This document shows, one piece after another, positions 1 through 64,000 of a stretch of 64,000 bases of DNA; position 1 is the stretch's first letter; each line of letters opens with the position of its first letter. The translations under genes were made by a program, and so were the position numbers. The notes beneath the pieces are model-generated. The model made no database searches. It saw nothing but the letters and a program-made list of their open reading frames with translations, and was not told the origin of the DNA. The stretch is from an uncultured Christensenella sp. (lineage in GTDB: Bacteria; Bacillota; Clostridia; Christensenellales; UBA1242), in contig CAJUGX010000004.1 in the NCBI GenBank assembly GCA_910586385.1, forward strand, positions 54,862 to 118,861. Reading direction: 5' to 3'.

Positions 1-427
1 AAACTTCAATCACACTCCTCTTTCCTTCTTCTCTTTGCAAATCCAACTGCTCAGCAACACGTTTGCGATAGTTGTCAAAATCTGCTTGAAGTCTTTGAGC
101 CATCTGAAGATACATCCCTGCTTCTTGACCACAGCAATCAGACTCTTCGTGCTCACATTCGCAATGCCCACAACACTCTTCTCCATGATGATGTTTGTGT
201 TTTTTGTGGTGCTTGTGCCCATGCTCTTCCTGCTCATGATGACATTCACAGTTCTCACCACAGTGACACTCCTCTGTGCAATGACATTCGTCACCGCAAG
301 TGCACTCATCTCCATCTTGACATCCACAATCGTGACCGCATTCGCACTGCTCGCAATCACATTCATCAATCACTTCGGCATTTCTTTCATCATCCACAAT
401 GCCGTCAATCTTTTCTTCGTCTTTCAT
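1..427 (-). CDS. grpE: GrpE nucleotide-exchange factor, N-terminal part only (gene runs off the window start), with an unusual Cys/His-rich N-terminal insert
   Basis: Absent from the ORF track because it has no stop in-window. Manual minus-strand translation from ATG 427-425 (immediately after the hrcA stop at 430-428) gives MKDEEKIDGIVDDERNAEVIDECDCEQCECGHDCGCQDGDECTCGDECHCTEECHCGENCECHHEQEEHGHKHHKKHKHHHGEECCGHCECEHEESDCCGQEAGMYLQMAQRLQADFDNYRKRVAEQ... RLQADFDNYRKR is the GrpE signature, and hrcA-grpE is the canonical gene order. Confidence 0.85.
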   Translation of the reverse strand, partial: MKDEEKIDGIVDDERNAEVIDECDCEQCECGHDCGCQDGDECTCGDECHCTEECHCGENCECHHEQEEHGHKHHKKHKHHHGEECCGHCECEHEESDCCGQEAGMYLQMAQRLQADFDNYRKRVAEQLDLQREEGKRSVIEV

Positions 428-1423
428 CTATTCTCCTTTTTCTCTGCCAAGTTCGTCAATCACGACTTTCAAAGCAGAGGCAATCCCGATATAATCCATC
501 TTTTGAGGTCCAAACACTCCGATTGAAGCCACCTTGTTTCCCCCGACAATGATTGGTGCTTTGACAACCGAGCAAGACTGCCCATCATCCTCAGCAACCA
601 CCGCAGAAATTTCTGCATTGTCATCATCAAGCACTTCGAGAAGTTCTTCCTTGTCGCTGAGCGTTTTGATAACTTTCTTTGCTTCTTCAATTTTCGCTTT
701 ATCAACAAGGTCAACCACACTCTCAGCTTGGACATTCAAAAGTTTTTGTTTGTTCATTTTTGAAAGTCCAAGGACAATGTTGTCAACCACATCTTGAAAC
801 GCCTTTATCTCACTGCTCATTCCCTTCTTGAGGTCTTTGATGTTTTCCATCATAAATCCCATCGTTTCACCCTTGAAATATTTGGTAAGATAGTTTGAAG
901 CATCGTTGCAGCTGTCTTGGCTCGCCTGCACATCCATGGTGTTTGTGATATAACCATAATTCGTGCCAATCAAGACCATGCATTTGTCTCCCAAAAGTGG
1001 GATAATCTTAAACTCTTGCAAAATCAAATTCTCCATCCCATTGACAAGCACAACAGTTGGATAATTGGTCGCCTTTGAAATGATTTTGGCAATGCCAGCA
1101 ACAATGTCTGTCAGACTTTGTGTTCTGTTTTCAATCAGCCGCCTCACATCTTCAAGCTCGGCATTTGTTGCTTTGACATTTTTCAAAAGGTTTTCAACAT
1201 AAAAGCGATACCCTTGCGCCGTTGGCACTCTTCCGCCAGAAGTGTGCAACTGCTTCAAGAAACCCATCGCCTCCAAAGCATTAAGCTCGGAGCGGAGAGT
1301 CGCAGTTGACACATCAAGAGAAGTCTTGTCTTTGACAGAACCACTTGTGATTGGCGCACTGTCTTTGATAAACTCCTCAACAGCAATATTCAGGATTTTG
1401 ATTTTTCTTTCAGAGAGTTCCAT
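428..1423 (-). CDS. hrcA: HrcA heat-inducible transcriptional repressor
   Basis: ORF 428..1456. MELSERKIKILNIAVEEFIKDSAPITSGSV... TLRSELNALEAMGFLKQLHTSGGRVPTAQGYRFYV is typical of HrcA. Start placed at ATG 1423 (AAAGGGG 9 nt upstream), because the longer GTG version would read through the CIRCE operator. Confidence 0.9.
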   Translation of the reverse strand: MELSERKIKILNIAVEEFIKDSAPITSGSVKDKTSLDVSTATLRSELNALEAMGFLKQLHTSGGRVPTAQGYRFYVENLLKNVKATNAELEDVRRLIENRTQSLTDIVAGIAKIISKATNYPTVVLVNGMENLILQEFKIIPLLGDKCMVLIGTNYGYITNTMDVQASQDSCNDASNYLTKYFKGETMGFMMENIKDLKKGMSSEIKAFQDVVDNIVLGLSKMNKQKLLNVQAESVVDLVDKAKIEEAKKVIKTLSDKEELLEVLDDDNAEISAVVAEDDGQSCSVVKAPIIVGGNKVASIGVFGPQKMDYIGIASALKVVIDELGREKGE

Positions 1424-1449
1424 AATTTTCAACCCCTTTATCAGGTCTG

Positions 1450-1476
1450 CTAGCACTCTCGACTTTCAAGTGCTAG
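1450..1476. promoter_or_regulatory. CIRCE operator (HrcA binding site)
   Basis: CTAGCACTC-N9-AAGTGCTAG, close to the consensus TTAGCACTC-N9-GAGTGCTAA, located just upstream of hrcA. Confidence 0.85.
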
Positions 1477-1625
1477 CACTATTATATGCACAAAAAAAAT
1501 AAAAGTCAAACAAAAATGTCAACTTTTTTGTATTTTTTTTGAAATAACAAAAATTCCTTTTTCTTTTCGGCACAAATAAAATCCATTCATGCATTTCTAT
1601 GCGCAATGCATATAAGACCCAAATC

Positions 1626-1829
1626 TCAAGATCTCCCCATCAAATCATCAACTCTGACATACAAGGCACTCGCAACCTTTATTAGATCATCAGACATAAC
1701 AGTGCCGTCTTTTGCAATCATTTTGTCAACAGTGTCAAGAGGGACTCCGCAAAAATCGCAAAACCCTTCTTTTGTCATTTCATGCACCTTCATATACCTT
1801 TCAATCATTTTAACATTGTAATTTACCAT
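1626..1829 (-). CDS. small XRE/Cro-like HTH protein (putative)
   Basis: 67 aa. The segment TKEGFCDFCGVPLDTVDKMIAKDG...LIKVASALYVRVDDL looks like a Cro/C1-type HTH. Divergent from a second XRE gene. Confidence 0.5.
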   Translation of the reverse strand: MVNYNVKMIERYMKVHEMTKEGFCDFCGVPLDTVDKMIAKDGTVMSDDLIKVASALYVRVDDLMGRS

Positions 1830-1976
1830 TTTTTAATCTCCTTTTTTGCCTCCATTGTTAAAATTAAACAATACGATTTTGACTATACCACATTTTGAAC
1901 AATTTGCAAAACGAAATAGTTAAATTTTGGCAATTTTTTATCATAAAATCTATAATTATGGTTAAGGATAGATAAA

Positions 1977-2297
1977 ATGAAGGAAAAACTAAAAGAGTTA
2001 AGAGCTAAAAACGGCGTGTTTCAAAAAGATGTTGCTTTCGAACTTCATATGTCTCAGTCAACTTACAGCAACTACGAAAAAGGCACTGCTGAACCCGACA
2101 TTGCGACAATCAAAGCATTGGCGGATTATTTTCACACAACAACTGACAACCTGCTTGGGCATAGTGTGCCATATCTTCTTGACAAAAGCACACTCACACC
2201 AAAACAAAAACATCTGGTGGAAAGGATTTGCACACTTGATGACAATCTGTGTGATCGCATCGAGTCTTACATCCAAGGAAGCCTTGACAACAAATAA
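1977..2297 (+). CDS. XRE-family HTH transcriptional regulator
   Basis: LKELRAKNGVFQKDVAFELHMSQSTYSNYEKGTAEPDIATIKALADYFHTTTDNLLG is a classic HTH_3 pattern. A hairpin terminator follows at about 2297-2335. Confidence 0.75.
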   Translation: MKEKLKELRAKNGVFQKDVAFELHMSQSTYSNYEKGTAEPDIATIKALADYFHTTTDNLLGHSVPYLLDKSTLTPKQKHLVERICTLDDNLCDRIESYIQGSLDNK

Positions 2298-2402
2298 GAA
2301 ACATGCTTTGACTCAGAGCATGTTTCTCTTTTTTGCAATCTGGCGTCTTTCTTTTTTCATAATATGCACAAAAAATAATGCATCATATTGATAGTTCAAA
2401 AT

Positions 2403-2410
2403 CCCCCCCC
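2403..2410. repeat. C8 homopolymer tract, 11 nt upstream of the -35 of the LRR lipoprotein promoter
   Basis: atCCCCCCCCtcccg. One of five runs of 8 or more C in this AT-rich window. Confidence 0.95.
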
Positions 2411-2421
2411 TCCCGAAAAAC

Positions 2422-2450
2422 TTGCAAAACTCAATGCAATGTGCTATAAC
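2422..2450 (+). promoter_or_regulatory. sigma-A-type promoter of the LRR lipoprotein gene
   Basis: TTGCAA (2422-2427), 17 nt spacer, TATAAC (2445-2450), 33 nt upstream of ATG 2483. Confidence 0.5.
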
Positions 2451-2482
2451 ATGGCTGATTTTAGAATTTTTGGAAGATAAAA

Positions 2483-4120
2483 ATGAAATCAAAATTTAAG
2501 ATACTCTTATCATTTTTGTTTGTGGCTCTTTTTGTCACTGGAGTTGGAGTTTTGTCCGCATGCGGAGGAAAAAGCGAACCCGACATAACCGACGGGACTA
2601 AAGGCCTGTATTATTGGGAAAACGACGATGGTCAATCTTACAGAGTGGGAATGGGAGAAAAGGTCTCAACAAAAGACATTGTCATCCCAACAACTTACAA
2701 AGGCAAACCTGTCACAGAGATTGCTCCAGGAGCATTCGACGGCACTGACATTGTGAGCATCACTTTCACTGACAATGTGACAAAAATTGACTATTCTGCT
2801 TTCCAAAATTGCCAATCACTCACAAAAATAAATTGGGGAAAAAACATCTCCTCCATAGGAAGCAATGCTTTCGAAAATTGCAACGCTCTTCAAGAGGTTG
2901 AAGCCCCAGAAAGTGTTGTCGAATTTGGTTATTCGGTTTTCTCCGAATGCTCTTCTCTTACAAAAGTCATCATCCATGGCAATGCAACTTTGGATAACCA
3001 TGTTTTTTCTCAATGCAGTTCGCTGGAAACCGTCGAATTCCTTGGGGAAAACAGTTTGACTCTTGGTTCTAGTATATTCACACATAGTCCAAATCTCAAA
3101 CAAATGAGATTCACTGCTCAAAACGTGACTGCTGACGAATGGGCATTTATGGATTGCGAACCAACAACCCTCTCAGCAACAACAAACTTCCTCAACTCAG
3201 GTTTCATTGGGACAGACCAGTTGCAAATTTCAAAAAACAGCATCGAAAATCTTGAAATTTTTGATGGCGAAACACTTCCAGAAGGTTTTTCAACATTGTT
3301 CACCAAACTCAAAACATTGACATTGCCAAAGACTTTCAAAACCAGCACAAACAGAGCATTTGATTCTGCATATAGCCTCGAAAGAGTAAACTATCTTGGC
3401 ACACTTGCTGACTGGTGCAACATTGATTTTGATGGATATCGTTCGCATCCATTTTGCCGTTCTTCAAAAAACAAAGTGGAACTTTATATCGACGGAAATC
3501 TTGTTGAAGGAGATTTGACAATCACATCTGGCATCTCTGAAGTAAAACCATATGCATTTTATGGTTATGACAAGATCAACACCCTCACCTTGGCAGAAGG
3601 GGTCGAAACAGTTGGCTCTTATGCATTCAACAGTTGCGGACTTCTCAAAATAACTCTTCCAGAAAGTTTGACAAGCATCAATCAATATGCTTTCTACGGC
3701 AATCAAGGGCTTGTTTCAATAGTCAACCATTCTGCTCTTTCAGAACAAAGCATCCAAGACACAACTGACGGAAGCAACTATCTAGAAATCAAAACTGAAG
3801 ATGATGGTGGTTGCTTGCAAATGCTTAATGATTTGATGTTCTTCAAATTTGCTGATGGCTCGTATGCCCTTGCAAAATATCTTGGCACAGCGACTGAAAT
3901 CACCCTACCAGCAAGCATCGACAATGAAGATTATATAATTCTTGCAAATACCTTCTCTGGCGCTTCTCTTGAAAGCATCATCTTTGCTGAGCAGTCAAAT
4001 TGGTATGCTCAAGAAAACAACAATGAAGCAGTTGAAATGGATGTGACTGACCCAAACACAAATGCAACAAATCTGAAATCAACTCATGCAAACAAAAATT
4101 GGTACAGAATACTCCCATAA
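2483..4120 (+). CDS. surface lipoprotein with BspA-type leucine-rich repeats
   Basis: Signal peptide plus lipobox (GVLSAC). Repeated ...I.IP..V..IG..AF..C..L..I... units (e.g. VTEIAPGAFDGTDIVSITFTDNVTKIDYSAFQNCQSLTKINWGKNISSIGSNAFENCNALQEV) are typical of LRR_5/BspA repeats. Confidence 0.7.
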   Translation: MKSKFKILLSFLFVALFVTGVGVLSACGGKSEPDITDGTKGLYYWENDDGQSYRVGMGEKVSTKDIVIPTTYKGKPVTEIAPGAFDGTDIVSITFTDNVTKIDYSAFQNCQSLTKINWGKNISSIGSNAFENCNALQEVEAPESVVEFGYSVFSECSSLTKVIIHGNATLDNHVFSQCSSLETVEFLGENSLTLGSSIFTHSPNLKQMRFTAQNVTADEWAFMDCEPTTLSATTNFLNSGFIGTDQLQISKNSIENLEIFDGETLPEGFSTLFTKLKTLTLPKTFKTSTNRAFDSAYSLERVNYLGTLADWCNIDFDGYRSHPFCRSSKNKVELYIDGNLVEGDLTITSGISEVKPYAFYGYDKINTLTLAEGVETVGSYAFNSCGLLKITLPESLTSINQYAFYGNQGLVSIVNHSALSEQSIQDTTDGSNYLEIKTEDDGGCLQMLNDLMFFKFADGSYALAKYLGTATEITLPASIDNEDYIILANTFSGASLESIIFAEQSNWYAQENNNEAVEMDVTDPNTNATNLKSTHANKNWYRILP

Positions 4121-4134
4121 ATCAAATGAAAAGA

Positions 4135-4164
4135 AAACACACTCAGTTTTGAGTGTGTTTTTTC
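4135..4164. terminator. bidirectional rho-independent terminator
   Basis: aaacacactc / gagtgtgttt stem, flanked by an A-run and a T-run, between convergent genes. Confidence 0.7.
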
Positions 4165-4173
4165 TTACATTGC

Positions 4174-4836
4174 TTATGCATTGAATGTTGTGTCATTTGT
4201 TGCAGTTGGGTAGATTGGCAAATCCTCGAGTCCTGGACACGCATTTTGTGGAGCTGTCTGGCAAGGTGGAAGATGTGGATAGCCATATGATGGCACAAGC
4301 ACATCAACAAGGCTGGTCACTTTGATGATGATTCTTATGCAACCTGTTGCAGTGAAGACATCTGGCGAAGTGAAGCTGCCAATTCTGCTTGAGAATGTAG
4401 CTGACACATCGATATTCACTGGGCTCATTGCTGGTTGTGGCACAAACAAAAGCACTGATTTGTTTACTGTCACAGTTGATGAAGCAGTGCCAAGCACCCC
4501 GTTTGCGTCACGATATGTAACGGTCACTGGGATTGTCACAACAAAGCTTACATTTGCATAATTTGGGCAAGTTTCAAGTCTGTCAATCACAAGATCAGAC
4601 ACAGTCACTGGGGTTCCAACACTGTTTTCTGCAGAAACATAAGTGAGTGGCAAAGTTGGATTTTCTGGATTGAAACCAGAAAGTTGCAAAATTATGCCAG
4701 TCTCAGTTGTAGTGCATACACAAGCATCAAACACCTTTGTTGCTGAAAGCAAAACTTTTTCGCAAATCCCATTGTTTGGATTTCCTCCTATTGGGCCAGG
4801 CTTGTTTGGATTTGTATTGTTGATGTAAAAAGACAT
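4174..4836 (-). CDS. hypothetical protein (Thr/Val/Ser-rich, probably beta-rich; no family recognised)
   Basis: 220 aa ORF preceded by AAGGAGG. No recognisable motif. Confidence 0.5.
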   Translation of the reverse strand: MSFYINNTNPNKPGPIGGNPNNGICEKVLLSATKVFDACVCTTTETGIILQLSGFNPENPTLPLTYVSAENSVGTPVTVSDLVIDRLETCPNYANVSFVVTIPVTVTYRDANGVLGTASSTVTVNKSVLLFVPQPAMSPVNIDVSATFSSRIGSFTSPDVFTATGCIRIIIKVTSLVDVLVPSYGYPHLPPCQTAPQNACPGLEDLPIYPTATNDTTFNA

Positions 4837-5000
4837 TTCAAAATCCTCCTTAAAGTCTATACACTATCAAGATATGCACGCCCGCCCCAAAATGCCACCA
4901 AAGTCACTCTTTTCTCGAAAAAGGCTTGCCATTCTTCAAAATGATATTGACAACTCAGCTCCAATTTGGTATAATTCTACTATGGTTTAAGGAGGAATTT

Positions 5001-5477
5001 ATGGAACAACTCGAAATCGCAAGACTTGCAGAACTTAGGACTTCTTCGAACGAAAATGGAATGATGGATTTGGATATGTACATCAATTTGATGACCGTAC
5101 ACCGTTCAGTCATGATTTGGGCAGACCAACTTGTCGACCATGACGAAGAAGCTGACTATGACGAAGTTTACAAAGATAGGGATGAAGCCGAGGACCTTTA
5201 CAATGATTATATAGCTCTTGCAAGAGAGACAATGAAATCTAAGAATCCAGAGACGCTTAAAGAATATCTCGGACTTCTCAGAAAAGAAGCAGAGGAAAAA
5301 TTTGCTGCAGACAAAAACCCAGTTTATGTTGCACAATCAGAAAGAATGGATATGTCATCAGAACAAATCGCCGGCATCATACAAAAGCGTGAAGCACTTG
5401 CAAAAACAAAATGCGTCGCTGCCGCACAAAGAGTTGCAACAGCACTTGAAAAAAATGCTGGTGGAGAAGGGAAATAA
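5001..5477 (+). CDS. hypothetical acidic helical protein
   Basis: Start moved to ATG 5001 (AAGGAGG 6 nt upstream). Consensus promoter TTGACA (4947-4952), 17 nt spacer, TATAAT (4970-4975). Confidence 0.5.
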   Translation: MEQLEIARLAELRTSSNENGMMDLDMYINLMTVHRSVMIWADQLVDHDEEADYDEVYKDRDEAEDLYNDYIALARETMKSKNPETLKEYLGLLRKEAEEKFAADKNPVYVAQSERMDMSSEQIAGIIQKREALAKTKCVAAAQRVATALEKNAGGEGK

Positions 5478-5534
5478 CAATCCTCCCCACCCACATATCA
5501 AACAAAAAAGAAGGTCCAAATGGTGACCTTCTTT

Positions 5535-6539
5535 CTATTTTGAAATAGCTCCGCCTTCTTTCTTTGGAAGACCGCTTATTGGTTGCTTTTTGCTGGCAGT
5601 CTTTTTCATGGCATTTTTTTTCGCAATCTCTCTCAATTTCTTTCCGAGTTTAACACCCTTTTCAATAACCGCAGGTTTGATTCCAACCATAGCCTTGTGA
5701 TTGATAAGGGAACTTCCACTATGGTCAGTTATTGTTTGCCTTGAAAATTCATCCCTTACAAGGGCAACGTAATCATTAAATGTACAATGAACTTCCTCTC
5801 TTACCGTGGTGAGTTTCATGCACTGAAGAGTGTCAACTGCTGAAAGGTTTTCCCTGTCCCAATCCTTGGTGAGTATAAAATCGCCTCCTCCAAGTTTGCA
5901 AGCAGAAATCCCCGCCTTTGTTTTATCGTCATAAAGATAGATAAGTTGTGCAATCATACATGAACAAACCATTTCACTCTCTTTGTCAGTAAACTTTTCA
6001 AAATGATACTCTGGTTCTGGCACATAAATCCCAAATCCACCAGGCTCACTTGCCACACAACTTGCCTGCATGTGATAAGGAGTGATGTACGCCTCCTTAA
6101 AAAATGAATAAAAATAATCATTTTTCTCGTCGTTATAAGGGTGAATCACAGGATAATACGCGAGTGGTGCAACAACTACTGATTTTCTAATGCGAGCATA
6201 CTTTTTAAGAAGTTCGACCTCTTGTTTTACCTTTCCTCTTGGGACAGTAGGCTGAGAAACAAGCATCGTATACTTTTTCTCACCAAAACTCGCAACAAAA
6301 ACAAGTTCTGTGTCACCATAATTGATAAATTGAATATCTGCCTTCTCTCCAGTCCTCAAATATATCTCTTCAAACCATTCAGCAACTTGATTTTTTACAC
6401 TCTGCAAAACTTTGTACTCAATGTCTATTAGTTTTAGACCCTTTCTCAAAGGTTCATAATATACTGGACTGTTCACAATCTTGATAAAATCTTTTTCCGT
6501 TGTTGGAATGCCAAGTTTTTCTTTTCCGGTTTTTTCCAT
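5535..6539 (-). CDS. hypothetical protein with a Lys-rich C-terminal tail
   Basis: ORF 5535..6557. Start placed at ATG 6539 (AAAAGGGGTGG upstream). No confident family assignment. Confidence 0.5.
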   Translation of the reverse strand: MEKTGKEKLGIPTTEKDFIKIVNSPVYYEPLRKGLKLIDIEYKVLQSVKNQVAEWFEEIYLRTGEKADIQFINYGDTELVFVASFGEKKYTMLVSQPTVPRGKVKQEVELLKKYARIRKSVVVAPLAYYPVIHPYNDEKNDYFYSFFKEAYITPYHMQASCVASEPGGFGIYVPEPEYHFEKFTDKESEMVCSCMIAQLIYLYDDKTKAGISACKLGGGDFILTKDWDRENLSAVDTLQCMKLTTVREEVHCTFNDYVALVRDEFSRQTITDHSGSSLINHKAMVGIKPAVIEKGVKLGKKLREIAKKNAMKKTASKKQPISGLPKKEGGAISK

Positions 6540-6656
6540 AAAGCCACCCCTTTTCATAAATTATATTTAATAGTACTTTATATATACTCGTATAATAACC
6601 CAAAACACACCTTTTGTCAACCCCAAATTTTTGAAAAAACCTCAATATGCTTGACT

Positions 6657-6664
6657 CCCCCCCC
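6657..6664. repeat. C8 homopolymer tract directly abutting a TTGACT -35 element
   Basis: TTGACT(6651-6656)-CCCCCCCC-aatgtga-TATTCT(6672-6677). The tract makes up most of a 15-nt promoter spacer, 33 nt upstream of ATG 6697. Confidence 0.9.
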
Positions 6665-6696
6665 AATGTGATATTCTTTGAGCGGAGGAAAAGAAA

Positions 6697-7053
6697 ATGT
6701 ATAAACAACAAGACTTAAAAGAATGTGATATTGAATTATTAACTGAAATAACAGACACAAATCTAACCAATGAATATGTCAAACTTATTGAGAATGGGGA
6801 AAGAGAAAATCTTCCCGATAATATTGTATTCGAAACAATAGCATCCAAAAATAAACAAGTATGTTATAAATTTTATGAAGTAAGAAATGAGGAAGAAATA
6901 GAGCAAGACTTGAAAATGTCAAAAATCAAAAGTCTAAACTCAATATCTAAAAGCTTGGATGGTATACATAGAATAATGCATTTCTTTGAAATCTTGACTA
7001 TAGTGGGAATGCTTATTGGCATTTTAGCAATCTTTTTAGTATTCGCACGTTGA
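6697..7053 (+). CDS. hypothetical tail-anchored membrane protein
   Basis: 118 aa, GGAGGAA RBS, a single C-terminal TM (FFEILTIVGMLIGILAIFLVF), very AT-rich coding sequence. Confidence 0.45.
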   Translation: MYKQQDLKECDIELLTEITDTNLTNEYVKLIENGERENLPDNIVFETIASKNKQVCYKFYEVRNEEEIEQDLKMSKIKSLNSISKSLDGIHRIMHFFEILTIVGMLIGILAIFLVFAR

Positions 7054-7231
7054 AAAAGAAGACTGAAATCAGTCTTCTTTGTTATTATGATTATATAACT
7101 ATATTCTTTACCAGTCGCACAAAATCGCCAACAGAGTGCGATTTTCGTTTGGTGCGCAAGTGAAAAATTAAGTTTTAAGGCGACGCTTTTGCCACACTTG
7201 GCAAAACGAGCGAATAACGCAAATTTTTCAC

Positions 7232-8866
7232 CTATTCAAGCGAAATGAGGTAGTAGTAAACTGGTTGTCCACCATTTGCCACAGTCACTTCGCAATCTGG
7301 ATATTTTTCAGCAAGTTTTGATTGAAGTGCTTCAGCTTCATCTTCTCTGATATCTTCACCATAGAAGAGTGTGATATTCATCACTGTGTCGCTCATAAGT
7401 GCTTCAACAAGTTTCTCTGTTGTCTCGCTTACGAGGCTTCCTTTTGCCAAAATTGCCTTGTCATCAAGTCCGATGATTTCACCTTTTGCAAGGTCAAATC
7501 CATCAACGTGAGTATCTCTGACAGCGTATGTCACAGAGCCAGAACGCACGCTTCGGATTGCTTCAAGCATTGCATTTTGGTTTTCTTCAACACTTGCATC
7601 TGGGTTGAATGCGATTGATGCCGCAATCCCCTCTGGGACGCTCTTTGTTGGGATGACAATGAGGTTTTTGTTTGTCACATCATTGGCTTGTTCTGCTGCC
7701 AAAACGATGTTTTTGTTGTTTGGGAAGACAAAGATATTTCTTGCAGGCACTTTTTCAGCAGCAGTTGCAATATCTTCCGCACTTGGATTCATAGTTTGAC
7801 CGCCAACAATGATTTGGTCAACAGTGAGCTCTTTGAAGATTTCTCCAAGTCCGTCACCAGGAGCAACAGCAATCATTCCGATTTCTTTTGTCTCTTCAAC
7901 GGCTTGAGCCTTCTTTTTGAGTTCTCTGTTCTGCTCTCTCATGTTTTCGATCTTGAGATTGAAGAGTTCGCCAAGTTCCAAAGCATAGCCAAGTGCTTTG
8001 TTTGGCTCATTTGTGTGTACATGCACCTTGACAAGTGACAAATCACCGATGCAAATGACAGAATCACCGATTTCCATGAGTCTTTCACGGAGTTTGTCGA
8101 TGTCAGCCTCGGTTGTCTTCTTGTGCATATTGATAATCATGTACTCTGTGCAATAACCAAACTCGATTTCACCCAAATTGTTGATATCAGCAATGACATC
8201 ATCAACCGTTTGAGGCTTTGTTTCGTCTTCGAAAGAGTATTCAAGATCCTCTTCACCATTGATGTAACGAGAAAATCCTGTGAAAATCACCAAAATACCG
8301 CGACCACCAGAGTCAACAACGCCAGCTTTCTTCAAAACTGGAAGCATTTCAGGTGTTTGTTTGAGGATTTCTTCCCCTGTTTCACATACTTTTCTGAGGA
8401 AAGTCTCAAAATCATCGTGTTTCTTTGCAAGTGCAACGGCATTTTCAGCCATGACACGGATGACTGTCAAAATTGTCCCCTCTTTTGGCTTTGTAACAGC
8501 CTTGTATGCTATGGTTGCACCCTCTTGCATAGCCTTTGCAAAGTCTTTTGTTGTCACCTCTTTGCAGTTTTTGGTGACTGAGCAGAAGCCTTTGAAAATC
8601 TGTGAGGTGATTACCCCACTGTTTCCTCTCGCACCTCTGAGTGCACCTTTTGAAAATGCTTCTGACAAAGAAACAAGGTCATTGTTCATGCACTTGTTTA
8701 TTTCTCCAACAGCAGATCTCATAGTCAAAAACATATTTGTCCCAGTGTCTCCGTCTGGAACAGGAAAAACGTTCAATGAGTCAACATACTCTTTATTTTG
8801 TTCAAGAAGACTTACTCCAGCAAGGACCATCTTGCGGAAGGTTGTCCCGTTTATTGCTTTTTGCAT
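7232..8866 (-). CDS. yloV: DAK2 domain fusion protein YloV
   Basis: The N-terminus LNVFPVPDGDTGTNMFLTM is the DhaL/DAK2 motif. About 544 aa, and follows yloU as in Bacillus. Confidence 0.88.
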   Translation of the reverse strand: MQKAINGTTFRKMVLAGVSLLEQNKEYVDSLNVFPVPDGDTGTNMFLTMRSAVGEINKCMNNDLVSLSEAFSKGALRGARGNSGVITSQIFKGFCSVTKNCKEVTTKDFAKAMQEGATIAYKAVTKPKEGTILTVIRVMAENAVALAKKHDDFETFLRKVCETGEEILKQTPEMLPVLKKAGVVDSGGRGILVIFTGFSRYINGEEDLEYSFEDETKPQTVDDVIADINNLGEIEFGYCTEYMIINMHKKTTEADIDKLRERLMEIGDSVICIGDLSLVKVHVHTNEPNKALGYALELGELFNLKIENMREQNRELKKKAQAVEETKEIGMIAVAPGDGLGEIFKELTVDQIIVGGQTMNPSAEDIATAAEKVPARNIFVFPNNKNIVLAAEQANDVTNKNLIVIPTKSVPEGIAASIAFNPDASVEENQNAMLEAIRSVRSGSVTYAVRDTHVDGFDLAKGEIIGLDDKAILAKGSLVSETTEKLVEALMSDTVMNITLFYGEDIREDEAEALQSKLAEKYPDCEVTVANGGQPVYYYLISLE

Positions 8867-8880
8867 CTTATGCTCCTATA

Positions 8881-9237
8881 TTATACACACACGCCAACGA
8901 CGTGAACATTCACTGTATCAACAATCATACCAGTAAAATTTTCGACACTATATTTAACAGATTTTTTAAGCGATTCAGCCACAGCACTGATAGATACACC
9001 ATACTTAAGAATACAGTGTATATCGATGAAAATTCGGTTGTCTATATGGCTGATAGTGACACCTTTGGAATACTTCTCTCTACGAAAAAGTTCCCTCGCA
9101 CTATCTCTAAAATTTTTTGAAACAAGGTCAACAACGCCATAACAGTCCAAAGCAACAAAACCAGCAACAGTGCGAATTGCATTGTCGCTGATTGAAATGT
9201 TTCCATAGTAGTTGTTTGTATCAACTGTCACGAGCAT
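8881..9237 (-). CDS. yloU: Asp23/Gls24 family envelope stress protein (YloU-like)
   Basis: ISISDNAIRTVAGFVALDCYGVV...VNVHVVGV is typical of Asp23. Start at ATG 9237 (AAGGGAG upstream) rather than the longer ORF-track start. Confidence 0.85.
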   Translation of the reverse strand: MLVTVDTNNYYGNISISDNAIRTVAGFVALDCYGVVDLVSKNFRDSARELFRREKYSKGVTISHIDNRIFIDIHCILKYGVSISAVAESLKKSVKYSVENFTGMIVDTVNVHVVGVCV

Positions 9238-9460
9238 CTCCCTTACATTTAGAATATATCGCATATATATAATACAACATAGGCTTTGGTTTTGACAAGC
9301 AAATTGCCACAAAATCAAAAATTTTTTGACACTTCTCAGGCCTTGTATAATAAATAATACTTCATTTGGCAAATTTGTATGATAAAGATGCTGTAAAATG
9401 GTTGATTTTTTGAAATTGATGTGCTATCATAAAGAGCAATTACTTAAAAGGAGAAAGACA

Positions 9461-9634
9461 ATGAGCAGAGTATGTGAAATTTGTGGAAAGGGCAAAATGG
9501 ACGGCAAAACAGTAAGCCATGCCAACAACAAGGCTCCAAGAAAATATAATGCAAACTTGCAAACAACTGAAATCAAAGGAAAGAAAGTAAGAGCTTGCAC
9601 AAAGTGCATCAAAACAGCAAAAAAAGCAAACTAA
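9461..9634 (+). CDS. rpmB: 50S ribosomal protein L28
   Basis: MSRVCEICGKGKMDGKTVSHANNKAPRKYNANLQ. AAAAGGAGA RBS. The ORF-track start at 9398 is too long. Confidence 0.95.
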   Translation: MSRVCEICGKGKMDGKTVSHANNKAPRKYNANLQTTEIKGKKVRACTKCIKTAKKAN

Positions 9635-9652
9635 TTTTTCGCTTTGAAGCAT

Positions 9653-9683
9653 AAGCGAGAGAGTTTTTCTCTCGCTTTTTTAT
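9653..9683. terminator. rho-independent terminator shared by rpmB and the convergent small ORF
   Basis: aagcgagag / ctctcgctt stem followed by a T-run. Confidence 0.75.
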
Positions 9684-9691
9684 TGTGTTTT

Positions 9692-9802
9692 CTAGTCCTC
9701 TTTTGTCCCCTTTTTCCTGTAGAAAGCCTTCAAAAATGGCACCATCCATCTTGGTGCTTTCACACATATGATTCGATAATTTTGTTTTCTTTCTTTTTCC
9801 AT
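9692..9802 (-). CDS. candidate SpoVM-like small sporulation peptide (36 aa)
   Basis: Below the ORF-track size cut-off. Translation is MEKERKQNYRIICVKAPRWMVPFLKAFYRKKGTKED. The segment VKAPRWMVPFLKAF parallels the B. subtilis SpoVM IKLPKFLGGIVRAM amphipathic helix, including the Pro, and the ORF lies next to rpmB as spoVM does in Bacillus. No SD is present, and CATAACAAT lies just upstream of the ATG. Confidence 0.35.
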   Translation of the reverse strand: MEKERKQNYRIICVKAPRWMVPFLKAFYRKKGTKED

Positions 9803-9875
9803 ATTTATTGTTATGACAAAAGAGAAAAACCTGTTACAATCTGCCGAGTAAAAAAATAAAACACCGATTCGGTGT

Positions 9876-11030
9876 TTATTTTTCTTGTTTTTGCCCCTTT
9901 CTACTCAGACAGCCGTTTACAATCACATACACAAATGCGATAAGCATAAACACTGAAAGAAAGACAATTTCCACAATATAAAATGGTTGTGCGTAAATTT
10001 TCTGACAGAAAATTATTGAAGCTGAAATTGCATATGCCACAGTTGTCGCTCCAATGCTTGACATGAAGACAATTGACAATTTCTCTCGATAATTTCTGAG
10101 CATGCCAAGGGATATTGTTGTAAGCATAAACATCATCATAAGTCTTGACACATCAAAAGCTTTCAAAGATTTGTCAAAATAAGAAATCTTGAAATACAAG
10201 AAGAGCGCAATGGCAACAGTCACAATTCTATACACAAGTGGAAGTTTGTTTGAGCCATGGATGCAATTGCAAGTCACAACAGCAACAATTGAACAAGCAA
10301 TTATTCCAAACACAAAAACCATGTTATACAAATTGATTGATGACCTATTGATTATGGTAGCAATGATTGTCGCCAAAATCATAAGCCAAGAAACAATATA
10401 GAAAGCGCAAATCGAAACATTTTTGAAAATCTGTTGATAGAAATTTACAAAAAGCATCGCACATGCAACGACTGTCATTGTATCATAAATATAAAACATT
10501 GAAATATTGATATTTTCAAGCTTGCAAAGCATGCAAACATAACAAGTAAGCGCAATGATTCCAATCAAAATGAAGTCTATATATTTTGCTTTTATTTTTT
10601 CAAAATTTGAAATGCAATAATAACATATAAACAAAATCATAGCCGAAACGATAATCAAGCCGGTGTTATTGTTGTGCAAAAAGTAAATCGCAAAGTCTGT
10701 AAAATATTTTATAAATGCCCAAAGAGCAACCCCACATGCAAGAATAAGAAACAAAAACGATAAGATTTGTTTTATCTGCGAATTTCTTTCAAAAACATCG
10801 CCATTTTTTTTGCTTCTCACAAAAGCATAAACAAACTTGTAAATTTCAAGAACTGCCCCCAAAAACAGAAGCAATGCGCTCACAAGCATGAAAGCTCTAC
10901 ATGAGTAAGTTGGTCTGAAAGAGGTGTTTTTGAAAAAGGTAATCAGAATGTTGTTGACAAAGAGACAAACTGTGGCAACAAAAGGCAAATAATTATACTT
11001 CTTTATCAAATTGTACAGTTTTTCAGCCAT
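9876..11030 (-). CDS. polytopic integral membrane protein (10 or more TM), function unknown
   Basis: 384 aa, almost entirely hydrophobic helices. Starts 1 nt after the stop of the upstream lipoprotein gene, so probably co-transcribed. Confidence 0.6.
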   Translation of the reverse strand: MAEKLYNLIKKYNYLPFVATVCLFVNNILITFFKNTSFRPTYSCRAFMLVSALLLFLGAVLEIYKFVYAFVRSKKNGDVFERNSQIKQILSFLFLILACGVALWAFIKYFTDFAIYFLHNNNTGLIIVSAMILFICYYCISNFEKIKAKYIDFILIGIIALTCYVCMLCKLENINISMFYIYDTMTVVACAMLFVNFYQQIFKNVSICAFYIVSWLMILATIIATIINRSSINLYNMVFVFGIIACSIVAVVTCNCIHGSNKLPLVYRIVTVAIALFLYFKISYFDKSLKAFDVSRLMMMFMLTTISLGMLRNYREKLSIVFMSSIGATTVAYAISASIIFCQKIYAQPFYIVEIVFLSVFMLIAFVYVIVNGCLSRKGQKQEK

Positions 11031-11031
11031 T

Positions 11032-12447
11032 TTAAGCCTCTGCTGTGATTGTGTGAGTTTTTACCAAGACTTCGCCATCTTGTCCAGGATAATAAACTTT
11101 AAGCTCGTCAGCAATTGCTCCGCTGTCAATAATTGTTGGAAGTGGAGCAGAAAGTGAAGAAAGTTCACCTGTGCCATTTATAAAGAACAATGTCATATCT
11201 TTTGGAGCATTCATATAGAGTGTTGAGTTGTAACCCCCAATCTTAATGTCATCCCCATAAGCCCAAATCAAAACTTCCATAGGAACTTGCCCTGGCAAAA
11301 CCTTAATATTGTGGTCATTGCAATATCTCACTCTGCGCTCATATGCACCTTCATATCCATCTGCCCATGCTGTACCTTTTTCATCGACACTAGTTGAAGG
11401 GTCATCAAGTCCCCATTTTGGATGTGGCTTAATCACAATGTTGTAATCTGGAAAATCTGCCATGATTTTGTTGAAGAATTTCTCAAAATCTTGTTCTTTA
11501 GTTCCGTTCTTGATATCTGCATCTACGCCTGAAAATTGCTCACTGGTCAAACTTGCTCCGCAAACAACAAGAGTTTTCTTTTGATTATCTTGTTTGATGA
11601 TTGGATCAATATAATCAACATCAAAAACCGCTTTCTTAAATTTTGTTTGATTCTCTGCTGAAAGAGCCCTATACATTTGTGTAAGACTTGACTTTTTGAA
11701 ATTAATATTGGCAAGCTTAAGTTTCATACTTTCACTTGAAGTTTCAAGAAGTTCTGGATATTGCATCATAACCTTGACATTATCTCTATATTCATAAGCA
11801 AAAGCATAAGAAAGTTTGTACCCTGAAGTGTATGTGGCTGCAGTAAAATCATAGTTTGGATTCGTCTTTGCCTGTTGAATCTCATTCCTTACATTTTGCA
11901 AATCATCTTCAAAAACCTCATTTCCATCTGTTCCGCCATAAATGCTCTTGAAATATGTGTAAGCAGCATTTCCATCTTCCACAAGATTGATTTTCCAATT
12001 TTCTTTTGGAATTTGATTTGTGATAAACATCTTGAATGCGAGTTTAACATTATAATCTGTGACATAAAGTGTAAATTTTGCTTTCTTATTTTTCAAATAA
12101 GTGTGAAGCACTTTGTTTGACATCTCTTCCAAAACAGTTGATGAAACACCAGAGGCATTAGGCTCATCCTTTCCCAAGAAATTGAAACCAAGTTGAGTTT
12201 CATCTGTGAATGTAAGTTTTCTGCTGTACCACATATCAGTGCTGTCCTTTGTGCCAAGAAGGTCAAGCGTAGACATAACGACTGGCACTGTCGCATTGGT
12301 GAGAACAAAGTTGTAATTTTTCTCTTCCCCCTTACCTTTTCCACAGCCAATCAAAGCAAATGGAAGTGTGAAAAGAACTGCTGTTGCAAGCGCACAAGAT
12401 TTGAAAAACAACTTGATTGCACTTGACTTTTTGTTTTGTGATTTCAT
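11032..12447 (-). CDS. lipoprotein with GT80 sialyltransferase-like motifs (putative sialyl- or trans-sialidase-type transferase)
   Basis: Lipobox LIGC. INLVEDGNAAY (cf. the PmST1 NLYDDGSMEY D/E-D/E-G motif), KTLVVCGAS, IKPHPKWG (HP motif), and PMEVLIWAYG..IGGYNSTLY, where Glu-to-Ser spacing is 17 residues as in PmST1 E338/S355. ATG 12447 follows GGAG (the ORF-track start at 12450 is TTG). Confidence 0.5.
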   Translation of the reverse strand: MKSQNKKSSAIKLFFKSCALATAVLFTLPFALIGCGKGKGEEKNYNFVLTNATVPVVMSTLDLLGTKDSTDMWYSRKLTFTDETQLGFNFLGKDEPNASGVSSTVLEEMSNKVLHTYLKNKKAKFTLYVTDYNVKLAFKMFITNQIPKENWKINLVEDGNAAYTYFKSIYGGTDGNEVFEDDLQNVRNEIQQAKTNPNYDFTAATYTSGYKLSYAFAYEYRDNVKVMMQYPELLETSSESMKLKLANINFKKSSLTQMYRALSAENQTKFKKAVFDVDYIDPIIKQDNQKKTLVVCGASLTSEQFSGVDADIKNGTKEQDFEKFFNKIMADFPDYNIVIKPHPKWGLDDPSTSVDEKGTAWADGYEGAYERRVRYCNDHNIKVLPGQVPMEVLIWAYGDDIKIGGYNSTLYMNAPKDMTLFFINGTGELSSLSAPLPTIIDSGAIADELKVYYPGQDGEVLVKTHTITAEA

Positions 12448-12489
12448 CAATTTTCTCCTTTTCTTTTTGTTAGTACAAGTTTAACACTT

Positions 12490-12498
12490 CCCCCCCCC
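12490..12498. repeat. C9 (G9 on the coding strand) homopolymer tract inside the promoter spacer of the 12447..9876 operon
   Basis: Minus strand reads TTGACA(12507-12502)-aac-GGGGGGGGG-aagtgt-TAAACT(12483-12478), an 18-nt spacer. Confidence 0.9.
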
Positions 12499-12601
12499 GT
12501 TTGTCAAATCATTTCCCCACTTTATTACATTCTTTACGCTTAAAAATCAAAATAGAAAAAGGATGCACAGACAGCATCCTTTTATATCTAGAAATGAGAT
12601 A

Positions 12602-13486
12602 TTACAACCCTTCACATGCTTTTTTGCCGGCAATTGCTCCGTCATTGCATGCAGTGACAATTTGTTTCATCACCCCAGCACGGACATCTCCAACAGCATA
12701 AACCCCCTTGATTGATGTCTGCATATTCTCATCAGTTTTGACAAATCCAAGGGCATCTTTTTCAATAGTTTCTCCAAAAATCTCAACCTTTGGGACTCTC
12801 CCAAGAGCCACAAAAACCGCACTCGCTTCAAGCACTTTTTTCTTACCTTCAATCAGACATTCGACGCCTTCAACGCCCGTTTTTCCGAGCACTTTTTGCA
12901 CCTTAACATTCGACAAAACTTCCATATTTAGGACGGCATTCGCCTTTGCAAAAACGGACATATCGCCCTCGTCCAAAACCAAAACTTTTGAAACTATGCC
13001 AGAGAGATACTTTGCATCTTTGATTCCACTTCCGTTTCGGCTGACAACACAAACTAGCTGTCCTTTGAAGAAGTTTGCATCGCAAACTGCACAATATGAG
13101 ACTCCTCTTCCCAAAAACTCATTTTCATTTTTGCCAAGGTCTTTATAGGCAAGCCCAGTGGCAATAATCACTCTTTTTGCGTTGTAATTTGCCAAATTGC
13201 CCTTCAAAACCTTCAAATTCCCCTCTAAATTGGCAGAAATGATGTCGTCGTATATAATTTCGACCTCGAGTGCTTTCACCTGTTTTGCAAACATCTCGGT
13301 CAAGGTGCCACCATCAATCTCCTCTTGCGAAGGAAAGTTTTTGATTTTGTTGAGCGTTGCAACTGTGCCGCCAAGAGCCATCTTCTCAATGACAGCCACA
13401 TCTTTTCCACTGCGTTTTGCATAGACCGCCGCACTCATCCCAGCGACCCCGCCACCGACAATCAAAACATCATATATTTTTTCCAT
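12602..13486 (-). CDS. trxB: thioredoxin-disulfide reductase-like FAD/NAD(P) oxidoreductase
   Basis: YDVLIVGGGVAGMSAA (FAD GxGxxG), the redox-active CAVCD motif, and a C-terminal GVYAVGDV motif. Confidence 0.8.
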   Translation of the reverse strand: MEKIYDVLIVGGGVAGMSAAVYAKRSGKDVAVIEKMALGGTVATLNKIKNFPSQEEIDGGTLTEMFAKQVKALEVEIIYDDIISANLEGNLKVLKGNLANYNAKRVIIATGLAYKDLGKNENEFLGRGVSYCAVCDANFFKGQLVCVVSRNGSGIKDAKYLSGIVSKVLVLDEGDMSVFAKANAVLNMEVLSNVKVQKVLGKTGVEGVECLIEGKKKVLEASAVFVALGRVPKVEIFGETIEKDALGFVKTDENMQTSIKGVYAVGDVRAGVMKQIVTACNDGAIAGKKACEGL

Positions 13487-13513
13487 ACAATCAACTCCTT
13501 ACCAAACTTAAAC

Positions 13514-14005
13514 TCACTTGTTTCTATAATCAAAGTTGACAGATTTGTTATAGAATTCTTTGGATTTGAAAAGGTCAATATTCCCCTTTGTACCCAAGAA
13601 AAGGTTTTCTGGCAGATTGTCCAAATCAAAGAATTTCAACTCTCCGCATTTCTCAGGCTCCATGTTTTTTATTTCACCACTGAAATCAGAAATAAGAAGT
13701 CCAATTTGATAAAACAATATACTCTCACTTGACTGCGTTGTGAAAAGGTTTATCACCTTCATATCTTCCAATTTTACATCAACATCAATCTCTTCCTTCA
13801 TTTCTCTTTGCATGGTTTGTTCTATACTTTCCCCACATCTTGCCTTTCCACCAATAAGCCCCCAGTTTCCAGAACCACCACGGTTTCCAATCCTAAGCCC
13901 CAGAAGGATTTTGTTGTCCTTAACAATGAGCGCATTGATACCAACAGGGATCTCATTTTTGTTTATTTCCAAAACGTGCATATTGTCTGCCACAACTTCC
14001 TCCAT
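13514..14005 (-). CDS. NUDIX hydrolase
   Basis: Nudix box GGKARCGESIEQTMQREMKEEIDV (GX5EX7REUXEEXGU). Confidence 0.8.
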   Translation of the reverse strand: MEEVVADNMHVLEINKNEIPVGINALIVKDNKILLGLRIGNRGGSGNWGLIGGKARCGESIEQTMQREMKEEIDVDVKLEDMKVINLFTTQSSESILFYQIGLLISDFSGEIKNMEPEKCGELKFFDLDNLPENLFLGTKGNIDLFKSKEFYNKSVNFDYRNK

Positions 14006-14270
14006 ATGAGTTTATTTTATCATGTTTTTGCCCAAAATCAAAAAGAAACTACTTAAAAAGCAGTTTCTTTATCAAAACTATCTCAAACTTTCGCTCTCAA
14101 GTACCCATCCTGATTCTACGATTTTCGAATCTATCTCTTAAGACCCGCGGATATATAACAAAATATAATCAAAAAACCAAATCACCTCCCTCAAGCAATA
14201 AAAAATTTCCATTTGGGGAAACTTTTTGAATATTTTTTAGATTTTATTTCCTTTTTGAGCAATTTTGGTG

Positions 14271-14299
14271 TTGACAAGCCTCTTTTCAAACACTATACT
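14271..14299 (+). promoter_or_regulatory. sigma-A-type promoter of the 14317 gene
   Basis: TTGACA (14271-14276), 17 nt spacer, TATACT (14294-14299). Confidence 0.55.
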
Positions 14300-14316
14300 T
14301 GTGATAGGAGAAAACA

Positions 14317-15963
14317 ATGGACAAATACCTTTCAGTAAAAGAAACAGCAGAGATTTTAGGAATAACTGCAAGACAAGTCAGAAATCTTTGCCACAACGGA
14401 AAAATTCCAAACGCAATCAAAATCGGGAAGTCTTATGCAATCCCTTCCGACTTTAAATTCAAAAATAAGACAGTTGAGACTTTGAAAGAGAAATTTGAAA
14501 AAGAACGTGGTCTTCAGGGCTTGAAGTACAACTATATTATTGTACATGGCACTTTTGGACACCCTGGAGAGAACTGGTTCCCTTGGCTTGCAGAAGAACT
14601 TTGCAAACTTGATTTAAGCGGGAAAACACAAAAAGAGGACATTCTTATTCCTCATTTTCCATCATCAGATTGTGCCGATTACGAATCTTGGAAAAGTATT
14701 CTTATGGGATATATAGACAGCGGAATAATCAACAAAAATACCATCTTCGTCTGTCACTCTCTTGGACCATTGTTTGTTTCAAAAGTTTTGATTGAAGAAC
14801 AAGTCAAGGTCAAAGGGCTTATTTCGGTTGAAGCGGCAGCAAATCATCTTATGGGAAATCCAGCATTTGACAAAATCAACAGCACATTTTTCGTTCCTTC
14901 ATGGGAATATCTTGAAAATGTCAAAAAATATATTGATTTCAACTATTGTTTCTACACCGACAATGACCCACATATCCCATATAATATTCTCTCTACCTAT
15001 GTGAAACATGCCGCAACAAAAGCATTTTTCATCCCAAATGCAGGACACTTCAACAGTATGTCAGGCTACACAAAATTTCCACAATTGCTTGAATTGATTC
15101 GAGACATAGAAATCAATTCTCCAATTCAAGAAAAAAAGATCGAAGGCATTGCACCAAATGGGCAATGGGATAAAGAGTTGTCTCATCAATGGACAAATAT
15201 GACTTGGCCTAATCGTCCTTCTGTAAGCGAACTAGCAATATACACAAAAGCACTCCGCAGGCACGAAAAAGAAAACTCTGGAAGAGATTGCCTAATCATG
15301 GGTTCAAATGTAGAATTCAGAGACTGGGCATATGAGGAAAACCTTAATGTGTCACTCATGAACAACAATGAAGAATATCATCTTGCCACCTATCGTGAAT
15401 TAAGACATAAAAAGGCACCTTATAAACTCATTCTTGATGACTGGAAAAAAATTGATTTCGATGAAAAATTTGACTTCATTGTTGGAGATGAACTTATAGG
15501 GAATCTTGAAACTCCAAACATAGAAGCATTTCTTTCAAAAGTTGCGAAATCTCTTAAAAAAGGCGGGCTGTTTTTGTCAAAATCAATATACTTGCCAAGA
15601 AATTACAAAATCAAATCCGTAAGAGAAATTTTTGCAGATTACTACAAAAATGGCAAAGGTTCAAACCCCCTTGCTTATTGTGAGTTCGATTTGACAATGA
15701 ATTGCTTAAATGACAAAAACATTGTTTCCTTCGAACAACTCAACACCATCATTCAACAATCATATAATCAAAACATAATAACACAAGAAACCTATGAATT
15801 TTTGAATGATATTGGAATTGATAATATGAAGTTCAACTTTTTTGTGCCATATTTGGATGATTACGAAAAAATAGTCAGCAAATATTTCAATATTGTTGAA
15901 AAATGTTACACCGATGATGTCGGCGCAAAAGATTACCCGATATATATACTTGAGAAAAAATAA
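14317..15963 (+). CDS. three-domain fusion: excisionase/MerR-type HTH, then YdeN/RBBP9-like serine hydrolase, then a methyltransferase-like Rossmann domain
   Basis: N-terminus LSVKETAEILGITARQVRNLCHNGKIPNAIKIGKSYAIP (HTH_17-like). The middle has IIVHGTFGHPGENWFPWL...VCHSLGP (a GxSxG-like nucleophile elbow). The C-terminus has CLIMGSNVEFRDWA...FDFIVGDELIGNL...LKKGGLFLSKS (class I MTase-like motif order). Confidence 0.6.
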   Translation: MDKYLSVKETAEILGITARQVRNLCHNGKIPNAIKIGKSYAIPSDFKFKNKTVETLKEKFEKERGLQGLKYNYIIVHGTFGHPGENWFPWLAEELCKLDLSGKTQKEDILIPHFPSSDCADYESWKSILMGYIDSGIINKNTIFVCHSLGPLFVSKVLIEEQVKVKGLISVEAAANHLMGNPAFDKINSTFFVPSWEYLENVKKYIDFNYCFYTDNDPHIPYNILSTYVKHAATKAFFIPNAGHFNSMSGYTKFPQLLELIRDIEINSPIQEKKIEGIAPNGQWDKELSHQWTNMTWPNRPSVSELAIYTKALRRHEKENSGRDCLIMGSNVEFRDWAYEENLNVSLMNNNEEYHLATYRELRHKKAPYKLILDDWKKIDFDEKFDFIVGDELIGNLETPNIEAFLSKVAKSLKKGGLFLSKSIYLPRNYKIKSVREIFADYYKNGKGSNPLAYCEFDLTMNCLNDKNIVSFEQLNTIIQQSYNQNIITQETYEFLNDIGIDNMKFNFFVPYLDDYEKIVSKYFNIVEKCYTDDVGAKDYPIYILEKK

Positions 15964-15992
15964 AAAATATCGCATTCTTGCGATATTTTTTT
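15962..15992. terminator. bidirectional rho-independent terminator
   Basis: atatcgca / tgcgatat stem with flanking A- and T-runs, between convergent genes. Confidence 0.7.
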
Positions 15993-16401
15993 AACGTTTT
16001 GAGAACTGAGAAGCCTTTCTTGCTTTCTTGAGACCGTATTTTTTTCTTTCTTTCATTCTTGGGTCTCTAGTAAGAAGACCAGCGTCCTTGAGTTCTTTTC
16101 TGTAAGTTTCAGAAACTTTGAGAAGAGCTCTTGCGATACCGTGGCAAATAGCACCTGCTTGTCCAGCAATTCCACCACCAACAACATTTACTGTGATGTC
16201 ATATTTGTCAGCAGTGTTTGTAAGAACCAATGCTCTCTTTGCGATGAGGATAAGAGTATCTCTTTGAAGGTATTCGTCAACGTTTTTGCCATTTACTGTG
16301 ATGACGCCAGTTCCAGTTGTCATACGAACTCTAGCGATAGATTTTTTTCTTCTTCCAGTTGCGTTGAAAGTTGCAACTTGTTTTTGTTTCTTTTCAGCCA
16401 T
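15991..16401 (-). CDS. rpsI: 30S ribosomal protein S9
   Basis: ...[19 protein letters not shown]...[25 protein letters not shown]. Confidence 0.97.
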
Positions 16402-16844
16402 TATTCCCTAACTCCTTCTAATGTGATCAATTCAGGTTTTTGTGCTTGGTGGTTGTGGTTTTCATCTTTGTAAACATGAAGACGAGTGATTTGCTTTCTA
16501 CCCAAAGAGCTCTTTGGAAGCATACCCTTGACAGCCTTTTCGATAACTTTGCAAGAGTTTGTTCTCATCAAAGTGTCATAACCCACTTCTTTGAGTCCAC
16601 CGATATAACCTGTATGCCAACGAAGTTTCTTTTGTTCGAGTTTCTTTCCTGTCAAAACAACTTTGTCAGAATTGATAACAACAACGAAATCTCCAGTGTC
16701 AACATGTGGTGTGTAGATTGTTTTATTCTTTCCAGTCAATATGTCAGCAACTTGGCTAGCAAGTCTTCCAAGAGGCATCTTGTTGGCATCAACAACATAC
16801 CATTTTCTTTCAACTGTGGCTGGATTTGCCATATAAGTTTTCAT
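16401..16844 (-). CDS. rplM: 50S ribosomal protein L13
   Basis: [20 protein letters not shown]...; its stop overlaps the rpsI start. Confidence 0.97.
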
Positions 16845-16955
16845 TTTTTCTCCCTCGATTTTTCATTTTTGTGATTATAATAAAATTTTATTTCGGACTT
16901 GTGAATTCTCGTGGGGCTAACACAAAAAAAACACTTCCAAAATATGGACTTTATA

Positions 16956-16984
16956 ATTCTATATAAATCCCATACATTTGTCAA
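16956..16984 (-). promoter_or_regulatory. rplM-rpsI promoter followed by a leader of about 105 nt (possible L13-type r-protein leader)
   Basis: Minus strand reads TTGACA (16984-16979), 17 nt spacer, TAGAAT (16961-16956). The long 5' UTR has not been compared to a covariance model. Confidence 0.45.
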
Positions 16985-17062
16985 GTGTTTTTCACAATTT
17001 ATTTGGAGTCGCGACTCTTTTTATTCCTAAATTCTATCCAATCAACCTGCAATATGTAAAAT

Positions 17063-17641
17063 CTATACCACATCTGGCCAGAGGTCTGTTGCAGAGAGTT
17101 CCAAAGAGCCAACCTTTTCGGCTGTGAGCATAAGTCTGTTGTATTTTATAACATCCTTGAAGAGTTTGCTCTTCTCATTTTTGCTACCTATTCCCTTGAG
17201 CAAATAGTCCTCGATTTTGTTTTCAACTTTGCCACAAAGTGAAGTGATTATGTATGCAAGTTGCAAGTGGTTGATATTTTTGCCAACGAGGTTTGCAAAC
17301 GCCTCATCCCTTGCAGAAATGTTTGCATTAAGCAAAGATACAAGTTCCTTCTCACTCTGCGTAGAAAGTGCAAGATGTTGAACTTTCAAGTGGCAATTTG
17401 AAAGGACTCTTTTCTTTGCCATTTCAAAGTCTCCCCCCTTTTCAACATCAGCCAAAACAGAAGCAAGTTCCACCTTGAAAAAGTCCGAAACAGGAAGTCC
17501 TTCTTCTTGCAAAATTGTTTGATTGTACTTGCTCAAAAGATACAAATAGTTTGAACGAGAAACGCCAAGCTCACATACGCCAGCACAAACATTGCCATTT
17601 GCATCAAATCCAACCATGTCAAACAAGTGTAAAAAGTTCAT
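17063..17641 (-). CDS. hypothetical protein
   Basis: ORF 17063..17800. The most plausible start is ATG 17641 (GGAAGAGGGAA upstream). No motif recognised. Confidence 0.45.
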   Translation of the reverse strand: MNFLHLFDMVGFDANGNVCAGVCELGVSRSNYLYLLSKYNQTILQEEGLPVSDFFKVELASVLADVEKGGDFEMAKKRVLSNCHLKVQHLALSTQSEKELVSLLNANISARDEAFANLVGKNINHLQLAYIITSLCGKVENKIEDYLLKGIGSKNEKSKLFKDVIKYNRLMLTAEKVGSLELSATDLWPDVV

Positions 17642-17849
17642 TTCCCTCTTCCGTTTTTTCTTAAATACCCCTTCATTATACCACCTTAAAATGAATAAAT
17701 CAAACAATTTTTGCATATTTATACAACATTTTTGATTTTTTTGAGAAAAACGGCCATCAATCTGGAGATTGTTTTGCATTTTCATACAATTTTTTTTCAA
17801 CCAGACAAAAAAAGACTTCCAATCGGAAGCCTTATTTTAAGCAGCACAA

Positions 17850-18602
17850 TTATGCAGCGAGTTGCTCTTCTCCACCAGTTTCGCCACCTTCTTCAACGAT
17901 TTCGAAGTTTGTGTCCAAATCTGTTGGATATTCATCAGCAATGTCACCAGTGAAAAGTTCAAATTCCATAACCATCACTTGACCAGCTGCGCTCATATTG
18001 AAAGCAAATTTTGTGATTTGGTTGTCTTTATATTCAAGCACAAATGACAATTTCCCTGACGCATCTTTGTATGTCATGCTGTAATTCACAACACCATCTT
18101 TGCCTGATTTAGAAATCTTCAAGCCTTGACCTTCCATTTGTTTTACAATGTTGAGATATTGGTTGATGTATGTTGACAAATCTGCCATTTGAAGAAGTTC
18201 TGCATATCCTTCCATAGCATCGCTTGCTGGATCATCAAGATCAACAGTTGATTTGAGATATTTCCCTTCGCCACCTTCTCTTGCAAACATTTCATTTCCA
18301 CGGAGATATGCTTCTCCTTGTATTGTTTCATTTGTTTGTGGGTCAGGCATTTCAATTTTCAAAGCAAATCCAAGTTCGCCATCTTCTTTGAATGCAACTG
18401 TTCCTGATGCTTTCATTCCTGTCATATCGACTTTCAATTTATAGCCAGCATCCATTGTGTTGATAGTTGACTCACTTGCGACATATTCTTGAACGTCAGC
18501 AACACTGATCTTGTTTCCGCATCCACTAAGTCCCACAGCTCCAGCAGTAAGTGTCGCAACTGCAAGAGCAGCAACACCAAAGATTTTTCCAAATTTTTTC
18601 AT
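17850..18602 (-). CDS. hypothetical lipoprotein with an acidic C-terminus
   Basis: Signal peptide plus lipobox (GLSGC), AAGGAGAAGG RBS, and a hairpin terminator at about 17808-17835. Confidence 0.65.
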   Translation of the reverse strand: MKKFGKIFGVAALAVATLTAGAVGLSGCGNKISVADVQEYVASESTINTMDAGYKLKVDMTGMKASGTVAFKEDGELGFALKIEMPDPQTNETIQGEAYLRGNEMFAREGGEGKYLKSTVDLDDPASDAMEGYAELLQMADLSTYINQYLNIVKQMEGQGLKISKSGKDGVVNYSMTYKDASGKLSFVLEYKDNQITKFAFNMSAAGQVMVMEFELFTGDIADEYPTDLDTNFEIVEEGGETGGEEQLAA

Positions 18603-18643
18603 TTTTCCTTCTCCTTTTATATGGCTTCAGCGTATCACAAAAT

Positions 18644-18652
18644 CCCCCCCCC
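18644..18652. repeat. C9 (G9 on the coding strand) homopolymer tract inside the promoter spacer of the 18602 lipoprotein gene
   Basis: Minus strand reads TTGACG(18657-18652)-GGGGGGGG-attttgTGa-TACGCT(18634-18629), a 17-nt spacer with an extended -10 TG. Confidence 0.9.
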
Positions 18653-18730
18653 GTCAAGCAAATGAACAAAAAAGAGCAAAAAACATGCTTCTCGTCTTTT
18701 ACTCTTTTATTATATGCATAAAATCAGTTT

Positions 18731-20773
18731 TTATTTTTTAGGAGTATATTTCAGTGCTCTCATACTGTTGAGCACAGCCAGCACAGTGACTCCAACGTCC
18801 GCAATAACCGCTTCCAACATTCCAGTCACACCAACAGCCCCCAAAATCAAAAAGATGAGTTTGATGCCTGCTGAAAGAATGATGTTCTGCCAAACAACTC
18901 CCCTTGTAAACTTTGAGAGTTTGATTGCAAGAGGGACTTTGTTTGGATTGTCATCAACAAGCACGATGTCAGATGCTTCAACACTTGCACTGCTTCCACT
19001 TATGCCCATGCTGATGCCTACATCTGCAAGCATAAGCGAAGGTGCATCGTTGATCCCATCTCCCACATAACCAACAAAATTTTTCTTATCTTTTTTTGTT
19101 TCTTCAATCCAGTGAAATTTGTCTTCAGGCAAGAGAGCGCTGTTGTATTCATCCAAACCAATCTTTTCAGCCACACTCTTGACCGCCTCAGCGCCATCAC
19201 CAGAAAGCATAACAGTCTTTACTGACATCTGTGAAAGAGCATTGCAAGCGACTTCCGCAGTTGGTTTGATTGTGTCAACAAGCACAATCTCTCCAAGTTT
19301 CTTTTTCCCCTCAAAAAGTTCAACCAGAGTCTTAGATGAACTTCTGTCTTTTCGCCCAACAAAATAATGTTTGTCTTTGAAATCGAAATAAACTCCTTCT
19401 CCAGCCTTCTCAGTCACATTCTTTGCCTTGGGCAATTTCTTGTCATTTGCCAAAACAATCGCCTTTGCAAGCGGATGGAGAGAATATTGTTCTCCCACTG
19501 CAGCCAAGAAAAGCACATCTTTTTCTTTCAAATCTTTGTCAAGAACTTCCACACTTTCGATTGAAAATTGTCCAGTTGTGAGAGTGCCCGTTTTGTCAAA
19601 TGCAACAATGTTCATCTTTGCACATGCATCAAGATAATTTGAGCCTTTGATCAAAATCCCTTTTCTTGAGGCATTTCCAATCCCAGAGAAATAAGTCAAT
19701 GGGACAGATATTGCAAACGCACATGGACAAGACACAACCAAGAAGATAAGCCCACGATAAATCGCATTGTCAAGGTTTCCAGTTGCCGCCCAAACAATTC
19801 CCCAAACAGCCAACGCAATGACGATTACACCAAGCGTATACCACTTTGTCATTTTTGAGATGAAGGTTTCTGTCTTTGACTTCTTCTCTGACGCGTCTTC
19901 AATCAAACTCATGATTCTGCTTGCAGTGCTGTTTTCATATGAAGCGACAGTCTCAATCTTCAAAACACCATCCAAAACAATTGCACCAGAAAGCACATTG
20001 TCACCAACTCTGACTGTCACTGGCACACTTTCGCCAGTCAGACTCTGAGTATCAAGTGAACAACTTCCCTCAATGACCTTGCCATCAATAGGGATTTTTT
20101 CTCCAACCTTCACAAGCAAAACACTTCCAACTTCAACATCCTTTGGGGACACAACTTCAATCACATCACCTTTGACAAGATTGGCATATTCTGGGGTCAA
20201 ATTTGTAAGTTCTGCAATTGATTTTCTCGATTTGTTGACAGCAAGACTCTCCAAGATTTTCCCAATGGTGTAAAGTGCCACAACCATAAGCCCTTCCATG
20301 TGCTCACCCACAAGCGTAGCACCAACAACGGAAATTGTGACAAGAAGATTTTCGTTGACAACACCCTTGAAGAGAAGCATCAAAGCCTTGAGATAGGTCT
20401 TAGACCCCATCAAAAGAGCTGACACAACAAACATTGTCCAAAACGCCCAGTCTGGCAATTTCTTTTCAAAAACAAGCGTCAAAATTCCAATTGCAAGCCC
20501 AACGGCAAACAAACACAAATCAAGGATAAAAAACGGATTTTTGTTCGATTTTTTAACCTCTCCGCAGACAATTTTTGCTTCTGGCTCAACTTTTTTTGCA
20601 CATTTAATGATGTTTTTGAGAGCCTTGTCAACATCTTCTGCCTCAAACGAGAGCTCACTTTTTACAAAATTTATCTGTGCACTTTCAACATCAGAAAGCT
20701 TGCAGATTTCTCCTTCGAGCACCTTTGCACAATTTGCGCAATCAAGCCCTTCAATCTTAACAACCTTTTTCAT
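18731..20773 (-). CDS. cadA: heavy-metal (Cd/Zn/Co-type) translocating P1B-ATPase
   Basis: N-terminal HMA domain (GLDCANCAKVLE), CPC in TM6 (VSCPCAFAISVP), DKTGTLT, GDGINDAP. Start at ATG 20773 (MKKVVKIEGLDC). Confidence 0.9.
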   Translation of the reverse strand: MKKVVKIEGLDCANCAKVLEGEICKLSDVESAQINFVKSELSFEAEDVDKALKNIIKCAKKVEPEAKIVCGEVKKSNKNPFFILDLCLFAVGLAIGILTLVFEKKLPDWAFWTMFVVSALLMGSKTYLKALMLLFKGVVNENLLVTISVVGATLVGEHMEGLMVVALYTIGKILESLAVNKSRKSIAELTNLTPEYANLVKGDVIEVVSPKDVEVGSVLLVKVGEKIPIDGKVIEGSCSLDTQSLTGESVPVTVRVGDNVLSGAIVLDGVLKIETVASYENSTASRIMSLIEDASEKKSKTETFISKMTKWYTLGVIVIALAVWGIVWAATGNLDNAIYRGLIFLVVSCPCAFAISVPLTYFSGIGNASRKGILIKGSNYLDACAKMNIVAFDKTGTLTTGQFSIESVEVLDKDLKEKDVLFLAAVGEQYSLHPLAKAIVLANDKKLPKAKNVTEKAGEGVYFDFKDKHYFVGRKDRSSSKTLVELFEGKKKLGEIVLVDTIKPTAEVACNALSQMSVKTVMLSGDGAEAVKSVAEKIGLDEYNSALLPEDKFHWIEETKKDKKNFVGYVGDGINDAPSLMLADVGISMGISGSSASVEASDIVLVDDNPNKVPLAIKLSKFTRGVVWQNIILSAGIKLIFLILGAVGVTGMLEAVIADVGVTVLAVLNSMRALKYTPKK

Positions 20774-21170
20774 CGACAGTGCCCTCCATGATATGTTCAA
20801 GACTGACATCAAAGACATCTTTCACGTGTCTATCTGCAAGGGAATACCAAACTTCTTTCCCTTGCTTTCTACCAACAATCAAGTTGACATCTTTCAAATT
20901 TTTAAGTTGATGAGACACAGCCGACTTTGTCATATTCAAGATGTAAGCAATGTCACACACGCACAACTCGCCTGCCTCAAGCAAATTCAAAATCTTCACC
21001 CTTGTGCTGTCGGATATAACCTTAAAAAAGTCGGCAACTGAGATGAGCAACTCATCATCAATCATCCCCTTCTTGGCTTTATCAACTAGATCTTCGTGGA
21101 TAACATCGCAATCACATTCGATGTTGTTTTTTTGACAACCACACCCGCATTTTGCTTTACAAGTTTTCAT
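20757..21170 (-). CDS. cadC: ArsR/SmtB-family metal-sensing repressor (CadC-like) with a Cys-rich N-terminus
   Basis: LFKVISDSTRVKILNLLEAGELCVCDIAYILNMTKSAVSHQLKNLK (an ELCVCD alpha-3 metal site). The N-terminus is MKTCKAKCGCGCQKNNIECDCD. Start at ATG 21170 (AGAGGAGAG RBS). Its stop overlaps the cadA start by 17 nt. Confidence 0.85.
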   Translation of the reverse strand: MKTCKAKCGCGCQKNNIECDCDVIHEDLVDKAKKGMIDDELLISVADFFKVISDSTRVKILNLLEAGELCVCDIAYILNMTKSAVSHQLKNLKDVNLIVGRKQGKEVWYSLADRHVKDVFDVSLEHIMEGTVDEKGC

Positions 21171-21211
21171 TTTCTCTCCTCTTTTTATCTTATGCCCAAC
21201 CACCTTAATAG

Positions 21212-21258
21212 TTGAATATTCATTCAATCATCCTTATTATAATTGAACACTCATTCAA
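21212..21258. promoter_or_regulatory. two TTGAA-N6-TTCAA inverted repeats, candidate CadC operators
   Basis: TTGAATATTCATTCAA (21212-21227) and TTGAACACTCATTCAA (21243-21258), upstream of cadC. Confidence 0.45.
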
Positions 21259-21420
21259 CTGTCAAGCAAAAATAAATAGATTTTTTTAAGATCTTTTATA
21301 CATGACTTTTTCCCACATCAATCTCACAATAAATCATCCCAAATATTCTTCAAAATCAAACAAAGAAAAATATTTTACAAAGCAACTAAACTATGCTATA
21401 CTATACGCGTCAAATCAAAC

Positions 21421-21496
21421 GACCTCGTAGTAAAACAGGATATTACGGCCCCCTCCTAAGGGGTTGTTCTGGGTTCGAGTCCCGGCGGGGTCACCA
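21421..21496 (+). tRNA. tRNA-Arg (anticodon CCT), CCA encoded
   Basis: Hand-folded cloverleaf. Acceptor stem gacctcg/cggggtc, D stem gtaa/ttac, anticodon stem gcccc/ggggt with loop ctCCTaa, T arm ctggg-ttcgagt-cccgg, then discriminator a and cca. Promoter TTTACA (21374-21379), 17 nt spacer, TATACT (21397-21402). Confidence 0.85.
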
Positions 21497-21553
21497 AAAT
21501 TTACTCCATTTTTAATCATTTCTATTTATACAATGGCTGATTCGGAGGAAGCT

Positions 21554-22819
21554 ATGGTGGTCAATTTTCCACTTGCATGCAATGTCTGTGGATGTAAAAT
21601 AAGAATGCGATATCAAGTATCAGAGGACAAATGTCCTGTAAATTTTTTATGTCCAAATTGCAAAACAACAATAAGTGGAACTATGCAAACTATATGGCAC
21701 TATGGCAATGAAGATAAAGAAAAATTTCCTTGGCATTACAACTTTCAATTTAACAACGCCACCAAAGTAGAAAACGATGATTGTGAAGATTGCGAATTTG
21801 TGATGGAAGTATCATCTGACTTATTGGTTAGCAATATAAAAAGAAATGAAGATTCAGATTTAATCAGTCCATTTATAAGATGTGTTTCTAAATGTGGGAA
21901 CAAAATAACACAAACTTCCAGATTTTACAATTTTCTATCAAGATGGAACAAAGAATGGAATGATATAAAGGTTAATTTGGACCTTTGCCATAATGAGATG
22001 TATGACACCCTTCTAAAAAGGTTTCCCAAAACCTATGATAAAATATTCCCAAGAGACATAAATGCCATATTAACCACACATCAACAGTTAATAAACTTTT
22101 GCAACAAAATTTTGCCGAAAGACACCCTTCATGAATTTATAAAACTAAACAACAGGATAATCACCCTAAAATCACAACAGCCTGAAAACTTCGAAAAATT
22201 TACATCAATTTTCGACTTAACTTATGTAAAAGATAATGAAAGAAAGTTGTTGCATCTTATAAAAAGTTTTATTGATATGTATCCATTGTTCTTGCCAGTT
22301 TTTACATCATTAAGCTTCACCGATGTCAATGGAATGGGCATATCTACATTAAATTTTGAAAAACTTAAATCATTTTATCACGACTCATATGAATTGATAC
22401 TGCATATATTGCCCCAAATAATTGCCCTTAACAACATAAGCACTAGAAATGATATAAACAATTTTATGGGAAATATAGTTGATTTCGAATCAAAAATAAA
22501 TTCATACACTTCGAAATATAAAATATATGATGATTTATTGGATAGAAAGGAAAAATTCTCTTGGTTGATTACAGATAGAATTACAAATCATATCAGAAAC
22601 TCGATTGGACATTTCAACTATGAAGAAAGCCCTATTGATCAAACAATTACGTTTACTGACAAACACAAGGGCAAAATCAACACTTTCACAAAAACATTAC
22701 TTGAAGTTGCACGCGATTGTATTTATATGTTCTATTCTTTAATTAACCTCTTAGAACTAAATTATGATTTGTTAAAAATTTTGTCTATCGATTCGGTTAA
22801 GGCATCCGCGAATGGTTGA
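21554..22819 (+). CDS. zinc-ribbon protein with a C-terminal HEPN-like RNxxxH motif (putative RNase or defence/toxin protein)
   Basis: The ORF-track start at 21464 overlaps the tRNA. ATG 21554 has GGAGG 5 nt upstream (ATG 21533 is an alternative). The N-terminus has CNVCGC...CPVNFLCPNC (CxxC...CxxC). Near the C-terminus, NHIRNSIGHFNY (nt 22595-22612) fits the HEPN Rx4H / RNxxxH catalytic motif. The coding sequence is markedly AT-rich. Confidence 0.5.
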   Translation: MVVNFPLACNVCGCKIRMRYQVSEDKCPVNFLCPNCKTTISGTMQTIWHYGNEDKEKFPWHYNFQFNNATKVENDDCEDCEFVMEVSSDLLVSNIKRNEDSDLISPFIRCVSKCGNKITQTSRFYNFLSRWNKEWNDIKVNLDLCHNEMYDTLLKRFPKTYDKIFPRDINAILTTHQQLINFCNKILPKDTLHEFIKLNNRIITLKSQQPENFEKFTSIFDLTYVKDNERKLLHLIKSFIDMYPLFLPVFTSLSFTDVNGMGISTLNFEKLKSFYHDSYELILHILPQIIALNNISTRNDINNFMGNIVDFESKINSYTSKYKIYDDLLDRKEKFSWLITDRITNHIRNSIGHFNYEESPIDQTITFTDKHKGKINTFTKTLLEVARDCIYMFYSLINLLELNYDLLKILSIDSVKASANG

Positions 22820-22837
22820 GCATAAACCGATGTATAC

Positions 22838-22875
22838 AAAAAAATGCGACAAAAACTGTTGCATTTTTCTTTTTT
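22838..22875 (+). terminator. terminator of the zinc-ribbon/HEPN-like gene
   Basis: atgcgac / gttgcat stem (one G-U pair) followed by a T-run. It overlaps the -35 of the next promoter. Confidence 0.55.
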
Positions 22876-22887
22876 ATGTTTTATAAT
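22859..22887 (+). promoter_or_regulatory. near-consensus promoter of a miniature gene
   Basis: TTGCAT (22859-22864), 17 nt spacer, TATAAT (22882-22887). A 5' hairpin atgcttgaac/gttcaagcat (22892-22913) follows. Confidence 0.55.
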
Positions 22888-22937
22888 ACCGATGCTTGAA
22901 CAAGTTCAAGCATGTGCATATAAGGAGGTGATGACTT

Positions 22938-23024
22938 ATGAAACTCTTAATAAGTCAAGTTGGCTCCTGTTTGGAATATCCGCAGGTCATCTCCTTATTT
23001 TCTAAATATACTGGCAAATTTTAG
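22938..23024 (+). CDS. 28-codon small ORF with a strong SD (function unknown)
   Basis: AAGGAGGTGA, then ATG 22938 nine nt after GGAGG. Translation is MKLLISQVGSCLEYPQVISLFSKYTGKF. An alternative overlapping frame from ATG 22931 gives MTYETLNKSSWLLFGISAGHLLIF. Bounded by its own promoter and terminator. Confidence 0.3.
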   Translation: MKLLISQVGSCLEYPQVISLFSKYTGKF

Positions 23025-23035
23025 CCATAGACATA

Positions 23036-23073
23036 TAAAAAAGTAAGCATAAAATTCTAAGCTTACTTTTTTG
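23036..23073. terminator. bidirectional terminator (small gene / SDR operon)
   Basis: aagtaagc / gcttactt stem flanked by A5 and T6. Confidence 0.6.
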
Positions 23074-23097
23074 TTGCATGATTCAAACAAAAACTAT

Positions 23098-23838
23098 TTA
23101 CCTCAGTCCGCCGTCGACGCAGATTGTTTGAGCAGTGATGTAGCGGGCTTTGTCGCTGGTGAGGAATGTCGCGACATCTGCAATCTCCTCTGGTGTTGCA
23201 AAACGAGCTTTCATAATTCGACCTTTCTCTTCTTCAATAAAGTCATTTGGAAGACTGTCATTCATGCTGGTCTCAACCCACCCAGGTGCAATGCAGTTTA
23301 CATTGACATGTGGAGCAAGTTGCGAAGCGAGATTGTTTGTAAGTGAGATAATCCCCGCCTTCGAAGCGTCATAATCCATTGAGGTTGGATAAAGCGTGTT
23401 GATTCCGTTTGTTGAAGAGATGTTGAGTATGCTTGGCATATCACTCTTCTTGAGTTCTTCCGAAAAATGTTTTGCAGTCAAGAATACTGAAATGAGGTTT
23501 GTATTGAGGGTCTTTGTCCAATGTTGAAAAGTCTTCTCCTCAAATGGAGCATCGAAGACAATCCCCGCATTGTTTACCAAGATGTCAACTCTTCCAAAAG
23601 CCTTCAAAGTCTCTTCCCTGAGTTTGATGACATCTGGCTCCTTGCTGACATCACCTTTGACAGTGAGGCATTTGACACCATAGTTTTCAATCGCCATTTT
23701 TGTAATCTGAGCGTCAAGGTCGCTTTTGTGATAATTGACAACAACATTTGCTCCTAGTTTGGCGTAAGCGATTGCGATACTTCTTCCAATTCCACGGCTT
23801 GCACCCGTGACAACAACAACTCTATTTGTGTAATTCAT
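23098..23838 (-). CDS. short-chain dehydrogenase/reductase (FabG-like)
   Basis: VVVVTGASRGIGRSIA (TGxxxGIG), NNAG, and a YxxxK region (YDASKAG). Confidence 0.85.
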   Translation of the reverse strand: MNYTNRVVVVTGASRGIGRSIAIAYAKLGANVVVNYHKSDLDAQITKMAIENYGVKCLTVKGDVSKEPDVIKLREETLKAFGRVDILVNNAGIVFDAPFEEKTFQHWTKTLNTNLISVFLTAKHFSEELKKSDMPSILNISSTNGINTLYPTSMDYDASKAGIISLTNNLASQLAPHVNVNCIAPGWVETSMNDSLPNDFIEEEKGRIMKARFATPEEIADVATFLTSDKARYITAQTICVDGGLR

Positions 23839-24976
23839 AAAACACCTCCAACTCTTTCAGATTTGCAACTTTTATACTGTTTGCTCGCAGGTAATCATTG
23901 ACCTGTTTGCAACGCTCAAGATCTTCGGTGCCGGCATTGATATACCCCAAAGTATACTCGGTAATCTCGTCATGATAAACACTCTTGTTTGCATAATAGA
24001 TGACGCCCTCGTCAATATAATCGCAAAACTCAGGTTTATCTTTTTTCAACTGGTCGAAACTGATGAAATAAATCCCAGAGTTTTCGTTGAGGTTTTCGGC
24101 ATACATCCTTGTTGTAAAGTGGTTGCAAATTTGCGCAAGCTTGCTCTTGTCATAAACATAGATGAAGTTTGCATGCACACCTTTTTTGAGTGACAACAAA
24201 ATGCTTTTGAAATAATCGAGTTCTTGATTGCTGTCGCTAAACTCGACCTCATTGCCTATTGCAATGTGAGTAAATTCGTCTGTCTCGTCAAAAGAATAAT
24301 ATTGTTCTCTCAAAAATTCATATGCTTTCTGAATTGACGCAAATCTTTTTATCAGTTGCGGAGAAGTTTCACAACCACCAAGATCAATGGTCGCAGGAAG
24401 ACAAACTCTGCCTTCAAGTTTCAGCTCCAAAAGGGAATAAATCTCTTTCAAAATCCCCTCTTCGGCATAGAAAATTTTACCATGATAAGAAAGAGTCTGC
24501 TCATCAACCAAATCAAAGCCTACAATTTTGAGAAATCGGTTGTCCTTCAACACCTTTTTGCCAACATAAACCACTGAAGCAGTCTCATCATAAAAATCTT
24601 CATCAAAGCAGTTTACAAAGATGATTGAAACAAAATTCAAATCGCAAAATGCTTTCGCAGTCACCTTTTTGATGTGATGAATCTTTGAAAGAGGCTTTAT
24701 TGCAACATTGCAATAGACTTCTTTTTCATTTGTCAGAAAGTTGTGAGCAACCGCCCTCGCAACAAAACTCTCCTTGTCTTTGGTGACAATCAAGACCTTA
24801 TCAAGCCCGCTACCCACCTGTTTTGCCTTGATTTCTTTTGGATTGACAGCGTCGTCTGGGATGAGATAACTCCTCCCCACTTTTTGTGCACCAGGGATTT
24901 CTCCATTTGCACACAAAGCACGCACTCTTCTTCCGCTTACGCTCCAAATCTTTGCAACTTGTTCTACTGAAAGCAT
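23822..24976 (-). CDS. excisionase/MerR-type HTH fused to an uncharacterised domain of about 330 aa
   Basis: The N-terminus LSVEQVAKIWSVSGRRVRALCANGEIPGAQKVGRSYLIPDD is paralogous to the N-terminus of the 14317 protein. Its 3' end overlaps the SDR start by 17 nt. Promoter TTGACA, 16 nt spacer, TGgTATAAT just upstream. Confidence 0.6.
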   Translation of the reverse strand: MLSVEQVAKIWSVSGRRVRALCANGEIPGAQKVGRSYLIPDDAVNPKEIKAKQVGSGLDKVLIVTKDKESFVARAVAHNFLTNEKEVYCNVAIKPLSKIHHIKKVTAKAFCDLNFVSIIFVNCFDEDFYDETASVVYVGKKVLKDNRFLKIVGFDLVDEQTLSYHGKIFYAEEGILKEIYSLLELKLEGRVCLPATIDLGGCETSPQLIKRFASIQKAYEFLREQYYSFDETDEFTHIAIGNEVEFSDSNQELDYFKSILLSLKKGVHANFIYVYDKSKLAQICNHFTTRMYAENLNENSGIYFISFDQLKKDKPEFCDYIDEGVIYYANKSVYHDEITEYTLGYINAGTEDLERCKQVNDYLRANSIKVANLKELEVFYELHK

Positions 24977-25124
24977 TTTTTCACCCCTTTATGCTGATAT
25001 TATACCAATATCGGAACATTTGTCAATATATTTTTCATAAATCAGCCTTCAAAACTCCAAATACAACTGAAAACTTCCGTTTAAGAATTGATTTCATGGG
25101 AAAATTTGTTTTAAGGAGTGTTTT

Positions 25125-25826
25125 ATGTTTGGAATTGACGACATCTATTGGGTGCTGATAAACTCAGTTGTTTCATTCATCTATCTTTTCATCATCTCAA
25201 AATTGCTCGGCAAAAAACAGATTGCCCAGCTTGAGTTCATCGACTATGCAGTCGGAATCTCACTTGGCTCAATTGCCGCTGAGTGGGCAACCAAGACCGA
25301 TGCGCCTTTCTATTATTATCTCATCGCAATGAGCATATATTTTTTGCTTGCATACTTGGTCGCAATCATCGGCAGAAAAACGACCTTTTTGAAAAGAATC
25401 ATGAAAGGAAAGCCTTCCACCCTGATCTATGAAGGCAAAATCATATATGAAAACTTGAACAAATGTAAGATTGATGTAAATGACCTTCTTTCTATGCTCA
25501 GAGAAAAAGATTATTTCGACATCGGCGATGTGGCTTACGCAATCTTTGAGCCAAGTGGAGACATTTCGGTCCTTCCAAAAGGCAATCAAAAACCAGTTGT
25601 TATTGAAGATTTGACAGCAAAACCAAAAGTTGAAGAGCCGTCACTTATGAATGTCATTGTCGTTGACGGAGCGATTTCGAAGTCTGGGCTTGATGAAATC
25701 AACAGAGACAAATCCTGGCTTTTCAGATCTTTGAAATTGAAATCCAAAAAAGACTTGAAAAACATCTTGCTTGCAACCTATGACGACAAAGATGGGACAT
25801 TTGATGTGCATTATAAAAAAGACTAA
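25125..25826 (+). CDS. DUF421 (YetF-like) membrane protein
   Basis: LLGKKQIAQLEFIDYAVGISLGSIAA plus a C-terminal ...DVAYAIFEPSGDISVLPK pattern, typical of YetF/DUF421. Confidence 0.7.
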   Translation: MFGIDDIYWVLINSVVSFIYLFIISKLLGKKQIAQLEFIDYAVGISLGSIAAEWATKTDAPFYYYLIAMSIYFLLAYLVAIIGRKTTFLKRIMKGKPSTLIYEGKIIYENLNKCKIDVNDLLSMLREKDYFDIGDVAYAIFEPSGDISVLPKGNQKPVVIEDLTAKPKVEEPSLMNVIVVDGAISKSGLDEINRDKSWLFRSLKLKSKKDLKNILLATYDDKDGTFDVHYKKD

Positions 25827-25847
25827 GATCAATCTTAGTCTTTTTTG
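25816..25847. terminator. bidirectional rho-independent terminator
   Basis: gactaaga / tcttagtc stem with A- and T-runs. Confidence 0.7.
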
Positions 25848-26366
25848 TTATGCTCTTCTTTCTCTAACTTCTTCTCTTCCCATATTTGATATTGCGTTTC
25901 TAAGTCTTTCTGTCCTATTCAATATTTCTCTTCTTTGACCTTTCCTTTCAATATGCATCTCAACATCTTTATAAACATTGGTGAAGTTGTGATCCATAAA
26001 TGTGCTTACATTTTTATAATCCACAAATCTATAAATCAACTTTTTTCCTGCATACTCACTTGAAAACACCCCTAAGTCAATTGGCAAAATTGAAACATTG
26101 TCTTTATTTTGTCCTCTGTGGCAAATGATTTCTACAAGTTTCTTTCCATCATTTCCAAAAAACTGCATACATCTTTCGCCAGCACAGTCAATCGTAACCC
26201 TTGCCCCGCTTGGATAAAACTCAACCATCTCTCTCATCTTTGCATCTTTGTCAAGATATTTTCCATTTGAAAGATCTGCGACTGGAAGAGTTGAGCTTAC
26301 ATTGAAAAGCAATTCTTCTTTTATGAAAAAGTTCTTGTTGTGGTCTGTGAGATTTAGATATTTCAT
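25848..26366 (-). CDS. hypothetical protein, divergent from the LysR regulator
   Basis: Start at ATG 26366 (AAAGGAG upstream). No motif recognised. Confidence 0.5.
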   Translation of the reverse strand: MKYLNLTDHNKNFFIKEELLFNVSSTLPVADLSNGKYLDKDAKMREMVEFYPSGARVTIDCAGERCMQFFGNDGKKLVEIICHRGQNKDNVSILPIDLGVFSSEYAGKKLIYRFVDYKNVSTFMDHNFTNVYKDVEMHIERKGQRREILNRTERLRNAISNMGREEVRERRA

Positions 26367-26462
26367 TTTTTGACTCCTTTTCTTCAATATTCATTGACAT
26401 TATATCTCAATTCTGTCATAATGTAAAATATCCAATTTTTATTGTGGAAATAAGGAGAACTT

Positions 26463-27353
26463 ATGGCAAACTACAACTTATACAAGACATTTTTGACTGT
26501 TGCAAACTGCAAAAACCTCACAAGAGCAAGTGAGATGCTCTATATCTCTCAGCCAGCCATCACAATGAACATCAAGCAACTTGAAGAAACAATTGGCGGA
26601 AAACTTTTTGAGAGAAAAAACAAAGGTGTCGAACTGACAACCCTTGGGAAAATACTTTACAGCCGTGTAAACCCCCTTATTGACCAACTTGATGGACTAG
26701 AAAATCTGGTACACCTTCAAAACAAACTCCAACTTGGATATCTGAGAATTGGCGCAAATTCTTCAAACTGCAACACCATGATTTCTCAATACCTCATCGC
26801 CTTTGCAAAAAAATATCCTGATGTTGAAATTGACATGGTGCGCGACAACCAAAAAGATCTTCTTGAAAAACTCAAGAAAGGGGAGCTTGACATTGTTTTT
26901 ATGGATAGCTGCAGAGTCAGTGAGGGCATTGTTTCAAGAAAAGATTTCCCTGTTGAATATCAACTTATTGGCTCAAAAAAATATTATGACAAATATTCTG
27001 AGCACAAATTTTCTTTTGAAGAATTTCCAATCAATGACCTGATACTACCAAACACAAAAAACAATTCTAGAAGATTCATTGACAAATTCTTTTCCTTACA
27101 CAATGTCTCACTGGACACAAGATACGAAGTTGACAATTATTCGTTGATTTATGACTTCGTCAAAAATGGACTTGGCATTGCCTTTGTCAGTCTTGTCTAT
27201 TACAAAGATAAAATTGAAAAAGGAGAAGTTTATCCAATCTTCCCTGACATAAGAATCAACGCAAGACAATTCTCCATATATGAAAATACACAATATCAAA
27301 ACAAAACAAAAGACGAATTTTTCAAGCTAATAAAAGAAGACGCTCTTATCTAG
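26463..27353 (+). CDS. LysR-family transcriptional regulator
   Basis: YKTFLTVANCKNLTRASEMLYISQPAITMNIKQLEETIGGKLFER is a canonical LysR HTH, followed by a substrate-binding domain. Confidence 0.9.
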   Translation: MANYNLYKTFLTVANCKNLTRASEMLYISQPAITMNIKQLEETIGGKLFERKNKGVELTTLGKILYSRVNPLIDQLDGLENLVHLQNKLQLGYLRIGANSSNCNTMISQYLIAFAKKYPDVEIDMVRDNQKDLLEKLKKGELDIVFMDSCRVSEGIVSRKDFPVEYQLIGSKKYYDKYSEHKFSFEEFPINDLILPNTKNNSRRFIDKFFSLHNVSLDTRYEVDNYSLIYDFVKNGLGIAFVSLVYYKDKIEKGEVYPIFPDIRINARQFSIYENTQYQNKTKDEFFKLIKEDALI

Positions 27354-27928
27354 AGAGTCTTCTTGCATTCGCATATCACAAAATCGCCATGCGTTGAAAA
27401 CTGAAAATCATAGCCTTTTGTGTCTTCAAGCAGACCTTTCAAATCTTGTCCAATTGTCTCTCCCCGGCATTTGATAAACGCCTCTTTTTTTGTCCAAAGT
27501 TTTGTCAACTCCAAATCTTTGTCTTTCACCTCATTCAATGAGTCAAACTCTGATTCACTGCAGATTCTTTTTGCAAGTTTTTGGTCATAGCGAATTATCT
27601 TCTGAATATCAACCCCAACTGGCACATCTGAGACCGCAATGCAAAACAAATCCTCACTGTTTGAAATGTTGAAAAACTTCTCATTTTCAATATATGGTTT
27701 GCCATTCTCAGACAATTTCAAATCGTCAAGATTTTCACATCCAAGCATTTGTTTAAGAGAAAAATACTCAGCAATGCACATCTTCTTCCTATCTTCACCA
27801 ACCCTGTTTCTCACCTTGGTCTTCAAGATATCTGGAAAACTTTGAAAAATTGTTGTATATTCTTCTTCCGAATACTTATCAAAGTTATCATAAATCCTTA
27901 TCATATTTTTCATCTCAAAACTCTTCAA
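27350..27928 (-). CDS. Sfp-type 4'-phosphopantetheinyl transferase
   Basis: FNISNS, VGVDIQ and WTKKEAFIKC correspond to the PPTase FNxSHS / GxD / WxxKEAxxK motifs. Confidence 0.72.
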   Translation of the reverse strand: MKSFEMKNMIRIYDNFDKYSEEEYTTIFQSFPDILKTKVRNRVGEDRKKMCIAEYFSLKQMLGCENLDDLKLSENGKPYIENEKFFNISNSEDLFCIAVSDVPVGVDIQKIIRYDQKLAKRICSESEFDSLNEVKDKDLELTKLWTKKEAFIKCRGETIGQDLKGLLEDTKGYDFQFSTHGDFVICECKKTL

Positions 27929-28050
27929 GACATTTCTCCGTTATCAATTTCTCTTATAAAATATATTTTAGATGCCGAAGAAACCTTTGTCAAGGCAAAT
28001 AAACAGAATGCTCTCACCACTCAAAACAGATACAAAAACAACAGGGCCTG

Positions 28051-28278
28051 CTACTCTGTTATTTCCATGATAGTATTTTGAAAAAGCAAATATCTATATT
28101 CAGCAAACTTATGTTCTCTTATCGGCATAACGCTTCCATTATCAAGATACAAAAGCAAACAAGGTTGAATCCCTTTATATTTCTTCACAAATTTATATCC
28201 AATGCAATGACCTTGTCTGATAAGCCTCTTCGCCTTCGCATGATAGTTGAAATACATGTTTTTATTGTGCAGAAACAA
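28051..28278 (-). CDS. small conserved-looking hypothetical protein
   Basis: 75 aa (possibly starting at MYFNYHAKAKRLI, ATG 28257). No function recognised. Confidence 0.4.
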   Translation of the reverse strand: MFLHNKNMYFNYHAKAKRLIRQGHCIGYKFVKKYKGIQPCLLLYLDNGSVMPIREHKFAEYRYLLFQNTIMEITE

Positions 28279-28974
28279 TCAGTTTTTATTCTCACCCTCT
28301 GCTACAATTCCTGACTCAATTTCTGTCTTTTTTCTTTTGCTTCTTTCAAGAAACATGCAGGCTACAGCAGCGACCAAACTCCCACCAAAATCACAGATTA
28401 TGTCAATCATGGTGTCCACAACTGCTTTATGGCCAACAAAACCAGCAGTCAGTTGCATATCAAGCCCCGCAATGGAGTCTCCCAAAAATTCGTATATCTC
28501 CCAAACTCCACCACAAAACATTCCAAAGGAAACAATAAACAAAAAGAGCCAAAAATAACCAAGTTTGGATTTTGAGTTTTCTGAGAATATTGTATAGAAA
28601 ATAAAACCGGCAACAACTCCGCTTGAAAAGTGAATTATTATATCATACCAACTCACATTTTGATATACACTCCAACCACACCCAACAAGGGAAGCCAAAA
28701 ATATGAAAACAAGATAAACAATCAGTGAAACATAGTCATATCTTATCTTAAACAAAAGAAAAATATAAGGAATCCAAATCAGTACTAATGTGGCGACAAA
28801 GGCAAGATATCTCACAATGCCATTTGGCACTTTGCCCATGACAGCAAGAGGGATGAATACAATGAATAAAGCGAGAGCAATCGCAGAAGCGACAATCAGT
28901 GTAATCAAGATTTTCTTCTTAAAGTCTTTATCAATCTCTTTTTTCATAAGCATCTCCTTTGACAATTTTATCAA
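28279..28974 (-). CDS. multi-pass membrane protein (possibly YjdF/DUF2238-like)
   Basis: About 6 TM helices. The family assignment is tentative. Confidence 0.5.
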   Translation of the reverse strand: MIKLSKEMLMKKEIDKDFKKKILITLIVASAIALALFIVFIPLAVMGKVPNGIVRYLAFVATLVLIWIPYIFLLFKIRYDYVSLIVYLVFIFLASLVGCGWSVYQNVSWYDIIIHFSSGVVAGFIFYTIFSENSKSKLGYFWLFLFIVSFGMFCGGVWEIYEFLGDSIAGLDMQLTAGFVGHKAVVDTMIDIICDFGGSLVAAVACMFLERSKRKKTEIESGIVAEGENKN

Positions 28975-29121
28975 ACTTGCAGCAAAAATCCAACAATTTT
29001 AATATAGTGATACTTTACAATTTTATTCTGTTCTCCCAAAAACTGCAACAAAAAACACCCCCTTACAGAGTGTTTTTCCATTTTCTATATAATCATATAG
29101 GAATAATCATATCGGAAATTA

Positions 29122-30600
29122 TCAGAGCAAAATGCAAAGCACTCCGCCTTTTCCTTCGTTGATGATTCGACCCAATGTCTTTTTCATCTTTCTTTGAGCA
29201 TCTTCTGGCATCATAACAATCTTTGCACTGATGTTTTCATCAACGAGTGATGAAAGACTCTTCCCAAGAAGATTTGTTTCCCAAATTTCTTCTGGTGAGG
29301 TTTCAAATTTCTCATTCAAGTATTCAACCAAATCTTGGCTCTGTTGCTCACTTCCAACAAGAGGAGTGACCTCAGTTCCGACATCAACTTTGATGATGTG
29401 CAAACTTGGTGCTGATGCCTTGATTTTTACGCCATACTTGTTGCCCTGCTTGACAACTTCTGGTTGTTCGAGAGTATATTCGTTTTTGTTTGGAACGACA
29501 ATCCCATAACCAGTTTGTTCAACTTCTTCAAGAGCATTTTTAAGTTTGTCATATTCAATCTTTGCAATGGCAAGGCTCTTGATGTAAGAGACAAGTTCAT
29601 AATCATCATTGATTGCAAAACCGCATTCATCAGAAAGCACGCGATAGAAGAGGTTTTCTTTTGGCACAACATTAAATTGCACAATGCCGTCGCCCATCTC
29701 AATGTTTGAGAATGTTATTGGGTCAAAACTTTCGCTTTCTGTGAAAACGATTGTTTCCTTCTTCGCATCCCCAACTTTTGAGAGTCCGTTTGCAAATTTT
29801 TTGATTTCATTTACAACTTCGCTGATGATTGGATTTGAGAATGACAACGCTTGAAGCCATTTTGGCATGCTGACTTTGACACTCTTGATTGGAAATTCCA
29901 TAAGAACTTTTTCAAAGATTTGGTCAATGTCAGAATCTTTCATTTCGGCAACATTCATTGCCACAACTTGTGCCGCGTATTTTTCACTCAAACTCTGAGC
30001 AAGTTTTTTGCTGTCATTTGAGTTTGGATTTTTGCAGTTCAAAACCACAACAAATGGCTTTTGGCACTGCTTCATCTCAGCAACAACTTTTTCTTCTGCC
30101 TCAACATAGCTTGTTCTGTCAATGTCCGTCACACTGCCATCTGTGGTAAGCACAATGCCGATTGTTGAATGCTCTTCAATCACTTTCTTTGTGCCAATTT
30201 CTGCCGCTTTTTCAAATGGCATTTCCTCGTCTGACCAAGGAGTCTTGACAAGTCTTGGCTTGTCGTTTTCTGTTGTGCCCATCGCTCCGCTGACAAGATA
30301 ACCAACACAATCAATCATCCTCACTTTCAAATTGACATTTTCAGCGACAGAAATCTTGACTGCTTCGTTTGGGACAAACTTTGGTTGTGTCGTCATGACA
30401 GTTTTTCCATCTGCACTTTGAGGGAGTTCGTCAGTTGCTCTCTCCCTCACGTTTTTGTTTTCGATATTAGGAAGCACCAATTTTTTCATAAATTCGGAGA
30501 TAAAAGTCGATTTGCCAACTCGAACTGGCCCAACCACTCCTACATATATATCACCATTGGTGCGTGTCTTTATATCGTCATAAATTTGATACTTTTCCAT
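29122..30600 (-). CDS. spoIVA: stage IV sporulation protein A (spore coat morphogenetic ATPase)
   Basis: IYDDIKTRTNGDIYVGVVGPVRVGKSTFI (Walker A) and a full-length 492 aa SpoIVA-like sequence. Confidence 0.93.
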   Translation of the reverse strand: MEKYQIYDDIKTRTNGDIYVGVVGPVRVGKSTFISEFMKKLVLPNIENKNVRERATDELPQSADGKTVMTTQPKFVPNEAVKISVAENVNLKVRMIDCVGYLVSGAMGTTENDKPRLVKTPWSDEEMPFEKAAEIGTKKVIEEHSTIGIVLTTDGSVTDIDRTSYVEAEEKVVAEMKQCQKPFVVVLNCKNPNSNDSKKLAQSLSEKYAAQVVAMNVAEMKDSDIDQIFEKVLMEFPIKSVKVSMPKWLQALSFSNPIISEVVNEIKKFANGLSKVGDAKKETIVFTESESFDPITFSNIEMGDGIVQFNVVPKENLFYRVLSDECGFAINDDYELVSYIKSLAIAKIEYDKLKNALEEVEQTGYGIVVPNKNEYTLEQPEVVKQGNKYGVKIKASAPSLHIIKVDVGTEVTPLVGSEQQSQDLVEYLNEKFETSPEEIWETNLLGKSLSSLVDENISAKIVMMPEDAQRKMKKTLGRIINEGKGGVLCILL

Positions 30601-30691
30601 TTAAGACCTCCAGCATACCATAATCTATGTTTACCCTGAAGGTTTTAGAACAATCAAATCATCCAAACAACTTCAAACAAAAAAACAGACA

Positions 30692-31075
30692 TCAACTTGC
30701 CTGTTTTTTCTTTTTGTATTTTGCTTTTGTCAAATCAAAACTCATCGAAATGGCAAACTCAACATCTTCATCAGTCGCTTCATCAAGCATGACAGAAATC
30801 CAATGTTCTTTGCTCATATGATATGAAGGATAAAACCCCTTCTTTTCAAAAAGTGCATTCTTGAGCAACGGGTCGCATTTGAGATTCAAAACCCAAGTCT
30901 TTTCGTCTGACGCAACACCAAGTTTGTTTCTCGCAATAAACATCCCGAGCGCAAACCATTTCTTGTTGTCTTTGTGTCTAAATACTGGTGATGGAGCCCA
31001 CTCATTTGCAAAAGGATAGTCTGCAGTCACGCCATATTCTTCTTCAATATACTCAAACAGACTTTCCTTCGTCAC
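30692..31075 (-). CDS. MmcQ/YjbR family DNA-binding protein
   Basis: YGVTADYPFANEWAPSPVFRHKDNKKWFAL is a typical YjbR pattern. Confidence 0.72.
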   Translation of the reverse strand: MTKESLFEYIEEEYGVTADYPFANEWAPSPVFRHKDNKKWFALGMFIARNKLGVASDEKTWVLNLKCDPLLKNALFEKKGFYPSYHMSKEHWISVMLDEATDEDVEFAISMSFDLTKAKYKKKKQAS

Positions 31076-31829
31076 TCTCTTTCACCTCTTCATTTGCACT
31101 TTCAACACTCACTGCTGGCTGAGTAGAGCCAACCTCTGACACGGACACATGCTCAGCATTTTTATTTTTCTTTTTGAATTTGAGGTATTTTCTAAATTCA
31201 ATCTTGTTTTCATTTCCATTGAAAAATCTCTTCAAATTTCCTCTATGAGTGAAAAACAAGAGTGCAATGTTTACCCAAATTATCACCAAGAGTGGAATAA
31301 AGTGCTGATAAGGTTCTGTCAAAACGAAGTAGACAGTCCCATAAATTGCAAGAGAAATCATGGCAATCAAATTGACTATAAATGCATAACGAATGAAGAT
31401 GTAAGAAATAAATCCACAAGCAAAGACAATCAACGCTCCCCACCAAAACATTGGATGGAAGACAAAAATTCCAAATGTGCAAGCAACACCTTTGCCGCCC
31501 TTAAATTTGTAAAACACTGGGAAGCAGTGTCCAATCACAATCGCAAGCCCAATCAAGAAGAATGCGATGTTGCCAAACCCTGCAAAGAAATGTTCGAAAA
31601 GATAATATCCCCCAAGAGCAGGACCGCCTGACTTAATCGCTTCAAAGAGAATTGTAAGCATCGCCTCTCCAATTCCACGGGTCCTAAGCACATTGGTCGC
31701 ACCTGGGTTTTTGCTGCCCACCTCTGTGATATCTTTGTGGGCAAACATTCTATAGAATATTCTTGCAAAGTTTATATTGCCGATGAAATACCCCACGACA
31801 AATGCAATCACCAAATATAATGCTATCAT
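31053..31829 (-). CDS. plsY: glycerol-3-phosphate acyltransferase PlsY with a C-terminal extension of about 55 aa
   Basis: GSKNPGATNVLRTRG motif, multi-TM, follows der. Confidence 0.9.
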   Translation of the reverse strand: MIALYLVIAFVVGYFIGNINFARIFYRMFAHKDITEVGSKNPGATNVLRTRGIGEAMLTILFEAIKSGGPALGGYYLFEHFFAGFGNIAFFLIGLAIVIGHCFPVFYKFKGGKGVACTFGIFVFHPMFWWGALIVFACGFISYIFIRYAFIVNLIAMISLAIYGTVYFVLTEPYQHFIPLLVIIWVNIALLFFTHRGNLKRFFNGNENKIEFRKYLKFKKKNKNAEHVSVSEVGSTQPAVSVESANEEVKESDEGKSV

Positions 31830-33133
31830 TCTTCCTCCTTACCTTTGAAGACGAGTTCGATAGGCGTTCCAGAAAAGTCAACTTTCTCTCTCAAACGATT
31901 CTCCAAATACCTTTCGTATGAGAAGTTTATAAGTGTAGGCTCTTTGCAGAAGAAAACAAATCTTGGAGGTTTTGCACTTGGCTGTGTCGCAAACATAATC
32001 TTACTCCTCTTTCCGTGTTTTGAAGGAGGCTCAAAATTGAGAATTGCGTCATGAACAATGTCATTCAAAACCCCAGTGGTTATTCTTCGCGATGTGTTCT
32101 CATAAACCTCATCAACTGTTTTCATAATATCTGAAAGTCCTGTCCCCACAAGTGCTGAAACAAAAATTGCTCTGAAATATGACATGAAAGAAAATTTCTC
32201 TTTAAGTATTGCCATAAATGCATCTTTTGTCATCGTTTTTTCATCCCACTTGTTGACAACAATGACATTCGCTTTTTTCGCCTCATGCACATAACCAGCA
32301 ATCCTGACATCTTGTTCAGAGATTTCTTTGGTCGCATCAAGCACAATCAAAACGACATCACTTCTCTCAATGGCATCCATACTTCTAAGCACAGAGTACC
32401 CTTCAACAGATTGTTTTTCAACAGAACGCTGACGACGAAGTCCGGCGGTGTCAATCAAATAATAATCTTTCTTGTTGCACCTAAACGGAACTGTCACGCT
32501 GTCACGAGTTGTCCCTTCCACATCACTGACCACAACTCTCTTTTTGCCGAGCAGTCTGTTGATGAGCGAACTCTTTCCAACATTTGGTCTGCCCACCAAA
32601 GAGATTTTGATTCCATCCAACTCTTCCCCGCCAGTCTCTTTTGGGAAGTGTGCCACAACAGCGTCAAGCACATCACCAATTCCCTTGCTTTGTGTGCAAG
32701 AAATCGGCATAGGATCACCAAGCCCAAGGTTATAAAATTCATACGTTGCAGAGACATCAAAATTGTCAAGTTTGTTGACAACCAAGACCACCGGTACTTT
32801 TTGTTTACGGAGCAGTTTTGCAACATCCTCATCCGCCTGTGTGATACCAGTTTTTCCGTCAACCAAGAAGATGATGACTGTTGCATTTTCGATTGCAAGC
32901 ATAACTTGCTCAATAATTTCCTTTTGGAAAATATCTTCACTCTGAAGCTCGACTCCGCCAGTGTCGACAATGGTAAAGGATTGACCGCACCATTCTGCGT
33001 CAGCATAAAGTCTGTCACGGGTGACACCCGCAACATCATCAACAATGCTTATTCTTTTTCCGCAAATCTTGTTGAAGAAAGTTGACTTCCCAACATTTGC
33101 TCTGCCGACCACGGCAACGATTGGTTTACTCAT
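31826..33133 (-). CDS. der: ribosome-associated GTPase Der/EngA
   Basis: Two GTPase domains (GRANVGKST and GRPNVGKSS) plus a KH-like C-terminus. Start at ATG 33133 (MSKPIVAVVG). Confidence 0.93.
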   Translation of the reverse strand: MSKPIVAVVGRANVGKSTFFNKICGKRISIVDDVAGVTRDRLYADAEWCGQSFTIVDTGGVELQSEDIFQKEIIEQVMLAIENATVIIFLVDGKTGITQADEDVAKLLRKQKVPVVLVVNKLDNFDVSATYEFYNLGLGDPMPISCTQSKGIGDVLDAVVAHFPKETGGEELDGIKISLVGRPNVGKSSLINRLLGKKRVVVSDVEGTTRDSVTVPFRCNKKDYYLIDTAGLRRQRSVEKQSVEGYSVLRSMDAIERSDVVLIVLDATKEISEQDVRIAGYVHEAKKANVIVVNKWDEKTMTKDAFMAILKEKFSFMSYFRAIFVSALVGTGLSDIMKTVDEVYENTSRRITTGVLNDIVHDAILNFEPPSKHGKRSKIMFATQPSAKPPRFVFFCKEPTLINFSYERYLENRLREKVDFSGTPIELVFKGKEEE

Positions 33134-33301
33134 AATAAAAATAATACCACAAAACAAGATTTTAGGCAATCGTTTAATCTTCAAAATTTATAAAGTTACA
33201 AAAAGCACAAAATTGGCTCACATGGCTTTTCTTGATTAAAAATTCACGATGGTTGTTTTTGCCAAGTTTTTCGACAATTTTGCACAATTTTTGATATTTT
33301 T

Positions 33302-35398
33302 CTACTTACGTTTGCACTTTTTGCTGCATTTTTTGCAATTCCCGCACTCTTTTCTTTTTATTTTTCTGAAAACATAAATCACAGAGAAAATTAAAATCAA
33401 GACGCACATCGCCACGAAAAATACTTTCCAAAATCCAAACACTTCGATTGCAAATGCCACATTGTACACAGCAAACGACACAACATATGCAGAAAGCAGT
33501 TGGATGATTATGCTGACATATGTCCACTTTTTTCCAATCTCACCGAGAAGCATTGAGACAGATGCAATGCAAGGAGTGTAAAGCAAACAGAACACCAAAA
33601 ACGAAAGCACACTCGCCTTACTTGAAAAATAGACCACACTTGTTGAAAGCAAAATTGAGTCAGACACGAGCCTTGTCGCACCAGCATCAACCCCATTGAA
33701 CATAGCAATCGAACTGACCACAACTTCCTTTGCAACAAGCCCTGAAAGAAGTGCCGCAACCACCGCCCAGTTTCCAAAACCAAGAGGCGAAAAGATTGGT
33801 GAAAGAAGTCTGCCAAGTCCTTCCAGAATGCTTACTCCACCATTTGCAGCGACATAGCTAAACTTGATTGAAAATGATGAAAGCCACCATATCACAACAT
33901 TCATAGCAAGCATGATTGTGCCCACACGAAGGACAAATTCTTTGACATTTTTCCAAAGGATTTTCCCAACTCTTTTAATTGAAGTTCTTCGATATGGAGG
34001 AAATTCAAGGATGAAACTTTGATCTTTGCTTTTGAGCACAGTCATCTCAAAAATCTTTGAAATAACTATCGCAACCACCACTCCAAGAAGATAGAGTCCC
34101 AAAATCACAAAGAGATTTTTCGCACCAAAAAACGCCCCACCGATGACTGTATAAATGGGGATTTTTGCCGAACAACTCATATATGGACAAAGGATTGCAG
34201 TCTTGATTTTTGCATTTTTGTCATCCATATTTCTCGCTGTCATGATGGCAGATGTTGAGCAACCAAACCCCATCAAGAGCGTATATACACTCTTCCCTGA
34301 CAAACCAATTTTCCCCAAGATATCTTCAAAGACAAAAGCAATTCTCGACATATAACCGCTGTCTTCCAAGACCGACAAAAAGAAAAACAAAAGCACAACC
34401 TGCGGCAAGAAAGACAGCACCGTCCCAAGTCCACCAAAAATTGCGACATTGAAAAGGTCATACACCCAACTGTTTGGAAGGCTTCTTTCAAGCAATGACA
34501 TAAATGGGGATGAGACAACCGAAAGAGCTTTCGACAGACAATCCGACAAAAATGCCCCAAATGAGAAAAAGGTCAGATAAAACACGCCAGCAAGGATGAG
34601 GAAAAAAAGCGGAATTGCAAAGATTTTGCTCAGTGCAACGCGGTCAAACTTGCTCTTGCCGTAGACAGCAGAAGTCCGCTTTGCACACCTTGAAATCACT
34701 TCATCAATGAAAGCATACCTAAGCTCTGACAAAATCAAAACACTGTCTTTTGGCACAGCATCAAAAAAGACTTTGCAGTCCAATCCTACTCGCTCAAAAA
34801 ACTTCTTATCCTTTTCGTACGCCTTTATCAAAACCAAATCTCGGTCTATATCAGCATCAACACTGACTTGCTTTTCCCATCTCAGTTTCTTGACATACTC
34901 TGGCTTTTTGAAAGTCCTCTCATCATCCCCAGCAATCACCTTCTTGAGCCTTTCAACATCCTCCTTGCTCTCAGCGTTTATACCAACAATTTGCACTCCC
35001 AGAGTATCGCCAAGTAACTTATAATCCACTTTGAAGATGCTTTTCTTGTCAATCTCGTTGACTGCCAAGACGACTTTCGCCCCTTCTTCCAAAAGACACA
35101 ATGTCAGATAAAGGTTTCTTTGCAAGTTGTTTCGATCGCATATGTTGAGCACTTGACTATCTTTCTTTTCGGCGACAGTCCTGACCGCCACTTCTTCTTC
35201 AAACGAAAGTGCACAAAGAGAATACACCCCCGGCGTATCAACCAAAACAAATTCGTCTTGCCCCACAAAAAAGGACTTTGATTTGTTTTCGACAGTCACC
35301 CCATGCCAGTTTCCAACGTGCTCGTCTGAGCGTGTCAAACTGTTGAAGAGTGTGGTTTTTCCTGTGTTTGGATTGCCCACCAACAAAACTTCTTTCAC
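33302..35398 (-). CDS. feoB: ferrous iron transporter FeoB (Cys-rich C-terminal tail)
   Basis: N-terminal G domain GNPNTGKTTLFN, a large polytopic domain, and a tail KECGNCKKCSKKCKRK. Confidence 0.93.
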   Translation of the reverse strand: MKEVLLVGNPNTGKTTLFNSLTRSDEHVGNWHGVTVENKSKSFFVGQDEFVLVDTPGVYSLCALSFEEEVAVRTVAEKKDSQVLNICDRNNLQRNLYLTLCLLEEGAKVVLAVNEIDKKSIFKVDYKLLGDTLGVQIVGINAESKEDVERLKKVIAGDDERTFKKPEYVKKLRWEKQVSVDADIDRDLVLIKAYEKDKKFFERVGLDCKVFFDAVPKDSVLILSELRYAFIDEVISRCAKRTSAVYGKSKFDRVALSKIFAIPLFFLILAGVFYLTFFSFGAFLSDCLSKALSVVSSPFMSLLERSLPNSWVYDLFNVAIFGGLGTVLSFLPQVVLLFFFLSVLEDSGYMSRIAFVFEDILGKIGLSGKSVYTLLMGFGCSTSAIMTARNMDDKNAKIKTAILCPYMSCSAKIPIYTVIGGAFFGAKNLFVILGLYLLGVVVAIVISKIFEMTVLKSKDQSFILEFPPYRRTSIKRVGKILWKNVKEFVLRVGTIMLAMNVVIWWLSSFSIKFSYVAANGGVSILEGLGRLLSPIFSPLGFGNWAVVAALLSGLVAKEVVVSSIAMFNGVDAGATRLVSDSILLSTSVVYFSSKASVLSFLVFCLLYTPCIASVSMLLGEIGKKWTYVSIIIQLLSAYVVSFAVYNVAFAIEVFGFWKVFFVAMCVLILIFSVIYVFRKIKRKECGNCKKCSKKCKRK

Positions 35399-35619
35399 TC
35401 GACAACCACCCTCTCAAGCAGATTTCTTCTTACGCTCAAGACATAACCCCTTATCTCAATCAAAAACACCTTGTTTGCAAGTGAAGAGTGCAAGACTTCC
35501 ACCTTTTCACCTCTTGAAAATCCAAGTTCCACAAAGCGGCGAAAAACCTTGTCTTGCTGCCCAACAAACCCGACAATTTTCAAACGATCTCCCTTTTTTG
35601 CCTTGTCCAAAGTTTTCAT
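35395..35619 (-). CDS. feoA: FeoA family protein
   Basis: LDKAKKGDRLKIVGF...GFSRGEKVEV is an SH3-like FeoA pattern. The start is uncertain (ATG 35619 or GTG 35643). Confidence 0.78.
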   Translation of the reverse strand: MKTLDKAKKGDRLKIVGFVGQQDKVFRRFVELGFSRGEKVEVLHSSLANKVFLIEIRGYVLSVRRNLLERVVVE

Positions 35620-35737
35620 ATTACAAAATACGAAAATCCCCACTCAAATATTCAATCAATCAAAAAAAAGTTGTGACAATTTGCTTGGTTAAACACCACA
35701 TGTTGTGTTAAAATAAAAACGTTTAAGGAGAAAACAT

Positions 35738-36181
35738 ATGAAATGTATATATTGTGGATGTGAAGACAGCAAAGTTTTGGATTCACGAAGCACTGAAGAA
35801 ACAAACGCTATCAGAAGAAGAAGAGAATGCACAGGTTGTGGCAAAAGATACACAACTTATGAAACAATCGAAACTGTGCCAGTCCTCGTTGTGAAAAAAG
35901 ACGGCAGTCGTCAACCTTTCAACATAGAAAAAATCAGAAGCGGCATGATTAAGGCTTGCGAAAAGAGACCTGTTTCAATCGCCCAAATCGACCAAATGGC
36001 AGAAGATATTCAAAAGCAAGTTCAAAACTCTCTCAATCAAGAGGTTTCTTCTCAAGAAATCGGAGAGATGATTATGACAAAACTCAAAGCAGTTGACGAA
36101 ATCGCTTATGTAAGATTTGCATCAGTTTATCGCCAATTCAAAGATGTGACAAACTTCATCAAACTCATCACCGAAATGTAA
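35738..36181 (+). CDS. nrdR: transcriptional repressor NrdR
   Basis: MKCIYCGCEDSKVLDSRSTEETNAIRRRRECTGCGKRYTTYE (zinc ribbon plus ATP-cone). Confidence 0.95.
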   Translation: MKCIYCGCEDSKVLDSRSTEETNAIRRRRECTGCGKRYTTYETIETVPVLVVKKDGSRQPFNIEKIRSGMIKACEKRPVSIAQIDQMAEDIQKQVQNSLNQEVSSQEIGEMIMTKLKAVDEIAYVRFASVYRQFKDVTNFIKLITEM

Positions 36182-36291
36182 GCGTCGGCGACGCTCTCTA
36201 TTTGTGATGCTTTCTATGTGAAGCCGAGGTTCTTATCACACAAATAAAAAATGTCACCATAAATTGGTGACTTTTTTATTATCAAAAATTC

Positions 36292-36582
36292 TCACTGTCC
36301 ATCCCTTTTCTTTGATGTGCCCAAAACATATGGCGAGCCCGATGTTGCAAAAAGTTCCACAAGCACGGCATCCTCACCAATCTTGACAATTTGAGAGAGT
36401 GGAATAAAAAGTTCTGTGCCGCTCTTAAACACATTCCAAAAACTTTTCTCCCCCGGCACAACAACCCCAAGCAAACACCCGTTTGCAAGGTTGAAAACAA
36501 CATCTACAATATGTCCAAGTCTTCTGCCATCCACGACATTGACGACTTCTTTGCATCTCAATTCCAAAAATGAAGTATCCAT
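36292..36582 (-). CDS. ylmC: YlmC/YmxH family sporulation protein (PRC-barrel)
   Basis: LRCKEVVNVVDGRRLGHIVDVVFNLANGCLLGVVVPG. Confidence 0.8.
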   Translation of the reverse strand: MDTSFLELRCKEVVNVVDGRRLGHIVDVVFNLANGCLLGVVVPGEKSFWNVFKSGTELFIPLSQIVKIGEDAVLVELFATSGSPYVLGTSKKRDGQ

Positions 36583-36638
36583 ACAAAATTCTATGTCGCA
36601 TTTTGTCGGAATATGACAAAGTCTACAAGTTTTTATAT

Positions 36639-36693
36639 TACCAATATATTAATACCGACATATTGGTATTTGGATTATCTTTCTTACCAATAT
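36639..36693. promoter_or_regulatory. three copies of a 9-mer (TACCAATAT / ATATTGGTA / TACCAATAT), candidate operator array
   Basis: Copies at 36639-36647, 36660-36668 (inverted) and 36685-36693, between ylmC and the small HTH gene. Confidence 0.35.
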
Positions 36694-36723
36694 GTTATTA
36701 TCCTTTTGAAAGGAGTTAAAAAT

Positions 36724-36951
36724 ATGAAAAATCCAATTTTACAATACATGAAAAAACACAAAATGACAGAGAGGGAACTTGCAGAAAAATGCGGTCTTTC
36801 TGTTTACATCCTAAGAAATCTGATTGATTGCCGAAGGTCAAAAACCACTTACTTGTATAAACTTTGCCTCGCCACAAAGATAAGTTCGGATGATTATTTG
36901 AAATATTATCTAAATGCAACAAAAAAGGAGACAAGTCTCCTCATTCAATAA
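36724..36951 (+). CDS. small HTH (XRE-like) protein
   Basis: MKNPILQYMKKHKMTERELAEKCGLSVYILRNL. GAAAGGAG RBS. The 3' end overlaps the sigG 3' end by 11 nt (convergent). Confidence 0.5.
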   Translation: MKNPILQYMKKHKMTERELAEKCGLSVYILRNLIDCRRSKTTYLYKLCLATKISSDDYLKYYLNATKKETSLLIQ

Positions 36952-37714
36952 AATTTTTGATTGTTTTGAGAGCATTCTTTTCAAGGCGAGAAACTTGCGC
37001 TTGTGAAATGCCCACCTCTTCGCTCACTTCCATCTGAGTTTTGCCCACATAATATCTCATAAGCAAAATCTCCTTTTCTCTGTCGCTGAGATTTTTGATT
37101 GCATCCCCAAGAGAGAGTTTTTCAAACAACACTTCGTCGCAGTTTTTATCATCACTGATTTGGTCCATAACCCTGATTGTCTCGTTTCCATCATTATAGA
37201 CTGGCTCATTGAGTGAGACAGTTTCGCTGATTGCATCGAGTGCAAAGATGACATCTTTCAGAGGCAACTCAATCATCTCGGCAATCTCCTCAAGAGATGG
37301 TTCTGCATTGTTTTCTTTGATATATCGCTCTTTGGCTTGAAGTGCTTTGTAGGCAGTGTCTCTTATCGAACGGCTGACACGCACCGAGTTGTTGTCACGC
37401 AAAAATCTTCTGATTTCGCCAATAATCATCGGCACAGCATAAGTTGAAAACTTGACATTGAGTGTGTCATCAAAATTGTCAATCGCTTTCAAAAGACCAA
37501 CGCAACCCACTTGAAACATGTCGTCCGCTTTGTCACAGTGCCCGGAAAATCTCTGCACGACCGAAAGCACAAGACGCAAATTTGCAACAACAAACTTGTC
37601 CCTTGCAAACTCATCACCAGCCTTGACTTGCTTGAAAAGACTCATGATTTCTTCATTCTTAAATTTTGGCAAATGACTTGTGTTGACCCCTGAAATCAAA
37701 ACTCTATTGGACAT
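36941..37714 (-). CDS. sigG: sporulation sigma factor SigG
   Basis: ISGVNTSHLPKFKNEE...NLRLVLSVVQRF...FQVGCVGLLKAIDNFD...KFSTYAVPMIIGEIRRFLRDNNSVRVSRSIRD closely parallels B. subtilis SigG, and the gene follows sigE. Confidence 0.9.
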   Translation of the reverse strand: MSNRVLISGVNTSHLPKFKNEEIMSLFKQVKAGDEFARDKFVVANLRLVLSVVQRFSGHCDKADDMFQVGCVGLLKAIDNFDDTLNVKFSTYAVPMIIGEIRRFLRDNNSVRVSRSIRDTAYKALQAKERYIKENNAEPSLEEIAEMIELPLKDVIFALDAISETVSLNEPVYNDGNETIRVMDQISDDKNCDEVLFEKLSLGDAIKNLSDREKEILLMRYYVGKTQMEVSEEVGISQAQVSRLEKNALKTIKNFIE

Positions 37715-37743
37715 ATCTCTGCTCCTTTCAAATTTGATAGAGA

Positions 37744-37772
37744 TATGATGACCTTAAGAGAGGAAAGTATGC
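37744..37772 (-). promoter_or_regulatory. sigma-F/G-type forespore promoter of sigG (putative)
   Basis: Minus strand reads GCATA, 17 nt spacer, CATCATA, resembling GHATR-N17/18-CATXHTA. Confidence 0.4.
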
Positions 37773-37799
37773 AAAGTGCAACAATTTCATCAAAAAAAG

Positions 37800-38528
37800 T
37801 TAGATTTCGGCAACTTTCTCCAATTTTTTACGCAGTTTGCCAAGTATTTTCTTTTCTATTCTTGAAATATAACTCTGGCTGATTCCCATCATGTCGGCGA
37901 CCTCTTTTTGTGTCTTTTCCTCATTTCCAACAAGTCCGAATCGTAAATGCATAATCATCTGCTCACGCGTATCAAGTTTCGACAAAATGTTCATCAAAAT
38001 CTGTTTTTCCGCCGACATTTCCAAGTTTTTTGAGACACTTTCTTCATCAATCGAGATGATGTCTGAAAGCAAAAGTTCATTCCCTTCACCATCATTTGAA
38101 AGAGGTTCGTCCAATGAGATTTCGTTTTTTGTCCTTGTGTTTTTTCGCAATTGCATCAAAATCTCGTTTTCAATACAACGTGAAGCATAAGTTGCGAGTT
38201 TGATATTTTTGTCCAAACTGTAGGTCTTGACCGCTTTGATAAGACCAATCGCCCCAATTGAAATCAAATCCTCAAGGTCAATGCCTGAGCTTTCAAACTT
38301 TTTTGCAATATACACCACAAGACGAAGGTTATGCTCGACAAGTTTATCTCTTGCTGTCTGGTTGCCAGCCTTTGCCTCTTCAAGCAAAACAACCTCCTCA
38401 TCCGCATCAAGAGGCTGTGGCAGAGCCTTGTTTCCGCAAACATAACACATCAAGTTTTCGCTACTCAAAAGGTCATCTTGATGAATCATCTTCCATAGCA
38501 AAAGTTTAATTTTCATTAAGAAATTCAT
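37800..38528 (-). CDS. sigE: pro-sigma-E (sporulation sigma factor SigE)
   Basis: N-terminal pro-sequence, then ...[11 protein letters not shown]...[34 protein letters not shown]. Overlaps the spoIIGA stop. Confidence 0.9.
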
Positions 38529-39340
38529 AACCCCTCCCCACTTCCAGCAAACTCATTGTGCAAAATCACATCTGTCCCAAAAGTTTGATTGAAGTTTTTT
38601 AGACTCAGTCCAAGAGTCGGTCTTTCAAAACTCTTCTCACCTATCTTCATTGTATCTGCCTGAAAGACCAAAATCTTGTCATTTGAATTGAGTGTGTTGA
38701 AATTGATATAATGTGCAAACTTAAGCCGCTTCAACTTGTCATTTTTTCTCAAAACATCTTCCACTCCAATCTCACTGAAAAGTGTTGAAAACGCTTTGAA
38801 GTTGATAAGACACACCGGTTTGCCCGTGATAGGGTCAGAAAGGAAATTTCCGCTGTCCAAAAATGCCTTGAAGCCGTACTCTTTCCCACTGACCTCAATC
38901 TTGATATCAAAGCAAAATGTTTCCAGATTTTTCTTTTTCTGTCGCCTTTTGAAAAGCAGTTTGACAACAATATAAACTGCAACAATCACTGCCAATACCA
39001 CAAGAAGCGAACTTTGATTAAGCAAAGACTCAAAGAAATAGCACGCCCCACCATACAAAAACGCCGCCACAAAGTATGACAAATAAATCACTGCAAACTT
39101 CTTCAATCCTGAAAACTTAAACGAGATGCACACATAGAAAATGGCAAAGCCAAGTTGCAAAAGGAAACTTCCAAATGTCGTAAGCCTAAGAAGTGGACAC
39201 AACAGTGTCACAACAGCACCAAGTCCCGCGGACAAGAAAAAGAGTCGCCCTTTCTCTCTGAGAAAAAGTTCCACCGTTTTCAAGACAATCAAATTGATAA
39301 GAAAATTTTCTATCAAAACATATTCAATGACAATTTTCAT
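38525..39340 (-). CDS. spoIIGA: sigma-E processing peptidase SpoIIGA
   Basis: Five N-terminal TM helices followed by [17 protein letters not shown] (aspartic protease DSG motif). Confidence 0.85.
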
Positions 39341-39483
39341 CTCATAACCATTTTATCTAATCACAAACCGACACGTATAACAAAAAAATGAGAGAAATTG
39401 CAAAATTCTCTCACATTTTGTCTAAATCAATATTGACATTTGTCTCAAAGTGTTTTATACTTTCCCTCGTTATGGGAAATGAT

Positions 39484-39909
39484 ATGAAGGAAGAAGAAAT
39501 AGAACGCAAAAAAGCAGAACTTATGCAAGATATCCAATTTGTTGACAGAAACTTGATGGGTATCGCTTCTCTCATAATAAAAGAAATCGGCGCTTTTGAT
39601 AAGATGAAAAATGGCATCAACCTATACAAACTTGATGGCATAAAGATAGACAGAAAAAACAACTGTGCTCAAATATTCAACTTGGAAACATTTGAGAGGC
39701 AACTGACACGAGAAGAAAACGAAGTATTTGACGCACTGTCAATAAAAAGCAATTTCATCAATCATTTGACAAGTGAGCATTCAAGAATACAACAGATAAA
39801 AAAAGGGCTTGAAGATGAACTCAATTCACTTTCCCTTCTCACCTCAACCACTAAGATGCCTGAAAAAGAATCAAAAGGCAAACAACAAATGTCCTTAACT
39901 CTCAACTAG
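39484..39909 (+). CDS. hypothetical coiled-coil protein (start uncertain)
   Basis: ORF 39388..39909. The first ~28 codons run through a hairpin (39388-39415), so a later start (ATG 39472 or 39484) is more likely. Confidence 0.4.
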   Translation: MKEEEIERKKAELMQDIQFVDRNLMGIASLIIKEIGAFDKMKNGINLYKLDGIKIDRKNNCAQIFNLETFERQLTREENEVFDALSIKSNFINHLTSEHSRIQQIKKGLEDELNSLSLLTSTTKMPEKESKGKQQMSLTLN

Positions 39910-39954
39910 AAAAAATATAAGGAGCAAAATCTTGCTCCTTTTTCTTTTTGAAAT

Positions 39955-40560
39955 CTATTCCACCTTTTCTCCGCAATTTGGGCAGAACTTTGAACCACTT
40001 TCAATCTTGCTTCCACACTTTGCACATAAATCTGTTGCAGAAAGTGGTTTGCCACAATTTTTACAAAATTTGTGTTTCTTTGAATTTTCAGTCTTACACT
40101 CAGGGCATTCGATTGAGTTGCTTTCTCCAGTCCAACCTTGTTTAACCCCACCGACAACATTTCCAAGTCCTTTTCCAACTGTTTTTGAGGCCTTCTCAAT
40201 GATTGGAGCCCCTTTGTCAACCATCTCATCAGCCACAGGCAAAACTGCATTTGCTTGGAAAGCCAAGAGTTCTCTTCTGTGGGAGATTAAAAATGTCATA
40301 GCGCCCGCAATAGAAAGAAAAATCCCAAAAATCAAACAAGCAATACCACCAAACAAAAGTCCATTTTTGGATGATTCTGATTCAAACCAACCATTACTTC
40401 CCATTGCAGGAGTTTTTGTTGCTGCTGAAACTATCATCAAAATGATTCCAATAAGAGCCAAAACACCTCCAATACTCCAAAGGACAACTCTTATTTTTTT
40501 TATGGTATTTTTCCATTTTTGATAGTTTTCTTCGCTTATAAGTTCTTTTCTCTCTGCCAT
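39955..40560 (-). CDS. membrane protein with a C-terminal double zinc ribbon
   Basis: Two TM helices, then CPECKTENSKKHKFCKNCG...CAKCGSKIESGSKFCPNCG. Start at ATG 40560 (GGAGAA upstream); the ORF-track start is TTG. Confidence 0.65.
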   Translation of the reverse strand: MAERKELISEENYQKWKNTIKKIRVVLWSIGGVLALIGIILMIVSAATKTPAMGSNGWFESESSKNGLLFGGIACLIFGIFLSIAGAMTFLISHRRELLAFQANAVLPVADEMVDKGAPIIEKASKTVGKGLGNVVGGVKQGWTGESNSIECPECKTENSKKHKFCKNCGKPLSATDLCAKCGSKIESGSKFCPNCGEKVE

Positions 40561-40611
40561 ACCATTCTCCAATTTGCTTTGATTTTGTTACTTTGAAAAG
40601 AAAAAGGGCAA

Positions 40612-41808
40612 TTAACCCTTTTTATTTTTATTTCTAATTCTGTCAATCCATGGTGGAACCGCACCAGGTGTTGGATTTACATCAACACGAGAAGTGTTTT
40701 CGTTTGTGTTTACGCTCACACCCTTTGTTGGTTGTGGTTGATAACTTGCGCCTCCCCAAGGAGTCCAAGTTGCAAATTTGTCTTCTGGTTCTTCTTGTTT
40801 AGCCTCTTCTTTTTCTTCAACCTGTTCCTCTTCTTGATCCAAAGCAGGGCTCTTGAATCCAGTTGCAATGATTGTGATTTCAACTTCATCTCTCATTTCT
40901 GGATCAATACTGCTTCCGAAAATCAAGTTACAATTTTGGTCAATAACTTCTTTGACCATGTTTGCTGCTTCTGAAACTTCTCTAAGAGTAATGTCATTTC
41001 CACCCTTGATGTTGAGTACAACACCAGTTGCGCCTTCGATTGTTGTTTCGATAAGTGGAGAAGCAACCGCTTGACGAACAGCTTCCAATGTTTTGTTTTC
41101 GCCTTTGCCGTGACCAATGCCCATGTGAGCAAGCCCGCGATTTTTCATAACTGTGCTGATATCAGCAAAGTCAAGGTTGATCATACCTGGGAATACGATA
41201 AGGTCAGCGATGCCCTGAATACCTTGTCTCAAAACGTCATCTGCATATCTAAACGCTTCAACAAGTGTTGTCTTTTCAGGCAAGATTGAAAGGAGTCTTT
41301 CGTTTGGAATAACAACGATAGTGTCAACATATTTTTTGAGTTCGGCAATGCCCTTTTCAGCATTTTCCATTCTTGTTTTGTTTTCAAATTGGAAAGGCTT
41401 TGTGACAATCCCGACTGTCAAAATCCCAAGTTCTTTTGCAATTTGAGCAATCACTGGAGCAGCACCTGTACCAGTTCCGCCACCCATACCTGCTGTGATA
41501 AACACAAGGTCAGAGCCTTCCAAAATCTCTTTGATTGAAGCTTTGCTTTCTTCAGCTGCTTTTCTTCCGATTTCAGGGATTGCACCAGCACCTCTTCCAC
41601 CAGTGAGCCTTTCACCGATTTGAAGTCTCTTTTGTGCTTTTGAAATGAGAAGTGCTTGCTTGTCTGTGTTGATTGCGATAAATTCAGCAGAAGCAACTCC
41701 CGCATCAATCATTCTGTTGAGTGCGTTGTTTCCACCGCCACCAACTCCAAGAACTTTGATTTTTACGATGTTTGTTGCTGTCAAACTATTCATTGTGTTG
41801 TTTTCCAT
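40612..41808 (-). CDS. ftsZ: cell division protein FtsZ
   Basis: [17 protein letters not shown]...[12 protein letters not shown]. Confidence 0.97.
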
Positions 41809-41897
41809 AAGAAAATCTCCTTAATTTGTTTTATTTTATCTCAAAACTAATTTTTTTGCAAGAAAATTTATGTATATATTCGTTGTTTTTGGTCGTT

Positions 41898-43013
41898 TTA
41901 ACCTAAAACAGCTTCAACGAGTCCAAGTATGCTCGTGTATTGAGGCTTGTCCATCGCAGGGATTGGAGGCACACCATAAGAAATGTTTCTGCCCAAGCAC
42001 TTTGCAAAGAAATCTTTGCCACCTTTGATTTTGCTCACACCCGCACCACACAAATAGATTGGATAATATGGCACATATTCTTTTGCAAACAACCTTATAC
42101 ACTCGTTGACTGTCTTTGCAATAACCTCAAGGCGATAGCAAACCACTTCATTTGCATAACTAAGTGGAATTTTCACAGCTCTTCCGCCAAGCGTATTGAG
42201 TTCGTAAAAATCATTGTTTCCACCTTGAAGAGACAAGACAATTTGTTTCTTCAGATTTCTTGCGTCATTGTAAGAAATCCCGCAAGCCTCACTCAAGTCG
42301 CTTGTCACATAAGAACCACCCATTGAAAATGAAGTCAAGTTTGTGAGTCCCTCACCTTTGACAAACGCAACACTTGTTGACCTTGCGCCAACATCTATGA
42401 CGATGCAAGTGCGCTCACGCTCTTCTTTGTCCAAAACCAACATTGCCTCACAAAGAGGTTCGCTCAAGTACTCAACCTGAGACACCCCGACTTTTGACCA
42501 GATGCGGTTGAATGTTTGTATAAACGAACTTTGAGCCAAGATGATTGAAAATTCTGCAGTGATTTTGCTCGCCTTGATTCCCACTGGAGAATTTGTCTTT
42601 CGGTTGTCATCAAGCGCATAATAGATTGGGTCAACAGACAAGATTTCCATACCATCCACTTCTATCTTGGCAGAAGCACATTCTGAAAGAGCATCGAGAT
42701 CGCTGTCTTTGACTGCACGCTTAAATCTGAAAACAGTTTGTTCTTTTGCGGAAGTCACCTTTGAAAACTCGGCAGGCACTCCGACATAAATCATATCAAT
42801 TGGTTTTTTGTAAACAGCTGAAATTTGGTTGAATAAATTTTTGATTTCATCCTCAAGAAGAGCCTTCTCAACAAACTCTCCCTCAAAGAAACCTGCATAT
42901 TCAACTCTGGCTTTGGCTTTGATGTTGAAAATCCCATTGACGCACCTTTGTGCGACAACAGCACGAATATTAGAAGAACCTATTTCAACAACAGTCACGC
43001 ATTCTTTTGCCAT
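41898..43013 (-). CDS. ftsA: cell division protein FtsA (short form, 371 aa)
   Basis: Actin-like ATPase pattern (VVEIGSSNIRAVV..., IDVGARSTSVAF), immediately upstream of ftsZ. Confidence 0.85.
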   Translation of the reverse strand: MAKECVTVVEIGSSNIRAVVAQRCVNGIFNIKAKARVEYAGFFEGEFVEKALLEDEIKNLFNQISAVYKKPIDMIYVGVPAEFSKVTSAKEQTVFRFKRAVKDSDLDALSECASAKIEVDGMEILSVDPIYYALDDNRKTNSPVGIKASKITAEFSIILAQSSFIQTFNRIWSKVGVSQVEYLSEPLCEAMLVLDKEERERTCIVIDVGARSTSVAFVKGEGLTNLTSFSMGGSYVTSDLSEACGISYNDARNLKKQIVLSLQGGNNDFYELNTLGGRAVKIPLSYANEVVCYRLEVIAKTVNECIRLFAKEYVPYYPIYLCGAGVSKIKGGKDFFAKCLGRNISYGVPPIPAMDKPQYTSILGLVEAVLG

Positions 43014-43034
43014 AAACCCCTCTTTATCAATCTA

Positions 43035-43064
43035 ATAATAGATTATTTTTCGACAAATTGTCAA
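43035..43064 (-). promoter_or_regulatory. putative ftsA promoter with an embedded Spo0A-box-like sequence
   Basis: Minus strand reads TTGACA (43064-43059), 18 nt spacer, TATTAT (43040-43035). The spacer contains TTTGTCGAAAA (43057-43047), matching the 0A-box core TGTCGAA. Confidence 0.35.
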
Positions 43065-43208
43065 ATAAAAATCAAAAATGTTTATAAAAATTAACTTTTT
43101 TTTATATTTATGCAAAGAAAAAGTGCTTGAAAGCACCTTTTTGTATTATTATAACACATTTTTGTATATATATTGATTTCAAATGGAAGATTATACATTT
43201 TGAAAGGC

Positions 43209-45113
43209 TTAGCGACCGCCGCAGCCACCGCCGCCTCCACCTCCACCGGAAGAGCCACCTCCTCCACCGCCTCCGCCACCGGAGCCGCCAGAAGAAGATA
43301 TCCCTCCAACAGAACTTGAAATGGAGTGGCTTATTATGCCACACGTCCCATAAAACGAACCGTCTTCCACCCATTGTGGATACTCAAAGTGAAGAGCCTT
43401 GAATTTTTCCTCCATCTTTTTGGTGATGCCAAATATATAGCAATATGGCAGAATGTTATAGAAATAACTTGGATCTTCTTCAACCAGCATTTCAAGTTTG
43501 TCAAGTTCGGCTGTGAGCAAAAATTGCTTGAAGCCCAAAATCTGAGGACGAATCTCAAATTCTTCATCAGTGAAGTTTCCAAAACTTAGGAATCGATTTG
43601 CAAAATTTCCAACAAGCAAAACAACAACAATCATATAGATCAAACCGGCTGTGTCATAGTCAATAGGAAGCATTGTGGTTATCATCATCGCAAGAGGTGC
43701 ACCTGCAAATCCTCCGCACCAAATCAACTTGAACCAAAGCGGAATCGGAGTGTAAAAGAAAACCACAACCCCAATCGCCGCAGGAATCATAAGGATGAAA
43801 GAAGTGCTTGCGTAACTTCCAAACACGGTCACACCCCAACCAATATAGAAAAGAAGTGGCACAAATGTCAAAATCGCAATCACAAGTTGAAACTTCCAGT
43901 TCATTCGGGCTTTTTTCTCGCTTGGCTTATAGAGTTTTCGCACTGCTTTGCTAAGTCCAATATTTGACCTCATGCTTCTGCCAACTTTCACTTTCTCATC
44001 ACCATCAAAAAGTTCAAGAAAGAATTTTCTTTCATCCCCTTTTGAAGGCACTCCCTCAAGCCTTGTCAAAACAAGTTTTCTTTTTCCTCTGATTTCTATA
44101 TCAATATAACCTTTTGCCGCCCAACTTATGATGAGTGCAGCAAAATCTTTGCTTTTGATTCTCCCTCTGTATGCTGACGCAACTTCAAGAGCATTCATAT
44201 TTTTTGGTGGATAAAATTCTGGCACAATGACCATATTTTTTCGTTTTCTAAGTTTTGCAAACAAGAAAACTCCAACAATCGCCAAAAGAACAATTATCCA
44301 AACTGAAAGCACACCCCAAAACATGCTGTTTGGAGCATAATAAGTGTGGAAATATCCTTGCAGCAAAATCAACTGCATTGTAAGTCCTGTCTTTGTCCCA
44401 AGATAACCAAATTCACAACTTATGGTTGTATCCTCAATCGTGCAATTCAACGCTTCAATTCCAAGCCCCTGCATGTTGTTTGTTCTGAAAGTCAAAACAT
44501 CTTGCAATGATTGCCCCTCTGCCAAAAATTCATTTGGAAAAGTTATTCTCGCTGAGAAACTGTTCACTTGACTTCTGAAACCATAGTCCATAATATCAAA
44601 AGTGAAAGAGTCGAAATCTTTAATCAGGTCCTCGCCCATTTCGTAAAGATAGTGTATGACATAAACATGGCGTCCAGCACTTTTGAAATCTCCGTCCGCC
44701 CCAGTATTTATATAGAAATAATTCCCACTCTTTTCAACAAAGCTGTATTCTTTTTCGCCATCCAAAGTCACTTCCAAAAGTTTTAGGGAATTGACTGTCC
44801 TTTTGACATATTTCTTTCCTTTGTAAATGGTTGTAATTTTGTTTACCCTTGAAACATTTCGAGACAGCCCAAGGTTGATTCCAGATTTTGCAAATGTGAC
44901 AGTGATTGTCTCTGTTATGTCCAAAACCTTTTCTGGTGAAATGACGATTTCTTTGTCAACAGAGTTGTAAATGATGTTTGTGTCTTTGATTGAAGTTTCT
45001 GCACTCGCCATGCCAACACCACTTGGCAAAACAAAAGAAAGCCCGAGTGCCAGCATCATGAAGATGAACGCAATACAAACAAATCCGCATGATTTTGTGG
45101 AAACCTTTTTCAT
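43209..45113 (-). CDS. DUF2207 domain membrane protein with a Gly-rich C-terminal tail
   Basis: Signal/TM, a large extracellular domain, three TM helices, and a terminal SSGGSGGGGGGGGGSSGGGGGGGGCGGR tail typical of DUF2207. Start at ATG 45113. Confidence 0.78.
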   Translation of the reverse strand: MKKVSTKSCGFVCIAFIFMMLALGLSFVLPSGVGMASAETSIKDTNIIYNSVDKEIVISPEKVLDITETITVTFAKSGINLGLSRNVSRVNKITTIYKGKKYVKRTVNSLKLLEVTLDGEKEYSFVEKSGNYFYINTGADGDFKSAGRHVYVIHYLYEMGEDLIKDFDSFTFDIMDYGFRSQVNSFSARITFPNEFLAEGQSLQDVLTFRTNNMQGLGIEALNCTIEDTTISCEFGYLGTKTGLTMQLILLQGYFHTYYAPNSMFWGVLSVWIIVLLAIVGVFLFAKLRKRKNMVIVPEFYPPKNMNALEVASAYRGRIKSKDFAALIISWAAKGYIDIEIRGKRKLVLTRLEGVPSKGDERKFFLELFDGDEKVKVGRSMRSNIGLSKAVRKLYKPSEKKARMNWKFQLVIAILTFVPLLFYIGWGVTVFGSYASTSFILMIPAAIGVVVFFYTPIPLWFKLIWCGGFAGAPLAMMITTMLPIDYDTAGLIYMIVVVLLVGNFANRFLSFGNFTDEEFEIRPQILGFKQFLLTAELDKLEMLVEEDPSYFYNILPYCYIFGITKKMEEKFKALHFEYPQWVEDGSFYGTCGIISHSISSSVGGISSSGGSGGGGGGGGGSSGGGGGGGGCGGR

Positions 45114-45257
45114 TTTCAAATCTCCTATGATTTCATTATACAAGACAAGGAAACTTTTTTCAACAAATCCAACAATTTATTTGTGGCATATTCACCATAT
45201 TCTTGACAAAAATTTTTGATGTGTGTAAAATTGATTGCATCAAAAAGGAAGGAAATT

Positions 45258-46544
45258 ATGATTGATATAAATCTTATCAGAACAAACAAGGATCTTGTCA
45301 AAGCAAACATCAAAAAGAAGTTTCAAGATAGCAAACTTCCTCTTGTTGACGAAGTTGAAAAACTTGACAAAAAAGTGAGGACACTGAAAGTTGAAGGAGA
45401 CAATTTGCGTGCAAGCAGAAACACCCTCTCTTCACAAATTGGTGCTTTGATGAAAGAAAAGAAAATCGAAGAAGCAAACAAAATCAAAGAAGAGGTCAGA
45501 AAAAACAATGACCGCATCGCTGACATCGAAAAGGAAGTTGCTTCTCTTGACGAAAAAATCAGAAAAATCATGCTCACAATCCCAAACATCATTGATGACA
45601 GCGTACCAGTTGGAAAGGATGACAGCGAAAATGTTGAAATCCAAAAATATGGCGAGCCAAATGTCCCTGCCTTTGCAATCCCTTATCACGCAGATATTCT
45701 TGACAGTTTTTGCTCCCTTGACAAAGACAGTGCTGGCAGAACAAGTGGGAATGGCTTCTATTATCTCATGGGAGATGGCGCAAGACTTGTCAGTGCAATG
45801 ATAAGTTATGCTCGTGACTTCATGATTGACAAAGGCTTCACATACTGCATCCCACCATTTATGATTCGTGGCGATGTCGTAAACGGAGTTATGAGTTTTG
45901 CAGAAATGGATGCAATGATGTACAAGATTGAAGGCGAAGACCTCTATCTCATCGGCACAAGCGAACACTCAATGATTGGAAAGTTCAAAGGACAAATCAT
46001 CAATGAAAAATCTCTTCCAATCACCATGACATCATACAGCCCATGCTTCAGAAAAGAAGTTGGCGCGCACGGGATTGAAGAACGCGGTATTTACAGAGTT
46101 CATCAATTTGAAAAACAAGAGATGGTTGTGCTTTGCAAACCAGAAGAAAGCATGGATTGGTACAACAAGATGTGGTCGTTCTCAGTCGAACTTTTCAGAA
46201 GCCTCAACATCCCAGTCCGCACCCTCGAGTGCTGCAGTGGTGACCTTGCAGACCTCAAAGTTAAATCATGTGACATCGAAGCATGGAGCCCAAGACAACA
46301 AAAATATTTTGAAGTTTGCTCATGTTCGACTCTTGGAGATGCACAAGCAAGAAGACTTTCCATCCGTGCAAAGGGTGAAAACGGAACATATTATCTTCAC
46401 ACCCTCAACAACACAGTGCTTGCTTCAACAAGAGCACTCATTGCGCTTCTTGAAAACAACTTGCAAGAAGATGGCAGCGTGATTGTGCCAAAGCCACTTC
46501 AGATGTATATGGGTGGAAAAACAATAATCAAACCTACAAAATAA
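45258..46544 (+). CDS. serS: seryl-tRNA synthetase
   Basis: MIDINLIRTNKDLV... coiled-coil arm plus class II core (TSEHSMIG, FRKEVG...RVHQFEK). Start at ATG 45258. Confidence 0.95.
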   Translation: MIDINLIRTNKDLVKANIKKKFQDSKLPLVDEVEKLDKKVRTLKVEGDNLRASRNTLSSQIGALMKEKKIEEANKIKEEVRKNNDRIADIEKEVASLDEKIRKIMLTIPNIIDDSVPVGKDDSENVEIQKYGEPNVPAFAIPYHADILDSFCSLDKDSAGRTSGNGFYYLMGDGARLVSAMISYARDFMIDKGFTYCIPPFMIRGDVVNGVMSFAEMDAMMYKIEGEDLYLIGTSEHSMIGKFKGQIINEKSLPITMTSYSPCFRKEVGAHGIEERGIYRVHQFEKQEMVVLCKPEESMDWYNKMWSFSVELFRSLNIPVRTLECCSGDLADLKVKSCDIEAWSPRQQKYFEVCSCSTLGDAQARRLSIRAKGENGTYYLHTLNNTVLASTRALIALLENNLQEDGSVIVPKPLQMYMGGKTIIKPTK

Positions 46545-46579
46545 TTTCTTTTTGAAGTTTAATCATACATTTACAACAA

Positions 46580-46610
46580 AAAAACTGAGTTCGCACTCAG
46601 TTTTTTCTTT
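46580..46610. terminator. bidirectional rho-independent terminator
   Basis: actgagt / actcagt stem with A7 and T6 flanks. Confidence 0.7.
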
Positions 46611-46619
46611 TTTATTGAG

Positions 46620-47252
46620 TTATTTAAGGTCTTCAATGATTTTCTTTATCGCTTTGTTGTAACTCTCCTCATCAAGAATTCCAAGTTCTTTGAAGTGTTT
46701 CAGTTCTGCAATTTTTCCATCAATACTTTGATTGCTTGCTTTCACATTTACCTCTTGTGTTTGTGCAACAACAGGTGTAACAGGTGCTGCAACCTGAACA
46801 TTTACTTGCGCTGTCTGCCTTGGAGTAGTCGCACTTGGTTGAGTTTGTCCAACTGGTGCGACATCATTGAAATCTTTCAAACACAAAACTGCAATTTCAA
46901 GTCCAAATGTGATAAGTTGTCCTGCCAAGAATGAGAAAACAACCAATGCAATTCTTTGTCCGTCTCTCTTTTTGAGTGTCCCATCTGGATTCATAGGGTC
47001 TTTGACGAGATTGGCATTCAAAGCCAAATTTGTGATGCTGAATGCAAGCAAAAGAATTCCCATCACAAGCACTGGTGTTGCCCAAGCATATGAATAATAA
47101 GCATAATCATAGTAGTATTCTGAATAGCCTCCAATGTAAACACATCCCAAAATAAACATTGCAAGTGCGCCAATCATTTGGATTGATGAAAGCACAATTC
47201 CAAGGATGGTTGCACCTTTTTCAAGTCCTCTTTTTGTTTTGTTGTAAACCAT
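46620..47252 (-). CDS. membrane protein with a C-terminal SHOCT domain
   Basis: Four TM helices, a Pro/Thr/Val/Gln linker, then KIAELKHFKELGILDEESYNKAIKKII (SHOCT-like). Start at ATG 47252 (AAAGGAGAA upstream). Confidence 0.62.
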   Translation of the reverse strand: MVYNKTKRGLEKGATILGIVLSSIQMIGALAMFILGCVYIGGYSEYYYDYAYYSYAWATPVLVMGILLLAFSITNLALNANLVKDPMNPDGTLKKRDGQRIALVVFSFLAGQLITFGLEIAVLCLKDFNDVAPVGQTQPSATTPRQTAQVNVQVAAPVTPVVAQTQEVNVKASNQSIDGKIAELKHFKELGILDEESYNKAIKKIIEDLK

Positions 47253-47290
47253 ATTTTCTCCTTTTTTATCATAGAAAATTATACTTTTTT

Positions 47291-47299
47291 CCCCCCCCC
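47291..47299. repeat. C9 (G9 on the coding strand) homopolymer tract in the spacer upstream of a consensus TATAAT
   Basis: Minus strand reads TTGATTtttttgc-GGGGGGGGG-aaaaaag-TATAAT(47283-47278), 39 nt upstream of ATG 47252. Confidence 0.9.
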
Positions 47300-47397
47300 G
47301 CAAAAAAATCAAGCAATTTTGCAATTTTTTTGTCTATTTTGTCAAAAAGAAAAACAACCCGATTCGGATTGTTTTTTTAATAAATATACCTTTTGGT

Positions 47398-48363
47398 TTA
47401 CAAACTTACCAAAGCGTAATAGATGTCGTTTTCATCTCTTTTTATATAATCAGAAAGCGTCAAGTTGTCAACTCTGATTTTGCAAGAAGCGAGCACTTGC
47501 ACATATGAATATTTGTCCACATCAACATCTTTTTCTTCGTCATATTTGACATACTCACCGCTTTCAAGTTTTTTGAAGAAAACCTTGTTTCCACTCTTGT
47601 CAACCATGTCGCCATCAGCATCAATCTTCTGCTCAAACACGGCCGATTCCACAGCATACATAAGTCGGATTTTGTTTGAAAGTGCAAAGTCAATATTGCA
47701 AATTTCAAATGTTCTTCCAATGAATGTGTGGAGTGTGAGTGCGACATATTCCTTTTTTGTATAACCATCTTGATAATGCGACACTTCAATCTTCTCAAAC
47801 TTGGAACGTTGCTCGCCAAGACTTCGATTGTTCTTAACAAAATTGCTGTAGAGTTTTGTTATGTTTTGCTCTTCAACCTTCAAAAAATCACCAATCTTCA
47901 CATCTTCGTTTTTGATGGTAAGCCCCTCAAGCAAAATCGCATTGTCGTGTTTGCTTGAAAACTCGTCAATCTTCTTTAGCACTCGCAAATCTCTGTCACA
48001 AATCAAAAACTTATTTTCACAAGAAACCGCAAAAAGTTCTTCCCTTTCGCTTATGTGAATGACAAACTTATTTGGAAAAACTGTCTCAATGTTTTCAATT
48101 TTGATATAAGCAAAATTTTCGTTTTGGGAAACATATTTCTCAATTTTTTTGATTGACTTACTTTTCCCTTCAAAAAGCACACTAGCACCTTTCCTAAACT
48201 CTCCAGCTTTGATGATTTCCTCTTTTGAAACTGTCAGATTTTCAAGACTGGTCGAAAAAGAAACAGTGACTTTGGACAAAGCAAAGAGCGTCCAAAACAA
48301 AATCAACAGCACTGCGATAAATCCAAATACGACAGAAAGAGAGATGATAAGTTTTTTCTTCAA
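47398..48363 (-). CDS. ftsQ: FtsQ/DivIB-type cell division protein (putative)
   Basis: A single N-terminal TM plus a POTRA-like region (VSKEEIIKAGEFRKGASVL), positioned directly after murA in the dcw cluster. Confidence 0.55.
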   Translation of the reverse strand: MKKKLIISLSVVFGFIAVLLILFWTLFALSKVTVSFSTSLENLTVSKEEIIKAGEFRKGASVLFEGKSKSIKKIEKYVSQNENFAYIKIENIETVFPNKFVIHISEREELFAVSCENKFLICDRDLRVLKKIDEFSSKHDNAILLEGLTIKNEDVKIGDFLKVEEQNITKLYSNFVKNNRSLGEQRSKFEKIEVSHYQDGYTKKEYVALTLHTFIGRTFEICNIDFALSNKIRLMYAVESAVFEQKIDADGDMVDKSGNKVFFKKLESGEYVKYDEEKDVDVDKYSYVQVLASCKIRVDNLTLSDYIKRDENDIYYALVSL

Positions 48364-48365
48364 TC

Positions 48366-49619
48366 TTAAATCCTTTTTATGTCAGCCCCCAAAGACGAAT
48401 ATTTTTCTTCAATCCTCTCATATCCTCTGTCGATATAGTGCACATTTGAAATCGTGGTGTATCCTTCTGCCTTCATACCAGCAATGACAAGTGCTGCCCC
48501 TGCACGAAGATCAGATGCCGAGACGTCCGCTCCATAGAGTTTTTGCACTCCCGAGATGACCGCAGTCCTATCTTTGACCACAATGTTTGCACCCATCTTT
48601 CCAAGTTCTGGCACAAGCGAAAATCTGTTTTCGAAGATGTTTTCTGCCATCGTGCAAGCCCCCTCGCTGATACTCTGCAAAACCATCATCTGCGGTTGCA
48701 AATCAGTTGGGAAAAATGGATATGGAAGAGTTTGAATTTTGTCAATTGACAAAAGTCTTTTGTCTGCTCTCAACCTTATTTTATCATTATAAACATCAAT
48801 TTGGCAAGCAGTTTGCTTCAAAAATGAAAGTAGTGCTTCGTTGTGCCAAGCAAGTGCGTTGTGAACCGTCACATCTCCACCACAAGTGGCAGCAGCAAGC
48901 AGATATGTCCCACAGATGATTCGATCAGGCATCACCTCATACTCTCCGCCATGCAGCTTTTCAACACCGACAATCTCAATACAATCTGTGCCAGCACCAT
49001 GAATGTTTGCACCCATCTTGTTTAAGAAATTTTGCAAATCGACAATCTCAGGCTCTTTTGCTGCACCATAGATCTTTGTTGTCCCTTGCAGAAGGCTTGC
49101 ACACATCATCAGACTTTCAGTCGCACCCACACTCGGAAAGTCAAATACCACTTTGCCTGCCTTCATGTTTTCGGCATTGCAATAGATATAGCCATGTCTT
49201 TCAACGACTTTTACGCCAAGACTTTTGAAACCTCTGAGATGTATGTCGATTGGTCTTGCTCCAATCTTGCATCCCCCAGGAAAAGCAATGCTTGCCTTTC
49301 GAAATCTGCCAAGAAGTGCCCCAAGCATAAAAATAGACGCCCTCACCTTTTGCGTAAGGTCGTGTGTAATCTTTTGATTTTCAATTTTTTGTGTATCTAT
49401 GTAAAGTGTCGCCTCTTTTGCAAGTGATGAGACATTCATTGTTTTCAAGATTTCTCTCATGCACCTGACATCTGAAATGTCGACACAGTTTTTTATCTCT
49501 ATTTTTCCGTCACACAAAATCACTCCAGCAAGAATTGGCAAAATGGCATTCTTTGCTCCTTCAACGTTGACATCGCCAACAAGCCGTTTCCCACCGAATA
49601 TTTTCAGTTTGTTTTCCAT
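48366..49619 (-). CDS. murA: UDP-N-acetylglucosamine 1-carboxyvinyltransferase
   Basis: LKIFGGKRLVGDVNVEGAKNAILPILAG...FPGGCKIGARPID. Confidence 0.93.
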   Translation of the reverse strand: MENKLKIFGGKRLVGDVNVEGAKNAILPILAGVILCDGKIEIKNCVDISDVRCMREILKTMNVSSLAKEATLYIDTQKIENQKITHDLTQKVRASIFMLGALLGRFRKASIAFPGGCKIGARPIDIHLRGFKSLGVKVVERHGYIYCNAENMKAGKVVFDFPSVGATESLMMCASLLQGTTKIYGAAKEPEIVDLQNFLNKMGANIHGAGTDCIEIVGVEKLHGGEYEVMPDRIICGTYLLAAATCGGDVTVHNALAWHNEALLSFLKQTACQIDVYNDKIRLRADKRLLSIDKIQTLPYPFFPTDLQPQMMVLQSISEGACTMAENIFENRFSLVPELGKMGANIVVKDRTAVISGVQKLYGADVSASDLRAGAALVIAGMKAEGYTTISNVHYIDRGYERIEEKYSSLGADIKRI

Positions 49620-49667
49620 AAAAGCAGTATATGAAAATAATTTTTTCTTGCCACTCTTCGCTATGTT

Positions 49668-49940
49668 CTACACTTTGCCGTTTCCCTTGCCACCAAGATT
49701 GCGGATTTCTTGCACAAAATCTGACGCCTCTTTTGCAGTTGAGAAAAGGTATTTCTCATCCGAAGTAACCCAATATTCGTAACTCACTTTTTCGTCTTGG
49801 TCAATCCAAACGTCATAAGATATCGTCTCGCCATATCTGTCACTTTGACAACGAACTGTTGAAACCAATCCGCTTATAACTCTGCCATGTGAGTCTGTAT
49901 AGACTCTGTCTTTAACACCAAACTTTGTGTTGAAATGCAT
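49668..49940 (-). CDS. hypothetical 90-aa protein embedded in the dcw cluster
   Basis: ORF between ftsW and murA. No motif recognised. Confidence 0.45.
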   Translation of the reverse strand: MHFNTKFGVKDRVYTDSHGRVISGLVSTVRCQSDRYGETISYDVWIDQDEKVSYEYWVTSDEKYLFSTAKEASDFVQEIRNLGGKGNGKV

Positions 49941-50003
49941 AAAACACCTCTCTTATGTTGACATTGTATCTCAAAGAGAGGTGTTTGTCAAAAATTCTGA
50001 TTT

Positions 50004-51113
50004 TCACTTTTTTCGAGACTGCCTTGACACACTTATCGCCACACCAATCGCCGCCATAAAAACTGCAACTGAAGTTCCACCGCTTGAAATAAATGGAAGA
50101 GGAAGTCCAGTAGGAGGAATGCTCCCAGTGACAACCGCAATGTTGAGCATCGTCTGCACTGCAATCACAATTCCAATCCCGCAAGCAAGCAAACAGCCAA
50201 AACGATCTTTTGCACCGAGACCAATTTTGAAAAGGCAAACCACCAATGTGACATAAACACAAATCAGTGCAACTGCTCCGACAAGTCCAAGTTCTTCACC
50301 TATGATTGAGAAAATGAAATCTGACTCAGCAAAAGGGAGAAAGAGGTATTTTTGTCGGGAGTTGAAAAGTCCAACTCCAAACCATCCACCATTGCCAAGA
50401 CTGTAAAGCGACTGAATAAGTTGAAAACCTTCGCCTTGCGGTGACGCCCAAGGATTGAGGAACGCAAACAATCTTTTCATACGATATGGCTCTGCCAAAA
50501 TCAATACAGGCACAGCCATCGCTGCAAGTGATGAAAAAAGGATTGTGTGTTTTTTGTTCATTCCGCCAATGATAAGCATAAAGAGAGTGACAAGTCCAAG
50601 ACACATCGTCACACTCATACTCGGCTCAATGATGACAAGCACACAAAACACTCCAGCGACCGCAATCGGTGGCAAAAGTCCTTTGAAAGTTTTTATTTTG
50701 TCATGATACTCCGACAGATAATAGGCCAGAAAAAGCACCACTGCAAACTTGGTTATTTCTGATGGTTGGATAGATATTCCAAAAAAGTTTACCCAGCGGT
50801 TTGCCCCATAGCTCTGCACTCCAAATCCTGGCACAAAAACAAGTATCAAAAGCACGACACAAACTGCCAAAATCACATAACGAAACTTTTTCAAAATATG
50901 ATAATCAATGAAGGCGAAAAACACAAGAGCAGCAATGCCAAGCACGACCCCAAAAAGCTGCTTGAATAGGAAAAAATATTCGTTGCCATATCGATATGCG
51001 GCCGAATAACTGCTTGCGCAATAAACCATCAAACAACCAAATCCAACCAGGAAGAGCGTCAGGAGGACGGTGGCGATTTCACGCTTTGAAAATTTCGAAA
51101 TTTTCCACTTCAT
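50004..51113 (-). CDS. ftsW: FtsW/RodA/SpoVE family peptidoglycan glycosyltransferase
   Basis: 10-TM SEDS pattern (PSEITKFAVVLFLAYY, LPFISSGGTS). Confidence 0.9.
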   Translation of the reverse strand: MKWKISKFSKREIATVLLTLFLVGFGCLMVYCASSYSAAYRYGNEYFFLFKQLFGVVLGIAALVFFAFIDYHILKKFRYVILAVCVVLLILVFVPGFGVQSYGANRWVNFFGISIQPSEITKFAVVLFLAYYLSEYHDKIKTFKGLLPPIAVAGVFCVLVIIEPSMSVTMCLGLVTLFMLIIGGMNKKHTILFSSLAAMAVPVLILAEPYRMKRLFAFLNPWASPQGEGFQLIQSLYSLGNGGWFGVGLFNSRQKYLFLPFAESDFIFSIIGEELGLVGAVALICVYVTLVVCLFKIGLGAKDRFGCLLACGIGIVIAVQTMLNIAVVTGSIPPTGLPLPFISSGGTSVAVFMAAIGVAISVSRQSRKK

Positions 51114-52462
51114 TTCACGCTCCCAAGCACAAGGGTTTTGAATCTTTCTCCACGCTCTGCATAAGAAGAAAACTCATCAAAACTTGAGCACGCTGGCGAC
51201 AACAAAACATGGTCTCCGCTCTTTGCTTTTCCGATTGCATAAAGCACCGCCTCATCAAACTTTTCAAAGAGTGAGCAGTGATATCCAAATGAGACTGCAG
51301 AAGTGAAAATGTTGTTTCCTTCTTCGCCAAAGCACACAACTTCTTTCAAGTCATACCCCAGAGAAAAAATCTCTGCATAATCAATCTCTTTTCCTCTTCC
51401 ACCGACAAGGAGAATGATTCTCTCATTCTCAAACGCTGATACACACGCAACGACACTTGCAACGTTTGTTGCCTTGCTGTCATCAACAAAAGTGACGCCA
51501 TTGACGCTGCCAACAATCTCCATTCTGTGTCCAGCCACGGAGAAAGTTGAGACGGCATTTTTTATCGCTTCTGCACTCACTTTGAATGAAACACAAAGTG
51601 CAATTGCAGCGAGCACATTCTCAAGATTTTTCTCGCCTCTAAGTGGAATATCTGAAATGTCCAAAAGTTTCTTTTTTCCGTAAAAAATCTGTTCATTTTT
51701 CACAAAAACGCCCTTTTTTAGCACTTTTTTCGAAAAATAAAGCCTTTTTTTGTGTGCAGAGACGCCTCTTGCAACATCGTCATCAAGATTCAAAACAAGC
51801 GGATTATTTCGCCCCATATTCATTGCAATTTTCTCTTTTGTTTTCACATATTCCTCAAAACTTCCATGCCTGTCCAAGTGGTCTGGTTTTATGTTCAAAA
51901 TCGCAGCAGCATAAGGCTTGAAAAATCTGCTTGTCTCAAGTTGAAAGTTGCTTACTTCACACACAACCACGCTTTGCTTTGTTGTCTTTTCACAAACCGC
52001 AGAAAAAGGGAGTCCGATGTTTCCACACAAAAAAGTTGAAATCCCCGCCTCTTTCAAAATGCGATTTGCAAGCATGCTCACAGTTGTCTTTCCGTTTGTC
52101 CCAGTGACCGCAACAATTCTTCCTTTTGACAAAAGATAAGCAAAATCAAGTTCGGAAAAAACAGGGATTTTTCGCTGCTTGAAATTTTCCAAAAGAGTGT
52201 TTCCAATGACCTTGATGCCTGGACTCAAAACCACAAAATCAAACTGCTCGTCCATCGGATTTCTGACAAATCCAACATAGTCCCAAAACTTTGGATTCTC
52301 ATCATAAAAACTCACATGAGCCATATGCTTCTGCAAGATTTTTATCACTGCGCGACCACTGTCTCCAAGGCCATAAACCAACACTTTTTTGTTTCTTAAT
52401 TTCACTTTCTGCCCTCGAAATTTTTTAGATTCCGACGGCCAAAACCCCCGCAAGAACAGCAA
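51110..52462 (-). CDS. murD: UDP-N-acetylmuramoylalanine--D-glutamate ligase
   Basis: KVLVYGLGDSGRA, VTGTNGKTT. The real start may be GTG 52405, since the first ~19 codons overlap the mraY 3' end. Confidence 0.9.
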   Translation of the reverse strand: MLFLRGFWPSESKKFRGQKVKLRNKKVLVYGLGDSGRAVIKILQKHMAHVSFYDENPKFWDYVGFVRNPMDEQFDFVVLSPGIKVIGNTLLENFKQRKIPVFSELDFAYLLSKGRIVAVTGTNGKTTVSMLANRILKEAGISTFLCGNIGLPFSAVCEKTTKQSVVVCEVSNFQLETSRFFKPYAAAILNIKPDHLDRHGSFEEYVKTKEKIAMNMGRNNPLVLNLDDDVARGVSAHKKRLYFSKKVLKKGVFVKNEQIFYGKKKLLDISDIPLRGEKNLENVLAAIALCVSFKVSAEAIKNAVSTFSVAGHRMEIVGSVNGVTFVDDSKATNVASVVACVSAFENERIILLVGGRGKEIDYAEIFSLGYDLKEVVCFGEEGNNIFTSAVSFGYHCSLFEKFDEAVLYAIGKAKSGDHVLLSPACSSFDEFSSYAERGERFKTLVLGSVK

Positions 52463-53390
52463 GCGAAACAGCCATCGTTATTACTATATATACGATGACA
52501 ATTCTGTTTTCATGCACACCCTTTTGCTCAAAATGATGGTGGAGTGGTGCCATAAGAAACACCCTCTTTCTGGTGCGTTTGAAATGCAAAACTTGAATGA
52601 TATCTGACAGCGACGAAAGCACAAACATTATCCCCATAAGAGGGAGCAAAAGTTCGAGTCCGCTCAGCACAGCAATCACCGCAATAAATCCCCCAAGAGC
52701 CAGTGAGCCAGTGTCTCCCATAAAGATTTTTGCGGGATAACAATTTATCATCAAAAAGCCCAGAAGTGCTCCGCACATACCAAAACATTGAAGCGCCATG
52801 TTTTGCATTTCAATATTCCCAGTAAGAGCCAAAATCACACCAAACACAAAGATATAAACAAACGAAACTCCGCCCGCCAATCCATCAAGTCCGTCAGTCA
52901 GATTGACACTGTTTGTTGTGGCAACCATGACAAGGATTGAAAGAGGAATGACGCCCCAAGAAATGTCAAATGTCAGATTGAAGAGAGTCAAGCTTGTCCT
53001 TCCAGACATATAAAGATAGATTGACACAATGAGTGCAATGCCAACTTGTCCAATTATTTTTTGGTAAGGTCGAAGTCCCTCGTTGTGATGAAAATGCACT
53101 TTGACAAAATCATCCAAAAAGCCAAGCACACCATAGGCGATTGTCACCACAAGGGCAAACCACGCCAAAAAAGTCTGCTCTGAAAAGAGAAAACAAGTTG
53201 CAAAAAAGAGCGTAACCAAAAAAATTATTCCGCCCATTGTAGGTGTTCCTTCCTTGCTTGCATGCTTGTCCACATAATGCAAAATGCTTTGTGATGCTTT
53301 CATTTTTTTGCAAAACCAAAGCACCACAGGGGCTATCAAACTTGCAAAACACAAGCTCAACAGCCCGCACACGATATATTTAACAGCCAT
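52425..53390 (-). CDS. mraY: phospho-N-acetylmuramoyl-pentapeptide transferase
   Basis: KEGTPTMGGIIF, NLTDGLDGLA, GDTGSLALGG. Start at ATG 53390 (AAAGGAGAAAGG upstream). Confidence 0.93.
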   Translation of the reverse strand: MAVKYIVCGLLSLCFASLIAPVVLWFCKKMKASQSILHYVDKHASKEGTPTMGGIIFLVTLFFATCFLFSEQTFLAWFALVVTIAYGVLGFLDDFVKVHFHHNEGLRPYQKIIGQVGIALIVSIYLYMSGRTSLTLFNLTFDISWGVIPLSILVMVATTNSVNLTDGLDGLAGGVSFVYIFVFGVILALTGNIEMQNMALQCFGMCGALLGFLMINCYPAKIFMGDTGSLALGGFIAVIAVLSGLELLLPLMGIMFVLSSLSDIIQVLHFKRTRKRVFLMAPLHHHFEQKGVHENRIVIVYIVITMAVSLAVLAGVLAVGI

Positions 53391-54855
53391 ACCTTTCTCC
53401 TTTATTGCCGGTGTAAACAGGACTGCTCTCTTTGAAAAGTCCATACACAGCATCAAAGTCATTGTAAGGACGTTTGACAGTCCCCACCTCTTGATATTTC
53501 TCTGCTCCCTTGCCAGCAACAACAATTATGTCACCCTCACGTGCAAAATCAATCATCTTCTTTATGGCAGTCTTTCTGTCTGGCTCAACCATATGAGGCT
53601 TTGTCATACCACTTTCAATGTCGGCAATGATGTCCGCCGATTTCTCAAGCCTTGGATTGTCGTCAGTGAGACAAACATAGTCCGCATACTGCTCAGCAAT
53701 TGCTCCCATCTGAGGACGCTTGCCCTTGTCACGATTTCCACCGCATCCAAAGATGACATAGAGTTTGTTTTCAGTCAGCGTCCTTGCAGTCTTCAGCACA
53801 TTCATAAGCCCGTCTGGCGAATGTGCAAAATCAATCACCACATAACGACCAGTGTAATTGATGACATTAAATCTTCCTTCGACAGGGTTTACATATGCAA
53901 GACCTCTTGACAGTCCCTCATCATCAATGCCAAGTTTTTGACAAACACAAAGACTTGCAAGAGAGTTGTAAACATTGTAATCTCCAATCAAATTTGTTTT
54001 GATTGCCATAACGCTGTCGCAGACATTTGCAACAAAACTTGTGCCGTTCATAGAGCAACATGTGTCAATTGCAAAACAATCCGCCGGATTTTTGATACCA
54101 TAAGAGACAATAGGCACATCGCACACACCATAAATATGTCTTGCACGCTCATCATCCACACAAACAACAGCACTCTTTATGTGGTCGCTGTTGAAAAATG
54201 ATAGTTTTGCCTTTTCATAAGCATCCATTGTCCCGAAATAATCCAAATGGTCTTGCGTGATGTTTGTCAAAACACCAACCTCAAACTTTATCCCGTTCAC
54301 CCTCTTCTGGACGATGGCATGTGCAGAAACTTCCATTACGACATACTCAACCCCAGCATTTTTCATATCAAGAAAGGTCTTGTGCAAAAAGTCCGCATCT
54401 GGAGTTGTCAATGGACAGTCAAGAGTATTTCCGTTGTAATAAACACCATTTGTCCCAATGACTCCAACCGACTTGTTGTTCCGCTTCAAAATTTCACCAA
54501 TGACATAAGAAGTGGTGGTCTTTCCATTTGTCCCTGAGATTCCAACAATCTTCAAATCATCGCAAGCACGCTCATAAAAATTTGCCGCAGCCTTTGCAAA
54601 CAAATCTCTCACATCTTGACATACGACCACATCGTCACCAACTTCAATGCCACTCAAGACAAGAAGGGCACCTTTCTTTTTTGCTTTCTTGCACCTGTCA
54701 CTTGCTTTTTGCAAATCAGAAGTCAAACAGAAAAAGATTGTGTCTTTTTCCACTTTATCTACATCTTTTGTAAGAAGTCTGACCTCTCGCCCTCGAAATG
54801 CTTTCAGGCAACGATCTGAGATAAACTTGTTGTCAAAAATCTTTTCAAAAACCAT
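53380..54855 (-). CDS. murE: UDP-N-acetylmuramoyl-L-alanyl-D-glutamate--2,6-diaminopimelate ligase
   Basis: GISGTNGKTTT, and LTDDNPR (the DNPR motif associated with meso-DAP-adding MurE). Confidence 0.88.
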   Translation of the reverse strand: MVFEKIFDNKFISDRCLKAFRGREVRLLTKDVDKVEKDTIFFCLTSDLQKASDRCKKAKKKGALLVLSGIEVGDDVVVCQDVRDLFAKAAANFYERACDDLKIVGISGTNGKTTTSYVIGEILKRNNKSVGVIGTNGVYYNGNTLDCPLTTPDADFLHKTFLDMKNAGVEYVVMEVSAHAIVQKRVNGIKFEVGVLTNITQDHLDYFGTMDAYEKAKLSFFNSDHIKSAVVCVDDERARHIYGVCDVPIVSYGIKNPADCFAIDTCCSMNGTSFVANVCDSVMAIKTNLIGDYNVYNSLASLCVCQKLGIDDEGLSRGLAYVNPVEGRFNVINYTGRYVVIDFAHSPDGLMNVLKTARTLTENKLYVIFGCGGNRDKGKRPQMGAIAEQYADYVCLTDDNPRLEKSADIIADIESGMTKPHMVEPDRKTAIKKMIDFAREGDIIVVAGKGAEKYQEVGTVKRPYNDFDAVYGLFKESSPVYTGNKGERYGC

Positions 54856-54942
54856 AACAACTCCTTTCGCTTCATTTTAATAGGTGTCAATCATGTTTGA
54901 TATGCCAAAACAAAATAAGTCACTTTAAGACAAAATTTGCAC

Positions 54943-56064
54943 CTACTTTTTGCTTCCTATCTTTACTTCTTCAAAAATTTTCAAGGCATCGCTCTCAAAA
55001 GTTGTGCGAAGTCGCCTTTTTTTGTCTCTTTCAGAAAAACTCTCTTCAATGAGTGCTCGCAACAATTCTTTGAATGGAACATCTTTGAAAAGGTAAAATG
55101 CAAGAGAGCCCGGGATGGAGTTTATCTCATTTACATAAAGCACTTTTCCCGCCTCATCATACAAGAAATCAACTCTCACAACGCCCTTGCAATCAAAAAG
55201 TTCATAGACATTTTCAGTGAGGCGTGCCACCTTCTTTGCAAGGTTTTTGTCGACCTCTTTGTTTTTTGCGTGCTCGCTCAAATACTTGTCTTCAAAGGTA
55301 AAAATGTTTGTTTTGTTTTTTACCTCATTGACACTTGACGATATCAATTCTTCTCTAAAAGAGAAGCACGCACAGTTAAACTCTCTCAAGTTTTGCACCA
55401 ACACTTCAATCAAAACTTTTTCGTCAAAAGAAAATGCAAGCGAAAGCGCTTCTTCAAGTTTTGATTCATCTTCGCAGATTGATATCCCAATGCTGCTTCC
55501 AAGATTTGCAGGTTTGACAATCATAGGAAAAGACAATGCCTTTGCAACCTCTCTCAACTTTTCCTCTTTGTTTCTCTCATATTCACATTTGCGCAATGAA
55601 ACATACTTTGGCGATGGAATGCCATTTGCATCAAAAACATCTTTCATGAAAACTTTGTCCATGCAGAGAGCAGAAGATGTCACCCCACATGATGTCTGTG
55701 AAATGTCACAACATTCAAAAAGGCCTTGGACTGAGCCATCTTCACCGACACGTCCATGACAACAGTTGAGCACTGTTGAAATTTTGCACATATGCACAAA
55801 TCTTCCATTCTTCTTCACGAGAAGATCATTCTCCCCCAAAACAAGAGTGACTCGTTTTTTGGCTTTTGCGTTTTTCTTGAAGTTTTGAAACACTTTGATA
55901 TTTTCAAGATTGTCAGCAGTCCACCAAAGCCCTTCTTTGTCTATGTAGATTGGGATATATGAATACTCAGCAGGCAAAAACCTCATCGTTTGGATTGCCG
56001 TGATGATTGAGATGTCATGTTCAACACTCGTCCCACCAAACAGAATCGCAATTTTTTCTTTCAT
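54943..56064 (-). CDS. ddl: D-alanine--D-alanine ligase
   Basis: KIAILFGGTSVEHDISI..., ATP-grasp (VKPANLGSSIGI, EINSIPG). Confidence 0.92.
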   Translation of the reverse strand: MKEKIAILFGGTSVEHDISIITAIQTMRFLPAEYSYIPIYIDKEGLWWTADNLENIKVFQNFKKNAKAKKRVTLVLGENDLLVKKNGRFVHMCKISTVLNCCHGRVGEDGSVQGLFECCDISQTSCGVTSSALCMDKVFMKDVFDANGIPSPKYVSLRKCEYERNKEEKLREVAKALSFPMIVKPANLGSSIGISICEDESKLEEALSLAFSFDEKVLIEVLVQNLREFNCACFSFREELISSSVNEVKNKTNIFTFEDKYLSEHAKNKEVDKNLAKKVARLTENVYELFDCKGVVRVDFLYDEAGKVLYVNEINSIPGSLAFYLFKDVPFKELLRALIEESFSERDKKRRLRTTFESDALKIFEEVKIGSKK

Positions 56065-56111
56065 AAAAATTCTCCTTAACTTTATTTATTATGAAAAATT
56101 TCTGACATGTG

Positions 56112-57530
56112 TCATCGAATGTTGTCAGGAAAGTCATTTTCAAAAAGCACCACATCCCCTTTTTGCAAGATGGACTTCAGAAGAATTTGTTGCTCTTTTC
56201 TTGTCTTTGCGTAGAAAATCTGCTCGTCTCGCATGCCGGACTCTTTTGCCCCTTTAGAAAGATTTTCTTTGTTTGCCTCATTCATGATGACAAAAATGTC
56301 AGCAACCTCTCCGACCAGTTTACCCGCCAAAAAATTTTGCTCGGCTTGTGATGAGCCAAGTTCCACCATCCCTGGAGAGACAACCACTCTTCTAGTCTTA
56401 AATTGTGAAATGGTTTTAAGAGCTTCCTTAAACCCGTCTATGTTGCTGTTGTAAGAATCATCAATCACATCAACAAACTCACCTTTGATAAGCTCAAGTC
56501 TGTGAGGGGCTGATTGAAGTTTCTCAATCGCCTTGTGCACAGAATACAAACTCTCTCCCAAAAGGTAAGCCATAGTGCCAGCAACCACAATGTTGTCAAT
56601 GTTTGAGCTTCCCAAAAGTTTTGTCTGGCAATCAAACTTTTGCCCATCAATCACAAAGACAAACTTTGAGCCTTGAGGTGTTGCCTGAATATCCTCCGCA
56701 TAAGCAAAACTGCCCTTTTCACATACAAGATATTTTTTGTGCTTATATCTGTCATAGAGTTTTTTTGTCGATGAACTTTTCCCATTGAAGACAACCAAAT
56801 CTTTTGTCGCTTCGCAAAGCTCGTACTTTGTGTCTTCAATCTTTTCAATCGTACCAAAACTTTCCAGATGACAACTTCCAATCGGAGTCATTATCCCAAA
56901 ATCGACACCTACAAAGTCTGCCAAAAATTTGATATCTCCACTGTGTCTTGCACCCATCTCAACAATAAAGAAATCATCCGTCTCTTTCAGGTTTTCCAAA
57001 ATTGCTTTTGACACCCCCATAGGCGTGTTGAAACTTTTTGGAGTTGCACAAACATCAAATTCTTCTTTCAAAATTTGATACAAAAAGTTTTTTGTTGACG
57101 TCTTGCCAAAACTTCCAGTTATGCCAATTTTTTTACCAGAAAAACCCTTCAGTTTCTTCTTTGCTTTCTTAATAAAATGAATTTTTATTGTTTTTTCAAT
57201 GGGCTCAGCCAATAAATATGGCGCGCATAAAATAAATGGATAATAAATTCCACTCAAAATAATTGGAATAATTAAATAAATATTTTTAATTAAATAAAAT
57301 ATTACAAAAAAATATAAAAAATTAAATAAAAATATAATAAAAATCAATCTTTTTATTCTTTTTGTAAACGCCAGAGTGCTTTTGCCACCGAATAAAAACG
57401 GATTTTTAATAATTATTTTTATATAATTTTTTATTTTATAATTTTCTAATTGAAATGCCTTAATAAAAATAATTGAAAAAATGGTAAATATTATTGAAAT
57501 AATTGTCGAATAAATTACAAACATTTTCAC
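56112..57530 (-). CDS. murF: MurF-type UDP-MurNAc-tripeptide--D-Ala-D-Ala ligase with a hydrophobic multi-TM N-terminal region replacing the usual N-terminal domain
   Basis: GITGSFGKTSTK, KSFNTPMGV, SAPHRLELI, VIDDSYNSN and SPGMVELG match MurF central and C-terminal motifs. The first ~125 aa are Ile/Phe/Lys/Tyr-rich predicted TM helices encoded by extremely AT-rich DNA. Confidence 0.78.
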   Translation of the reverse strand: MKMFVIYSTIISIIFTIFSIIFIKAFQLENYKIKNYIKIIIKNPFLFGGKSTLAFTKRIKRLIFIIFLFNFLYFFVIFYLIKNIYLIIPIILSGIYYPFILCAPYLLAEPIEKTIKIHFIKKAKKKLKGFSGKKIGITGSFGKTSTKNFLYQILKEEFDVCATPKSFNTPMGVSKAILENLKETDDFFIVEMGARHSGDIKFLADFVGVDFGIMTPIGSCHLESFGTIEKIEDTKYELCEATKDLVVFNGKSSSTKKLYDRYKHKKYLVCEKGSFAYAEDIQATPQGSKFVFVIDGQKFDCQTKLLGSSNIDNIVVAGTMAYLLGESLYSVHKAIEKLQSAPHRLELIKGEFVDVIDDSYNSNIDGFKEALKTISQFKTRRVVVSPGMVELGSSQAEQNFLAGKLVGEVADIFVIMNEANKENLSKGAKESGMRDEQIFYAKTRKEQQILLKSILQKGDVVLFENDFPDNIR

Positions 57531-58249
57531 CTCTTAAGTAAAAATTCTTTCAAGACTACTGAAAACTCCAATTTTCTGTCAACGAAAGAAAAATGTCCCG
57601 CATCTTCCAAAATCACAAGGGTCGAATTTTTGATTTTCCTGTGAAGTCGTTTTGCCATGTAGATAGGAGTTGTCTGATCGTCACGACCAAACACAATCAA
57701 TGTGTCACATTTTATGTAGGGAAGAAATTCGTCCAAATGAGTGCTCACAATGCTGTTGAACACTTTTCTCATTTCAGGCTCAAGCGCAAGATAGTCACAA
57801 CTGCCATATTTTGAAACATTCATCTTCAACTTTTTCTTCAGTTTGTAAATGCCAACCTTTGCATAATAAGACAGGCTTCGTCTTGGCTTTGTGCCAGCAC
57901 TGTCAATAAGCACAAGTGCATTTGTCTCATCTTTGCAAAGCACTGAAACAATCGTTGCGATTCTTCCTCCAAACGAATGTCCGATAAGATTGAATCTGTT
58001 TATCTTGAGTTTCTTGCACAATGCTATGAGCATATTTGCATATGTGAAAACATTCCAATCTGGCAAGCTTTTCCCGCTCTCTCCAAATGGTGGAAAATCC
58101 ACAAAAAGGCAACTGTTTTTTGTCAGGTTTCGGCAGAAAAATAGACTCATGTGATCACAGCCCCAACCATGCAAAAAGACATCTGTTGTTTCCGATTTTC
58201 TATCTATGTATTTATAAAAGATTTCACAATCCCGATATTCATACTTCAT
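57527..58249 (-). CDS. alpha/beta hydrolase
   Basis: FLHGWGCD...LIGHSFGGRIA (GxSxG)...DAGHF. The stop overlaps the murF start (4 nt), and it begins 11 nt after murC. Confidence 0.75.
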   Translation of the reverse strand: MKYEYRDCEIFYKYIDRKSETTDVFLHGWGCDHMSLFFCRNLTKNSCLFVDFPPFGESGKSLPDWNVFTYANMLIALCKKLKINRFNLIGHSFGGRIATIVSVLCKDETNALVLIDSAGTKPRRSLSYYAKVGIYKLKKKLKMNVSKYGSCDYLALEPEMRKVFNSIVSTHLDEFLPYIKCDTLIVFGRDDQTTPIYMAKRLHRKIKNSTLVILEDAGHFSFVDRKLEFSVVLKEFLLKR

Positions 58250-58260
58250 ACAAAATCATT

Positions 58261-59559
58261 CTATGAAAGAAATTTATTTTTGTGTAAAATCGCTGGCAGA
58301 TCCCCCGCCCCAACAAACATCAGCACGTCTTTTCTGCAAAGCTCTCCAATCAACTTTTGCAATTGGTCAAAATCATCGGCATACTTTGTGTTTGGATTTT
58401 TCTCCACCAAAACTCCTGCAAGGTCTTTTGCGCTCACGCCATCACTTTCTTTTTCTCGAGCGGAATAAGTCTTATACAAAATCGGCACATCGACCACCCT
58501 CAAAACCTCAATAAATTTTTCAAAGAAGTCTCTAGTTCTGCTGAAAGTGTGCGGTTGGAAAACAACAACAAGTCGTCTCTTTTTGAATATCTTCCTCGCT
58601 GATGAAATCGCCTTTTCAATCTCTGTCGGATGATGCGAATAGTCGCACAAGACATCATCAAACTTGTCACAGACAACCCTCTCAAATCTGGTTTTGACGC
58701 CTTTGAAATTTTCAAGCCCCGTCTTTATCTCTTCATCAGAAAGTCCCAGAAGCCTGCAAACTCGATAAGCATATATGCAATTTTGCGAGTTTATATCTTC
58801 ACATATGTGCAAATTTAGTCGCATGAGTTTTTTGCCATTTTCACAAAGATTGAATGACAGCTGCCCATTCTTTTTGTGTCTGAGATTTTTGGCAGAGAAT
58901 CCACCATCCCCCTCAACGACAAATTTTGATTGAAACCGAAACTTTTCAAATGACTCAAGTTGTCTGTCAAATGTCTTGAAATAATCCATGTGTTCTGGCT
59001 CAACATTTGTCACAACACTTATAAATGGGTGAAGATTCAGAAAGTTGTCACAATACTCACACGCCTCCGTGACAAAAATCTCTTTCCCTCCGACATAAAA
59101 GTTTTTTCCATCCTCACACCTAAACCCGCCAAGATGCAGGCTCGGGTTCTTTTGAGCACATTTCAAGACCTCATAAATCATTGCAGTGGTTGTGGTTTTT
59201 CCATGAGAGCCCGCCACTGCCAGCACCTTGTAATATTCATCCGAAATCGCCCCAAGAAGTTGACCTCGCGAGAAAATTTTCTTCCCAAACCTTTGAGCTG
59301 CACTCAAAAATTCATTTCCAGTTTTTATTGCTGAAGAGCAAACAACATAATCCGCCTCGGCAATCTTTCTTTCGTCCAACTCAAAATCAACAACAACTCC
59401 CCTCTCCTCAAGCATCACAACTGCATCGGATCTGCTTGAATCACTTCCTCCAACAATGTTTCCACTTTCTTTCAGAAAAATGGCAAGAGCGGACATTGAG
59501 ATTCCACCAATGCCAAGCAGATAAAATCTTTTTCCTTTGTTCAATTCGATATTTTCCAT
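58261..59559 (-). CDS. murC: UDP-N-acetylmuramate--L-alanine ligase
   Basis: FYLLGIGGISMSALA, VAGSHGKTTTTAM. Confidence 0.9.
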   Translation of the reverse strand: MENIELNKGKRFYLLGIGGISMSALAIFLKESGNIVGGSDSSRSDAVVMLEERGVVVDFELDERKIAEADYVVCSSAIKTGNEFLSAAQRFGKKIFSRGQLLGAISDEYYKVLAVAGSHGKTTTTAMIYEVLKCAQKNPSLHLGGFRCEDGKNFYVGGKEIFVTEACEYCDNFLNLHPFISVVTNVEPEHMDYFKTFDRQLESFEKFRFQSKFVVEGDGGFSAKNLRHKKNGQLSFNLCENGKKLMRLNLHICEDINSQNCIYAYRVCRLLGLSDEEIKTGLENFKGVKTRFERVVCDKFDDVLCDYSHHPTEIEKAISSARKIFKKRRLVVVFQPHTFSRTRDFFEKFIEVLRVVDVPILYKTYSAREKESDGVSAKDLAGVLVEKNPNTKYADDFDQLQKLIGELCRKDVLMFVGAGDLPAILHKNKFLS

Positions 59560-59681
59560 GTTAATGTCTATGAATTACAAAAATAATTTGTCAAATAGTC
59601 AAATTCTTTTGCAAAATTTTGCCAGTGTGTTATAATGAAAATGACCAAAAGGTTAAATATAAAAAAGGAAGGTACACAAAC

Positions 59682-59957
59682 TTGAATATCACAGACGTAA
59701 GAATTAGACTTGTAAACAACGATGAAAAACTTAAGGCAGTTGCATCAATCACAATCGACAACGAATTTGTTGTTCACGATTTGAAAGTAATTGATGGAAA
59801 AGATGGATATTTCCTTTCAATGCCAAGAAGAAAAGTAAACGATGGAGAATACAAAGACATCGTTCACCCAATCAAAACTGAAGTAAGAACAGATCTTACA
59901 AAGTTGATTCTTGAAGCATATGAAAAGGCTGTTGCTGAAGCAAATGCTAATGCTTAA
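59682..59957 (+). CDS. spoVG: septation/sporulation regulator SpoVG
   Basis: (L)NITDVRIRLVNNDEKLKAVASITIDNEFVVHDLKVIDGKDGYFLSMPRRK. TTG start at 59682 with AAGGAAGG 8 nt upstream; the ORF-track N-terminus is an artefact. Confidence 0.9.
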   Translation: MNITDVRIRLVNNDEKLKAVASITIDNEFVVHDLKVIDGKDGYFLSMPRRKVNDGEYKDIVHPIKTEVRTDLTKLILEAYEKAVAEANANA

Positions 59958-59966
59958 CAAAAAATA

Positions 59967-59996
59967 AAAGGCTACAAATATTTGTAGCCTTTTTTA
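59967..59996. terminator. rho-independent terminator (spoVG / ypeB convergent)
   Basis: aaggctacaaa / tttgtagcctt stem plus a T-run. Confidence 0.75.
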
Positions 59997-60011
59997 TTGC
60001 CTTTTGCCGCC

Positions 60012-61391
60012 TTACATAAGTTTGCTTCCATCAGTTGTCTCAACAACTTTCAAGATGTTTTCCTCAATTCCTGTTTTTGCATTTATGTAGATATAATATG
60101 TCGCATTGTCCCTTTGACACTCAAATTCCCAACACAAAACCTCTCTATTGAAGTCAAGCGGGCTCAAACACAATCTCCCATCACCGATCTCAAAGGATTT
60201 GTCAATCACAGCTCTTGCATCATCTTTCGTGATTTCTGCCTTGTCAAGCGACCTTTCTTTGTGGTTTGTAAGATAAGCAATTGCATCATACCCAACCACA
60301 TTGCCGTATTCAAGGTCAACTTTTACCTTGACAAGATCTGGATAGAGGATTATCCCGTTTTGCACTGGTGCAAGATTGAAATAGATTTGATCGTCAAGTT
60401 CTTGATGCCAAACGACTTTCGCCCCATCAATGCCTGTGATTTTCGCAAAATCGAGGGCAATCTTTTCGGCCTGCTCATAATCAAAGTTTTTCACACCAGA
60501 CTCATTGTGTCCACTAACATTCAAAATATGCCCGCCAACTTTTGTCGCCTGAACGAACAATTTTTGTCCATCAGCATTTCTCACCACAAAGTTGAAAGTC
60601 TTAAACTTTCCATTTGTCTGCCCATCATATTTGAGATTGGTCGCATTTTTGAAAATTTCATCAACTTTTGTGTGGACTTCTTCTTTGGTCATCTCTTTCC
60701 CAGAAAGCCCCTCAACCTTTTTGTTTACAACAGAATCAGAGAATGGACCATCATAAATCATTGTTGGATAATCACTTTCATCTGCGTGCATTTGTCCAAA
60801 GTCTAAATTGAAATCATCAAAATCGCCATGACGCTTTTTCCTTGCTTTGACAATGTTGTAACCATTTATCATACGATCTGACATCTTGTTTAAGAAGAGT
60901 TTCATTTCTGTCAAAGACTCATGCATTTTCTCCAAAACTTCCAAGTCGCTTTGAGAGAGTGGTTCTCCACTTTGAATCTTCTCTTCCAAAATCTGGGTGT
61001 ATCCTGACATCTGATTGATAAATCTCACACTTTGCATGATTGAATCTCCAGAAAGTGGCATTGCAGCAATGTTACCTTGCATCTCTTTTGAGTCCTGAGA
61101 AATCTCTGCAAGCATCTTTGCTTGATATTTTTGGTCATCTGACGCCAACAATTTGCTTATGTTTGTGTCAACTGAATTGGCATTCTCAACCAATTCGAAA
61201 TAGTTTTTCTTGTAGATGTTTTCAAGTTGAGTTGAATAATCCCCAGCTTGCGACATTGACACTCCGTATGCAATCCCAAGGCCAACAGTGCTTGCACCCA
61301 AAATCCCTGTCGCGATAGAGAGTCCAATCACAGCCCCCTTATATTTGTTTTTCTTTTTGCTTTTTCTGTTTTCAGTTTTTTCGTTTTCCAT
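60012..61391 (-). CDS. ypeB: germination protein YpeB
   Basis: N-terminal TM, a long helical region, C-terminal PepSY-like repeats, directly downstream of sleB. Confidence 0.8.
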   Translation of the reverse strand: MENEKTENRKSKKKNKYKGAVIGLSIATGILGASTVGLGIAYGVSMSQAGDYSTQLENIYKKNYFELVENANSVDTNISKLLASDDQKYQAKMLAEISQDSKEMQGNIAAMPLSGDSIMQSVRFINQMSGYTQILEEKIQSGEPLSQSDLEVLEKMHESLTEMKLFLNKMSDRMINGYNIVKARKKRHGDFDDFNLDFGQMHADESDYPTMIYDGPFSDSVVNKKVEGLSGKEMTKEEVHTKVDEIFKNATNLKYDGQTNGKFKTFNFVVRNADGQKLFVQATKVGGHILNVSGHNESGVKNFDYEQAEKIALDFAKITGIDGAKVVWHQELDDQIYFNLAPVQNGIILYPDLVKVKVDLEYGNVVGYDAIAYLTNHKERSLDKAEITKDDARAVIDKSFEIGDGRLCLSPLDFNREVLCWEFECQRDNATYYIYINAKTGIEENILKVVETTDGSKLM

Positions 61392-61400
61392 ACTCTCTCC

Positions 61401-62102
61401 TTAAATTGCGAAAATGTGATTCCCAATTGTGATTGTTGTTGTCTTTGTATAAATCCACTTGCTTGTTGCAGTCTTCGCATTGTAATAATAGAGTGCACCA
61501 TATGTAGGATCCCAACCATTGAGAGCGTCTCTCGCCGCATTGTACGCGGTTTGGTTTGGCGAGAGATTGATTTGTCCATCATTAACTGCAGTGAATGCCC
61601 AAGGCTGATAAATCACACCTGAAATTGTGTTTGGAAAATCTGGACTCTTCACTCTGTTTAAGATAACTGCCGCAACAGCAACTTGTCCAACATAACTCTC
61701 ACCACGAGCCTCCGCATGGATACACTTTGCAAGAAGATGCAAGTCACTGCTTGAGATAGAGCTGTTGTCAGTCTTATTTGAAGTTGTCCCCAAACTCATG
61801 CCAAGTGCCGCTGCAGTCTTTGGTCCGACAACGCCATCCACTGCAAGTCCATTTTTCCTTTGGAAAGATTTGACAGCTGCTTTTGTTTTCGTCCCATAAA
61901 TTCCATCAACACTGCCAGTGTAGTATCCCCAGTTTTTAAGTTTTGTCTGGACTGTTTTCACTTGAGATTTCGAAAGCGTCGCAGCAAGAGCAATCTCAAC
62001 GTGTGGCTGCTGAACATATGTAGCAACTGTTGCAGCCCCACCCATAGACAAGATTGCAAGCGCAACAGAAAGCCCCACCGTAGCCATTTTTTTCTTCTTC
62101 AT
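61401..62102 (-). CDS. sleB: spore cortex-lytic enzyme SleB
   Basis: Signal peptide, a PG-binding domain (VKTVQTKLKNWGYYTGSVDGIYG), and a catalytic domain (LLAKCIHAEARGESYVGQVAVAAVILNRV...YQPWAFTAV). Confidence 0.88.
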   Translation of the reverse strand: MKKKKMATVGLSVALAILSMGGAATVATYVQQPHVEIALAATLSKSQVKTVQTKLKNWGYYTGSVDGIYGTKTKAAVKSFQRKNGLAVDGVVGPKTAAALGMSLGTTSNKTDNSSISSSDLHLLAKCIHAEARGESYVGQVAVAAVILNRVKSPDFPNTISGVIYQPWAFTAVNDGQINLSPNQTAYNAARDALNGWDPTYGALYYYNAKTATSKWIYTKTTTITIGNHIFAI

Positions 62103-62117
62103 GTAATTTTCTCCTTT

Positions 62118-62645
62118 TTATCTTGATGTTACACTTTGTATTGTGTCCCAAATTTTTGAAATATACTCCAAATTTTGCGGATTTTTTGTTGAGGTAAAAC
62201 ACACAGCAGGAAAAACAACGCACCACCAGTTGTCACCTTTTGCAGCCCCCAAATCAATTTTCAATGACTGATAAATGCCAGACTCCAAAACAAAGTCATC
62301 ATAATATCTCGTAGGCATTTTCTCTTCAAGCAGCGACACCTCAGCCAAATATCTCACGCCATTTGCCATAAGGGTGTCATTTGCAACAGCCTCAATTTTT
62401 CGAAGGTTTGCTCTCACCAATTCTTCCGCCTGCTCTTTGTTTTCTGCTTCTGCAAGAGTTGGAATCAAAAAATCGACAACAGCATCTTTGACTTTGTACT
62501 TTATGTTTTTGTCAAAGTCAGAGTTTGAGTTTGCCGTGATATGAATACGCACATAATCATCATTGACATTTTCGACCTTTCTTGTGCAAAAGAAAACCGC
62601 ACAAAGCACTGCTACAACACCAAAAAATGAAAGAATATATTTCAT
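62118..62645 (-). CDS. spoIIR: stage II sporulation protein R
   Basis: VRIHITANSNSDFDKNIKYKVKDAVVDFL...GDNWWCVVFP. Confidence 0.85.
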   Translation of the reverse strand: MKYILSFFGVVAVLCAVFFCTRKVENVNDDYVRIHITANSNSDFDKNIKYKVKDAVVDFLIPTLAEAENKEQAEELVRANLRKIEAVANDTLMANGVRYLAEVSLLEEKMPTRYYDDFVLESGIYQSLKIDLGAAKGDNWWCVVFPAVCFTSTKNPQNLEYISKIWDTIQSVTSR

Positions 62646-62770
62646 AAAACCGCCCCTTTCTACAACAAGTTTTGACTATGACAAAAAGAAAAAACCGCAA
62701 AAATACTCAGTTTTTGCAGTTTTTACTCAAAAAATCAAATTTTTGAAGGGAATTTATCTTTTGTAAATGT

Positions 62771-64000
62771 TTATCCTCTCTTTTGATAATACACAACGAT
62801 GTTTTCATCTTTGTCAAGAGGGAATGCCACTTCTGGGTTTTGCAAAGTGATGAGTTCTTCTCTCACTTTCAAAGATTTTGCAATATCCCAAGCAGTTTGC
62901 CCAGCTTTTGCAAACACAACTTCAATTGCACAATCTTTTTCTTCCAAATCACCCTGCTCTGCTATGCTAGAGATCACCGCACCAACATTTTCGCAATCAT
63001 AACTTGCCTTGATTTTGAGTTTTGCATCAAAATAGAATTCTCTTCCTTTTTTGACAACAACATCCACATCAAAGACCATTGCCGACACTTCAACTTGAGC
63101 ATCTTCACATGGTACATTTGCTCTCTCAGCAATCACAAATGGCACTTCGATCAAAACACTGTGAAGTGAGTTTGCCTCATCATTGAGATAAACAACATTT
63201 GTTTTGGTGATTCCTTCAACATTCACTTCGCCATTTTTGAGATAAGCATTTGTAATGCAAAGGTTTGTCGCACCAACAAACATAATCTTGTCAACTCTTG
63301 GCTTTTCGCTGTCGAGAGAAAGTGAGCCATCAATTTTTGCTTCAAAGGTATCATACGAAAGAGTCTTTGTCATATCAAAAGATTCAGTTGAGATTTGAAG
63401 TTCTTTTTCAGTGCTATAAACATCTTTTACAACACGCTCACTTCTCTCTTCATAAGAGCGAACATTCACTTCAACTGGGATTGAAAGTCTGATTGTGACT
63501 CCCTTTTCCAACTCTTCAACCTCGCACTTGCAAGCACTTCTCTTGACAACCGCTTCTGCCTCGCTCACTCCTTCTCTGGTTGCACCTTCAAGGTCAATTT
63601 CCTCTTTGAAACTCTCTGTTGTATAAACAGATTCAAACCTGTCATTTTCAGTCAAATACAAAATTCTTGAGACAACATCCCCGCCGACTGACACAAAGTT
63701 GACACCATTTTCAATGGTTTTTATTGACACTTGACTGTCACAGAAAAGCACTTTTCTGATAGGTTCTTTGATAGAGACTTCATTGTCAACAACAAAAGTT
63801 TCTTTCGCTTCACCGACAAAAGTGTTTACAAAAAGCTCGTCATCTTTTATGCAAACAGATTCGTCCCCACCTGAGACGTTTTGCACTTCTCGACCGCAAA
63901 TAAGCACACCACTTTGCTCGCACATGCAAGAAAGTTTGACAGTTGCTCCTGCAACACTGTCAATATGGCAGTCCACAACTTCAACTTTTATGCCAACCTT
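62771..64000 (-). CDS. DUF3794 (SPOCS)-type protein with a LysM-like C-terminus, 5' end beyond the window
   Basis: The ORF track starts at GTG 63976, but the frame stays open to nt 64000 (…KVGIKVEVVDCHIDS), so the gene is probably truncated by the window. The C-terminus GQTAWDIAKSLKVREELITLQNP is LysM-like. Confidence 0.6.
   Translation of the reverse strand, partial: KVGIKVEVVDCHIDSVAGATVKLSCMCEQSGVLICGREVQNVSGGDESVCIKDDELFVNTFVGEAKETFVVDNEVSIKEPIRKVLFCDSQVSIKTIENGVNFVSVGGDVVSRILYLTENDRFESVYTTESFKEEIDLEGATREGVSEAEAVVKRSACKCEVEELEKGVTIRLSIPVEVNVRSYEERSERVVKDVYSTEKELQISTESFDMTKTLSYDTFEAKIDGSLSLDSEKPRVDKIMFVGATNLCITNAYLKNGEVNVEGITKTNVVYLNDEANSLHSVLIEVPFVIAERANVPCEDAQVEVSAMVFDVDVVVKKGREFYFDAKLKIKASYDCENVGAVISSIAEQGDLEEKDCAIEVVFAKAGQTAWDIAKSLKVREELITLQNPEVAFPLDKDENIVVYYQKRG

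Follow-up and report, generated by a model that had tools for sequence, protein, structure and literature searches.

A GT80-like lipoprotein and an orphan 12-TM protein encoded behind a poly-G promoter tract in an uncultured gut Clostridium

GT80 sialyltransferases are workhorses of chemoenzymatic sialoside synthesis, and their natural roles are poorly understood. To our knowledge, the characterised members of the family (PF11477; PmST1/PM0188, the P. damselae, JT-ISH-224 and P. phosphoreum enzymes and P. dagmatis PdST) are known only from Gammaproteobacteria. The GT38 polysialyltransferases (PF07388; NmB SiaD/Mannheimia polyST, 5wc6) are cytoplasmic-face enzymes. The Neisseria sialyltransferase Lst (GT52) is surface-exposed and is reported to use host CMP-Neu5Ac (Shell et al. 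2002), and the Trypanosoma cruzi trans-sialidase is a GH33 beta-propeller. GT38 and GT80 have the HP and D/E-D/E-G motifs in common, and Asp141, His311, Glu338 and Ser355/356 of PmST1 have been published as catalytically important (PMC4202792). Native Photobacterium GT80 enzymes carry a lipophilic N-terminal signal, and GT80 enzymes have trans-sialidase and sialidase activity that arises from reverse transfer onto a catalytic, possibly tightly bound CMP (PMC7540698).

Here, we describe a two-gene operon on the minus strand of a 64-kb window, the whole stretch of DNA that was analysed, from an uncultured gut Clostridium. The operon has its own promoter and its own terminator and is thus self-contained. 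Its first gene (11032..12447, minus strand) encodes a GT80-like lipoprotein with a GT-B fold, 471 amino acids long when read from the ATG and 472 when read from an alternative TTG one codon upstream; the ribosome-binding site AAGGAG lies 7 nt 5' of the ATG (12455..12460, minus strand). The second gene (9876..11030, minus strand) encodes an orphan 12-TM membrane protein of 384 amino acids and, given a gap of 1 nt, is probably translationally coupled to the first. An intrinsic terminator at 9859..9877 (minus strand) closes the operon. On the other side, the thioredoxin-reductase-like gene upstream ends in an intrinsic terminator of its own (12557..12583, minus strand; 10-bp stem and T tail), which blocks read-through into the operon.

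The N-terminus of the first protein, MKSQNKKSSAIKLFFKSCALATAVLFTLPFALIG-C35, comprises a K-rich n-region, a hydrophobic h-region and the lipobox L-I-G-C35. Together these make up a signal peptide of residues 1-35 (12343..12447, minus strand) in which Cys35 is the lipidation site. The protein is thus a bacterial lipoprotein under the definition of an Lgt/Lsp substrate that we applied (positive n-region, hydrophobic h-region and lipobox [LVI][ASTVI][GAS]C). Among 11 close homologues, all 11 have an invariant Cys35 and G36 and lipobox-compatible residues throughout, in agreement with an earlier note on this DNA that had described a 471-aa lipoprotein with lipobox LIGC. The predicted model is disordered through residue 38. 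The native Photobacterium enzymes likewise begin with a lipophilic signal or anchor, so that secretion or lipid anchoring is in itself nothing unusual for GT80.

Searched on its own, the 471-aa protein scored 14.4 bits against PF11477 (E 0.018, residues 377-419 only; gathering score 25), had sub-threshold or no matches in NCBIfam and, with phmmer, had no match in the PDB. Weak single-sequence results of this kind speak for an unrelated lipoprotein whose motif matches are coincidental. Against this idea, a superfamily profile that has the window protein as its first sequence matched the P. damselae sialyltransferase (4r83) over chain residues 105-500 with E 8.9e-24, the JT-ISH-224 sialyltransferase (2z4t) with E 4e-22 and PmST1 with E ~1e-17, and nothing significant besides GT80 in the PDB. 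The relatives were gathered by exhaustive profile search; 16 of 80 matched PF11477 individually (best 1.5e-10), and a close-family profile aligned with the P. damselae enzyme over 235 columns (hhalign E 1e-4). A predicted structure (AF2; pLDDT 82.8, pTM 0.81) led to the same family. In a Foldseek search of the PDB with this model, ranks 1-23 were all GT80 sialyltransferases (E 8e-14 to 5e-9), with ~430 aligned columns, a target-normalised TM of at most 0.66 and 13-17% identity. The earlier note had named beforehand, as the test that could refute it, the search for a GT80 or GT-B match by profile or structure; both routes returned one (E 8.9e-24 and E 8e-14). With four motifs that are moreover collinear and conserved across the superfamily, these results refute coincidental resemblance, an explanation that retains next to no credibility.

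The next Foldseek class was GT38 (5wc6; E 5e-6, TM 0.32-0.37), and GT52 structures were absent from the top 50 matches. GT38 enzymes are similar to the window protein in their HP and D/E-D/E-G motifs, and 20 of 80 superfamily relatives matched PF07388 weakly, but their structural and profile match to it is much weaker than that of GT80: the 471-aa protein has no PF07388 match, and the superfamily profile reached only E 0.086 against SiaD. Homology to the characterised GT80 members is significant across both Rossmann domains. As its PF11477 score lies below the Pfam threshold, however, the 471-aa protein is a distant sister clade of GT80 and not an annotated GT80.

The correspondence extends to individual residues, which we paired with PmST1 by sequence alignment (alignment index plus 24). 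D158 of the D/E-D/E-G motif E157-D158-G159 (11971..11979, minus strand) aligns with the catalytic base Asp141. H342 in K340-P341-H342-P343 (11419..11430, minus strand), which corresponds to the GT80 FKGHP motif, aligns with His311; H342-P343 itself occupies nt 11424-11419. E391 (11275..11277, minus strand) aligns with Glu338, the residue that binds the CMP ribose hydroxyls in GT80, and S408-T409 (11221..11226, minus strand) corresponds to the SS motif of Ser355/Ser356 that binds phosphate. Seventeen residues separate E391 from S408, as they do E338 from S355, so that the equal spacing noticed earlier is borne out. The four motif pairings that had been drawn by eye were each recovered by HMMER and hhalign and are therefore not due to chance; the nucleotide positions given for two of them (11971-11979 and 11419-11424) were exact. 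At the level of sequence, the aligned Asp, His, Glu and Ser thus coincide with the published PmST1 catalytic residues, as had been proposed.

The D/E-D/E-G motif is invariant within the close family. Across the superfamily, its D is found in 145 of 160 sequences and its G in 159 of 160; the K, H and P of K-x-H-P are kept in 128/131, 129/130 and 129/130. At the Glu391 position, 134 of 147 have E and a further 10 have D, and at the S408 position 128 of 146 have S (S or T in 145/146). The catalytic positions are thus 88-99% conserved over ~150 superfamily representatives, and the CMP-binding and catalytic constellation of GT80 (Asp as base, K-x-H-P for acid and phosphate, Glu for ribose, and Ser-Ser/Thr) appears complete in the 471-aa protein. 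Beyond the shared GT-B fold, collinear motifs and Glu-to-Ser spacing, there are differences. The window protein comes from monoderm, spore-forming Clostridia rather than Gammaproteobacteria, has VEDGN, IKPHP and ST where GT80 has YDDGS, FKGHP and SS (the second Ser being Thr in its clade), is extended at its C-terminus by a beta-hairpin (model residues 448-466) and is paired with a 12-TM partner gene. The position after HP is K or S here and Arg313 in PmST1, which suggests that the sugar pocket may differ.

These proteins belong to a superfamily of at least 412 clusters at 50% identity whose core domain receives no Pfam or NCBIfam call and whose members bear the public names 'hypothetical' or 'SLH domain protein' and no functional name. 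Many carry surface anchors (lipobox, SLH, dockerin or Flg_new), and fusions to SLH, Flg_new, dockerin, cadherin-like and BACON modules occur among relatives. The earlier note had expected a GT80-like surface enzyme to be unusual in a spore-forming Firmicute. This expectation does not hold: with at least 412 clusters and typical Gram-positive anchors, GT80-like proteins are by no means a rarity in this phylum, although they go unannotated. In the open-access literature, we found neither GT80-like lipoproteins nor SLH-linked sialyltransferase-like proteins described from Firmicutes. The locus reveals a distant GT80 sister superfamily in this phylum that is invisible to current annotation and whose enzymes appear to be displayed outside the cell in every case. 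One relative had a weak NCBIfam match to 'neuraminidase TDE0471' (E 7.4e-5), which prompted us to consider a sialidase fusion. We rejected it, since the Asp-box motif occurs in none of the 165 sequences and the ten largest multidomain relatives have anchoring or binding modules only.

A GT-B fold consists of a cleft between two Rossmann lobes, like the periplasmic binding proteins, and a lipoprotein gene followed by a permease-like gene is a compatible order. The protein could thus be a catalytically dead, two-lobed nucleotide- or glycan-binding protein that serves a 12-TM receptor or transporter. We consider this very doubtful: the catalytic Asp and His are 91-99% conserved among ~150 diverged representatives, and in many of these a cell-wall anchor is part of the protein while no permease is encoded beside it.

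On these grounds, we infer a sialyltransferase or trans-sialidase activity for the 471-aa protein. The proposed enzyme would be a lipid-anchored, extracytoplasmic GT-B protein, distantly homologous to GT80, that works at the cell surface with a CMP-linked sugar, either sialic acid or another nonulosonic acid akin to it, which it transfers. The question that this raises is which donor serves a CMP-type GT-B enzyme outside a Gram-positive cell. The precomputed Pfam annotation, which covers about nt 1,032-64,000, contains no neuABC, Nan or sialidase domains, in keeping with the earlier observation that neuABC is absent from the window, and in five other genomes no neuABC, nan or sialidase genes lie within 8-10 kb of the operon. 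The genomic context contains nothing that points to sialic acid specifically. We know of no nucleotide-sugar pool outside the Gram-positive cell; with no neu genes nearby either, a trans-sialidase would be the most likely chemistry. The reversible GT80 reaction would convert a sialoside and bound CMP to transient CMP-sialic acid, from which an acceptor in the surface glycan of the bacterium itself would then be newly sialylated. Conceptually, this resembles Neisseria Lst and the T. cruzi trans-sialidase, both of which would stand for extracytoplasmic self-decoration with scavenged host sialic acid by organisms that make none. The fold of the trypanosomal enzyme is unrelated, and a scavenging role for the window enzyme is an analogy only.

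Our preferred reading, held tentatively and at somewhat less than an even chance, is therefore a surface CMP-linked GT80-like enzyme, likely a trans-sialidase, with a 12-TM partner and with expression switched by poly-G slippage. If trans-sialylation from host glycans takes place, gut commensals would have a further way to sialylate their surface and achieve immune mimicry, glycoengineering would gain a new source of enzymes, and the orphan 12-TM family would acquire a function. A bolder form extends this to the whole unannotated Gram-positive superfamily, which would need no external nucleotide-sugar pool and would move sialic or other nonulosonic acids from host or environmental glycans onto the bacterial surface with tightly bound CMP as a cofactor. 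In the present Clostridia clade alone, the enzyme would form a dedicated machine with a new 12-TM family that handles the membrane-linked acceptor or the nucleotide, under a poly-G ON/OFF switch. We regard this form as unlikely; if true, gut commensals without genes for sialic-acid biosynthesis would mimic host sugars in a phase-variable manner.

The 384-aa partner has 12 predicted TM helices with short loops and no family match, consistent with its earlier description as a polytopic protein of no recognisable family that starts after a 1-nt gap. In all 13 close-relative loci that are distinct and extend past the lipoprotein stop codon, which were retrieved with a 13-sequence alignment, the partner gene follows the lipoprotein coding region after a gap of 1-31 nt, and the flanks of the pair differ among loci. 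The partner is also present in one 30%-identity outgroup. It is absent beside the genes of distant relatives, which indicates that the enzyme is not generally dependent on it. Word-indexed homology searches with the partner returned itself and one orthologue only. Searches of NCBIfam, and of the PDB by profile, gave no match, a PADLOC search was empty or inconsistent, and the family had scattered weak matches only in Pfam (7TMR-DISM_7TM in 3 of 6 members, best 2.9e-4; Acyl_transf_3 in 1 of 6). None of these searches linked it to DMT/nucleotide-sugar transporters, MFS, MOP flippases, Wzy/EpsG polymerases or Acyl_transf_3. A model from a 3-sequence alignment was poor (pLDDT 51.5), and its best Foldseek match had E 0.59. 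Owing to this poor model, the topology is derived from the positive-inside rule only (K/R counts of 14.3 in predicted inside loops and 5.0 in outside loops). The few conserved residues, on or near the predicted outer face, are R45, Y109, Y116, N121, D/N233, L289 and Y351.

At the surface of the membrane, a clade-specific partner of this kind may cooperate with the lipoprotein and would present a lipid-linked acceptor or supply or recycle the nucleotide. In another scheme, the lipoprotein would be a Leloir transferase that uses cytoplasmic CMP-nonulosonate (Neu5Ac, legionaminic, pseudaminic or Kdo), exported by the partner or exchanged for CMP, as a bacterial counterpart to the pairing of CMP-sialic acid transporter and luminal sialyltransferase in the Golgi. 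The fully conserved CMP-binding residues, the tight pairing of both genes with gaps of 1-31 nt and a polytopic partner of transporter-like size with short loops all agree with this. However, we detected no similarity between the partner and DMT nucleotide-sugar or other transporter families; as all searches with it were empty or inconsistent, likeness to a Golgi-type nucleotide-sugar transporter is without support. CMP-sugar synthesis genes are not near the operon in six genomes, extracellular distant relatives have no such partner, and we know of no bacterial CMP-sugar exporter. We judge export to be rather unlikely.

The same layout, a surface lipoprotein beside a 12-TM protein, is the usual one for uptake in Gram-positive bacteria, and the lipoprotein might instead hydrolyse host or dietary glycans through a sialidase-like side activity while a 12-TM permease imports the product. 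Sialidase and CMP-Neu5Ac hydrolase activities are on record for GT80 enzymes (PMC4202792; PMC7540698), one relative bears a dockerin, typical of extracellular degradative enzymes, and a human gut metagenome is the source of at least one close relative. Against nutrient harvesting, none of the genomes examined has catabolic nan genes beside the pair, no permease family matches the partner, R45 is its sole conserved intramembrane charged residue, and the conserved acceptor-activating Asp favours transfer over hydrolysis only, so that we find it improbable. The operon as a whole suggests that Gram-positive bacteria may vary their sugar coat in a manner that has escaped study so far.

Such variation would be set by the promoter. 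In Neisseria meningitidis, homopolymers in the promoter spacer underlie phase variation, poly-G for porA and poly-C for opc, and Bifidobacterium breve pilus loci reportedly have a replication-slippage ON/OFF switch; in gut Clostridia, phase variation has so far been ascribed mainly to DNA inversion, as in C. difficile. The operon's promoter reads TTGACA-AAC-G9-AAGTGT-TAAACT, with the -35 hexamer TTGACA at 12502..12507, the G9 tract at 12490..12498 and the -10 hexamer TAAACT, with TG just before it, at 12478..12483 (all minus strand). The tract, a candidate slipped-strand phase-variation switch, had been placed in the promoter before, and it indeed runs from 12498 to 12490 between the two hexamers. 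For runs of at least 9, the number expected in the window is 0.07. Because the tract lies between the hexamers, single-base slippage alters the length of the spacer, which measures 18 nt when the tract is G9 and 17 nt when it is G8. Slippage would thus set the -35/-10 spacing at 17, 18 or 19 nt and may switch expression stochastically ON or OFF.

Six assembly sequences of the window species have either G8 (L001 and L003) or G9 (L002, L004, L005 and the window), and in a second species six assemblies have G9 and one has G8, with one further contig ending within the tract; these differences are assembly-level, not read-level, counts. Other species have a tract at the same spacer position, as G9, G8 or G7 or interrupted as G4TG4 or G3TG4. 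The -35 is kept as TTGAC(A/G) at orthologous loci L007, L009, L010 and L012-L015, and a homopolymer of at least 7 also lies between -35 and -10 at L007, L009, L012, L013 and L015. With its position conserved across species and its length polymorphic, the G9 tract is a candidate transcriptional phase-variation switch, and the case for the phase-variable promoter suggested earlier has become stronger. As in porA/opc-type systems, a G tract of at least 7 between -35 and -10 is polymorphic in length among close strains; the present systems differ in that they belong to uncultured gut Clostridia and in that slippage would be presumed to affect expression. Conserved, polymorphic poly-G promoter tracts of this kind point to slipped-strand contingency loci in these bacteria. 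The same genome has several further poly-G tracts, and the others in the window vary independently.

The lipoprotein gene (471 aa; ATG at 12447, stop at 11032) and the gene for its membrane partner (384 aa; 11030..9876) lie on the minus strand where the earlier note had placed them, with the 1-nt gap it described (…GCT TAA A ATG GCT…). A ribosome-binding site, AAGGAG, lies 7 nt 5' of the lipoprotein ATG. Hairpin terminators of the preceding gene (12583..12557) and of the pair itself (9877..9859), both on the minus strand, bound the two genes, which therefore form an autonomous bicistronic operon. The gene content of the window is that of a spore-former core chromosome (SpoIVA, SpoIIGA, SpoIIR, SipL, a SleB-like hydrolase with YpeB, and the dcw cluster), and the two sigma-factor genes adjoining SpoIIGA are probably sigE and sigG. 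The proposed lipobox, L-I-G-C35, follows a lysine-rich n-region and a hydrophobic core, and C35 is invariant across all close homologues.

Searched alone, the lipoprotein matched the GT80 Pfam family PF11477 (PM0188) over residues 377-419 only (E 0.018; 14.4 bits, below the cut-off of 25), had no real match in NCBIfam, and had none by phmmer against the PDB. A word-indexed search identified ten homologous clusters beyond its own, at 42-57% identity. In an alignment of the lipoprotein with these close homologues, E157-D158-G159, K340-P-H342-P343, E391 and S408 were invariant. The seven best PDB matches of the small-family profile were chains of PmST1, the Pasteurella multocida GT80 sialyltransferase, with weak scores (E about 0.3) and a collinear alignment that took in LLEDG/LYDDG, KPHP/KGHP, PMEV/SFEV and GGYSST/GGVASS. 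An exhaustive profile search then yielded 412 representative clusters at E ≤ 1e-3, including 248 at E ≤ 1e-10. A superfamily profile built from 80 of the 412, with the window protein as first sequence, found nothing significant among PDB sequences besides those of GT80 crystal structures: P. damselae at 8.9e-24 (chain 105-500), JT-ISH-224 at 4e-22, PmST1 at about 1e-17 and P. phosphoreum at 2e-10. Taken singly, 16 of the 80 relatives matched PF11477 (best 1.5e-10) and 20 weakly matched the GT38 polysialyltransferase family PF07388. By hhalign, the close-family profile aligned with the P. damselae enzyme over 235 columns, EDG motif through SS motif (E 1e-4); here the 105-500 sequence was rebuilt from HMMER target lines, with row lengths equal to the reported coordinates.

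The AlphaFold2 model of the lipoprotein (pLDDT 82.8, pTM 0.81) was compared with the PDB by Foldseek, as the earlier note had proposed. GT80 sialyltransferases occupied ranks 1-23 over about 430 aligned columns, led by P. phosphoreum 2zwi (8e-14) and followed by P. damselae 4r83, JT-ISH-224 2z4t, P. dagmatis 4v2u and PmST1. A GT38 polysialyltransferase came after them (5e-6; TM 0.32-0.37) and generic GT-B enzymes next. Profile, fold, hhalign alignment and collinear motifs thus bear out the suggested kinship: judged by its sequence and predicted structure, the lipoprotein is a GT80 homologue with the defining fold and motifs of that family. Because its Pfam score is under the cut-off and its identity to GT80 members of solved structure is only 13-17%, we filed it as a GT80-like sister clade and not as a GT80 member.

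Sequence alignment paired D158, H342, E391 and S408/T409 of the lipoprotein with Asp141, His311, Glu338 and Ser355/356 of PmST1, where 24, for residues missing from the crystallised construct, was added to chain indices 117 (second D of DDG), 287 (H), 314 (E) and 331/332 (SS). Positions 141, 311, 338 and 355/356 are reported to be important for PM0188 catalysis (PMC4202792). The conserved GT80 motifs have been named YDDGS, FKGHP and SS, and the GT80 Glu hydrogen-bonds the CMP ribose in bidentate fashion (PMC7540698). The equal Glu-to-Ser spacing noticed earlier by eye holds, at 17 residues both from E391 to S408 and from Glu338 to Ser355. Counted in about 150 diverged superfamily representatives, D158 was kept in 145/160, G159 in 159/160, K340 in 128/131, H342 and P343 in 129/130 each, E391 in 134/147 (plus 10 Asp), G404 in 137/146, G405 in 146/146, S408 in 128/146 and S/T409 in 145/146. 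This high conservation indicates that the nucleotide-binding and catalytic apparatus is under selection superfamily-wide. Such selection argues for retained catalysis, and we consider it very unlikely that the lipoprotein is a non-catalytic binding protein. Lipobox, predicted fold and motifs show a GT-B protein that is lipid-anchored outside the cytoplasm and keeps a GT80-type CMP/catalytic site intact.

A lipobox-like N-terminus was present in about half of 165 superfamily sequences. Multidomain relatives carry S-layer-homology repeats, Listeria-Bacteroides (Flg_new) repeats, cadherin-like, BACON or Ig-like domains, a PT linker or a type I dockerin, and none has a second catalytic domain; these accessory architectures are all extracytoplasmic and of Gram-positive type. 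Some relatives have a tandem pair of GT80-like domains, such as the homologues P0026 (1017 aa; residues 78-507 and 523-917) and P0083 (1311 aa; 341-611 and 865-1138, plus three Flg_new repeats). At another locus, L036, lipoprotein ORFs of 490 and 409 aa are adjacent, and the 409-aa one matches the GT80-like query. Public names exist only for Paenibacillus members ('S-layer homology domain-containing protein' or 'hypothetical protein'), and NCBIfam holds no model covering the core domain. Cultured carriers include Paenibacillus haidiansis (WP_331848357.1) and Paenibacillus sp. E194 (WP_044356537.1). One of the 80 relatives weakly matched NF052328, 'neuraminidase TDE0471' (E 7.4e-5); since an Asp-box motif is absent from every relative, the matching region is unlikely to be a GH33 domain. 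The close family is restricted to MAGs of uncultured Clostridia/Firmicutes, with one contig from human gut. The contig encoding the homologue P0010 (L008) carries genes for BclA-type collagen-like exosporium glycoproteins (Collagen plus BclA_C; 16025-17410), which together with a Spo0A gene lie less than 8 kb from the operon and mark a spore-former. The expectation that such an enzyme would be unusual in a Firmicute stands for literature and annotation and fails for sequence databases, given the 412 clusters. In the open-access literature searched, we found no description of a GT80-like clade in spore-forming Clostridia, of its obligate 12-TM partner, of its candidate poly-G promoter switch or of how large the unannotated extracellular superfamily is.

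In close relatives, a polytopic partner ORF of 374-386 aa lies 1-31 nt 3' of the lipoprotein coding region. It was present at all close-relative loci reaching far enough (the window, L007-L016 and L030-L032), and the genes flanking the pair vary from genome to genome. Upstream of the operon in L009 and divergent from it, two neighbouring genes (5798-7772) encode TMEM164-family (PF14808) membrane proteins, and a TMEM164-ABC fusion lies 6 kb downstream of the operon in L007. At the outgroup locus L020 (30% identity) the partner is 377 aa long and collinear (hmmsearch E 2e-11); outgroup L019 offers no more than a 169-aa hydrophobic ORF. The gene is absent beside the distant relatives L033, L035 and L037 (25-29% identity), and the partner therefore belongs to the clade, not the superfamily. 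Where lipoproteins are 42-57% identical, the aligned partners are 21-38% identical; on this measure the partner is quickly evolving. Pfam, NCBIfam, PDB and PADLOC contained no detectable relatives, in agreement with its earlier description as lacking a recognisable family. Its AlphaFold model was poor (pLDDT 51.5) and returned nothing in Foldseek; it has 12 long helices joined by very short loops, in keeping with the 10 or more TM helices previously counted. Lys+Arg on alternate loops was 14.3 vs 5.0 in 12 orthologues, which predicts an N-in/C-in topology. In the same orthologues, the positions at least 85% conserved (R45, Y109, Y116, N121, D/N233, L289 and Y351) lie in or beside predicted outside loops, chiefly the TM3-TM4 loop. 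On this weak model, their placement fits a partner that would act at the outer face of the membrane, the side on which the lipoprotein is anchored.

The operon promoter, on the minus strand, reads TTGACA (-35, 12507-12502), a G9 tract (12498-12490) and TG-n-TAAACT (-10, 12483-12478), with a spacer of 18 nt that includes the tract. Among six sequences of the window species with identical flanks, two had G8 (17-nt spacer) and four G9. A second species (57% protein identity) had G9 in six assemblies, G8 in one and one contig ending within the tract. L029, a contig of this second species, starts inside the operon tract, as though assembly broke there. The tract keeps its spacer position between species although the flanks diverge. 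At other loci it is G9 (L007, L009), G8 (L012), G7 (L013, L015) or interrupted (G4TG4 in L010, G3TG4 in L014), and L008, L011 and the outgroups have none. Tract position and G8/G9 polymorphism in two species thus uphold, at the level of assemblies, the proposed phase-variable promoter. Together these comparisons show a predicted GT-B lipoprotein coupled to a clade-specific 12-TM protein under a putatively hypermutable promoter.

We know of no nucleotide-sugar pool at the Gram-positive cell surface. As previously reported for neuABC, no neuA, neuB or neuC gene was found in the window, nor any nan or sialidase gene, and none of these lies in the 8-10 kb around the pair in five other genomes. A true Leloir reaction, with the partner exporting CMP-nonulosonate to the enzyme, is unlikely in our view, and a system that harvests by hydrolysis, with the partner serving as permease, is distinctly doubtful. 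GT80 sialyl transfer is reversible, and 'trans-sialidase' and much 'sialidase' activity proceed via transient CMP-Neu5Ac, made from catalytic CMP that may be tightly bound (PMC7540698). By analogy, we tentatively favour a surface glycan-modifying enzyme in GT80 transfer mode: the lipoprotein would act through a transient CMP-sugar on catalytic CMP, the partner would handle a membrane-linked acceptor or nucleotide, and G-tract slippage in the promoter would make the lipoprotein phase-variable. Neu5Ac, legionaminic or pseudaminic acid and Kdo are candidate sugars; the lipoprotein does not conserve PmST1 Arg313 at the corresponding position. The locus is of interest mainly because it makes directly testable which donor extracytoplasmic GT80-type enzymes use.

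The window contains three G/C runs of at least 9 (0.07 expected) and five of at least 8, each reading G on the minus strand. At least two tracts besides that of the operon share its TTGAC-poly-G layout 5' of small secreted or membrane proteins. At 18644-18652 (C9 on the plus strand, G9 on the minus), TTGAC-G9-ATTTTGTGATACGCT is followed by AAGGAG and the ATG of a 250-aa signal-peptide protein that begins MKKFGKIFGVAALAVATLTAGAV and has no Pfam domain. The tract at 6657-6664 (C8 on the plus strand) has TTGACT directly 5' and is followed by AATGTGATATTC, GGAGG and the ATG of a 118-aa ORF (6697..7053, plus strand); L001 has at this spot another gene, for a 155-aa zinc-ribbon protein. A further tract (47291-47299; C9 on the plus strand, reading G9) lies just 5' of AAAAAAG-TATAAT and a 124-aa membrane-protein gene. 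The C8 tract at 2403-2410 lies about 9 nt 5' of a TTGCAA-17-TATAAC promoter serving a 545-aa LRR_5 surface protein (2483..4120, plus strand), and was G8 in all four assemblies compared. Other window tracts differ in length independently between samples: within one species, at 18644, L002 has G7 where the window, L001 and L003 have G9, and at 6657 the window and L004 have G8 where L002 and L005 have G9. L002 (GCA_949949015.1, contig CATLHI010000003.1) encodes proteins identical to those of the window; given these tract differences, the window comes from another assembly or another strain of that species. The operon and sister tracts bear what, from sequence comparison, is the signature of slipped-strand contingency loci, and five long G runs in 64 kb suggest a set of them. 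The second species has another G9, at 5524 in L007 between rpsO and pnp, immediately 3' of the S15 gene and 5' of that for PNPase.

Follow-up and report, generated by a model that had tools for sequence, protein, structure and literature searches.

Length-variable G tracts in predicted promoter spacers of surface protein genes of an uncultured gut species of Clostridia

Introduction

A run of nine G is found within the predicted promoter of an operon coding for a sialyltransferase-like lipoprotein, in a stretch of 64,000 nucleotides from an uncultured gut bacterium which we call the window. Does this run change in length, and could such changes vary the surface of the cell? Repeat-based promoter switches are textbook examples in mucosal pathogens and mycoplasmas. 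In gut commensals, most known cases of phase variation depend on invertible promoters, as in Bacteroides and C. difficile. Poly-G tracts between the -35 and -10 elements control tp0126 of T. pallidum and porA of N. meningitidis, with an optimal spacer of 17 nt (PMC7864442). An initial annotation of the window proposed that this tract and four similar ones are 'contingency' promoters of the same kind. We have analyzed the five tracts, the genes located downstream and the corresponding regions in other assemblies and in related species.

Results

The window has a G+C content of 38.5% and a strong strand asymmetry: The plus strand contains 14,262 C and 10,387 G, GC skew is between -0.05 and -0.20 throughout, and the minus strand carries 53 of the 69 ORFs. 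Genes in the window include the dcw/mur cluster, FtsA/FtsZ, SpoIIGA, two sporulation-type sigma factors and YpeB, which indicates that the host is a walled spore-former. Contig CATLHI010000003.1, from the MAG GCA_949949015.1, has the same sequence except for the length of the tracts, and so do Logan contigs from ERR3473661, ERR3473662 and ERR2844016. A scan with the TrxB-like protein encoded next to the operon (40 loci) shows that the most closely related species among the genomes searched are gut MAGs. They include an 'uncultured Christensenella sp.' MAG, with 73% identity on this protein, Candidatus Caccovivens (class Clostridia according to NCBI) and 'Clostridia bacterium' MAGs from mouse, rabbit, deer and chicken. 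The closest match of the TrxB-like gene in metagenome contigs has 38% identity, too distant for a comparison of tracts, and the scan of genome contigs with the GT80-like protein as query gave no relatives. The only Rfam match in the window is a tRNA, and none of the tracts has a riboswitch or leader. TRF finds no further repeat class of note in the window.

The features described below are listed in Table 1.

Table 1. Tracts, predicted promoters and associated genes in the window
Feature	Coordinates	Strand	Remarks
Site 1, C8 tract	2403..2410	+	11 nt upstream of candidate TTGCAA (2422-2427)-17-TGc-TATAAC (2445-2450)
BspA-type LRR lipoprotein gene, downstream of site 1	2483-4120	+	Lipobox, BspA LRR domain
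Site 2, C8 tract	6657..6664	+	TTGACT (6651-6656), C8-AATGTGA (15 nt), TGa-TATTCT (6672-6677)
118-aa protein, downstream of site 2	6697..7053	+	C-terminal membrane helix
384-aa polytopic membrane protein	9876..11030	-	Second operon gene; no Pfam family
471-aa lipoprotein	11032..12447	-	First operon gene; lipobox LIGC; GT80 sialyltransferase-like fold (predicted)
Predicted sigma-A promoter	12478..12507	-	TTGACA (12507-12502), 18-nt spacer, TG-extended -10 TAAACT (12483-12478)
Site 3, G9 tract	12490..12498	-	In the spacer of the predicted GT80-like operon promoter
Terminator-like hairpin of the upstream TrxB-like gene	12557..12583	-	10-bp stem, then T run
250-aa lipoprotein, downstream of site 4	17850..18602	-	Lipobox LSGC; no Pfam family
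Site 4, G9 tract	18644..18652	-	TTGACG (18657-18652), 17 nt, TGa-TACGCT (18634-18629)
210-aa membrane protein gene, downstream of site 5	46620-47252	-
Site 5, G9 tract	47291..47299	-	Between TTGACA-18-CAAAAT (47345-47316) and TATAAT (47283-47278) without usable -35

The promoter of the sialyltransferase-like operon (site 3) is exactly as the initial annotation read it, with TTGACA and TAAACT separated by 18 nt on the minus strand. The spacer is AACGGGGGGGGGAAGTGT, that is, AAC-G9-AAGTGT, and TG precedes TAAACT. The ribosome-binding site, GGAG, and the start codon (ATG, 12447) are found downstream. The hairpin of the TrxB-like gene isolates the operon, so its transcription would depend on the promoter which carries the tract. 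The pair formed by the 471-aa and 384-aa genes is kept in every species examined. Paralogy between the two proteins was considered and rejected.

The initial annotation called this operon GT80-like. An AF2 model of the 471-aa lipoprotein, built on an alignment of homologues, has a pLDDT of 82.8 and a pTM of 0.81. When it is compared with the PDB by Foldseek, ranks 1 to 23 are all GT80 enzymes (E 8e-14 to 5e-9, target-normalised TM 0.51-0.66), including those of Photobacterium (2zwi, 4r83, 2z4t) and PmST1 from Pasteurella (2ex0, 2iiq and others). They are followed by a polysialyltransferase with an E value of 5e-6. The model and these matches agree with the GT-B fold, with two Rossmann domains, expected for GT80. 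Homologues of this lipoprotein form only 11 clusters in a set of 5.8 billion proteins, and all are lipoproteins. E157-D158-G159, H342-P343 and G404-G405-Y-x-S408 do not vary among 11 homologues, and in a weak profile alignment to PmST1 (E = 0.27) they correspond to GT80 motifs: EDG is aligned with DDG (in YDDGS), HP with HP (in GHP) and GGYSST with GGVASS. The D/E-D/E-G, H-P and S-S/T motifs of GT80 are therefore all present. We take the first one to be the catalytic base and the last one to bind the phosphate of CMP.

No Pfam family is found at E<=1e-3 for either the 471-aa or the 384-aa protein, and phmmer detects no match to either of them in the PDB (threshold E<=1 for the 471-aa protein). 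The best sequence score for the GT80 family (PF11477, PM0188) is the profile E value given above, which is not significant, and we use the term 'GT80-like' for this reason, not as a demonstrated member of the family. The name given in the initial annotation is thus supported, on the basis of a structural model, by fold and motifs, and not by the sequence family score. The protein shares its predicted fold and motifs with PmST1/PM0188 and the alpha2,3- and alpha2,6-sialyltransferases of Photobacterium. It differs from them in its clostridial host, in its low identity to GT80 enzymes (13-17%), and in being a predicted extracytoplasmic lipoprotein which in every case has a polytopic membrane protein as its partner. 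Some Photobacterium GT80 enzymes are membrane- or lipid-anchored too.

Runs of at least six C on the plus strand of the window are limited to the five sites shown in Table 1 and to a C6 run inside an ORF (17433-17438). There are no C7 runs, and no G runs of at least six nt on this strand. The expected number of G/C runs of at least 8 nt, calculated analytically with the tracts masked during parameter estimation, is 0.32 (i.i.d.), 0.20 (first-order) or 0.25 (second-order). Five are observed, with a Poisson probability for five or more of 2e-6 to 2e-5. Runs of exactly 6-7 nt are, if anything, depleted: One is found and about 4-6 are expected. All five long runs are intergenic, and intergenic DNA makes up 7.8% of the window. 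The distances to the start codon, from site 1 to site 5, are 73, 33, 43, 42 and 39 nt. The downstream genes code in every case for lipoproteins or membrane proteins, as indicated by lipoboxes in the products of sites 1, 3 and 4 and by membrane helices in those of sites 2 and 5. No tract is found upstream of a housekeeping gene in the window, nor does any C run of at least 8 nt fall inside a gene there. The initial annotation had described five runs of 8-9 C, all intergenic, 33-73 nt upstream of genes for lipoproteins or membrane proteins, absent from genes and from regions preceding housekeeping genes, and rare for the base composition. It is accurate in each detail that we have checked.

Of 18 tracts, 17 have their G on the G-rich strand. 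Base composition alone favors C runs over G runs about 11-fold on the plus strand of the window, which is sufficient to account for this bias, and a special cause was rejected. A G-quadruplex or another structural role was also rejected, since more than one run is needed for an intramolecular quadruplex.

Strong -35/-10 spacers, defined by strict criteria, cover 8.9% of intergenic bases. The tracts of sites 2 and 3 are wholly inside such spacers. The same is true of site 4 if the weak -10 sequence TACGCT is accepted by homology with TACCAT in L010, a related locus. Homopolymers of about 7 nt or more between a predicted -35 and a predicted -10 are therefore present at sites 2, 3 and 4, and not at sites 1 and 5. 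A scan for consensus promoters found none enclosing the tract of site 1, which precedes a candidate promoter. The role in the promoter of the tract of site 5 is ambiguous. The promoter of site 2 is divergent from a separate strong promoter, that of the minus-strand gene 5535-6557. In ERZ13657781, the promoter and the tract of site 2 precede another gene, coding for 155 amino acids. A terminator-like hairpin is also found just upstream of site 4. Since sites 3 and 4 both have terminators directly upstream, their promoters are the only obvious source of transcription.

A common layout, which consists of TTGAC(A/T/G), 0-10 nt, the tract and (T)GTGn-TAnnnT, recurs in L010 (two sites), L011, L013, L015, L081, L098 and L092. 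In the orthologous promoters of three other species (L081, L087 and L098), the -35 sequence TTGACA/TTGACG and a TAnnnT -10 sequence are kept around the tract. The genomic neighborhood of the GT80-like operon differs in other species; the design of its promoter is kept. It is TTGACA-aagt-G9-attttg-TATACT (19 nt) in the P0003 species, with G8 in one sample, and TTGACG-ac-G9-aattgtgg-TATCAT (19 nt) in the P0002 species. The P0004 species has TTGACA-aaaaaagtc-GGGGTGGGG-TAAAAT (18 nt), with an interrupted tract which is presumably stabilised. The promoter has no tract in the P0010 and P0011 species, whose proteins have 42-43% identity. A G9 tract is therefore found at this promoter in three species, it is interrupted in one and absent in two more distant ones. 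Promoters orthologous to that of site 4 have G9 with a 17-nt spacer (L010), G6 with 18 nt (L009) and G9 with 19 nt (L011). Promoters of the site 2 type have C7 with 14 nt in L010, which is the orthologue of site 2, C7 with 15 nt in L013 and C7 with 14 nt in L015.

Most of these spacers are not 17 nt long: They have 18, 19, 19 and 18 nt in the GT80-like promoters and 14-16 nt in those of the site 2 type. The proposal that the tract is one G away from the optimal 17 nt applies to site 3, where G8 would give this spacing, and is not general, since lengths of 18-19 or 14-16 nt are the commonest.

Other tracts of related species have different locations. In-frame G8-G9 tracts are found inside genes for a serine hydrolase (coding for RGG), a lipoprotein (near codon 40) and a large protein. 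Another one is found between rpsO and pnp (L081 7524), and an ABC ATPase gene has a further one at its 3' end. It follows that not every tract is a promoter switch.

The length of the tracts in different assemblies of the window species is shown in Table 2. The comparison covers assembly consensus sequences from about 5-6 independent short-read assemblies or samples.

Table 2. Tract length (nt) in assemblies of the window species (blank, site not covered by the assembly)
Site	Window	GCA_949949015.1	ERR3473661	ERR3473662	ERR2844016	ERZ13657781
1	8	8		8	8
2	8	9	8	8	9	9
3	9	9	9	9	9	8
4	9	7	9			9
5	9	9		9	9

The lengths differ at sites 2, 3 and 4. The initial annotation had named invariant lengths across related genomes as evidence against its proposal, and the differences at these three sites pass this test. 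It had suggested a search for heterogeneity at all five sites; sites 1 and 5 are constant in four assemblies each. The tracts vary far more than the surrounding DNA. The window and GCA_949949015.1 have no substitutions over about 30 kb, and their only two indels are the change from G9 to G7 at site 4 and from C8 to C9 at site 2. A comparison with ERR2844016 covers 9,584 bp without mismatches, with one indel, again in the tract of site 2. ERZ13657781 (L001/L092) is less similar, with 43 mismatches in 7.4 kb. The single indel there is found in the tract of site 3, which becomes G8 and reduces the spacer to 17 nt. The same situation is found in a second species: L084 and L081 have no mismatches over 4.8 kb, and one indel, G8/G9, in the orthologous GT80-like promoter.

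Discussion

These results may best be explained if the G8-G9 runs are hypermutable repeats in sigma-A promoter spacers which subject surface protein genes to phase or volume variation at the level of transcription. We assign this explanation a probability of roughly 0.7. As the runs differ in length between otherwise identical genomes, the bacterium probably switches the corresponding genes up and down at random. Replication slippage would add or remove single G:C pairs, so that the -35 (TTGAC-) and TG-extended -10 sequences would be moved closer together or further apart, with a change in their helical phasing, and the efficiency of initiation by RNA polymerase would rise or fall. The effect is likely to be graded, with strong promoters at 17-18 nt and weak ones at 14-15 nt or at 19 nt or more. 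Cells of one population would probably switch often and in both directions, and a clonal population would then contain cells with different combinations of lipoproteins and membrane proteins. The GT80 sialyltransferase-like lipoprotein and its membrane partner would be among the variably expressed products.

This explanation fits only sites 2, 3 and 4, because the tracts of sites 1 and 5 are outside any recognisable spacer and are invariant. Three of the five 'contingency' promoters of the initial annotation, with variable tracts inside spacers, are thus retained, and the other two are not.

A different possibility is that the tracts are mutable but neutral: They would survive only where frameshifts are harmless, and their association with promoters of surface protein genes would be incidental. 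Several observations agree with it. G9 is the modal length whatever the resulting spacer (15-19 nt), which resembles a mutational equilibrium more than selection on spacing. The TG/TRTG extended -10 motifs of these promoters may buffer the effects of spacing or lessen the dependence on the -35 sequence. Some tracts (sites 1 and 5, and the one between rpsO and pnp) are outside promoters, and the strand bias is the one predicted by composition alone. On the other hand, chance would place about 9% of tracts in strong spacers, yet this is the location of two or three of the five tracts in the window and of seven of the eight intergenic tracts in related species. The same promoter position is kept across species whose proteins have 45-57% identity, and none of the tracts in the window precedes a housekeeping gene. 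Furthermore, a change of 1-2 bp in the spacer alters the strength of sigma-70-type promoters (PMC7864442). We therefore consider neutrality of the tracts rather unlikely.

The differences in length might also be technical, due to sequencing, PCR or assembly errors, the tract being a fixed and conserved promoter element. Our data are consensus contigs from short-read assemblies, homopolymers are error-prone, and several contigs may come from shared projects or related samples (ERR34736xx). Part of the variation could thus stem from the way assemblers handle mixed or error-prone homopolymer reads. However, neither the intragenic G6 run nor any of 26 A/T runs with 7-8 nt varies in the same bases which were compared (about 27 kb), and one of the differences is of 2 nt (G9 and G7), which argues against plain homopolymer sequencing errors. 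The lengths in GCA_949949015.1 are identical in four independent retrievals, and ERR3473661 and ERR3473662 match the window. The second species, from other projects, behaves alike. Moreover, MAGs from unrelated studies have tracts at the same positions, which means that the tracts as such are genuine. A technical origin of the differences is improbable.

Recognition of the G run by a regulator or an alternative sigma factor, its length variation being tolerated noise, would agree with the ATTTTG sequence which follows the run at site 4, site 1 and L081 9946/7524 and with the co-regulation of the T. pallidum tpr poly-G promoters by a CRP homologue (PMC7864442), but it is the least credible alternative and very improbable, as the offset of the tract from the -35 sequence varies between 0 and 10 nt, its orientation to the gene differs (G at sites 3-5, C at sites 1-2), the flanking sequences are otherwise unrelated and the hexamers are ordinary sigma-A consensus sequences.

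Hypermutable spacers as the source of surface variation have counterparts in several known systems. The closest ones are porA of N. meningitidis and tp0126 of T. pallidum, together with tprE/G/J/L of the latter species, where a G homopolymer of about 7-11 nt, whose length differs both within isolates and from one isolate to another, lies in the promoter spacer of a gene for a surface protein. Here the tracts are G7-G9, the predicted spacers have 15-19 nt, the genes downstream code for lipoproteins, and the variation is found in otherwise clonal DNA. Those systems belong to diderm pathogens, whereas the window comes from a Gram-positive-type, spore-forming gut commensal known only from MAGs, and its promoters, predicted from sequence, have the TG/TRTG extended -10 of Firmicutes.

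In mycoplasmas, the vlp genes of Mycoplasma hyorhinis have poly-A in the promoter spacer, and Vmm of M. mycoides has TA repeats in the same location. These are also lipoprotein genes with a repeat in the promoter spacer, from species which belong to Bacillota in a broad sense. They differ from the tracts described here in the repeat, A or TA instead of G, and in the host, wall-less Mollicutes instead of Clostridia. The vlp genes are also a multigene family, whereas the sites in the window are unrelated single loci.

The poly-G contingency loci of Campylobacter jejuni include cstII, a phase-variable sialyltransferase gene. The likeness is considerable: an AT-rich genome, many G8-G11 tracts with a modal length of G9, genes for surface glycans or proteins, and a sialyltransferase as a target. 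In C. jejuni, however, most of the tracts are intragenic translational switches, whereas those in the window are all intergenic, and CstII belongs to GT42, not to GT80. The C. jejuni phasome is mentioned in PMC13317227.

In the literature searched, we have not come across repeat-based promoter phase variation in Clostridia or Christensenellales, and a 2025 review cites Clostridia for inversion switches only. The initial annotation was not aware of a description of the mechanism in sporulating Firmicutes. This agrees with our search as far as Clostridia are concerned, with the reservation that Mycoplasma vlp is found in the same phylum. The mechanism is a classical one, already present within Bacillota in the mycoplasmas. 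The novelty is its probable extension to uncultured spore-forming gut Clostridia.

The case is made more interesting by the density of the tracts and by a GT80-like sialyltransferase lipoprotein as a target. About five tracts per 64 kb, if extrapolated, would mean from dozens to more than 100 loci per genome. A broader suggestion, which we make tentatively and with more doubt than conviction, is that the clade near Christensenella and Caccovivens uses poly-G as its main system of surface variation, with both promoter and in-frame switches and with the extracytoplasmic GT80-like lipoprotein among its targets. This protein could then add sialic acid like that of the host to the cell surface in an on/off manner. 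If the suggestion is right, contingency loci based on repeats would be a general strategy of commensal Firmicutes, beside invertible promoters such as those of Bacteroides and C. difficile.

The analysis yields a small set of candidates for variable surface antigens and connects an unannotated family of GT80-like lipoproteins with predicted stochastic expression. In practice, polishing of MAGs should leave tract lengths at loci of this kind untouched.

Distribution of the tracts

The homopolymer tracts of at least 7 nt which we have compared (n = 18) come from sites 1–5 of the window, from loci L009–L025 of related species and from L081, a locus of the P0003 species. In 17 of them the G run lies on the G-rich, presumed leading strand, regardless of the direction of the regulated gene; this strand bias is accounted for by composition. 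Nine G is the modal length, independent of spacer context, and may reflect a mutational equilibrium.

Not all tracts are found in promoters. In related species, in-frame G8–G9 tracts occur in genes for a serine hydrolase (where the tract codes for RGG), a lipoprotein (about 40 codons in) and a large protein. Within this clade, these tracts are candidates for switches that act on translation by frameshift. The P0003 species has one G9 between rpsO and pnp, and another inside the final codons of an ABC ATPase gene, just a few bases ahead of the ATG of the following gene. Both have the flank GTTGT-G9-A.

Features compared in the window and in other loci
Feature	Locus	Positions	Strand
Downstream of site 1	window	2297–2327, 2330–2400	minus
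Site 2 region and downstream gene	window	6657–7053	
Site 2 region and downstream gene	L092	19666–20173	
GT80-like operon (471 aa lipoprotein, polytopic membrane protein)	window	9876–12447	minus
GT80-like gene start	L087	1877	
GT80-like gene start	L088	1195	
G9 tracts, P0003 species	L081	7524–7532, 19889–19897	
Intragenic in-frame G8–G9 tract	L009	8951–8958	
Intragenic in-frame G8–G9 tract	L010	5635–5643	
Intragenic in-frame G8–G9 tract	L025	11041–11049	
Intragenic in-frame G8–G9 tract	L012	15794–15802	

Promoters and their flanks

Strain ERZ13657781 (L092) keeps the site 2 promoter, with a C9 tract, but its homology to the window ends just past the −10. Where the window has a 118 aa gene, this strain has an unlike 155 aa ORF with a faint zinc-ribbon match. 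The comparison looks like a gene-cassette swap downstream of a conserved variable promoter.

Downstream of site 1 on the minus strand, the sole ORF (MKKERRQIAKKRNML) is 15 codons long and continues into a bidirectional terminator. The flank at this site, G8-ATTTTGAAC-TATCAA, is similar to the site 4 promoter except that it lacks the −35; it could thus be a copy that has decayed.

In L087 (P0004 species) and L088, the orthologous promoter of the GT80-like gene has GGGGTGGGG in place of G9, about 35–55 nt upstream of the gene, with an 18 nt spacer. Such an interrupted tract would lock promoter length; length-locking interruptions of this kind are known in decaying contingency loci.

The GT80-like operon

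The 471 aa lipoprotein, for which Pfam has no family, is confidently predicted to have a GT80 sialyltransferase-like fold, with the motifs EDG, HP and S-T present. Its homologues form only 11 clusters among 5.8 billion proteins. A gene for a polytopic membrane protein (about 380 aa, no known family) always follows that of the lipoprotein. Clostridia appear to encode here a so far unannotated GT80-like enzyme that is extracytoplasmic and lipid-anchored.

Follow-up and report, generated by a model that had tools for sequence, protein, structure and literature searches.

An AT-rich gene beside tRNA-Arg(CCT) encodes a zinc-ribbon protein with an invariant RNxxxH motif, a candidate single-gene HEPN-type defence effector

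The window, i.e., the whole stretch of 64,000 nucleotides that was analysed, harbors a single tRNA gene, tRNA-Arg(CCT), which was called by ARAGORN and is supported by the Rfam model RF00005 at 55.7 bits. It is directly followed by an open reading frame, the features of which are summarized in Table 1. The frame as called mechanically (21464–22819, 451 aa) starts at a TTG and overlaps tRNA-Arg. As judged from sequence comparison, translation in the cell begins at the ATG at 21554, because all close homologues start with MVxNF and a GGAGGA sequence is located upstream; 31 close homologues have this N-terminus in common. An earlier reading of the locus from its sequence alone (here referred to as the sequence-only reading) had described an ORF of about 421 codons at a distance of 58 nt from the CCA end of the tRNA, and both position and length were verified by ARAGORN, Rfam and the homologue starts. 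The residues numbered R378 and H383 in that reading were counted from the TTG and correspond to R348 and H353. The identical protein was called on 8 contigs. The locus is flanked on one side by genes for an ArsR regulator and a P-type ATPase, and on the opposite side by genes for a short-chain dehydrogenase/reductase (SDR) and a protein with an HTH_17 domain.

A promoter-like site upstream of the tRNA gene is the likely origin of a transcript that would run through tRNA-Arg into the ORF. A metatranscriptome contig (21436–22053) joins tRNA-Arg to the ORF and a second RNA contig covers 22532–22711, both being assembled contigs at a depth of about 4 for which DNA carry-over is possible. tRNA-Arg(CCT) and the ORF are apparently located on one transcript with a low level of expression, so that the tRNA and the ORF are probably co-transcribed. 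A terminator-like hairpin (22840–22868) closes the transcription unit, and no RNA contig covered 22840–23053. The region 22820–23073 also holds a small unrelated unit of promoter, palindrome and ORF outside the gene.

Table 1. Features of the tRNA-Arg(CCT)-adjacent locus (positions in the window).
Feature	Position	Strand	Basis and remarks
Promoter-like site TTTACA-17 nt-TATACT with TG	21374..21402	+	Consensus scan, 10/12 matches; 5' of tRNA-Arg
tRNA-Arg(CCT)	21421..21496	+	ARAGORN, Rfam
Shine-Dalgarno GGAGGA	21544..21549	+	Read from sequence; 5 nt before ATG 21554
CDS, 421-aa protein	21554..22819	+	ORF list, MVxNF start, RNA contigs
Cys4 zinc-ribbon domain, beta-rich, aa 1-100	21554..21853	+	Ligands C9, C12, C33, C36; AF2 model
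Linker and helical middle domain, aa 101-214	21854..22195	+	Helices 106-114, 118-146, 167-186, 191-208 (model)
C-terminal HEPN-like domain, aa 215-421	22196..22816	+	AF2 domain model
E280 codon	22391..22393	+	Near-invariant acidic residue, long helix before motif
RNSIGH, R348-H353, predicted catalytic Rx4H motif	22595..22612	+	Invariance; PF18736 alignment
Terminator-like hairpin, 12-pair stem, then T-run	22840..22876	+	Terminator scan; 21 nt past stop codon

The gene is compositionally foreign in the window. Its GC content is 30.4%, compared to about 38.5% for the window (standard deviation 2.7% in windows of equal length), and no other stretch of its length within the 64 kb is as low in GC; 0.5% of sliding windows reach such a value, every one of which overlaps the ORF. 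GC3 is 0.30 in the ORF and 0.37–0.46 in the neighbor genes, so that the ORF is indeed clearly more AT-rich than its flanks, as had been noticed before. Neither an integrase nor an attachment-site repeat was found at the islet, the window contains no second copy of the tRNA-Arg 3' end, and no meaningful direct or inverted repeats surround the gene. Every contig with the identical SDR neighbor also carries the gene, and therefore there is no empty site at strain level. At the four closest metagenome loci (61–64% identity) no empty site could be reconstructed either, as the ArsR-ATPase pair alone is syntenic. The proposal of a horizontally acquired module thus stood with respect to composition and the scattered contexts of relatives, which both point to horizontal acquisition, but not with respect to an integrase or attachment repeat at the islet.

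The protein (about 49 kDa) consists of three modules, a Cys4 zinc ribbon, a variable helical domain and a conserved C-terminal domain. In the AF2 model, the zinc ribbon displays strands at residues 2–9, 15–21, 27–32, 39–48 and 60–71 (pLDDT >90), and the N-terminal CxxC...CPxC ribbon of the sequence-only reading was recovered as C9, C12, C33 and C36 (nt 21578–21661). Relatives gave weak Pfam zinc-ribbon matches (Zn_ribbon_DUF2089 in 25/110, Cys_rich_KTR in 14). The long helical middle region, also recognized earlier, is represented by four helices in the model. Across the family this region varies most, with a mean column information of 1.21 bits (zinc ribbon, 1.79; C-terminal domain, 1.70), and it is a candidate region for specificity or sensing. 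The C-terminal domain modelled alone reached a pLDDT of 94.8 and a pTM of 0.90 (AF2). The predicted order of elements starts with a helix (222–241) and a long helix (268–298) with E280, N294 and R298, followed by an insert, and ends with a short helix (345–352), a three-stranded beta-meander (356–381) and a long helix (382–420). H353 follows directly on helix 345–352 in this domain model; in the shallower full-length model (pLDDT 88.7 overall), the motif loop was of low confidence.

The family comprises 739 clusters at 50% identity (E ≤1e-3, full-length alignment). For the scan of the genome collection alignment A1 was used, as the wide alignment A2 was too diverse. In 141 full-length relatives with a mean column identity of 22%, R348, N349 and H353 are the only invariant columns; conservation reaches 90% or more at each cysteine of the zinc ribbon and at E280, the latter with 4.21 of 4.32 bits. 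All 150 of the representatives listed that cover the region have kept R-N-x-x-x-H. A bare Rx4H string is common; judged by the alignments, the RNxxxH motif here is more than a chance occurrence. Conservation of R and H among homologues, on which the sequence-only reading had made its proposal depend, was found to be complete and extends to N349, and the motif, placed by that reading about 70 residues from the C-terminus, is RNSIGH (R348...H353), 68 residues from the end.

The window protein had no match in Pfam or NCBIfam or as a PADLOC family, its sole PADLOC match being Cas13a at E 0.13. Among the PHROGs, phrog_13366 (function not known) matched the window protein over its full length (E 1e-9). 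In 38/110 relatives a C-terminal SEC-C motif was found, which is missing from the window protein; plasmid homologues are annotated as 'SEC-C metal-binding domain-containing protein' and other members as 'hypothetical'. The PADLOC models PDC-S12 and CBASS E2-type were rejected as family matches, because the matches of relatives span only the last 25–60 residues and cover only this SEC-C motif; the window protein matched neither of them.

By sequence profile, the closest family is PF18736, the pEK499_p136-like HEPN domains (PMC3710099). Comparison by hhalign yielded a probability of 56% (E 1.1e-4) for the whole-protein profile and of 72% (E 3.3e-5) for the C-terminal profile, with 0.1% for the reversed control; the match comprises 31 columns and is below the usual confidence threshold. 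It covers the motif and the following strands and aligns RNSIGH to RNSIAHF. Pfam matches to PF18736 occurred in 4/110 members, all below the curated cut-off (best E 0.0014), and not in the window protein itself. More than 20 members gave weak co-located matches at residues ~335–405 to a PF18736-type HMM, compared to one in the reversed control, and Cas13a and CARF_HEPN models were matched weakly by single members. HEPN RNases act independently of metal through R and H, and the Rx4-6H of this superfamily, usually with a polar residue (N, H or D) after R, is present as R348-N349-S-I-G-H353. HEPN domains have been described to possess a motif ending a short helix before the last helix and, in many families, an acidic residue in helix 2 (PMC3710099). 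In the domain model, the position of the motif matches this description, and E280 in the preceding long helix is a candidate for the helix-2 residue. The three-stranded meander predicted between motif and last helix would be unusual for HEPN domains; a beta-hairpin directly after the motif has a precedent in Csx1.

Structural comparison did not recover the HEPN-like fold that the sequence-only reading had led to expect. Foldseek searches with the full-length model against PDB and BFVD and with the C-terminal domain model against PDB gave nothing significant (best E values for the two models 0.34 and 0.9), and a sequence-profile search of the PDB with the protein yielded only noise. The HEPN fold, a four-helix up-down bundle, is not confirmed, as Foldseek matched neither of the two high-confidence models to any solved HEPN structure. 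What stands of the HEPN-type reading are the invariant motif, its position at a helix end, E280 and the modest PF18736 match, but not a HEPN match by Foldseek.

Plasmids, prophages, integrative elements and defence islands carry the relatives as cargo. One context contains Hachiman, type I M/S genes, AIPR and Cas9 beside an integrase, and further relatives adjoin HsdM/HsdS. Others are located in TnpV elements and in an ICE region with relaxase and TrbL. Plasmid copies in Enterococcus and Lactococcus adjoin small serine recombinases with AbiV nearby, and mobilisable or conjugative plasmids account for 30 of 36 records. RelB/Zeta, Fst and VapBC-type modules occur close to some relatives. At 19 genome loci, the neighbors include 13 recombinases as well as GmrSD, HerA, a type II REase, DpdF and PsyrT. 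In IMG/VR, 10 viral contigs carry distant relatives among recombinase, lysis and head genes, and relatives are found at prophage ends beside recombinases; a tblastn search of a phage collection found nothing. The expected vicinity of homologues to defence genes and mobile elements was therefore, qualitatively, observed. Within the window the gene is not part of a defence island, as its neighbors are ordinary, without defence matches, and the candidate partners are PADLOC-negative. Thus, the notion of a single-gene defence module is backed by the contexts of relatives but not by the neighbors of the window copy.

No constant partner gene emerged from all-against-all clustering of the neighbors in 28 contexts. 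Recombinases, HsdM, TnpV, an HTH_17 protein and a small ORF were recurrent, each in a minority of loci, and the likeness between the HTH_17 protein of the window and the 386-aa protein encoded upstream in TnpV elements is limited to the first 47 residues. In agreement with the sequence-only reading, neither an MNT protein nor another recognizable antitoxin is adjacent, the neighbors being the tRNA, ArsR, the P-type ATPase, the SDR and the HTH_17 protein. A 28-codon ORF downstream of the gene was rejected as an antitoxin candidate, as it is conserved in no related locus and has no RNA coverage.

The reading that we prefer is that of a single-gene latent HEPN-type RNase of new architecture acting in abortive infection or defence, and we regard the chances for and against it as about even. 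The protein would represent a self-contained sensor-effector, with a divergent HEPN-type ribonuclease domain at its C-terminus. Pairing of two copies would bring the Rx4H motifs together, with assistance by E280. In uninfected cells the enzyme may be kept inactive by its own N-terminal modules or its oligomeric state rather than by an antitoxin. Activation would occur upon sensing of a phage-derived trigger by the zinc-ribbon or helical modules, and the activated enzyme would then cut cellular and/or phage RNA, so that translation stops and the infection is aborted. A bolder version, which we consider possible but doubtful, is an undescribed class of single-protein immune sensors, in which ribbon and helical domain recognize a phage protein and switch on a HEPN RNase remodelled to a fold beyond the reach of Foldseek. 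Such a class would be widespread in plasmids, prophages and defence islands of Firmicutes, including Enterococcus faecalis and Lactococcus, and may provide the catalytic identity of systems like Rugutis. More speculatively still, being co-transcribed with tRNA-Arg(CCT) may have a function, in which the tRNA would serve as target, decoy or spare.

Alternatively, the protein may be an enzyme or nucleic-acid binder of new fold, whose RNxxxH resembles that of HEPN domains by convergence; rather than a HEPN RNase, it may then still be a conflict effector, e.g., a DNase or another hydrolase, or a zinc-ribbon regulator. The lack of a structural HEPN match for either confident model and of any PDB sequence match is in line with this, as are the shortness of the PF18736 match and the unusual meander. 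However, this match spans motif and strands, far exceeds what the reversed control gave and is found at one and the same position in many members; the motif position fits the HEPN description, as the conserved acidic residue appears to do. Convergence is in our view fairly unlikely. The beneficiaries may also be the mobile elements on which the gene resides, with the protein acting for them as a toxin for addiction or stabilisation or being directed at competing plasmids and prophages, and with phage protection as a side effect at most. Most contexts are indeed those of mobile cargo (TnpV, ICE, plasmids, prophage ends), in some cases with RelB/Zeta, Fst and VapBC-type modules nearby. Yet addiction needs a labile antidote and there is no conserved partner, the window copy stands alone in the chromosome outside any element, and several contexts are classical defence islands; we regard a role of this kind as unlikely.

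HEPN toxins are often paired with MNT or other antitoxins (PMC3710099), and a toxin whose antitoxin, a small protein or RNA, was not recognized here would find candidates in the small ORFs that precede the gene in the contexts L001 (two, of 104 and 81 aa) and L004 (one of 133 aa, related) and in the small promoter-palindrome-ORF unit just downstream in the window. However, the upstream ORFs are missing at most loci and in the window, where the tRNA is directly upstream, the ORF of the downstream unit is the rejected candidate, and an MNT protein occurs nowhere nearby; such a pair appears improbable. A housekeeping RNA-processing factor tied to the co-transcribed tRNA-Arg(CCT) would account for the RNA contig spanning tRNA and ORF start, and a tRNA gene lies within about 1 kb in 4/28 other loci. 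These tRNAs, however, are different ones (Pro, Leu), on the opposite strand and downstream, and are missing at most loci, while tRNA genes are common hot spots of insertion. The gene is moreover patchy in distribution, foreign in composition and carried by plasmids and prophages, and a housekeeping role is highly improbable.

If the preferred reading of a latent HEPN-type RNase is true, a large family of 739 clusters, for which there is now no Pfam, NCBIfam or PADLOC model, would be added to the HEPN abortive-infection effectors, and defence-finder tools would gain a model marking defence loci in Clostridia of the gut, for which the number of known systems is small. As plasmid homologues exist in cultivable E. 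faecalis, Lactococcus and Bacillus, the prediction is cheap to test. Among the homologues are WP_159156973.1 from an E. faecalis plasmid and USI69397.1 from L. petauri. Should the HEPN reading fail, there would still be a fold that is modelled with confidence and lacks a solved relative, together with an invariant site of three residues.

Several known systems share features with the protein. The single-protein HEPN effectors Abi_2/AbiD/AbiF, ApeA and AbiV and the anticodon nucleases PrrC/RloC of type I R-M loci are latent nucleases with an Rx4-6H active site that are triggered by infection and, like the relatives at the loci L001, L004 and L009, are often located beside hsdM/hsdS. Sequence similarity to any of these was not detectable in Pfam or PADLOC, and the N-terminal modules differ, containing neither an ABC ATPase nor an ApeA-NTD. 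Rugutis, a validated anti-phage system triggered by the large terminase, is an Abi-like system from a lactococcal plasmid (pUCCL633_059, BioProject PRJNA1086404, 359 aa, single gene) with a SEC-C zinc-binding motif and reported HMMER relatives in 'Clostridiales bacterium' (PMC11381338, PMC12184496). By description, both have in common the single gene, a similar size, the occurrence on Gram-positive plasmids and a small zinc-binding motif. However, SEC-C is described as N-terminal in Rugutis, whereas it is C-terminal in the relatives found here and missing from the window protein. Reports on Rugutis mention no HEPN motif, and when two members of the family were used as tblastn queries, no Lactococcus lactis plasmid was matched.

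PF18736 and the present family share the core xxLxxxxRN[SA]I[AG]HF followed by strands ending in I-x-F-x-D, i.e., an Rx4H with N after R, as well as restriction-modification neighbors and carriage on plasmids. While a PF18736 protein consists of the domain alone (about 160 aa), the protein described here has about 215 additional N-terminal residues (zinc ribbon and helical domain) and a larger insert.

The closest likeness in layout is to RAZR (PD-T7-4), a ring-activated zinc-finger RNase which is non-toxic until triggered by a phage ring protein, needs no antitoxin and has homologues in Gram-positive and Gram-negative bacteria (PMC13017515). Both are encoded by a single gene and start with a Cys4 zinc ribbon; in RAZR, a divergent HEPN domain comes next, in which R and H are catalytic. 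RAZR is a protein of about 25 kDa with a DUF4145 HEPN domain and the motif R146...H154 (Rx7H), whereas the present protein has 49 kDa, an extra helical domain and RNxxxH; the most variable part is the zinc finger in RAZR but the middle helical domain here. DUF4145 (PF13643) was not matched by the window protein in Pfam and was not one of the top families in 110 relatives, there was no PD-T7-4 match in PADLOC, and the PDB, which should include the RAZR entries 9Y9C and 9Y6U, gave neither a sequence nor a fold match. As far as can be judged from these comparisons, the protein shares the layout of RAZR but does not belong to the RAZR family. Precedents for defence by single HEPN proteins without antitoxin are provided by RAZR (PMC13017515) and by the HEPN proteins of the DefensePredictor study. 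If the preferred reading is correct, a zinc ribbon and a HEPN nuclease would have been combined in one antitoxin-free protein for a second time and independently, and comparison with RAZR would be useful for understanding what keeps enzymes of this type silent and which signals they sense.

The open reading frame (ORF) beside tRNA-Arg(CCT) is a real feature. The tRNA (21421-21496, +) is the sole tRNA of the 64-kb window as determined by ARAGORN, in agreement with Rfam. A mechanical ORF list started the gene at a TTG codon within the tRNA, and the downstream ATG was taken as the real start because the sequence MVxNF opens 31 of 31 close homologues and GGAGGA is located 5 nt upstream. The sequence-only reading, which had proposed a gene of about 421 codons at this position behind the CCA end, was thereby confirmed, as were the zinc-ribbon cysteines at nt 21578-21661 (C9, C12, C33 and C36) and the RNxxxH motif at nt 22595-22612, which reads RNSIGH (R348-H353). 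Also its claim that the gene is AT-rich relative to the flanks held: the ORF, at 30.4%, has the lowest GC content of all equally long stretches of the window (mean 38.5%, with an sd of 2.7% among stretches this long), and GC3 was 0.30 vs. 0.37-0.46 in the neighbors. The second-lowest GC stretch (0.314) is located at ~57051-58316.

Positions of features in and around the ORF (nucleotides of the window; residues in full-length numbering, from the AF2 model of residues 215-421)
Feature	Position	Detail
ORF, mechanical list	21464-22819	451 aa, TTG start, overlapping the tRNA
ORF, true start	21554-22819 (+)	421 aa, ATG start, 58 nt past the tRNA CCA (57-nt spacer)
Terminator-like hairpin	22840-22868	3' of the ORF
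Compact unit	22859-23072	between ORF terminator and SDR gene
Promoter-like element of the unit	22859-22887	TTGCAT, 17 nt, TATAAT
Perfect 10-bp palindrome of the unit	22891-22912	ATGCTTGAAC/GTTCAAGCAT
Strong AGGAGG of the unit	22923-22928	
28-codon ORF of the unit	22938-23024	MKLLISQVGSCLEYPQVISLFSKYTGKF
Terminator-looking inverted repeat of the unit	23037-23072	18 nt
AT-rich palindromic region	21234-21268	upstream of the ArsR/P-type ATPase operon
HTH_17 protein	23822-24976 (-)	384 aa, two genes downstream of the ORF
HTH_17 + Ser_hydrolase protein	14317-15963 (+)	548 aa, ~6 kb from the ORF
Helices	residues 222-241, 243-252	
Long helix	residues 268-298	with E280, N294, R298
Insert	after residues 268-298	small hairpin and two short helices
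Short helix	residues 345-352	H353 directly after
Three-stranded meander	residues 356-381	
Long helix	residues 382-420	

The protein had no match in Pfam, NCBIfam or PADLOC, and its sole library match, over the full length, was the PHROG family phrog_13366 of unknown function (E 1e-9). It is nevertheless not an orphan but represents a large unannotated family: a word-indexed search identified 33 relatives, and an exhaustive profile search yielded 739 representative clusters at E <=1e-3 (374 at <=1e-10), nearly all of 400-480 aa and aligning end to end. Across 141 members, with a mean column identity of 22%, R348, N349 and H353 are the only invariant columns, and every listed representative covering the region retains R-N-x-x-x-H. 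Conserved to at least 90% are the four cysteines, G42, S87, position 94, P106, L144, P248, Y275, E280, N294, R298 and Q363; all of these are intact in the window protein except position 94 (nt 21833-21835), where it has N instead of the K found in at least 90% of the family. Information content is highest in the motif helix (2.43 bits), followed by the long helix 268-298 (2.23 bits), and lowest in the middle helical region 101-214 (1.21 bits). In 38 of 110 relatives, about a third, the C-terminus bears a SEC-C zinc-binding motif; the window protein has none. The family combines a three-module architecture with an invariant R-N-x3-H site and four conserved zinc ligands.

In a confident full-length AF2 model based on a 33-sequence alignment (pLDDT 88.7, pTM 0.90), residues 1-100 form a zinc-ribbon domain rich in beta structure, followed by a helical region and a C-terminal portion with the motif loop as its only poorly defined stretch. 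Modeling of residues 215-421 with 45 more diverse sequences resulted in a pLDDT of 94.8 without any weak segment. The element order of this predicted domain matches the published HEPN description, i.e., a first hairpin, an insert, helix 3 ending in Rx4-6H and a last helix, where helix 2 bears an acidic residue that is conserved (PMC3710099). A beta-hairpin straight after the HEPN motif has a precedent in Csx1.

At the sequence level, 4 of 110 relatives scanned singly against Pfam matched PF18736 (HEPN pEK499 p136) weakly, with a best E of 0.0014. The plasmid pEK499 type protein, WP_000528932.1, is annotated as 'HEPN family nuclease', and its homologues all carry PF18736. Profile-profile comparison with an alignment of 48 members of this family gave a probability of 56% (E 1.1e-4) for the whole protein and of 72% (E 3.3e-5) for the C-terminal profile vs. 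0.1% (E 0.57) for a reversed control; the alignment of 31 columns comprises LxxxxRN[SA]I[AG]HF and continues through the subsequent strands to I-x-F-x-D. When the PF18736 alignment was turned into an HMM, more than 20 family members were matched weakly (8-13 bits), always at residues ~335-405, with one match in the reversed control. Cas13a and CARF_HEPN models were touched by single family members. This sub-threshold evidence is consistent and specific, suggesting a HEPN-like catalytic core nearest to the pEK499_p136 family. For the HEPN assignment of the earlier reading, motif, motif position and profile were supportive and a fold match was missing. On the former three, membership in the HEPN superfamily is probable, and we consider it fairly likely that the C-terminal domain is HEPN-type.

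On one side, the ORF is flanked by the ArsR/P-type ATPase operon and tRNA-Arg, on the other by an SDR/HTH_17 gene pair and, further on, a YetF protein and a LysR regulator. The proposed lack of an adjacent MNT partner was thus borne out, and an identity as HEPN-MNT toxin is therefore excluded. PADLOC matched none of the uncharacterized neighbors, and no integrase, tRNA-end repeat or flanking repeats were found around the ORF in the window. The identical protein occurs on eight contigs, all with the gene order of the window (the longest being CATLHI010000003.1 of GCA_949949015.1), and ATPase operons that are more distantly related show no synteny with the window; therefore, no empty site could be demonstrated.

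Several other features of the neighborhood were observed. The first 47 residues of the HTH_17 protein are 51% identical to those of a 386-aa protein whose gene immediately precedes those of family members in TnpV elements (L005, 8809-9969; L020, 6807-7967; L029, 736-1896), and the remainders are unrelated; this may be coincidental or reflect a DNA-binding head common to otherwise different proteins. The HTH_17/Ser_hydrolase protein weakly matched the MADS system components mad1 and mad2 in PADLOC (E 1.8e-5 and 8.8e-8), and its gene may be defense-related. The AT-rich palindromic region is 85-94% identical at the same position in two operons (L053, L054) whose proteins are only ~60% identical, and is probably an ArsR-family operator. 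The compact unit is conserved in no related locus, belongs to no Rfam family and is covered by no RNA contig.

Three relevant contigs were present in a gut metatranscriptome. One (21436-22053) extends from inside tRNA-Arg(CCT) across the spacer and 500 nt into the ORF, a second (22532-22711) is located within the ORF, and the third, of higher depth, covers the SDR gene. Neither the greater part of the ArsR gene (20807-21341) nor 22840-23053 was covered by a contig, and such patchiness speaks for RNA and against carried-over DNA. The contigs suggest low-level expression of the ORF on a transcript in common with tRNA-Arg, probably starting at a promoter-like site at 21374-21402; because depth was low and the contigs were assembled, this reading is only suggestive.

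Elsewhere, the family has a mobile, defense-linked distribution and occurs in solitary form. An island bounded by an integrase contains one homologue together with Hachiman (HamA and helicase), the M and S subunits of a type I system, an AIPR protein and Cas9-Cas1-Cas2; others adjoin HsdM/HsdS or are located inside TnpV elements that also carry Mob and resolvase genes or RelB/Zeta, and one widespread variant is ICE cargo adjoining a relaxase and a Schlafen-type protein. The 138 neighbors at 19 further genome loci include seven tyrosine and six large serine recombinases as well as GmrSD, HerA, a type II REase, an EcoRI methylase, DpdF and PsyrT. Homologues on 36 plasmids (Enterococcus 26, Bacillus 6, Lactococcus 2), annotated as 'SEC-C metal-binding domain-containing protein', adjoin small serine recombinases, in one case with AbiV 5 kb away; such recombinases were recently reported as markers of defense loci (PMC13552941). 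Distant relatives occur on ten IMG/VR contigs amid recombinase, lysis, portal, capsid and terminase genes. A tRNA is located within ~1 kb of the homologue in 4 of 28 other loci; in L031, L032, L044 and L045 it lies 0.4-0.8 kb downstream on the opposite strand (Pro-TGG in three, Leu-CAG in one), indicating that the family is found repeatedly at tRNA-linked insertion spots. In two contexts linked to restriction-modification, the homologue is directly preceded by small ORFs (104 and 81 aa at 9390-9951 of L001; a related 133-aa ORF at 1782-2183 of L004); they have no Pfam or PADLOC match and are absent from the window. No neighbor is conserved across contexts, and the protein therefore appears to work alone.

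We propose that the C-terminal domain acts as a HEPN RNase of divergent type, which would require pairing to form a composite site. The predicted RNase would be kept inactive without an antitoxin until the zinc ribbon, the variable helical domain or both sense a phage product, and activation would lead to RNA cleavage and aborted infection. We give this reading as a whole an even chance, while a role in defense against phages or other elements is somewhat favored. The protein is a candidate for a new architecture of HEPN-type single-gene defense; the concept is familiar to specialists, and the family is big, unnamed and offers tractable homologues.

With regard to known systems, matches of relatives to PDC-S12 and E2 in PADLOC cover the SEC-C motif only, and both were rejected as family identity. 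The window protein itself is absent from PADLOC-DB v2. The family is possibly related to Rugutis, an Abi-like protein of 359 aa from lactococci. Rugutis carries a SEC-C motif and is activated by the large terminase, and its AF2 model is confident and without PDB relatives (PMC11381338; PMC12184496). Membership in the RAZR family was rejected, as there was no DUF4145 or PD-T7-4 match and no match in a PDB library that should contain 9Y9C and 9Y6U, and as the motif spacing differs; the window protein is also twice the size of RAZR. By analogy, RAZR/PD-T7-4 is nevertheless the nearest working precedent: in it, a zinc ribbon is joined to a HEPN domain of the DUF4145 type, and the protein is not toxic on its own and becomes active when it assembles around ring proteins of the phage (PMC13017515). 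The window protein may provide a second zinc-ribbon-HEPN design for comparison with RAZR.
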